Assembly (NCBI GenBank): GCA_964016885.1
Contig: CAXHJY010000254.1
Span: forward strand, 124,001 to 188,000
Length of the DNA stretch: 64,000 nt
Source of the DNA: Eledone cirrhosa
Lineage: Eukaryota
Direction of reading: 5' to 3'
The position numbers were made by a program, and so were the translations under genes. Of the stretch, positions 1-64,000 are shown one piece after another. Each line of letters starts with the position of its first letter. The first letter of the stretch is position 1. The notes beneath the pieces were generated by a model that was given only the letters and a program-made list of their open reading frames with translations, did not search any database and had not been told where the DNA came from.

Positions 1-712
1 TATAGCAGTAATCGTAGACTAAAATTCTAACTAGGAGACCAAATGAATCTCCGCTACAGAGTTAAGAACAAAGTAAATAAATACAATACAGAAGTAATAG
101 GAACAAATAAATACATACACGCAAACAGATACGTACATACACAAGCATACGCAAAACCTTACCATGGGTATACAAAACCACGCACATATAAATATGTGTG
201 TGTGTGTATGCTTGTGTATAAATAAATAATTATATAAACGTATATAAGTAAATAAATACGTATATAACAAGCGCACACGCATACCTACATATAAATACAC
301 GAATGTTCGGAGACGTAAGTCAACTAAAACAAGAAGTACACATATACACACACCCACCATACGTACGAACCTGCACACTCACGCGGACGCAAAACTCCCG
401 TATACACATAGCCAAACCCTAAATACCAGAATATGTAAAAATTATACGCTATAACAGTCAAATATACGTACGAGAAGGTATACATACCTTCACAAAACAT
501 ACGGGTAATATATACTTACCTATGCAAATACGTAAAGGAATAAACAAAACATATACTTAGCTCCCACATCAAGTCGTAAAATATCCACGTATAGATCGTA
601 CTCTCCGTTAGGGTATAACGTGGGGCTGTAATACATGAAAGTGTTGTGCAATTTATGTTTACAAGCCGAAATTGCCTCAGATTTTTTGTTTAAGATGTGG
701 TCTGTGGCGTAG

Positions 713-1007
<295 letters not shown>

Positions 1008-1061
1008 TAAAAAAATAATGAATAAAACAATGAAACAGTTCCTTATATTAAACAAAAAAAG

Positions 1062-1215
1062 TTCATTATTTAACGATCGTTTCTAGGATATATATGTGTT
1101 AGAATTGGCATGCATATTCAACAGATCTATGTACAAAATTATACAAAATTATACAAACTATCAAAATTAAATATACATACCAACACATATATATGCCGTC
1201 TTCAGAAATAATGAA
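1062..1215 (-). ncRNA. Type I hammerhead ribozyme with ~115-nt stem II (family A pLTR)
   Basis: Reverse complement of the motif at 7740-7893. Confidence 0.8.
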
Positions 1216-1671
1216 ATATATTTATTGATAATAACAACAATTCAAAATTACAGGTCTGTTTGGGAACAGAGTTCAAATTGACCAATGAAAACACAAAAAG
1301 TTTATACAGTTAGGTGTGTGTATATATGTAAGTAACTTCGTTCACAGATATGCATAAAAATATATATGTTCACATGCATACGCATGCCGAAAAGATGTAT
1401 GTAAATACAAAAATTCAAGGCTAATGTCTCTGTATGTTTATAATCTACAGATAAAATACGTATACGCATATAAATATAAAAATAAAAAAATAAATATATA
1501 CACACATTCATATACTCACACATATACGTACATTCACACACACACGCGCGTATACGCATAAACATACACACAACCACGAACATAGAAAAAAGAAATATAT
1601 TAAGAACATAGAAAAAAGAAATATATTAAGAAAATATACATATATATATATATACATATACATATATACAC

Positions 1672-1704
<33 letters not shown>

Positions 1705-1745
1705 TATAAACAAGTAAAATATAAAATATACATCAATATACATAC

Positions 1746-1803
<58 letters not shown>

Positions 1804-2017
1804 GTATATATACATACATATACATACACATATACATAAACACATACATACACATACATATACATACACACACCATATAAATACACATACACATACACAC
1901 ATGCATACATATAGAGACACATACATATACACATATAAATACATAGACATATACACATATACACGCATATATATATAAACATACATACATACATATATAT
2001 ATATATATCCATTCACA

Positions 2018-2064
<47 letters not shown>

Positions 2065-2156
2065 CACATATCTACACACATATAAAACACACTCATGCAT
2101 ATACACACATACACATACATACCCACACATATATATATATAGATATACATACACAT

Positions 2157-2262
<106 letters not shown>

Positions 2263-2279
2263 ATACACTTACATACATG

Positions 2280-3313
2280 AGATTAGAATATATACCTTCT
2301 ACTAAAAATACTATAAATATACAACCTAATATTACCAACAAACACCAAATGAAAGGTACACACCTAAATGCCACCCACACTATACCCCAAAATACCAACA
2401 ACTCTTCTAATATAAAGTATAGTAACTCTCAAAAAACCACTAATCATACAACTCTAATAAATGTTAATAATAAAACTCCTAATAAACAAGATAAAACACC
2501 TAAATCTACAAATCTAACTAAAAATGTGCGTGGTGGGATCATTAACATTAATCCTCCTAGTAAACATCACGATACAACCTATAAAAATAATAAACAACAT
2601 AGAAACCGTAATAGACGAGTTACTTGGTATAATGCTCTATTTAATTTACAAACTAAGGATAATATTGCTAAAAAAATTTTTTATATCTTAGAGAAAAACT
2701 TCCCGCCAAACCACAAATACCATCAAATCTTAAATAGGTCTACAGTTAAATTCTCATACTCAACAACAAATAACATAAAACAAAATATAAGTGCCTATAA
2801 TGCATATAAATGTAGGAATACCATAAGTATACCACCAATACATCAAACTAACCATAATATCTCCTCAAATACAGAACTAACGAAAGGTTGTAACTGTAGA
2901 AACAAAGCAAACTGCCCATTAAAAGGAAATTGTCTTGTTAACAACATAGTTTATAAATGTAATGTTAAAACTAAAGATTCTATTTGCTCATATATAGGAG
3001 CTACTTCTAACAATTTTAAGGTAAGGTTTAATACCCACAAACATAGTTTTAAAAATGCCGCACTGGCTAATACAACATCTCTAGCAGAAAAAATCAATAG
3101 TTATAAAATAAGAATATAGAATATGATATGACCTGGAGTGTGCTCAAAAGAGCCACCCCTTATCAAAATAATAGAAATGAATGTAGATTATGTTCCCAAG
3201 AACTATTTGAAATAATGAAATCTAAGGATATCCTATTAAATAAACGACAGGAATTAATTATATCGTGTAATCATAAACTAAGAAAAACATTTAAATATTA
3301 TAAACCTAATTAA
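2280..3313 (+). pseudogene. 5'-truncated, frameshifted family A PLE ORF (linker + GIY-YIG endonuclease)
   Basis: Near-identical to the C-terminus of 53074-55113 ([31 protein letters not shown]). One A is lost near 3105, splitting it into two ORFs. Confidence 0.92.
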
Positions 3314-4507
3314 TAACATTATTTTAGAAATTAATATATAATTTAATTTAAATGTTAGTTAACCTATAAATTTAATTTAATTAAAATTCTACTACAGATG
3401 AGATTATAAAATATTGTGTAATCATAAATTGTGAAAAACTTTTAAATATTACTAATATATACTTCGTAAATTAATTTATAGATTAATTTTAATTTATTTA
3501 ACCTTTTATTAAAATTCCTTTACAGATAAAATATAACAAAATATCGTGTATTCAATGACAGAGAAATAATTTTTAATATTATAGACCTAATTAATGTACA
3601 TTTTAGAAATATATTTATAATTTGGTTTTAAATTTGTTTAACCTAAAAATTTAATTTAATTGGCTTAAAATTAATATCCTAATACAGATGGATTGCAGAG
3701 TGTCATTTAATCATAGACTGATAGGTTTTGGATGTATACCTAGTGAATATATTCTTTGCAATTTTTGAAAAAATATGTATGTGTATGTATATATATGTAT
3801 ATGTATGTATATATGTATATGTATATGTATATATATATGTGTATGTATTAATTTTAATTTCTGTTTACCTATAATTATATTCTACTATAGATAAAATACA
3901 ATATCTGTTTTAATTATTATAAACCAAATTAACATATACTATAGAAATTAATATATAATTTTTAATTTAGTTAACCTATAATTTATATTCTACTACCGAT
4001 GTAATACTTTATTTGTTTTTTTCCCTATTACTAAATTCATTTCCTAATATTGATACCATAACGTTAATAATTTTAATTTAGTTATACTATAATTAATACT
4101 CTACTACTATTTAACTTCAAAATTCCGCTTCAAATATTATAAACATAAGTAGTATACACCTTAGAAATCAATATATTAACTATCTTTATTTTAGTTAACC
4201 TATAATTAATAGTCTACTTATATTAAAATGCATAATTTTGCCTTCTTTCTTACATTTCCTAATACTGAAACTACTATGTAAACGCATATTATGATCTAAA
4301 TGCAGATTAATATTCTATGTTTCTTGAAACCTATATTTACTATAATCCCCCCCCCCCCCTATTATTATTTGTATTTGTAAGCGTGGATGTATGTATGTAT
4401 ATGTAGGTAGGTATGTATGTTTGGGTGTTTGTATGTGAGTATAAAAATACATATGTGCGCATGTAAATAAGGGTGTATGATTGTGTATATATATATATAT
4501 ATATATG

Positions 4508-4548
<41 letters not shown>

Positions 4549-4663
4549 CTATGTATTTATGTGGGTATATGTGTGTATGTATATGTATGCACATGTATAC
4601 GTCTATGTGTATATGTGTGTATGTGTATATATGTACGTATGTGCGCATGTATATGTGAGTGTT

Positions 4664-4754
<91 letters not shown>

Positions 4755-4802
4755 AGTTGATGTGTGTATGTGTGTATATATATATGTATGTATATGTATG
4801 TA

Positions 4803-4861
<59 letters not shown>

Positions 4862-4986
4862 ATATATATATGTATATGTATGTGTGTGCATATTTGTCTG
4901 ACTGTGTGTATTAATTAATTAATTTATTTATTTCTTTTATTTATTTATTTTTCTATATATATGTATATATGTATATATGTGTATAT

Positions 4987-5050
<64 letters not shown>

Positions 5051-5381
5051 ATATATATGTATGTGTGTATGTATGTGTATGTATGTGTGTGTGTGTGTGT
5101 GTGTATGTGTGTATATATTTATATGTGTATATGTATCTCTATTTATATATGTATATATGTGTATGTATATCCCTTTATTTATGTATGTCTGAGTTGTGTG
5201 AGCGTGTGTATATGTATGTGTATGTATGTCTGAGTTGTGTGAGCGTGTGGTGGTGTTTGTATGTATATACGCATACATGGATGTGTATGTATGTGTATAT
5301 ATGCGTATATGTATGTGTATGTATGTGTGTATATATGTATGTCTATGTATGAGTATGTATGTGTGTGTATGTATGTATATA

Positions 5382-5466
<85 letters not shown>

Positions 5467-5548
5467 TATATGTGTGTGTGTATGTATATATATCTTTGTA
5501 TATGTGTATGTGTATGTAAGTGTATGTATGTATGTATATATATATATA

Positions 5549-5642
<94 letters not shown>

Positions 5643-5703
5643 TGGGTATGTATGTGTATGTGTGTATATGCATGAGTGTGTTTTATATGTGTGTAGATAT
5701 GTG

Positions 5704-5788
<85 letters not shown>

Positions 5789-6079
5789 TGTGAATGGATA
5801 TATATATATATATATGTATGTATGTATGTTTATATATATATGCGTGTATATGTGTATATGTCTATGCATTTATATGTGTATATGTATGTGTCTCTATATG
5901 TATGCATGTGTGTATGTGTATGTGTATTTATATGGTGTGTGTATGTATATGTATGTGTATGTATGTGTTTATGTATATGTGTATGTATATGTATGTATAT
6001 ATACGTATATCCCCCTCCGCCTTTTGGGATTCTTTCTCACGTCGTGTAGACGCGTTCTTGAGACTAGTAAAATGAGGTA

Positions 6080-6169
6080 TCCTCTTGATAAGTCGGCAGA
6101 CCTCGCAAGGACTCTATATCTTTATGATATATTGTTTTTGTTTATGCCACGAAACTACGTAGTCGAGGA
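6080..6169 (+). ncRNA. Type I hammerhead, U3-A8 variant core, 59-nt stem II
   Basis: TCCTC-TTGATAA-[GTCGGCA...TGCCAC]-GAAA-CTACGTAG-TC-GAGGA. Stem I TCCTC/GAGGA, palindromic stem III, GUC triplet. Confidence 0.8.
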
Positions 6170-6674
6170 ATTTAGGAGCAGTTTAGGTATGATACATTTT
6201 ATTACTAATTATATCTAAATGTTTCTTCTCTCTTCATAAGGTATTTTTAACTGTGATACTGGTTCGGTCTAGTTCAACCGAATTGGTCTGTCCCAGTCAT
6301 TCATTGAGCAACATCGGTGAAGTTGGCACCCTTAACTCACAGTTGGGTGCGGATGCATTCATGTATATATGTGTGTGTCCGCATGTATCTGTGTGCTTCT
6401 AAATATATTGTTAATAACTCCCTCTGGTCGAGCAATCTTTAAAGTGTGGGGACAGCTGGAAGGCTTCCATTACTCATACTTCTCGCCTTCTTCACCACCT
6501 CTTCTGCGGCCTCGATATGAATACCCCCTCCGCCTCCGTGGTATTTTCTTCGGGGTTATAAGAGGCTTAGCTCTGTTTCTCGACCGTTATATCGCGTGAC
6601 TATCTCCCCCTCCGCCTTTTGGGATTCTTTCTCACGTCGTGTAGACGCGTTCTTGAGACTAGTAAAATGAGGTA

Positions 6675-6764
6675 TCCTCTTGATAAGTCGGCAGACCTCG
6701 CAAGGACTCTATATCTTTATGATATATTGTTTTTGTTTATGCCACGAAACTACGTAGTCGAGGA
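6675..6764 (+). ncRNA. Second copy of the U3-A8 hammerhead
   Basis: Same sequence as 6080-6169, offset 595. Confidence 0.8.
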
Positions 6765-7739
6765 ATTTAGGAGCAGTTTAGGTATGATACATTTTATTAC
6801 TAATTATATCTAAATGTTTCTTCTCTCTTCATAAGGTATTTTTAACTGTGATACTGGTTCGGTCTAGTTCAACCGAATTGGTCTGTCCCAGTCATTCATT
6901 GAGCAACATCGGTGAAGTTGGCACCCTTAACTCACAGTTGGGTGCGGATGCATTCATGTATATATGTGTGTGTCCGCATGTATCTGTGTGTTTCTAAATA
7001 TATTATATATATATATATATATATGTATATGTATGTATATTGATGTATATTTTATATTTTACTTGTTTATATATATGTGTATATATATATATATATATAT
7101 GTGTGTATATATGTATATGTATATATATATATATGTATATTTTCTTAATATATTTCTTTTTTCTTTTTCTTTTTATTTCTAAATTTATAGATACATTTAT
7201 AAATAGGCAGCTTGCTGACACCGTTAAATACTGACCTCTCCCCCCCCCCACCTACTTTCTGTATCTGGATCTAAATATGTGTGGCAGTGTTTATGTGCGC
7301 GCATTAATGTCCATATGCTTATGATAATAGTATATACACATATATGTGTGTGGGGGTGTGTGTGTGAATGTATGTTCGTGGTTGTGTGTATGTTTATGCG
7401 TATACGCGCGTGTGTGTGTGAATGTACGTATATGTGTGAGTATATGAATGTGTGTATATATTTATTTTTTTATTTTTATATTTATATGCGTATACGTATT
7501 TTATCTGTAGATTATAAACATACAGAGACATTAGCCTTGAATTTTTGTATTTACATACATCTTTTCGGCATGCGTATGCATGTGAACATATATATTTTTA
7601 TGCATATCTGTGAACGAAGTTACTTACATATATACACACACCTAACTGTATAAACTTTTTGTGTTTTCATTGGTCAATTTGAACTCTGTTCCCAAACAGA
7701 CCTGTAATTTTGAATTGTTGTTATTATCAATAAATATAT

Positions 7740-7893
7740 TTCATTATTTCTGAAGACGGCATATATATGTGTTGGTATGTATATTTAATTTTGATAGTTT
7801 GTATAATTTTGTATAATTTTGTACATAGATCTGTTGAATATGCATGCCAATTCTAACACATATATATCCTAGAAACGATCGTTAAATAATGAA
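7740..7893 (+). ncRNA. Type I hammerhead with ~115-nt stem II (family A pLTR)
   Basis: TTCATTATTT-CTGAAGA-[7757-7871 long hairpin]-GAAA-CGATCG-TT-AAATAATGAA. Perfect 10-bp stem I, palindromic stem III, GUU triplet. Confidence 0.82.
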
Positions 7894-8090
7894 CTTTTTT
7901 TGTTTAATATAAGGAACTGTTTCATTGTTTTATTCATTATTTTTTAAATATTTTATCTTGACTCTGTATTCCGTTTATCTTTCACCGAAAGTGATTTTTC
8001 ATTGCATCTCTTCTTTCCATGATATCCGGATTACATTGAGTTCTTCATACGGATTGGACACTACCGTAAACTCTTGGTAGATTTATCTAC

Positions 8091-9198
<1,108 letters not shown>

Positions 9199-9206
9199 TT
9201 ATTAAA

Positions 9207-9288
9207 ATAACAGATTAAAGTTTAAGCAAAGAATCGCTGCTTTCACCCTTAACGGGATCTTCTGAAACTAACAAAGTCAATCTGTTAT
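9207..9288 (-). ncRNA. Solitary hammerhead-like motif with CAGAAGA (U4A) core
   Basis: Minus strand: ATAACAGATT..AGTTT-CAGAAGA-TCCCGTTAAGGGT-GAAA-GCAGCGATTCTTTGC-TT-AAACT..AATCTGTTAT, lying between two TA runs. Confidence 0.6.
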
Positions 9289-9302
9289 ATATATATATAT
9301 AT

Positions 9303-9480
9303 ATACAATATATAAGCAGTTTTATAAATAAATTTGACGTACCATAAATATTGATCAACTTCCATGTACGAAGTTGGTTTGGTAGTGAGATCTTTAAATA
9401 TTTAGTGTTAAGCACAGTTAGAAAGAAAGACGGAGAAAAGGAAGAAGTGTATGTAAAGAAAAACAGAGAGATAGAGAGAG
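9303..9480 (-). repeat. Fragment of repeat family E
   Basis: Diverged reverse complement of ~50600-50795 (TATTTATGGTACGTCAAA; CCGTCTTTCTTTCTAACTGTGCTTAACACT). Confidence 0.75.
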
Positions 9481-10564
9481 TGAAACCTACCAACATAATC
9501 ACACATAGTATGGCCACAAAGCCTAACCAAATTAGAGGCACGAATAATAGTAAGAACCCTAATGGCGGTAACCTAGCTAAATGTAAACCACGTAAAGACA
9601 ATACTAGAGTCCCCCACCACAACTCTAAAACAGTAAATGATCACGCCATGAATATAAACCATCCGGGCTTAAGCAAAACAGACAACGCCACTAACGTTAA
9701 TAACGGAACCCTACAAAATAGTACGCACAGTAGCGAGACTCACCCCACAGATAAGAAAAATAGAAGAAGGAAAAACATGTATTTTAACCCACCTTTTAAC
9801 TCTGAGGTCCTCACTAACCTCCCCAGAGTATTCTTCTCATTATTGGAAAAAACTTCCCACCAGGCAATAGATACCGCAACATAATTAACAAAAACGTAAT
9901 TAAATTATCCTATTCGACCACACCTAACCTCGCATCACACCTAGCACGTACGAACATTAGGAAAACTAAGGAGGGATTCGAAGCAATTAAAATGGCAGTT
10001 AACCACCAGCAACCGACTACACTGGAAAATGGGCAACATAATAGCATCAATGAGCCATCTAATGATATAGAGGCACCTAGTGATAATGCTAGTAACCAAA
10101 CTTTGGGAGGTAAGCTAACTAATCGAACCCGCAGTTGCAATTGTAGGCGGAGTAGTAATTGTCCCCTAAGGGGGGATTGCCTCATGAAAAACATAGTATA
10201 TGCATGTGACGTAACCACACACAACTCTACCAAAACATATATAGGAGCAACGTCCAATACATTTAAAACTAGATTTAACGCACATATGTACACATTTAGA
10301 CACAACAGACATAAGAATGCCACCTCACTGGCGGGATACATCTCCTTCTTAAAAAATAATAGTACCCCATACAAACTTTTTTTGAGGAAGCTTACTAGAT
10401 CCACGCCATACCGACCGCAGAGCGGAAGTTGTGACCTGTGTTTACTGGAATGCCATGCCATAATACACTCTAAACTGAACCTGCTTAACAGGAAATCGGA
10501 AATTTTCTCCTCATGCCAACACAAAATCCTGAGTTCCTTCTTCTATTTTAAACCTAGCACATAG
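9481..10564 (+). pseudogene. 5'-truncated Hydra-type PLE family C ORF (linker + GIY-YIG), one frameshift near 9850
   Basis: RRRKNMYFNPPFN..TNL, then in the shifted frame NFPPGNRYRNIINKNVIKLSYSTTPN, CNCRRSSNCPLRGDC, IVYAC..TYIGATSNTFKTRF, CDLCLLE, LLNRKSE..SCQH. Homologous to families A and B. Confidence 0.9.
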
Positions 10565-10687
10565 ACGTAACATATATCACACAACCCCCACCTAGACTAT
10601 AGTCCCCCCCTTTCCCCCCAACCCGTAACCTAGATAGATAGGTACCCTAAGGGTGGTACAGTCCCCTCCCTACAAGGTTGGTGCTCT

Positions 10688-10726
<39 letters not shown>

Positions 10727-11398
10727 TCTCCTTTTATCTCTCACACGCACGCACACGCAGACATATGTGTGGGTGTGCGTGCGTGTGTGCATGCATGCAC
10801 GCATGTGTGCGTGCATTGTATGTATGTATATTGTGTGTATATGTATGTATATATATGTATGTGTATATATATGTATATACATGTGTGTGTGTATATGTAT
10901 ATTGTATGCATGCGTATTATATTGTGTGTATGTGTATGTGTGACATGTATGTGAATATATGTATGTATGCGTATGAGTGTGTATGTGTAAGTGTATAATG
11001 TGTGTATGTATGTGTATATGTATGTATGTATGTGTATGTGTATGTATGTGTATATGTATGTATGTGTGTATATGTACTCTTCTGTAGAAATTCTCTCTAT
11101 ATGTGCTGTGTGGCACGAATTCCTCCTATAATACTCTTCTCTGAGAGGAGTACGATATGCAGAGTAACACATGTATTGTCGAAGTTGAAACTGAGAACCA
11201 CCACCCCTCCTGCTGACCTGGATGTTTACTGAGGACCAGAACACCATTCTCCGCAATATAAGAGCGAAATGCGCTTGCCGGACTATTGATGACCATAACA
11301 TCACATTCCAATGTAGTGGCAAAATACAGTGAATGATATGCACGACCAGAACACCACAGCATGCATATCCAAACAGCACAGATATGATATCAATGGGG

Positions 11399-11713
11399 GA
11401 ATCAACTGAATTTTTTGAGTTGAAATACATGTGGATATGTGTCTGTGTGTATCGAACACACGTACACATAAGGAGGCTCTTGACCTAAATATACCTGTCA
11501 TGCCTGTCTGAATTCCTAAGGGAACTGTCGGCCAGTTACTGTCTTGACCGATTGTAGTACCACTAGGTGAATCATTTGAGTTTTTCGAGTTGAAATACAT
11601 ATAGATATGTGTCTGTGTGTGTCGGACACACGTACACACATAAAAAAGCTGCCGACCTAAATGTGCCTGTCATGCCTGCCTGAATTTTCGGTCAGTTGTT
11701 GACTTGACCGATT
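11399..11713. repeat. Diverged ~170-bp tandem duplication
   Basis: 11399-11553 resembles 11568-11713 (GAGTTGAAATACAT..GATATGTGTCTGTGTGT..GACCTAAAT..CCTGTCATGCCTG..CTTGACCGATT). Confidence 0.85.
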
Positions 11714-12908
11714 AACCCCACAATTACTACGTAGCGGTTCTTGCACGTGACTACTGGACCCGGATGAAACGAAGACGAAGAATTTCCTTGCGTACCGTTT
11801 TGTACCACAGATGCGATCTCACCCTGCTTCGTTAATGTCCTATCGACACCAAAGTTCAACGTTCGGGCGAATAGATTTGAATCCAACCACCAACAACATA
11901 GCTGGATGACCGATAATCACACCAAACCGGAGTACTGTGATCCTTGTGACTTCCAAATATACAACCACTGACACTGTTACGAAGACCAGAAAACCATACT
12001 CCATATATTGAACCAATTGATTGATTTGTGCGACCAAAATAACACCAAACACATATTGAACTATGAATATTGGATCCTCAGTCAATGTCCGGGTGAGCAA
12101 AAATTGATTCTATCTGCATTGGAATTTACAAACTTGTGCATCTGCTGTGGTGTCAAAAACAAACGCACATGACCGCACAGATAAACAATGGACCATGCCA
12201 CGTGGCTTGAACCCGTAAGTGAATTGAAGGTTCTGCAACTCTGATACACATATTGTTTATTATTTATTATTAAGATGTATAAACTGGACATAACTATTAT
12301 CATCTTATATTCTCTCAACTAATCACACTTGATCATATTTCTCTATCCTGTTTTCTCCCCCCATAATTATTATATTTTTTTTATTATTGTTTGAAAAAAT
12401 CGGTTTTTTTACATTGTGTTTTCCCCTCCAAATATTCGCTTATATTTCCTTATATATTCTCTATATATATTTTTTTATCTTTATTATTTCCACTTTTATC
12501 CTCCTTTATATTTTACCTTATTCTTACCTTTATACCTTATTATAGTGTAATCTTCCCCATGCCTTATTATACACTATTAATTATAGATTATTATTATTAC
12601 TCTTTTTCCATTTCTAATTACCTCGTGTACCTTCTCCTCCGCTATATGTATATATGTATTCTACGCCCTTTGTGTTTGTGTAGCCTCTGCGCACCCTCTG
12701 CACCATACTATCGACGCCACCCCATCCATGGTTCAGCTAACCACCCGACTCCCGGGAATGAATATGACCGCAGCTAGTAAACAAGGACCAACACCCCACC
12801 CTCCCGCACCAAAATTAGACTTATCGTCCCCTACTTTTGCTCTTTACTCTCTTTACTCTTTGTTCTTGGGTGTTTGGTTGGTAGAGTCCATAACACCAAT
12901 CAAACCCC

Positions 12909-12970
12909 TTTTATAGCTCCGATGAATCCTACGGTTACACGTAAGGAAGAAACATTGTTAGCCAATAAAA
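12909..12970 (+). ncRNA. Hammerhead-like motif with CCGATGA (U4C) core, probable pLTR of family C
   Basis: TTTTATAGCT-CCGATGA-ATCCTACGGTTACACGTAAGGAA-GAAA-CATTG-TT-AGCCAATAAAA, about 130 bp before the next TA run. Confidence 0.6.
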
Positions 12971-13104
12971 ATCTGTTGATGTTGTAGACGCTCTTGTGTT
13001 CTTTTTCATATATACGGCTCTGCTCCAAAGCATAGAGCTAATTATTATGCTGCCAATACCTTAACGGGACACGGGTATATAATACCTAACTCCTATTAAC
13101 CTAA

Positions 13105-14030
<926 letters not shown>

Positions 14031-14034
14031 ATGG

Positions 14035-14290
14035 AGAGGTAAATATTCATATTATATTTTTTAATGTATTTTAAAAAATTGATTGAATTTTACTTGTTCT
14101 GCTTATCTTAATATTAAAGTTCTGGTGTATCAAATTAATACCATTGAACAACCTTGAATCATAGACAACCTATGTATTTCTGGGGGTACCTAGTATCCCT
14201 GGACATATTAACTTCAATCTTTTCTCCGTCCGTTGAGAACAATCCTGTTGCTCTATATAGCTGCTATTTTTTTAGTAGTAATTGTAGACA
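14035..14290. repeat. Unclassified non-coding repeat (family F), homologous to ~49020-49290
   Basis: Shared blocks AGGTAAATATT, TTGAATTTTACTTGTTCTGCTTAT, AAGTTCTGGT.TATCAAATTA.TACCAT, AATCATAGACA and GGGGGTAC. Confidence 0.75.
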
Positions 14291-14382
14291 GCAAGTCTTT
14301 GATTTTCCCGCTTTTACTTCGGTCCAGTTTACATACGGGTCATGTGTGTGTGTGTGTATCTGTGTATATGTATATGTGTATG

Positions 14383-14465
<83 letters not shown>

Positions 14466-15129
14466 GTGTATATGTATTGTATATGTATGTATGTATGTAT
14501 GTGTGTATGTATGTGTGTGTACATGAATATATATTTATATTTATATATATTTATATATTTTTTATATATGTGTGTGTGTTTTTATGTGTGTATATGTGTT
14601 TGTGTGTGTGTTTATTGTTGCGCGTAAGTGTGTGAGTGAGTATGTGTTTTTTTGTTTTTTTGTGAATGTGTCTGTTGATTTTTGGCATATAGTTGATTAG
14701 TTTAAGAGAAGTTCGAAGATAATAGTAAGATATGCACTCAGTATTTTGAATCTGTCTGCAGAATTCTCTAGACCTTTGTCACTTAGTAGAACCTTAATGA
14801 CTTTAGCTTTTAAAGAATCTCCCTTTTCTTTAATTCTATCGACCATGACTGACCCCCCCACTGACTTTATAGACATCTGTTAGCTTAAGAGAAACTTATT
14901 GACAAGGAATGGTATGCCATCCGGAACCTGTTTATAGAATTCTGTCTGCCTTTGTTACTCTAAAAACATAAATAAATAAAAATAAAAATAAAAATAAACT
15001 ATAGCTTTGTAGAATTAGCTTTTAATGAATTCCCTTTTCTATCAACAGATGACCTGCACCCATCCCACTCCCCACCCTCTCCTACCACTTGTAGAGACCT
15101 ATAAATACCATATTTATTTTTTGATACCC

Positions 15130-15180
15130 AGATTCCTGATGATTTCTAATGAATGAAACAGTTCTAGTCCTGTAGAATCT
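15130..15180 (+). ncRNA. Compact canonical type I hammerhead in a foreign pLTR-like segment (family D)
   Basis: AGATTC-CTGATGA-TTTCTAATGAAT-GAAA-CAGTTCTAGTCCTG-TA-GAATCT. 6-bp stem I, GUA triplet. Confidence 0.85.
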
Positions 15181-15399
15181 CTTCTATATTAAAACTGTTA
15201 TACTCTGCTATGTATTGAGTACCTTACTTACTGTGGTTACCTCCGATTCAACCCGGAACTACAACTGGAACCGTCGAGCAAACTCTACGTGAGCTGATAA
15301 TCTACTGTGTGTAATATTTATATTACAACACAACGGAAAATACTGTATATTTACCTCCTGTAAAGTCGAGCAACCCACACAGCAAACGCAACCACAACA

Positions 15400-17721
15400 A
15401 TGGAAAAACACTACCTGGATATGTCACTCAAAAACATACCAATCCAAGGTAGAAAGGAATATTTATTGAGTATGATTAAAAAAACTAATGAATTCATTCG
15501 ACGTGTCAGGTGGAAAACGCTCCACTATGATAGAAGCCGTATGAACTCAACATTAGAAAGTGGTGTAAACAACAAATTCGGTTTTAGGACTTGTAAAAAC
15601 CCACCCACCAACCCACTATTAGATGCATTTGAGCAGGACCTTATGAACTTAATCCTTAAAATTAAATTCAAAGGACGCAACACCAACAGCAAATTACAGA
15701 AAGATATAAAAAAACTACTGGACGACCTTAAAAACACCAAAGGAATTGTAGTAAAAGCGGACAAAACATCAAACCTGTACACTATGGATTGCACTACATA
15801 CAACAACTTCATTCGAAAAGAATTACATAAAAAATATAGAAAAACGAGTGAAGTAACCCTTAAGCACATCAATGATGAGGCATGCGAAATAGTGAAAAAT
15901 CTCGGAATCGAAGATAGGACAGGACCACTCTTACCGGCGGTACCCACCTTCAATCTTAAGGACCACAAGGTAAACTTTGATAATGACCCTAAAATTAGAT
16001 TAATCTGCCCCTCTAAATCAGATATAGGTAAAATAAGCAAATATATCTTAGATAGAATCATCCCCCAAATTAAGGCTAAGGTTAACATTAAACTCTGGGG
16101 GAAGACCCAAGAAGCAATAAGATGGTTTAATAGCATTAGCAATAAGAATAAATCTAAGTTTATCCAGTTTGATATCGATGAATATTACTCATCGATATCA
16201 CCTGAAACTTTGAATAGAGCCATTAAGTTTGCTAAGGATAACTCTGACCTTACAAACGATGAAATTAAGATTATATTAGAAGCTAGGAAAACTATAGTCA
16301 AATTTGAGAACAGTTATTGGGTACGTAAAGATAGACCCTCTAACTTTGACATAACAATGGGCTCTAACGATTCGGCGGAAATAACTGATATTGTGGGGTT
16401 ATTTATCGCCTTTAGACTCCAGGAAAAATTCAGCAATCTCCACGGCGGAATATACCGCGACGATGTTCTCCTCCTAGCTAAAAACCTTAATAACCAAAAA
16501 CTAGAAAAACTACGCAAAGATATAAGAAAACTACTACTCGAAATAGGACTAACTATAACATATGAATACAACCTTAAAGTAGTTAACTTCCTGGATGTCA
16601 CACTCAATTTAAACTCTGGTTTGATTAAACCGTTTCATAAATTGAATGAAAATCTCAAATACATAAATGTTGGGTCTAACCACCCCATCTCTATAATTAA
16701 ATCTATCCCTAAAAATATTTCCCTTAGAATCTCGGGTCTATCTTCTAACATACAAGTATTTAAGGAACACGCCGAGTACTACGATAACGCCCTTAGTAAA
16801 GCAGGCTACCTCAACAAAATAGAGTACATAGATGGGAACAATCAAAACACCCAAAATAAATCCCACATAGGTAGATATAATAACACAACACCAAACCACA
16901 CTTACTACCATAGTATGCACACCAGTAAACCAACAAACAAAACTAATAGAAAGCGATGCAAAGAGTACTTATGGTATAACCCCGAATACAATAGTTCCAT
17001 TAGTACAAATTTACCAGTACTCTTCTTTAAAATAATTAAAAGACATTTTCCCACATCACACAAATACCACAAAATCCTAAACCCTACCACTATAAGACTG
17101 TCATACTCTACAGCGTTAAACCTTGAACAACACATAAAAAAGATCAATACTAGAAGGTTAAACGAAAACACTAAGAACTTAAGTACAAAGAACACAAAAA
17201 AAACAGTAAACAATACACTACAGAACATAAATAAACCACACCTAAGTTCGTCCGCAATACTACTCCAGAGAAAACCCAACGTACACAACTGTAACTGCAC
17301 CTATCCTGACAACTGCCCCCTCGGCAATAACTGCCTGGAAAAAAATATTATTTATAAGTGTACCATTAAATCCGGAGGCAACGAGTGGTATTACGTGGGA
17401 TCAACGGCAACATCGTTTAAATCTCGATTGTATAGGCATTCTTACTCAATAAAACACCAGAGCCAAAGAAATGTAACAACTTTAGCAGAAAAAGCTTGGA
17501 CGGTCAGGGATAGCGATCAAAAGTTTACCCTAAAATGGGAAAAATTAGCTAAAACCCAAAGCTTTTCCAGGAGCCAAAATTTCTGCAAATTGTGTAATCT
17601 TGAGATTTATTACATAATCACACACAAGAAGAAACTGCTGAATAACAGAATTGAACGAACATTATTCTGCCGTCACAGAACTAAAACCCTTTTTTCCCAC
17701 TACAAGCCGAATATTACATAA
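15400..17721 (+). CDS. Penelope-like (Hydra-type) reverse transcriptase-GIY-YIG endonuclease, 773 aa, family B copy 1
   Basis: SLKNIP N-terminus, ADKT, LKDHK, IRLICPSKS. RT motifs QFDIDEYYSSI / FDITMGSNDSAE / GIYRDD / NFLDVT. CNCTYPDNCPLGNNC linker. IIYKC..YYVGST..FKSR endonuclease. Confidence 0.93.
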   Translation: MEKHYLDMSLKNIPIQGRKEYLLSMIKKTNEFIRRVRWKTLHYDRSRMNSTLESGVNNKFGFRTCKNPPTNPLLDAFEQDLMNLILKIKFKGRNTNSKLQKDIKKLLDDLKNTKGIVVKADKTSNLYTMDCTTYNNFIRKELHKKYRKTSEVTLKHINDEACEIVKNLGIEDRTGPLLPAVPTFNLKDHKVNFDNDPKIRLICPSKSDIGKISKYILDRIIPQIKAKVNIKLWGKTQEAIRWFNSISNKNKSKFIQFDIDEYYSSISPETLNRAIKFAKDNSDLTNDEIKIILEARKTIVKFENSYWVRKDRPSNFDITMGSNDSAEITDIVGLFIAFRLQEKFSNLHGGIYRDDVLLLAKNLNNQKLEKLRKDIRKLLLEIGLTITYEYNLKVVNFLDVTLNLNSGLIKPFHKLNENLKYINVGSNHPISIIKSIPKNISLRISGLSSNIQVFKEHAEYYDNALSKAGYLNKIEYIDGNNQNTQNKSHIGRYNNTTPNHTYYHSMHTSKPTNKTNRKRCKEYLWYNPEYNSSISTNLPVLFFKIIKRHFPTSHKYHKILNPTTIRLSYSTALNLEQHIKKINTRRLNENTKNLSTKNTKKTVNNTLQNINKPHLSSSAILLQRKPNVHNCNCTYPDNCPLGNNCLEKNIIYKCTIKSGGNEWYYVGSTATSFKSRLYRHSYSIKHQSQRNVTTLAEKAWTVRDSDQKFTLKWEKLAKTQSFSRSQNFCKLCNLEIYYIITHKKKLLNNRIERTLFCRHRTKTLFSHYKPNIT

Positions 17722-17988
17722 AAGAGGGACATCCCCCAACTATATAAACCTTAATCTAGTTAGAAAAATATAAAAACAATCTCTTCTCAACATATATTAA
17801 TAACCTTAAATTACCACACTAATAATGGAAAGATATGCTGATGAGAATAGGTACAAATATGCGATAATGAATGTGTCTAAAAACGTCCATAAGTATGTAT
17901 ATATATGTAAAAATGTATATAAATAAGTAAATATATATATATGTTTGATGTGTATAGTTAGATGTAAGTGTATTCATGTATTAAAGTG

Positions 17989-18097
<109 letters not shown>

Positions 18098-18653
18098 ATA
18101 TGTGTATATGGATGTGTATGTATGTGTATGTGTGTACACATGGACTAGAGTATGTATGTATATATGTGTGTGTCTATACGTGTGTATATAAAGATAAGTT
18201 GAGTATGAAAATGTATACACATGAGCGCGTATGTATGTACATGAATACATGTGTGTATATATATGTGTATGCATGTGTATATATATGTAAGTATGAATAT
18301 GTGAATTGTGAGTATATGTATTTTGTAGAGGTGTGCAAATATATTTGTTTGTGAATGCGTGGGTGAAAGGATACGTACACTTGAAAGAAAAATTTAAGTC
18401 TGAATGTTAATTAAGTGCAAACACAAAACCAACCACGCATATCTTTACTATCTCTAATCCTTCTATAGATTTAGGAAAATAACCAATAATATATTCTATA
18501 AAAAATGTCAAAACAACAGATGGGAATCTAATTACTCACTGCCACCAAGAATTCTCACTGCTATCGAAAAACCACTCCTTCAACTATTCTTCTAACAACT
18601 TCACCCCTCCCTCCTAATATTCTCTATAAAAACTAAATAGGTCCTCAGTAATA

Positions 18654-18773
18654 TTATTCTGATGAAATGACAGTAAATAATAACATTGAAATATTGAATG
18701 TCTGCATAACTAAAAGTTTGTAGATAGCAGCTGTTTTAGGTTATGTAACTGTTATAGAAACACGTGTCAATAA
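18654..18773 (+). ncRNA. Type I hammerhead with ~91-nt stem II (family B pLTR)
   Basis: TTATT-CTGATGA-[AATGACAGT..GCATAACTAAAA..TTTTAGGTTATGT.ACTGTTATA]-GAAA-CACGTG-TC-AATAA. Confidence 0.75.
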
Positions 18774-18977
18774 ATTCCTTTCAACTAAACTGTATCCATT
18801 CAAATCTTTCTACTTTTCTCCGGATTACTTTTGGAACTACAACTGGAACCGTCGAGCAAACTCTACGTGAGCTGATAATCTACTGTGTGTAATATTTATA
18901 TTACAACACAACGGAAAATACTGTATATTTACCTCCTGTAAAGTCGAGCAACCCACACAGCAAACGCAACCACAACA

Positions 18978-21299
18978 ATGGAAAAACACTACCTGGATAT
19001 GTCACTCAAAAACATACCAATCCAAGGTAGAAAGGAATATTTATTGAGTATGATTAAAAAAACTAATGAATTCATTCGACGTGTCAGGTGGAAAACGCTC
19101 CACTATGATAGAAGCCGTATGAACTCAACATTAGAAAGTGGTGTAAACAACAAATTCGGTTTTAGGACTTGTAAAAACCCACCCACCAACCCACTATTAG
19201 ATGCATTTGAGCAGGACCTTATGAACTTAATCCTTAAAATTAAATTCAAAGGACGCAACACCAACAGCAAATTACAGAAAGATATAAAAAAACTACTGGA
19301 CGACCTTAAAAACACCAAAGGAATTGTAGTAAAAGCGGACAAAACATCAAACCTGTACACTATGGATTGCACTACATACAACAACTTCATTCGAAAAGAA
19401 TTACATAAAAAATATAGAAAAACGAGTGAAGTAACCCTTAAGCACATCAATGATGAGGCATGCGAAATAGTGAAAAATCTCGGAATCGAAGATAGGACAG
19501 GACCACTCTTACCGGCGGTACCCACCTTCAATCTTAAGGACCACAAGGTAAACTTTGATAATGACCCTAAAATTAGATTAATCTGCCCCTCTAAATCAGA
19601 TATAGGTAAAATAAGCAAATATATCTTAGATAGAATCATCCCCCAAATTAAGGCTAAGGTTAACATTAAACTCTGGGGGAAGACCCAAGAAGCAATAAGA
19701 TGGTTTAATAGCATTAGCAATAAGAATAAATCTAAGTTTATCCAGTTTGATATCGATGAATATTACTCATCGATATCACCTGAAACTTTGAATAGAGCCA
19801 TTAAGTTTGCTAAGGATAACTCTGACCTTACAAACGATGAAATTAAGATTATATTAGAAGCTAGGAAAACTATAGTCAAATTTGAGAACAGTTATTGGGT
19901 ACGTAAAGATAGACCCTCTAACTTTGACATAACAATGGGCTCTAACGATTCGGCGGAAATAACTGATATTGTGGGGTTATTTATCGCCTTTAGACTCCAG
20001 GAAAAATTCAGCAATCTCCACGGCGGAATATACCGCGACGATGTTCTCCTCCTAGCTAAAAACCTTAATAACCAAAAACTAGAAAAACTACGCAAAGATA
20101 TAAGAAAACTACTACTCGAAATAGGACTAACTATAACATATGAATACAACCTTAAAGTAGTTAACTTCCTGGATGTCACACTCAATTTAAACTCTGGTTT
20201 GATTAAACCGTTTCATAAATTGAATGAAAATCTCAAATACATAAATGTTGGGTCTAACCACCCCATCTCTATAATTAAATCTATCCCTAAAAATATTTCC
20301 CTTAGAATCTCGGGTCTATCTTCTAACATACAAGTATTTAAGGAACACGCCGAGTACTACGATAACGCCCTTAGTAAAGCAGGCTACCTCAACAAAATAG
20401 AGTACATAGATGGGAACAATCAAAACACCCAAAATAAATCCCACATAGGTAGATATAATAACACAACACCAAACCACACTTACTACCATAGTATGCACAC
20501 CAGTAAACCAACAAACAAAACTAATAGAAAGCGATGCAAAGAGTACTTATGGTATAACCCCGAATACAATAGTTCCATTAGTACAAATTTACCAGTACTC
20601 TTCTTTAAAATAATTAAAAGACATTTTCCCACATCACACAAATACCACAAAATCCTAAACCCTACCACTATAAGACTGTCATACTCTACAGCGTTAAACC
20701 TTGAACAACACATAAAAAAGATCAATACTAGAAGGTTAAACGAAAACACTAAGAACTTAAGTACAAAGAACACAAAAAAAACAGTAAACAATACACTACA
20801 GAACATAAATAAACCACACCTAAGTTCGTCCGCAATACTACTCCAGAGAAAACCCAACGTACACAACTGTAACTGCACCTATCCTGACAACTGCCCCCTC
20901 GGCAATAACTGCCTGGAAAAAAATATTATTTATAAGTGTACCATTAAATCCGGAGGCAACGAGTGGTATTACGTGGGATCAACGGCAACATCGTTTAAAT
21001 CTCGATTGTATAGGCATTCTTACTCAATAAAACACCAGAGCCAAAGAAATGTAACAACTTTAGCAGAAAAAGCTTGGACGGTCAGGGATAGCGATCAAAA
21101 GTTTACCCTAAAATGGGAAAAATTAGCTAAAACCCAAAGCTTTTCCAGGAGCCAAAATTTCTGCAAATTGTGTAATCTTGAGATTTATTACATAATCACA
21201 CACAAGAAGAAACTGCTGAATAACAGAATTGAACGAACATTATTCTGCCGTCACAGAACTAAAACCCTTTTTTCCCACTACAAGCCGAATATTACATAA
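18978..21299 (+). CDS. PLE RT-GIY-YIG, family B copy 2
   Basis: Translation identical to 15400-17721. Confidence 0.93.
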   Translation: MEKHYLDMSLKNIPIQGRKEYLLSMIKKTNEFIRRVRWKTLHYDRSRMNSTLESGVNNKFGFRTCKNPPTNPLLDAFEQDLMNLILKIKFKGRNTNSKLQKDIKKLLDDLKNTKGIVVKADKTSNLYTMDCTTYNNFIRKELHKKYRKTSEVTLKHINDEACEIVKNLGIEDRTGPLLPAVPTFNLKDHKVNFDNDPKIRLICPSKSDIGKISKYILDRIIPQIKAKVNIKLWGKTQEAIRWFNSISNKNKSKFIQFDIDEYYSSISPETLNRAIKFAKDNSDLTNDEIKIILEARKTIVKFENSYWVRKDRPSNFDITMGSNDSAEITDIVGLFIAFRLQEKFSNLHGGIYRDDVLLLAKNLNNQKLEKLRKDIRKLLLEIGLTITYEYNLKVVNFLDVTLNLNSGLIKPFHKLNENLKYINVGSNHPISIIKSIPKNISLRISGLSSNIQVFKEHAEYYDNALSKAGYLNKIEYIDGNNQNTQNKSHIGRYNNTTPNHTYYHSMHTSKPTNKTNRKRCKEYLWYNPEYNSSISTNLPVLFFKIIKRHFPTSHKYHKILNPTTIRLSYSTALNLEQHIKKINTRRLNENTKNLSTKNTKKTVNNTLQNINKPHLSSSAILLQRKPNVHNCNCTYPDNCPLGNNCLEKNIIYKCTIKSGGNEWYYVGSTATSFKSRLYRHSYSIKHQSQRNVTTLAEKAWTVRDSDQKFTLKWEKLAKTQSFSRSQNFCKLCNLEIYYIITHKKKLLNNRIERTLFCRHRTKTLFSHYKPNIT

Positions 21300-21566
21300 A
21301 AGAGGGACATCCCCCAACTATATAAACCTTAATCTAGTTAGAAAAATATAAAAACAATCTCTTCTCAACATATATTAATAACCTTAAATTACCACACTAA
21401 TAATGGAAAGATATGCTGATGAGAATAGGTACAAATATGCGATAATGAATGTGTCTAAAAACGTCCATAAGTATGTATATATATGTAAAAATGTATATAA
21501 ATAAGTAAATATATATATATGTTTGATGTGTATAGTTAGATGTAAGTGTATTCATGTATTAAAGTG

Positions 21567-21657
<91 letters not shown>

Positions 21658-22213
21658 ATATGTGTATATGGATGTGTATGTATGTGTATGTGTGTACACA
21701 TGGACTAGAGTATGTATGTATATATGTGTGTGTCTATACGTGTGTATATAAAGATAAGTTGAGTATGAAAATGTATACACATGAGCGCGTATGTATGTAC
21801 ATGAATACATGTGTGTATATATATGTGTATGCATGTGTATATATATGTAAGTATGAATATGTGAATTGTGAGTATATGTATTTTGTAGAGGTGTGCAAAT
21901 ATATTTGTTTGTGAATGCGTGGGTGAAAGGATACGTACACTTGAAAGAAAAATTTAAGTCTGAATGTTAATTAAGTGCAAACACAAAACCAACCACGCAT
22001 ATCTTTACTATCTCTAATCCTTCTATAGATTTAGAAAAATAACCAATAATATATTCTATAAAAAATGTCAAAACAACAGATGGGAATCTAATTACTCACT
22101 GCCACCAAGAATTCTCACTGCTATCGAAAAACCACTCCTTCAACTATTCTTCTAACAACTTCACCCCTCCCTCCTAATATTCTCTATAAAAACTAAATAG
22201 GTCCTCAGTAATA

Positions 22214-22333
22214 TTATTCTGATGAAATGACAGTAAATAATAACATTGAAATATTGAATGTCTGCATAACTAAAAGTTTGTAGATAGCAGCTGTTTTAGG
22301 TTATGTAACTGTTATAGAAACACGTATCAATAA
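22214..22333 (+). ncRNA. Family B hammerhead, copy with G>A at 22326 in stem III / cleavage triplet
   Basis: GAAACACGTATC here versus GAAACACGTGTC in the upstream copy. Confidence 0.65.
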
Positions 22334-22367
22334 ATTCCTTTCAACTAAACTGTATCCATTCAAACCT

Positions 22368-22982
<615 letters not shown>

Positions 22983-23855
22983 CTAGCATTAAAGCCCGGC
23001 GTTGCTCGGAGTCATTAAGTTACCAAAGTTAGGTTGCACCACCCATTTTATGGCAGCACTTTTTTGTCTGCCAGGCACTGGGTGATGAATTGCAGACCTG
23101 GAAGCATGAGCTGCGCCAGCAGTGACAATTGTAGTTTCGCCTATGGATATTATCTCTGTGCAAAAAAGTGTTGAAAGTTATTGTTTCACAGTACTTGCGC
23201 AACACGCATGTAGACGATGCCAGCCGAACAACAGAGCTGTGATGGAGTTGTTCTGCATGGTTGTCTGTGTGTTTTCTAAATTTAAGACAGTAGGGAGGGT
23301 TGTGATATGAGGGAGAGTTAGCTGTTGTTTCTAGCAGGTTTAGTGACCTCATAGAGGATATATGTTTTCTAAATTTAAGACAGTAGGGAGTGGTGTGATA
23401 TGGGGGAGAGTTAGCTGCTGTTTCTAGCAGGTTTAGTGACCTCATAGAAGATATGTTTTCTAAATTTAAGACAGTAGGGAGGGGTGTGATATGGGGGAGA
23501 GTTAGCTGCTGTTTCTAGCAGGTTTAATAACCTCATAGAGGATATGTGTTTTCTAAATTTAAGACAGTTGGGAGTGTGAACGGACAGTATCACCATCAAG
23601 CTTGGAAAGAGAAAGTAGCAGGAAGTATGAAGTTGTATAGATTTTGAATGGTAGTAAAAAGAGTTCAGCAGTTTAAATGAGAGAGTCAAATCGTAAAATA
23701 TTGAGTTTTATCTATTTTTTGCGTAATTGTGGGTGAAATTGAAAAAATTATCGAAACTATTTCGAATACTGAATTGTAAATTTCAATTGCAGAAATTCTA
23801 TATCGTAGATTTCTATAACGAAGGAGCATGACCACACACTGAGCTTTATAGATTA

Positions 23856-23858
<3 letters not shown>
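22983..23858 (-). mobile_element. Non-autonomous Helitron
   Basis: Minus strand starts A|TCATAATCTATAAAG and ends with the GC-rich hairpin CCGAGCAACGCCGG followed by CTAG|T. Inserted between A and T with no TSD; contains an internal minisatellite. Confidence 0.72.
23271..23575. repeat. ~92-bp minisatellite, about 3.3 units, inside the Helitron
   Basis: GTTTTCTAAATTTAAGACAGT recurs at ~23271, 23364, 23455 and 23548. Confidence 0.9.
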
Positions 23859-23906
<48 letters not shown>

Positions 23907-23933
23907 CATATATATATACATATATATATATAC

Positions 23934-23986
<53 letters not shown>

Positions 23987-24065
23987 CATATATATACATA
24001 TATATACATATATATATACATATATATATATACATATATATATACATATATATATATACATATAT

Positions 24066-27000
24066 AAGGCCGCTCAAACAAGGTTGTAGAAATGCTAGAA
24101 CGTAAGGAGGTTGATGGCTGCTGCATCCAAGAGACCAGGTGGAGGGGCGGTTCTGCTAGATTCATTGTGGGTAAAAAACGATGCTATAAGCTTTTCTGGG
24201 TGGGAAATGACAATGGGCTGGGTGGGGTAGGAATCATGTTAGCAGAAAAATGGGTGGATAAGATAATAGACGTAAATAGAGTAAACGACAGAATAATTAA
24301 AATAAGACTTCTTCTAAATAGAACTACTGTGACGATAATATCTGCGTACGCGCCCCAATCCGGACTGCCTGGTGCTATAAAAGACACTTTCTATGAGACA
24401 CTGATGCTCACTACATCCCAAATAACCGACACTGACTATATAATTATTGCTGGCGACCTAAATGGTCACGTTGGACAACATTGTGACGGCTATGATGAAA
24501 TCCATGGAGGCTATGGGTTTGGTACTAGAAATGAGGAAGGCTCCAGAATCCTGGAATTCTGTGACGCAAATAACCTAACAATCTGTAACACTAACTTCAA
24601 AAAACGAGACAATCACTTGATCACCTACAGATCAGGGGAACATACCAGCCAGGTAGATTATATCCTTACCAGAAGACGTGACAGAGTGACTGTTGTAAAC
24701 ACTAAATCCCTCCCCCATGAAGAATGCACCTCCCAACATAGACTGATAATTAGCGACCTCATAGTCAGGACGAGACGTACTCGACAGCAGAAGAGGACTA
24801 TCCTCAGGAGAAAAATATGGAAGCTAAAGGACCCCACAGCCAGAAATAAATTTCAAAGCATATTACTTGATGCTTTCGACAGTAAGGAAGAGCATTTAGA
24901 GTCGGATATTATAGAGGGACAGTGGGAATTCCTGAAAGCAAACCTGCTGATGGCGGCAGACGAAGTCTGTGGCCGGAGCAGGCCTATAGGCAGGAGGAGA
25001 GTAACATGGTGGTGGAAAAGTAAGGTGGAGGAGTCGATTAAGGCCAAAATGCAGGCTTGGAAAGTATGGCGGGATGGGGGAAGTAGAGAAGACTATCAAG
25101 TGGCCAGGAGGGAAGCTAGGAGACAAGTGCACTTCGCAAGAAGGGAAGCAGAGGAAAGAAAGTTCAAGCATGTTCTACAACGCGAGGACCAAAAACGTGA
25201 GGTGTTCAGGATTGCCAGGTAATGTGTCAAGGAAAACCGTGATATTGTCGGGAAGAAGTGTGTCCGTAATGATGATGGCGTACTTGCCATCACTGACGCG
25301 GATAAGAAGGTAGCTTGGAAGTGTCACTACGAAAGGCTACTAAATGAGGAGAATAAATGGGAGAACGACAGTCTCCCCCACATCGACCCAATAGAGGGAC
25401 CAGCAGTGCAAGTTGAAGGTAGTATAACAAGTAAGGCGATCAAAGACATGAAGACGGGCAAGGCGGCCGGGCCTTCGCAAATAGTTGCCGAAATGCTGAA
25501 AGCATCTGGAACGGTGGGACACAATATGGTCACCCGGATAGTAAACCAAGTCATACAGAATGGGGTCGTTCTGAAGGACTGGCGCAGCAGCATCATCATT
25601 AACTGCTACAAGGGTAAAGGTGATGCCCTAGATAGGGGAAACTATAGAGGCATTAAATTAATTGACCAGGTCATGAAGGTCACAGAAAAAGTAATAGCGC
25701 AACTAATCAGAGAGAGAATTGATCTAGACGAAATGCAGTTCGGGTTCGTGTCAGGTAAAAGTACAACAGACGCTCTTTTCATTGTGCGACAACTACAGGA
25801 GAAGTACCTAGCTAAAAGTAAACCCCTATACTTAGCTTTTGTTGACTTGGAGAAAGCCTTTGACAGAGTACCCCGCTCGATTATCTGGTGGGCCCTTAGA
25901 AAACTAGTTGGTGATGAATGGCTTGTGAGAGCTATACAAGCCATGTATAAAGAAACAGTCAGCAAGGTTAGAATTAACAACGAATATAGTGAAGAGTTTA
26001 GCGTAAAAGTTGGTGTTCATCAGGGTTCCGTCCTTAGCCCACTACTATTTATTATTGCCCTTCAGGCTATAACAGAGGAGTTCAAGACCGGCTGCCCATG
26101 GGAACTCCTATATGCAGATGATCTAACGCTCATAGCTGAATCAATGGCTGAACTAGAGAAGAAATTCCAAACATGGAAGCATGGCCTAGAATCAAATGGC
26201 CTTAAAGTTAACTTGTCTAAGACTAAAGTTCTAGTTTGTAGGAAGGAAAATAGGGCACCGGTCCCATCTGGGAAATGGCCGTGTTCAGTGTGTAGGAAAG
26301 GAGTAGGTAGAAACTCCATTTTATGTCCCAAATGCAAAGTATGGGTACATAAAAGATATAGTGGGATCACAGGTAAGCTAACTAAGAATATAGATTTTAT
26401 ATGTGGTCGGTGCTCTGGTGCAATAAGTAGCAGCAAGTGCCCACAGAATACTAACTCATTCCATTGCACAGATGGTTCTATAGAAATAGTGGACAGCTTC
26501 CGTTACTTGGGTGATATAATCAGCAGTGGGGGAGGGTGCTCTGAAAGTACAGTAGCTAGAATCATAACGGGATGGAAAAAGTTCAGAGAGCTTATACCAC
26601 TATTGGCCGCTAAAGGGTTCTCGCTAAAAATGAAAGGCAGGCTGTATGATGCCTGCATACGAACAGCAATGTTACATGGCAGTGAGACCTGGGCATTGTG
26701 TGCAGAGGATATACGTAGACTGGAGAGAAACGAAGCTTGCATGCTCCGCTGGATGTGTAATAGTAATATACGTGAACGGCAAAGCATAAACGAACGAAGG
26801 GAGAAATTAGAAATAAGAGGGATCAGATGTTGTTTACTCGAGAGAAGGCTACGTTGGTACGGTCACGTGATGCGCATGAAAGACGACAGCTGTATAAAAA
26901 AGTGCAGGGCAATAAAATTAGACGGTAGCCACGGAGTAGGCAGACCCCCAAAAACCTGGGACGACTTGATAAATTCCGACCTCACACACTTACACCTCTC

Positions 27001-27460
27001 CAGGACAAGTCACTGGACCGAGATCTTTGGCGCTACACAGTAATAGAGAAGACCCGCCTTACTTAAGTGCAAAGTGAAACCTACTACAGTCAGTAGGCAC
27101 CTCTAACAAAATACACCCCCGTCCCACTACCCCCACCCCATCCACACCACCCCTTTCAATGTAAAGTTATGTTGGTACCACAACATCCAGCCCGAAACAA
27201 ATGAGGTCGTGTAGGTGTCACGACAAAAAAACACACGGTCCACACTGTAATGTGGCCGTGTAGGTAACACAGTAAAAACCTCCCAGTCCACACTGTAAAT
27301 GTGGTTGGTGTTAGGAAGGGCATCCAGCCGTAGAAAACCCGCCAGACAGTCCTATAAGAGCAAGACAACCACTCTTGCCTCAAGTGGGAAAACTCCCGTC
27401 CAAACCCATGCAAGCGTGGAACATGGACGTTAAGCGAAGATGATGAGGATGAGATGATGA
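24066..27460 (+). mobile_element. RTE-clade LINE, slightly 5'-truncated, with (GAT)n tail
   Basis: APE endonuclease plus RT in one frame. The 3' UTR ends CATGGACGTTAAGCGAAGATGATGAGGATGAGATGATGA. Confidence 0.88.
24092..27043 (+). pseudogene. RTE ORF (APE endonuclease + RT + Cys-rich insert) with a premature TAA at 25220 and a probable frameshift near the end
   Basis: CIQETRW, SAYAPQ, AGDLNGH, QVDYIL, SQHRL (APE). FVDLEKAFD, GVHQGSVLSPLLF, LLYADD (RT). The two track ORFs share one frame. Confidence 0.92.
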
Positions 27461-27543
27461 TATATATACTTATACATACATATATATATATATGTATATA
27501 TACATATATATATATATACACATACATGTATATATATATACAT

Positions 27544-27891
27544 ATCATCATCATTCATCATCATTTCATTTTACGTCCGCTTTTCCCTGCTTGCAAGGGT
27601 GGGACGGGAACTGATTCTGGCTTGATTTCTACAGCTGGATGCCCTTCCTAACACCAACCTCATTTACAGTGAATGCTGGGTGCTTTTTTGCCGTGGCACC
27701 TCCACGACTACTTTGTAGTGGAATGATAGGGACCCAAGTCCCTATCATCTCATTTCTACAGCTGAGTAAACTGGAGCAATGTGAAATAAAGTGTCTTGCT
27801 CAAGGAAACAACACATCACCCGGTCTGAGAATTGAACTCACAACATTTCGATTGCAAGGCCAATGCTCTAACCACTAAGCCATGTGCCTCC
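27544..27891 (-). mobile_element. tRNA-derived SINE with RTE-like 3' tail
   Basis: Minus strand A box TGGCTTAGTGG and B box GAGTTCAATTC. The tail shares GTTGGTGTTAGGAAGGGCATCCAGC with the LINE UTR and ends in (GAT)n. Confidence 0.85.
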
Positions 27892-27927
27892 ATATATATA
27901 TGTATATGTATATACATATATATATAT

Positions 27928-28253
27928 GGAGGCACATGGCTTAGTGGTTAGAGCATTGGCCTTGCAATCGAAAGGTTGTGAGTTCAATTCTCAGACTGGG
28001 TGATGTGTTGTTTCCTTGAACAAGACACTTTATTTCACATTGCTCCAGTTTACTCAGCTGTAGAAATGAGATGATAGGGACTGGTGTCCATATCATTCCA
28101 CTGCAAAGTGGTCGTGCAGGTGCCACGCAAAAAAGCACCCAGCACTCACTGTAAATGAGGTTGGTGTTAGTAAGGGCATCCAGCTGTAGATGTTAAGCCA
28201 GAACCAGTTCCCGTCCCACCCTTGCAAGCAGGGAAAAAGCAGACGTAAAATGA
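27928..28253 (+). mobile_element. tRNA-derived SINE, same family, head-to-head with the previous copy
   Basis: GGAGGCACATGGCTTAGTGGTTAGAGC..GAGTTCAATTCTC..CAGACGTAAAATGA. Slightly diverged reverse complement of 27567-27891. Confidence 0.85.
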
Positions 28254-28316
28254 ATATACATATACATATATATATACATATATATATACATATACATATA
28301 TATATACATATACATA

Positions 28317-28423
<107 letters not shown>

Positions 28424-28525
28424 ATATGTATATATATACATATATATACATATACATATATATATACATATATAAAATATTAAACAAATAATGAATAAAC
28501 AATTTCTTATATTAAACAAAAAAAG

Positions 28526-28680
28526 TTCATTATTTAACGATCGTTTCTAGGATATATATGTGTTAGAATTGGTATGCATATTCAACAGATCTATGTACAA
28601 AATTATACAAAATTATACAAATTATCAAGATTAAATATACATACCAAACACATATATACGCCGTCTTCAGAAATAATGAA
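28526..28680 (-). ncRNA. Family A long-stem-II hammerhead
   Basis: Same core, stem I and stem III as 7740-7893. Confidence 0.8.
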
Positions 28681-29336
28681 GTATATTTATTGATAATAAC
28701 AACAATTCAAAATTTCAGGTCCGTTTGGGAACAAAAATTGACCAATGAAAACACAAAGGGTTAAATGCAGTTCGGTGTGTGTATATACATGTAAAACCCT
28801 TACACATATTTTACAAAAATGTATGTATAAATTGTATACGCATACTAAAAGGATGGATGCGAACACAAAATTTCAAGGTTAATGTCTCTGTGAGTTATTG
28901 ACACTTATGAAGTTAAGTATATAAATATATTTTTTCATACTCACACATATCCGTACAATCACACATACACGCGCGTATATGCATAAATATACACATAACC
29001 ACGAACGTACAAACACACACACACCCCCACTCACATTTATATATGTGGATATAAAATCATAAGCACATGGATATTAATTCACTCACATAAAACACTGGCA
29101 TACACATTTTCAGATCAAGATACAGAAATTAGGTGGGAGGGGGGGGGGGAGGGGTCAGTATTCAACGGTCTGAACAGACTGCCTAATATAAATGTATCTA
29201 TAAACTAAGAAAAATAAAACAAATAAAACATAATGAATAAAACATTAAGGAGGAAAGAATAGAAAGAAGAACAGAAAAAAGAAAAAAGAAAAAAGAAATA
29301 TATCAAGAAAATAAATATACACACATACACATACAT

Positions 29337-29381
<45 letters not shown>

Positions 29382-29950
29382 TATAAATATATATAAAAAA
29401 AACATACATATATATATACACACATAGACACTTACACATCCATACATAAATATACACACATATATAAATAGATACATACATATAACCACATCCACACTAA
29501 GAACATACATACACACACATATATAAACATATACATATACACACATACATACATATACACATATACATACAAATACACATACACATATATATACACACAC
29601 ATATATATATATATATATATACACATATATATACATACATATACATATACACGTACATATACACACACATATACATATAATCACACATACTATACAGACA
29701 CAGATATATATAACCACACACATACATGCAAATATACAACACTTACATACTAATATACATACAGATATACACATACATAGCTATATATACACACAAATAT
29801 ATACAGATTTACATATATACATACAGACAAATACTTACGCATCTATATATCGGTATATCCATACTAACACCAACTACACTATCACACAACATAGAAATAC
29901 AAAGAGAAAGGTATATACCTATACACACATACATATACAAATAGAAAAAC

Positions 29951-29995
<45 letters not shown>

Positions 29996-30025
29996 TACAT
30001 ATACATATATATATATATATATAAC

Positions 30026-30070
<45 letters not shown>

Positions 30071-30324
30071 TACACATACAAATACACATACATATACATA
30101 CAGATATATACACATACATACATGTACACACACACAGAAATATATACGCATACATACATACACACATACATATAAAGTCATACACACATATACATCTACA
30201 CGAACATACACATACACATATATAAAGATATATATACACACACACACACACACGCAACACATACACACATACACATATATATAAAAAAAATAAATAATAA
30301 AGATATATACATATATATATATAT

Positions 30325-30372
<48 letters not shown>

Positions 30373-30754
30373 ATACACACACACCTAAATATACATACAC
30401 ATACATACATACATAGACATACATGTACGTACATATACGTACATCGATATACATATATATATATACATACACACATAGACATATACATACATACACACAC
30501 AACTTACATACACACATATATATACATGTATATTCATACATAGAATTAGAAATATAATCATACATACATATGCACTTACTTATACTCATATATACCAATA
30601 CATACGCATCCATTTATGCGTATATACATAAAAAACACTACAACGTTACCTAACTCAGACATACAAATAAAATATTAATAAAAAGGCATATGTATATACA
30701 TACACACACGCATTAATAGAGATATATATATACACACATACACATATACATATA

Positions 30755-30811
<57 letters not shown>

Positions 30812-30923
30812 ACCCATACATATACACATATATATATATATATATATATACAAAGATACCTACACATTCATACCACCATAAATACACATACAAACACCCA
30901 CATATACATATATATACACACAC

Positions 30924-30964
<41 letters not shown>

Positions 30965-31083
30965 AAAAACAGACATGCACATATATATATATATTTTTCT
31001 ACACTTATATATAGACATATTATATACATATACATAACTTCACTTATACACACATACACATAAGTTATATTATAATAATAAAA

Positions 31084-31114
<31 letters not shown>

Positions 31115-31139
31115 ACATATATATATATATATACATACC

Positions 31140-31205
<66 letters not shown>

Positions 31206-31265
31206 CAAACACATACATACACATATACACACATATGAATATAGATATATATTCACACATAGACA

Positions 31266-31314
<49 letters not shown>

Positions 31315-32967
31315 ATATACACAGACACATATACACACTCACATATATATATCTGTGTGCATGCACACACACATATATACATACATACATATATATACAC
31401 ATAAACACATATATGTGCATACATGCACATACACACACATATATCACATAGATACGGAGATAGACATATAAATAGAGAGACATACATATATATACAACAC
31501 ACATACACACACATACATACACACGCATATACATATACATATATATATACATATATATATTCCTATATATACACTTAACATATATATATACACATATATA
31601 CACATACATACACATATACGTACACACATTCACATACACATACATATATAGATGCATATATACATACATATACATACACACACAATCTTACATTCATATT
31701 TGCATGCACATATATGTATTTTTATATTTAGATATAAATACCCAAACCTATATAGACACCTACCTACATATATATTCATACATAGACGCTTACAAATACA
31801 GATGATAATAGTATGGGGGAAAAGGGGGGGTTTGGAGAAGGGGATCAAAGTAAATATATGTTTCAAGAAACATAGAAAATTTTCCGTATCTTTATCCAAT
31901 ATATGTTTTTTTTACATATTTTCAGTGTTATAAAATACAACAAATAAAAACTAAGGCAAAATCTATGCATCTCAAAATAAACAAGTATACCATTAACTAT
32001 ATGTTAACTAAACCAAAGATAGTTAACATATTGATTTCTAAGGTGTAAATTAGTTAGGTTTATAATATTTGAAGCAGAATTTTGAAGTTAAATAGTAGTA
32101 GAGTATTAATTACAGTATAACTAAATTAAAGTTAATAACGTTATGGTATCAATATTAGGAAATGAAATTAGTAATAGGGAAAAAACAAATAAAATAAAGT
32201 AGTACATCGGTAGTAGAATATAAATTATAGGTTAACTAAATTAAAAATTATATATTTATTTCTATAGTATATGTTAATTAGGTATACAATACATAAAGCA
32301 GATATTGTATTTCATCAATAGCATAATATAATTATATGCAAATAGAAATCAAAATTAATACGCATACATATACATATACATACACATACACATACATACA
32401 CATATACACACAAATATATATATACATATATATACATATATATACATATACATACACACACACATACACATACACATACACATATACATATACATATCTT
32501 TTTCAAAAAATTGCATAGAATATATTAACTAGGTATATATCCAAAACACATCGCATTCTATGATTACATGACATTCTGCAATTCGTCTGTATAAGGATAC
32601 TAATATTAAGCAAATTAAAATTAAATTTTTAGGTTGATTAAAACTAAAATCAAATTATAAATATATTTCTAAAATATATATTAATTAGGTCAATAATACT
32701 AAAAATTATTTCTCTGTCATTGGATACACGATATTATTTTGTTATATTTTATCTGTAAAAGAATTATAATAAAAATAATAAAAGGTTTAAATAAATTAAA
32801 ATTAATCTATAAATTAAATTACTAAGTATATATTAGTAATATTTAAAGGTTTTTCACAATTTATGATTACATAATATTTTATATTCTGATCTGTAATAAA
32901 ATTTTAATTAAATTAAATATATAGGTTAACTAACATTTAAATTAAATTAATTTCTAAAATAATGTTG

Positions 32968-35409
32968 TTAATTAGGTTTATAATATTTAAATGTTTTTTT
33001 TAGTTTATGATTACACGATATAATTAATTCCTGTCGTTTATTTAATAAGATATCCTTAGACTTCATTATTTCAAATAGTTCTTGGGAACATAATCTACAT
33101 TCATTTCTATTATTTTGATAAGGGGTGGCTCTTTTGAGCACACTCCAGGTCAAATCATATTTTATATTCTTATTTTTATAACTATTGATTTTTTCAGCTA
33201 GAGATGTTGTATTAGCCAGTGCAGCATTTTTAAAACTATGCTTGTGGGTATTAAACCTTGTCTTAAAATTGTTAGAGGTAGCTCCTATATATGAGCAAAT
33301 AGAATCTGTAGTTTTAACATTACATTTATAGACTATGTTGTTAACAAGACAATTCCCTTTTAATGGGCAGTTTGCTTTGTTTCTACAGTTACATCCTTTC
33401 GTTAATTCTGTATTTGAGGAGATATTATGGTTAATTTGATGTACTGGTGGTATAGTTATGGTTTTCTTACATTTATATGCATTATATGCACTTATATTTT
33501 GTTTTATGTTATTTGTTGTAGAGTATGAGAATTTAACTGTAGACCTATTTAAGATTTGATGGTATTTGTGGTTTGGCGGGAAGTTTTTCTCAAGGATATA
33601 AAAAAATGTTTTAGCAATATTATCCTTAACTTGTAAATTAAAAGGAGCATTATACCAAGTAACCCGTCTATTACGGTTTCTATGTTGTTTATTATTTTTA
33701 TTATTTTTATAGGTTGTATCGTGATTTTTACTAGGAGGATTAATGTTAATGATCTCACCACAACTATTTTTAGTTATATTTTTAGATTTAGGTGTTTTAT
33801 CCTTTTTATTAGGAGTTTTATTATTAATATTTATTAGAGTTGTATGATGAGTAGTTTTTTGAGAGTTACTATACTTTATATTAGAAGATTTGGTATTTTG
33901 GGGTATAGTGTGGGTGGCATTTAGGTGTGTTCTTTTCATTTGGTGTTTGTTGGTAATATTATGTTGTATGCTTTCAGTATTTTTAGTAGAAGGTATATAC
34001 TCTAATCTATTTTTGTGGCCACTTCTATCTAGAGCTTCGTTATAGAAGGTCGCATTTTTATCAAATACATCTTGGTTAGAAGAAAGGTTAGAAATTCTAA
34101 GTGATATATTATATGCAAGGTTTTTAAGGATAGATTTAGGGTGATTAGATTGTGAGTGTATGTAATGTAAGTTTTGGTTAGGTTTATGGTAAGGTTGGTA
34201 GATACCCGTAGCTAAATCTAAAGTTATATCTAGGAAATTTACTACTTTACTTGTTTTTTCAAAAGTAATATTAAGATTATAATAGTCTTTAAGGAAAGTT
34301 CTAATATGTTTTTTGTTTTTTTCAATTTCTGAAAGGCTAAGGTTGTTAGAAAGAAGAAGACAGTCATCACGATATAAACCACCTTTGAGGTGGGGAAAAG
34401 AGGCATTTATGTTGAAAAGGAGAAAGAGGCCCACAAGATCAGTAATTTGGGCGGAATCACTTGAACCCATAGTAATATCAAAAAGATTACTGTATGTGTT
34501 TCTGGTCCAGTATTCATTCTGAAATTCAATAAGTGTTAGTCTAGCATGTGTAATAATGTTAATGTCATCCAAAGTTAAGTTAGATCTATTTTTAGCAAAT
34601 ATCAATGCTTTGTTCAGGAGTATAGGTGATATAGAAGAATAGTAATTATCTATATCAAATTGTAGGAAAGAAGCAGAAGATTTACACCTAATATTTTTAA
34701 ACCAGTTAATTACCTGGGAGGTGTTTTCCCAGAGTGGTAAAATAACGTGTTTTTTTATTTGTGGGATGACTCTATCTAAAATTTTTTTGCTAATTATTCC
34801 AATATCTGATTTGGAAGGACATATAAGTCTAATAGAAGGATTTGAGTTAAAGTTAGATTTGTGATCTTTCAGGTTGAAGTGTGGTCTTTTCAATGCCAAA
34901 GGTTCAGTTCTATCTTCAATGTTTAGTTTTTTTACTATGTTGTGTGTTTTGTTGTTGATGTTGGTGAGTGACACATTATTAGATTTTTTATAATTTTTTC
35001 TGAGTTCTTTATATATGAACTCGTTATAATGTTCAATGTCCATATGATACAAGTTACCAGTTTTGTCCGAGTGGACATGGATTTTTTTAGACTTTTTTAG
35101 GTCCAATAGGGTAGAATCAAGGTCCTTTTGAAAGACGGATTTATACTTTTTAAATTTGAGGTGTTTAATTAAATTAAAAAGGTCTTTCTCGAAGTCTTCA
35201 AGTAAAAAGTTGTGTGGTGGATTCTTGTAAGTATTGAAATCATACATATATTTCCGATCTGCTTGTTTAGATTTTCTATCGAAGTGGTAGGCTCTCCATC
35301 TAACCCTTCTGATAAAATTATTAGTTTTCTGAATCATAAGGAGTAAGAAGTCATCCTTAGAAGGTATTGGTATGTTTTTTAAGGAGGTTCCTAAATATTG
35401 TTTTTCCAT
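32968..35409 (-). CDS. Penelope-like (Hydra-type) RT-GIY-YIG, ~813 aa from ATG 35409, family A
   Basis: MEKQYLGTSLKNIP aligns with the family B start. [61 protein letters not shown]. The track start at 35430 is a non-ATG codon. Confidence 0.93.
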   Translation of the reverse strand: MEKQYLGTSLKNIPIPSKDDFLLLMIQKTNNFIRRVRWRAYHFDRKSKQADRKYMYDFNTYKNPPHNFLLEDFEKDLFNLIKHLKFKKYKSVFQKDLDSTLLDLKKSKKIHVHSDKTGNLYHMDIEHYNEFIYKELRKNYKKSNNVSLTNINNKTHNIVKKLNIEDRTEPLALKRPHFNLKDHKSNFNSNPSIRLICPSKSDIGIISKKILDRVIPQIKKHVILPLWENTSQVINWFKNIRCKSSASFLQFDIDNYYSSISPILLNKALIFAKNRSNLTLDDINIITHARLTLIEFQNEYWTRNTYSNLFDITMGSSDSAQITDLVGLFLLFNINASFPHLKGGLYRDDCLLLSNNLSLSEIEKNKKHIRTFLKDYYNLNITFEKTSKVVNFLDITLDLATGIYQPYHKPNQNLHYIHSQSNHPKSILKNLAYNISLRISNLSSNQDVFDKNATFYNEALDRSGHKNRLEYIPSTKNTESIQHNITNKHQMKRTHLNATHTIPQNTKSSNIKYSNSQKTTHHTTLININNKTPNKKDKTPKSKNITKNSCGEIININPPSKNHDTTYKNNKNNKQHRNRNRRVTWYNAPFNLQVKDNIAKTFFYILEKNFPPNHKYHQILNRSTVKFSYSTTNNIKQNISAYNAYKCKKTITIPPVHQINHNISSNTELTKGCNCRNKANCPLKGNCLVNNIVYKCNVKTTDSICSYIGATSNNFKTRFNTHKHSFKNAALANTTSLAEKINSYKNKNIKYDLTWSVLKRATPYQNNRNECRLCSQELFEIMKSKDILLNKRQELIISCNHKLKKTFKYYKPN

Positions 35410-35753
35410 TGTGATATGGATAATGGACAATTGAAAGAGCTCAACTAAAAGTATATGGGTTTACAAAATCATACATATATATATGTATATACATAAATAT
35501 AAAATTAATACACACATACAGTACAAAAATACGAATATTTCCGTGAAAATAGGAGCAAAATTATGTAGATAAATCTACCAAGAGTTTACGGTAGTGTCCA
35601 ATCCGTATGAAGAACTCAATGTATTCCGGATATCATGGAAAGAAGAGATGTAATGAAAAACCACTTTCGGTGAAAGATAAACGGTATACAGAGTACAAGA
35701 TAAAATATTAAACAAATAATGAATAAACAATTTCTTATATTAAACAAAAAAAG

Positions 35754-35908
35754 TTCATTATTTAACGATCGTTTCTAGGATATATATGTGTTAGAATTGG
35801 TATGCATATTCAACAGATCTATGTACAAAATTATACAAAATTATACAAATTATCAAGATTAAATATACATACCAAACACATATATACGCCGTCTTCAGAA
35901 ATAATGAA
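35754..35908 (-). ncRNA. Family A long-stem-II hammerhead, upstream of ORF 32968-35409
   Basis: Same motif as 28526-28680. Confidence 0.8.
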
Positions 35909-36562
35909 GTATATTTATTGATAATAACAACAATTCAAAATTTCAGGTCCGTTTGGGAACAAAAATTGACCAATGAAAACACAAAGGGTTAAATGCAGTT
36001 CGGTGTGTGTATATACATGTAAAACCCTTACACATATTTTACAAAAATGTATGTATAAATTGTATACGCATACTAAAAGGATGGATGCGAACACAAAATT
36101 TCAAGGTTAATGTCTCTGTGAGTTATTGACACTTATGAAGTTAAGTATATAAATATATTTTTTCATACTCACACATATCCGTACAATCACACATACACGC
36201 GCGTATATGCATAAATATACACATAACCACGAACGTACAAACACACACACACCCCCACTCACATTTATATATGTGGATATAAAATCATAAGCACATGGAT
36301 ATTAATTCACTCACATAAAACACTGGCATACACATTTTCAGATCAAGATACAGAAATTAGGTGGGAGGGGGGGGGAGGGGTCAGTATTCAACGGTCTGAA
36401 CAGACTGCCTAATATAAATGTATCTATAAACTAAGAAAAATAAAACAAATAAAACATAATAAATAAAACATTAAGGAGGAAAGAATAGAAAGAAGAACAG
36501 AAAAAAGAAAAAAGAAAAAAGAAATATATCAAGAAAATAAATATACACACATACACATACAT

Positions 36563-36609
<47 letters not shown>

Positions 36610-37178
36610 TATAAATATATATAAAAAAAACATACATATATATATACACACATAGACACTTACACATCCATACATAAATATACACACATATATAAATAGA
36701 TACATACATATAACCACATCCACACTAAGAACATACATACACACACATATATAAACATATACATATACACACATACATACATATACACATATACATACAA
36801 ATACACATACACATATATATACACACACATATATATATATATATATATACACATATATATACATACATATACATATACACGTACATATACACACACATAT
36901 ACATATAATCACACATACTATACAGACACAGATATATATAACCACACACATACATGCAAATATACAACACTTACATACTAATATACATACAGATATACAC
37001 ATACATAGCTATATATACACACAAATATATACAGATTTACATATATACATACAGACAAATACTTACGCATCTATATATCGGTATATCCATACTAACACCA
37101 ACTACACTATCACACAACATAGAAATACAAAGAGAAAGGTATATACCTATACACACATACATATACAAATAGAAAAAC

Positions 37179-37223
<45 letters not shown>

Positions 37224-37253
37224 TACATATACATATATATATATATATATAAC

Positions 37254-37298
<45 letters not shown>

Positions 37299-37553
37299 TA
37301 CACATACAAATACACATACATATACATACAGATATATACACATACATACATGTACACACACACAGAAATATATACGCATACATACATACACACATACATA
37401 TAAAGTCATACACACATATACATCTACACGAACATACACATACACATATATAAAGATATATATACACACACACACACACACGCAACACATACACACATAC
37501 ACATATATATAAAAAAAAATAAATAATAAAGATATATACATATATATATATAT

Positions 37554-37601
<48 letters not shown>

Positions 37602-37983
37602 ATACACACACACCTAAATATACATACACATACATACATACATAGACATACATGTACGTACATATACGTACATCGATATACATATATATATATACATACA
37701 CACATAGACATATACATACATACACACACAACTTACATACACACATATATATACATGTATATTCATACATAGAATTAGAAATATAATCATACATACATAT
37801 GCACTTACTTATACTCATATATACCAATACATACGCATCCATTTATGCGTATATACATAAAAAACACTACAACGTTACCTAACTCAGACATACAAATAAA
37901 ATATTAATAAAAAGGCATATGTATATACATACACACACGCATTAATAGAGATATATATATACACACATACACATATACATATA

Positions 37984-38042
<59 letters not shown>

Positions 38043-38154
38043 ACCCATACATATACACATATATATATATATATATATATACAAAGATACCTACACATTC
38101 ATACCACCATAAATACACATACAAACACCCACATATACATATATATACACACAC

Positions 38155-38193
<39 letters not shown>

Positions 38194-38312
38194 AAAAACA
38201 GACATGCACATATATATATATATTTTTCTACACTTATATATAGACATATTATATACATATACATAACTTCACTTATACACACATACACATAAGTTATATT
38301 ATAATAATAAAA

Positions 38313-38350
<38 letters not shown>

Positions 38351-38374
38351 CATATATATATATATATACATACC

Positions 38375-38426
<52 letters not shown>

Positions 38427-38486
38427 CAAACACATACATACACATATACACACATATGAATATAGATATATATTCACACATAGACA

Positions 38487-38539
<53 letters not shown>

Positions 38540-40213
38540 ATATACACAGACACATATACACACTCACATATATATATCTGTGTGCATGCACACACACATA
38601 TATACATACATACATATATATACACATAAACACATATATGTGCATACATGCACATACACACACATATATCACATAGATACGGAGATAGACATATAAATAG
38701 AGAGACATACATATATATACAACACACATACACACACATACATACACACGCATATACATATACATATATATATACATATATATATTCCTATATATACACT
38801 TAACATATATATATACACATATATACACATGCATACACATATACGTACACACATTCACATACACATACATATATAGATGCATATATACATACATATACAT
38901 ACATACACACACTCATATATACACACACAATCTTACATTCATATTTGCATGCACATATATGTATTTTTATATTTAGATATAAATACCCAAACCTATATAG
39001 ACACCTACCTACATATATATTCATACATAGACGCTTACAAATACAGATGATAATAGTATGGGGGAAAAGGGGGGGTTTGGAGAAGGGGATCAAAGTAAAT
39101 ATATGTTTCAAGAAACATAGAAAATTTTCCGTATCTTTATCCAATATATGTTTTTTTTACATATTTTCAGTGTTATAAAATACAACAAATAAAAACTAAG
39201 GCAAAATCTATGCATCTCAAAATAAACAAGTATACCATTAACTATATGTTAACTAAACCAAAGATAGTTAACATATTGATTTCTAAGGTGTAAATTAGTT
39301 AGGTTTATAATATTTGAAGCAGAATTTTGAAGTTAAATAGTAGTAGAGTATTAATTACAGTATAACTAAATTAAAGTTAATAACGTTATGGTATCAATAT
39401 TAGGAAATGAAATTAGTAATAGGGAAAAAAACAAATAAAATAAAGTAGTACATCGGTAGTAGAATATAAATTATAGGTTAACTAAATTAAAAATTATATA
39501 TTTATTTCTATAGTATATGTTAATTAGGTATACAATACATAAAGCAGATATTGTATTTCATCAATAGCATAATATAATTATATGCAAATAGAAATCAAAA
39601 TTAATACGCATACATATACATATACATACACATACACATACATACACATATACACACAAATATATATATACATATATATACATATATATACATATACATA
39701 CACACACACATACACATACACATACACATATACATATACATATCTTTTTCAAAAAATTGCATAGAATATATTAACTAGGTATATATCCAAAACACATCGC
39801 ATTCTATGATTACATGACATTCTGCAATTCGTCTGTATAAGGATACTAATATTAAGCAAATTAAAATTAAATTTTTAGGTTGATTAAAACTAAAATCAAA
39901 TTATAAATATATTTCTAAAATATATATTAATTAGGTCAATAATACTAAAAATTATTTCTCTGTCATTGGATACACGATATTATTTTGTTATATTTTATCT
40001 GTAAAAGAATTATAATAAAAATAATAAAAGGTTTAAATAAATTAAAATTAATCTATAAATTAAATTACTAAGTATATATTAGTAATATTTAAAGGTTTTT
40101 CACAATTTATGATTACATAATATTTTATATTCTGATCTGTAATAAAATTTTAATTAAATTAAATATATAGGTTAACTAACATTTAAATTAAATTAATTTC
40201 TAAAATAATGTTG

Positions 40214-42655
40214 TTAATTAGGTTTATAATATTTAAATGTTTTTTTTAGTTTATGATTACACGATATAATTAATTCCTGTCGTTTATTTAATAAGATATC
40301 CTTAGACTTCATTATTTCAAATAGTTCTTGGGAACATAATCTACATTCATTTCTATTATTTTGATAAGGGGTGGCTCTTTTGAGCACACTCCAGGTCAAA
40401 TCATATTTTATATTCTTATTTTTATAACTATTGATTTTTTCAGCTAGAGATGTTGTATTAGCCAGTGCAGCATTTTTAAAACTATGCTTGTGGGTATTAA
40501 ACCTTGTCTTAAAATTGTTAGAGGTAGCTCCTATATATGAGCAAATAGAATCTTTAGTTTTAACATTACATTTATAGACTATGTTGTTAACAAGACAATT
40601 CCCTTTTAATGGGCAGTTTGCTTTGTTTCTACAGTTACATCCTTTCGTTAATTCTGTATTTGAGGAGATATTATGGTTAATTTGATGTACTGGTGGTATA
40701 GTTATGGTTTTCTTACATTTATATGCATTATATGCACTTATATTTTGTTTTATGTTATTTGTTGTAGAGTATGAGAATTTAACTGTAGACCTATTTAAGA
40801 TTTGATGGTATTTGTGGTTTGGCGGGAAGTTTTTCTCAAGGATATAAAAAATTTTTTTAGCAATATTATCCTTAACTTGTAAATTAAAAGGAGCATTATA
40901 CCAAGTAACCCGTCTATTACGGTTTCTATGTTGTTTATTATTTTTATTATTTTTATAGGTTGTATCGTGATTTTTACTAGGAGGATTAATGTTAATGATC
41001 TCACCACAACTATTTTTAGTTATATTTTTAGATTTAGGTGTTTTATCCTTTTTATTAGGAGTTTTATTATTAATATTTATTAGAGTTGTATGATGAGTAG
41101 TTTTTTGAGAGTTACTATACTTTATATTAGAAGATTTGGTATTTTGGGGTATAGTGTGGGTGGCATTTAGGTGTGTTCTTTTCATTTGGTGTTTGTTGGT
41201 AATATTATGTTGTATGCTTTCAGTATTTTTAGTAGAAGGTATATACTCTAATCTATTTTTGTGGCCACTTCTATCTAGAGCTTCGTTATAGAAGGTCGCA
41301 TTTTTATCAAATACATCTTGGTTAGAAGAAAGGTTAGAAATTCTAAGTGATATATTATATGCAAGGTTTTTAAGGATAGATTTAGGGTGATTAGATTGTG
41401 AGTGTATGTAATGTAAGTTTTGGTTAGGTTTATGGTAAGGTTGGTAGATACCCGTAGCTAAATCTAAAGTTATATCTAGGAAATTTACTACTTTACTTGT
41501 TTTTTCAAAAGTAATATTAAGATTATAATAGTCTTTAAGGAAAGTTCTAATATGTTTTTTGTTTTTTTCAATTTCTGAAAGGCTAAGGTTGTTAGAAAGA
41601 AGAAGACAGTCATCACGATATAAACCACCTTTGAGGTGGGGAAAAGAGGCATTTATGTTGAAAAGGAGAAAGAGGCCCACAAGATCAGTAATTTGGGCGG
41701 AATCACTTGAACCCATAGTAATATCAAAAAGATTACTGTATGTGTTTCTGGTCCAGTATTCATTCTGAAATTCAATAAGTGTTAGTCTAGCATGTGTAAT
41801 AATGTTAATGTCATCCAAAGTTAAGTTAGATCTATTTTTAGCAAATATCAATGCTTTGTTCAGGAGTATAGGTGATATAGAAGAATAGTAATTATCTATA
41901 TCAAATTGTAGGAAAGAAGCAGAAGATTTACACCTAATATTTTTAAACCAGTTAATTACCTGGGAGGTGTTTTCCCAGAGTGGTAAAATAACGTGTTTTT
42001 TTATTTGTGGGATGACTCTATCTAAAATTTTTTTGCTAATTATTCCAATATCTGATTTGGAAGGACATATAAGTCTAATAGAAGGATTTGAGTTAAAGTT
42101 AGATTTGTGATCTTTCAGGTTGAAGTGTGGTCTTTTCAATGCCAAAGGTTCAGTTCTATCTTCAATGTTTAGTTTTTTTACTATGTTGTGTGTTTTGTTG
42201 TTGATGTTGGTGAGTGACACATTATTAGATTTTTTATAATTTTTTCTGAGTTCTTTATATATGAACTCGTTATAATGTTCAATGTCCATATGATACAAGT
42301 TACCAGTTTTGTCCGAGTGGACATGGATTTTTTTAGACTTTTTTAGGTCCAATAGGGTAGAATCAAGGTCCTTTTGAAAGACGGATTTATACTTTTTAAA
42401 TTTGAGGTGTTTAATTAAATTAAAAAGGTCTTTCTCGAAGTCTTCAAGTAAAAAGTTGTGTGGTGGATTCTTGTAAGTATTGAAATCATACATATATTTC
42501 CGATCTGCTTGTTTAGATTTTCTATCGAAGTGGTAGGCTCTCCATCTAACCCTTCTGATAAAATTATTAGTTTTCTGAATCATAAGGAGTAAGAAGTCAT
42601 CCTTAGAAGGTATTGGTATGTTTTTTAAGGAGGTTCCTAAATATTGTTTTTCCAT
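40214..42655 (-). CDS. PLE RT-GIY-YIG, family A second intact copy
   Basis: Differs from the first copy only at AKKIFY/AKTFFY and KTKDS/KTTDS in the track translations. Confidence 0.93.
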   Translation of the reverse strand: MEKQYLGTSLKNIPIPSKDDFLLLMIQKTNNFIRRVRWRAYHFDRKSKQADRKYMYDFNTYKNPPHNFLLEDFEKDLFNLIKHLKFKKYKSVFQKDLDSTLLDLKKSKKIHVHSDKTGNLYHMDIEHYNEFIYKELRKNYKKSNNVSLTNINNKTHNIVKKLNIEDRTEPLALKRPHFNLKDHKSNFNSNPSIRLICPSKSDIGIISKKILDRVIPQIKKHVILPLWENTSQVINWFKNIRCKSSASFLQFDIDNYYSSISPILLNKALIFAKNRSNLTLDDINIITHARLTLIEFQNEYWTRNTYSNLFDITMGSSDSAQITDLVGLFLLFNINASFPHLKGGLYRDDCLLLSNNLSLSEIEKNKKHIRTFLKDYYNLNITFEKTSKVVNFLDITLDLATGIYQPYHKPNQNLHYIHSQSNHPKSILKNLAYNISLRISNLSSNQDVFDKNATFYNEALDRSGHKNRLEYIPSTKNTESIQHNITNKHQMKRTHLNATHTIPQNTKSSNIKYSNSQKTTHHTTLININNKTPNKKDKTPKSKNITKNSCGEIININPPSKNHDTTYKNNKNNKQHRNRNRRVTWYNAPFNLQVKDNIAKKIFYILEKNFPPNHKYHQILNRSTVKFSYSTTNNIKQNISAYNAYKCKKTITIPPVHQINHNISSNTELTKGCNCRNKANCPLKGNCLVNNIVYKCNVKTKDSICSYIGATSNNFKTRFNTHKHSFKNAALANTTSLAEKINSYKNKNIKYDLTWSVLKRATPYQNNRNECRLCSQELFEIMKSKDILLNKRQELIISCNHKLKKTFKYYKPN

Positions 42656-42999
42656 TGTGATATGGATAATGGACAATTGAAAGAGCTCAACTAAAAGTAT
42701 ATGGGTTTACAAAATCATACATATATATATGTATATACATAAATATAAAATTAATACACACATACAGTACAAAAATACGAATATTTCCGTGAAAATAGGA
42801 GCAAAATTATGTAGATAAATCTACCAAGAGTTTACGGTAGTGTCCAATCCGTATGAAGAACTCAATGTATTCCGGATATCATGGAAAGAAGAGATGTAAT
42901 GAAAAACCACTTTCGGTGAAAGATAAACGGTATACAGAGTACAAGATAAAATATTAAACAAATAATGAATAAACAATTTCTTATATTAAACAAAAAAAG

Positions 43000-43154
43000 T
43001 TCATTATTTAACGATCGTTTCTAGGATATATATGTGTTAGAATTGGTATGCATATTCAACAGATCTATGTACAAAATTATACAAAATTATACAAATTATC
43101 AAGATTAAATATACATACCAAACACATATATACGCCGTCTTCAGAAATAATGAA
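43000..43154 (-). ncRNA. Family A long-stem-II hammerhead
   Basis: Same motif. Confidence 0.8.
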
Positions 43155-43808
43155 GTATATTTATTGATAATAACAACAATTCAAAATTTCAGGTCCGTTT
43201 GGGAACAAAAATTGACCAATGAAAACACAAAGGGTTAAATGCAGTTCGGTGTGTGTATATACATGTAAAACCCTTACACATATTTTACAAAAATGTATGT
43301 ATAAATTGTATACGCATACTAAAAGGATGGATGCGAACACAAAATTTCAAGGTTAATGTCTCTGTGAGTTATTGACACTTATGAAGTTAAGTATATAAAT
43401 ATATTTTTTCATACTCACACATATCCGTACAATCACACATACACGCGCGTATATGCATAAATATACACATAACCACGAACGTACAAACACACACACACCC
43501 CCACTCACATTTATATATGTGGATATAAAATCATAAGCACATGGATATTAATTCACTCACATAAAACACTGGCATACACATTTTCAGATCAAGATACAGA
43601 AATTAGGTGGGAGGGGGGGGGAGGGGTCAGTATTCAACGGTCTGAACAGACTGCCTAATATAAATGTATCTATAAACTAAGAAAAATAAAACAAATAAAA
43701 CATAATAAATAAAACATTAAGGAGGAAAGAATAGAAAGAAGAACAGAAAAAAGAAAAAAGAAAAAAGAAATATATCAAGAAAATAAATATACACACATAC
43801 ACATACAT

Positions 43809-43855
<47 letters not shown>

Positions 43856-64000: not shown

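Follow-up and report, generated by a model that had tools for sequence, protein, structure and literature searches.

At position 7740 of the window (the whole stretch of 64,000 nucleotides analyzed here) begins a type I hammerhead that belongs to the pLTR of a young Penelope-like retrotransposon (PLE) of the Hydra clade. Its stem II, at ~100 to 116 nt, exceeds everything found among relatives. Comparison of subfamilies in the genome indicated that, judged by sequence conservation, the long stem is more than neutral growth. On balance, we favor a long-stem hammerhead with its pairing kept, which probably cleaves itself slowly or conditionally and whose long stem probably carries signals.

The hammerhead motif and its host element

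As summarized in Table 1, all six copies named in the original prediction were found, and their ten-pair stem I, CUGAAGA, GAAA, CGAUCG and both quoted arm pairs were confirmed in the sequence. The order of CUGANGA, GAAA and NUH is that of a type I hammerhead. Stem II measured 115 nt in the two A1 copies and 116 nt in the four A2 copies. The whole motif folded at −45.2 kcal/mol (z −5.48), a value equaled by 0 of 200 shuffles, and stem II folded alone gave a z of −7.29. Rfam returned no match at E ≤ 10 for positions 7700 to 8060 and none in a gathering-threshold scan of five loci.

Table 1. Positions of the hammerhead copies, their parts and associated features in the window
Feature	Positions	Strand	Basis or context
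A1 hammerhead copy	7740–7893	+	sequence inspection; 3′ end in (TA)n at second copy-end site
A1 hammerhead copy	1062–1215	−	inverted partner of 7740 copy; ends at first site (999)
A2 hammerhead copy	28526–28680	−	3′ pLTR of tandem
A2 hammerhead copy	35754–35908	−	upstream of intact ORF
A2 hammerhead copy	43000–43154	−	upstream of second ORF
A2 hammerhead copy	48187–48341	+	inverted, 5′-truncated arm
AAUAAA, poly(A)-signal-like hexamer	7729–7734	+	just upstream of stem I
Stem I, 5′ strand	7740–7749	+	genomic copies preferentially begin at A7743
Core CUGAAGA	7750–7756	+	UUGA[C/A]AA with U3-A8 in subfamily A7
Stem II hairpin, 115 nt	7757–7871	+	folding, subfamily pairing
GUAUGU, splice-donor-like hexamer in paired arm	7775–7780	+	GUAAGU in A7
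Apical conserved motif, 5′ half (UGAUANUUUGUA)	7792–7803	+	subfamily comparison
Apical conserved motif, 3′ half (UACAUAGAUC)	7822–7831	+	subfamily comparison
GAAA, palindromic stem III (ACGAUCGU, 7875–7882) and predicted cut after U7883	7872–7883	+	
Stem I, 3′ strand	7884–7893	+	sequence
Handle hairpin 1, ACUC/GAGU closing stem, interior ~72 nt	7961–8041	+	just 3′ of first copy-end site (about 7955)
Second copy-end site	8086–8093	+	7740 copy ends here in (TA)n
Handle hairpin 2, GCUC/GAGC closing stem, interior ~108 nt	35439–35556	−	just 3′ of second copy-end site
Intact RT and C-terminal GIY-YIG ORF	32968–35409	−	813 aa from first Met; Hydra-clade motifs
Second intact ORF of tandem	40214–42655	−	sequence, ORF list
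Family B hammerhead, 91-nt stem II of unrelated sequence	18654–18773	+	upstream of Hydra-type ORF (18978–21299)

At the base of stem II, a C.A mismatch occupies the first position (II.1) and a C.C mismatch the fourth (II.4), and the cut triplet is GUU. The R10.1-Y11.1 pair, which is conserved there and not obligatory, is thus absent, with C.A in five subfamilies and U-A in A5. Mismatches at this place are common in Hydra-clade motifs, in published rows as well as in metagenome loci, and natural ribozymes tolerate a mismatch at the stem II base (PMC3088659). The usual tertiary contact between loop I and loop II is unlikely here, because more than 28 pairs separate the core from the tip of stem II. 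Stem III is invariant and forms 2 pairs as a monomer and 8 pairs as a dimer; the expectation that its palindrome favors dimers agrees with computed energies of −10.0 kcal/mol for the 8-bp intermolecular duplex versus +2.4 kcal/mol for the monomer hairpin. The AAUAAA upstream of stem I occurs in 6/6 subfamilies with a variable spacer, and AWUAAA upstream of the relatives' hammerheads shows no enrichment (5 of 39 versus 2.7 expected).

Assignment of the motif to a PLE pLTR was supported. Some 500 nt separate the copies at 35908 and 43154 from the intact 813-aa ORFs downstream of them, and the ORF units stand head to tail with a period of ~7.2 kb, accompanied by an inverted truncated arm. Pfam named no domain in the family A protein, and its motifs were read by eye: RT motifs, a C-terminal GIY-YIG-like region, RWR, DKT, a CxCX5C linker, CxxC and CxH. 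The marks of the Hydra clade are RWK, DKT, the CxCX5C linker, CxxC and CxH (PMC8557442), and this set is present, with RWK in protein P0002 and the remaining residues shown for P0001. A single ORF with RT followed by a C-terminal GIY-YIG (118 homologs), insertion in (TA)n, tandem and inverted pLTRs and a one-ended tail are likewise as in this clade. Hydra-clade hammerheads, as described in PMC8557442, share with family A the type I form, the pLTR location, the RT with C-terminal GIY-YIG, the (TA)n insertion, the extra base after A9 and before GAA, and a GUU or GUA triplet. They differ in unit length, which is typically (though not by definition) <3 kb versus the 7.2 kb of family A, and in a tail of 30 to 40 nt versus 138 nt (PMC8557442).

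All 54 scored genomic protein matches were 98 to 100% identical at full length (50 of them without a stop), and family A is therefore young. The 26-nt 3′ core has 6,816 exact copies in the genome, and its reversed control has none. The 3′ region of the element holds 4 kb of microsatellite, and its leader of 497 nt contains 9 upstream AUGs. A non-LTR retrozyme, made up of short non-coding tandem repeats with one hammerhead each, was considered and rejected, as the copies occur singly, in back-to-back arrangement or as the pLTRs of units that carry an ORF.

Stem II length, pairing and conserved islands

The view that PLE pLTR hammerheads are usually minimal holds for some PLEs and fails for the Hydra clade, whose hammerheads are canonical with 3 to 7 stem II pairs (PMC8557442). 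The 26 published Hydra-clade rows give 3 to 7 pairs and a loop of 3 to 10 nt, in a table derived from a length-limited descriptor (PMC8557442 File S2), and the descriptor that we used allowed a stem II of up to 250 nt. With it, 56 of 77 metagenome loci, taken from the best 80 of 543 stretches, had a hammerhead with a stem II of 10 to 25 nt, and 21 loci had no call; three further long-stem calls were dropped, since they lay inside ORFs or enclosed a short motif. Other hammerhead families at the examined genomic loci had a stem II of 12 to 51 nt. Thus, the ~100 to 116 nt of the six family A subfamilies, compared with 10 to 25 nt in relatives (a four- to tenfold difference), lies outside the range found, because the published, metagenome and genomic families are all shorter. 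Within family A, the stem stays near 100 to 107 nt across five old subfamilies, and variants of 105, 115 and 126 nt reflect steps of the apical loop by 10-nt duplications. Hammerhead searches with limited length miss motifs of this type, and our literature searches, run without subscription papers or Repbase, returned no description of such a long-stem motif or of the twin hairpins described below.

In rodent discontinuous Clec2 hammerheads, the core halves are split by a long insert, as in family A; these hammerheads lie in host 3′ UTRs and have another topology, and their inserts are not described as one covarying hairpin. The Selaginella PLE-X1 motif also has an extended stem II, of about 50 nt and marked non-canonical, but it is half as long and belongs to EN-less plant elements, and its table reports no covariation or conserved islands (PMC8557442 File S2). 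Minimal or D. virilis-type PLE hammerheads, according to PMC4209133, are like family A in a palindromic stem III suited to dimers, and the overlap of hammerhead and intron boundary in D. virilis may be a further likeness; they differ in a helix II of 6 to 8 pairs and in a conserved G10.1-C11.1 that family A lacks, and in family A the donor-like hexamer is located inside stem II.

Family B in the same window has a protein 43% identical to that of family A (ORFs at 15400–17721 and 18978–21299), a stem II of 88 to 91 nt, a GUC triplet and a 119-nt tail, with 2,670 pattern matches in the genome. Shorter hammerheads were also seen at 50792–50857 (related to 9303–9480, 31-nt stem II) and at 15130–15180 (12-nt stem II), and several copies of the family with a 30- to 31-nt stem II carry a C.C mismatch near the base.

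The pairing-preserving differences between A1 and A2 that had been put forward are real, but they are one-sided wobble changes between two sequence types and weak on their own. We collected the older subfamilies A3 to A7 by pattern searches of the genome and, once these were included, the predicted covariation of stems I and II was present. Among six subfamily majorities, 11 of 21 core-anchored positions showed two-sided change and 110 of 126 cells were paired; the fixed mismatches II.1 and II.4 made up 11 of the 16 unpaired cells. A MAFFT alignment of 32 of the 98 distinct copies (A7 excluded, A4 misaligned in the inner helix) had 93.9% of its cells paired versus 25 to 56% in slid registers, and 8 of its 30 pairs had two-sided change. 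Its 63 two-sided cells compare with 22.5 after shuffling (0/500), and two of five shuffle measures were not exceeded (two-sided pairs, 131/500; extra pair types, 113/500); the sequences are related, and six subfamilies represent few independent events.

Subfamily A7 has its own stem I, its own stem II base and the altered core in 9/9 copies having the 5′ half. The C3-G8 tertiary pair is C-G in five subfamilies and U-A in A7, and the same U3-A8 swap is known from Schistosoma PLE hammerheads (PMC4209133). Apart from this swap, N7 varies among A, G and C and the cut base between U and A, and the other core letters are fixed. Across the three helices, compensatory change was found in stems I and II, with stem III unchanged throughout. 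Deviant copies ending at the cut site in (TA)n made up 5 of the first 100 of 118, a count without a control. The compensatory changes and the U3-A8 swap suggest that selection for a working ribozyme is likely.

Inside the long stem, two islands stand out, and the predicted extra module was found in the form of this near-invariant hexamer and apical motif. Among A1, A4 and A7, identity was 92 to 100% for the apical motif and 83 to 100% for the hexamer GUA(U/A)GU, in comparison with 22 to 47% for the basal arm, mid arm, apical loop and 3′ arm. GUAUGU occurs in 90 of 98 distinct copies, and 7 of 9 A7 copies have GUAAGU with a compensating change in the partner. Both halves of the apical motif were matched within one mismatch in 94 of 103 copies, and the loop that they close ranges from 6 to 26 nt, growing by 10-nt duplications. 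It is these islands amid sequence turnover that argue for more than neutral growth. The apical motif might act in RNA, as a protein-binding site, or in DNA, as part of an internal promoter, two modes of action that look alike because the motif is invariant.

The hexamer at 7775 resembles the splice-donor consensus, GUAUGU and GUAAGU being common donor hexamers, and AG precedes GUAUGU in most A3, A5 and A6 copies. The match to the donor consensus was not significant versus shuffles (p about 0.07 to 0.08), and the genome held no spliced copy for one predicted junction. Sequencing reads that look like DNA showed no intron junction over 35150–36050, a result that carries no weight for or against splicing. 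TYGAGC before the ATG was rejected as an acceptor, since this sequence forms one half of handle hairpin 2 and the preceding AG is unconserved in relatives. PLE leaders often hold an intron starting in the pLTR, as do the 5′ UTRs of Penelope and Chlamys-3 (PMC8557442), and in the D. virilis PLE an intron end abuts the hammerhead (PMC4209133). Short-stem hammerhead families (L001, L025, L063, L073 and L104) have a donor-like GUA(A/U), mostly after AG, which overlaps the 5′ end of stem I.

Ends of genomic copies and the twin hairpins

We examined where genomic copies begin and end, with pLTR positions counted from 7740 as +1. In a hand count of the first 100 of 9,454 matches, 25 copies had their 5′ end at 7742–7743 (+3/+4), about 4 began in the 14 nt upstream, 5 were SINE insertions and about 66 extended upstream. 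By script, in a non-random sample of 99 distinct copies, 27 began at +4, including 8 SINE junctions, a further 16 began at +5 to +8 and 48 internally; the SINE junctions (5/100; 8/27) were excluded from the 5′-end counts. The 5′ ends at 7884 that had been anticipated did not appear among genomic copies, as 0 of the first 100 of 7,716 matches started at the cut site. A7743 sits in an initiator-like YCA context, and it is a likely transcription start. Since copies begin at 7743 and, among those first 100 matches, never at the cut site, uncut RNA is the likely RT template. An extra G before 7743, as expected from cap copying, was seen at only 6 of 19 junctions. Family B departs from this pattern: its 5′ ends are scattered, none of the first 100 matches starting within 13 nt of stem I and 5 of 33 ends falling at −34 to −44.

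Some sequences adjoining the 5′ end had other origins. Poly(A) before 7743 in L112 was rejected as an mRNA tail, being the slipped T-run of an inverted arm. A tRNA-type SINE, flanked by target duplications and with an ATT tail and more than 152,000 copies, accounts for a sequence that recurs before 7743; a special link to the motif was rejected, since this SINE enters ATTAT sites generally and 0 of the first 100 lay at the motif. The SINE entered A3 copies at +4 in several independent events, in some of them two times (L088, L090, L095, L116, L121, L122, L123 and L127), perhaps a mild hotspot. At L002, L019, L144 and L159, the +4 junctions hold short tandem re-copies of the element's first 7 to 16 nt, which look like RT slipping back at the template end.

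Folding of RNA starting at +4 predicted a stem I probability of 0.00 to 0.20 in 9/9 A1 to A6 copies, with a core-trapping helix dominant in 6 of the 9, and such a loss of stem I in these subfamilies would, according to the model, spare the 5′ copy. Three A7 copies kept stem I at 0.92 to 0.98, and a general off-switch in RNA starting at 7743 was therefore rejected.

At the other end, family A copies terminate at +209 or +347, running into (TA)n, usually with one site per arm of an inverted pair, and family B copies at +159 or +278. Both family A sites lie 5 to 7 nt before their respective hairpin (Table 1). The two hairpins are 4 to 10 times longer than in relatives, and the expanded forms still fold (z −2.3 and −2.9). 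Between hammerhead and ATG, relatives carry the motif GCUCY-(8–19 nt)-UYGAGCACU, present at least once in 40 of 44 testable relative loci and twice in 25 (0 in same-size ORF controls); the closing pair varies among G-C, U-A (L247) and A-U (family A hairpin 1). In 5 of 12 relatives with both pLTRs, the sequence gives way to (TA)n within a few bases of the 5′ side of one hairpin; a sixth contig stops at the hairpin, and the others continue or end elsewhere. Because copy ends adjoin them and they are conserved clade-wide, the twin hairpins, rather than stem II, are likely the RT handles, and the clade-wide hairpin points to a likely RT start signal. Twin GCUC/GAGC hairpins upstream of the ATG were seen in the Hydra-clade leaders L182 to L258. 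At 58119–58170, a 50-nt insertion that corresponds to the final portion of the pLTR tail directly follows a truncated 3′ region and ends in (TA)n.

The anole Poseidon element PAc resembles family A in having two internal copy-start sites downstream of the hammerhead and an uncut RNA template; these two RT start sites define its tail, and its hammerhead cuts only with protein (PMC11167929). PAc belongs to another clade and its hammerhead overlaps the ORF start, unlike family A, and no counterpart of the twin GCUC/GAGC hairpins is described in the available part of PMC11167929.

Proposed mechanism and rival explanations

In the mechanism that we favor, the hammerhead would be the first part transcribed, because the RNA would start at A7743. 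The element's RT would bind the twin downstream hairpins, start just 5′ of either one and copy uncut RNA to its 5′ end, which would account for the abundance of solo and back-to-back copies of 205 and 345 nt. Cutting would require a dimer or the element's protein, and its main effect would be to trim transcripts that read through a tandem, at the pLTR lying downstream. The islands would most likely be expression signals (internal promoter, splicing or protein binding) that lie inside stem II because they had to sit just after the start site, and the pairing would keep the core foldable around them. Part of the stem II length is likely neutral, since all three leader hairpins grew and the loop shows 10-nt duplications. 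The role of the hammerhead in endonuclease-bearing PLEs has been stated to be unclear (PMC8557442), and the sole PLE studied in vitro does not need cleavage (PMC11167929).

It is possible, though doubtful, that the long stem acts as a fate switch, burying a 5′ splice site together with a protein-bound apical module, so that the RNA is either spliced to mRNA, which splits the hammerhead, or keeps its pairing and serves as the template of RT or the substrate of cleavage. Splicing, packaging of uncut template and self-cleavage would then be mutually exclusive, with twin telomerase-like hairpins setting the RT start clade-wide. The persistence of the hexamer, including the compensated GUAAGU of A7, the 9 upstream AUGs and the pLTR introns of Penelope and Chlamys-3 (PMC8557442) and intron end of D. 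virilis (PMC4209133) are in keeping with this; against it stand the non-significant donor score, the missing spliced copy of the one predicted junction, the candidate acceptor context that belongs to handle hairpin 2, and the fact that the hexamer is a common word in a TA/TG-rich genome. We consider it unlikely that slippage and duplication alone lengthened all hairpins, with selection confined to the pairing beside the core. Two islands at 83 to 100% identity amid surroundings at 22 to 47%, and a length constant near 100 to 107 nt in five old subfamilies, speak against such growth, even though all three leader hairpins expanded in family A, the 3′ region is 4 kb of microsatellite, and stem II varies from 12 to 51 nt in other families to 88 to 91 nt of unrelated sequence in family B.

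The proposal that stem II itself is the RT-binding handle appears quite improbable, since in both families, A and B, as well as in distant short-stem relatives, copy ends adjoin the twin hairpins 55 to 200 nt downstream. The apical motif is conserved like a protein site, and the protein-binding region of the anole element was placed within the first 172 nt of its ORF, an ORF that begins at stem II, but a 5′ truncation into the anole hammerhead left insertion working (both PMC11167929). Very unlikely is a dead ribozyme whose fold is kept for another reason. The C.A first stem II pair, the GUU triplet, the 2-pair monomer stem III, the predicted core-trapping helix that competes with stem I and the lack of copies starting at the cut site among the first 100 of 7,716 would suit it; the U3-A8 swap in A7 and a core otherwise fixed, with N7 and the cut base varying within its tolerance, would not, and Hydra hammerheads in the literature commonly have such a mismatch as well as GUU, the latter in 10 of 26 rows (PMC8557442 File S2). 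A functional small-RNA precursor, also suggested originally, is extremely unlikely: the hairpin is long and nearly perfect over about 28 basal pairs, but its arms are low-complexity and replaced between subfamilies (29 to 47% identical between old ones), the window's Rfam miRNA matches fall far below gathering scores on TA/TG repeats, and none among the matches listed lies on the stem II hairpin.

For the preferred long-stem hammerhead with embedded signals, the family, which is young, comprises six subfamilies and numbers thousands of copies, offers natural rescue mutations in the stems and core, fixed copy ends and conserved islands, and each part is therefore testable.

Elsewhere in the window, 27464–28250 holds an inverted SINE-like repeat pair centered on (TA)n at 27890–27930, and the perfect 92-nt hairpin that this pair forms draws sub-threshold miRNA matches. 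A LINE-like element occupies 24068–27043, with an AP endonuclease ORF and an RT ORF split by one stop.
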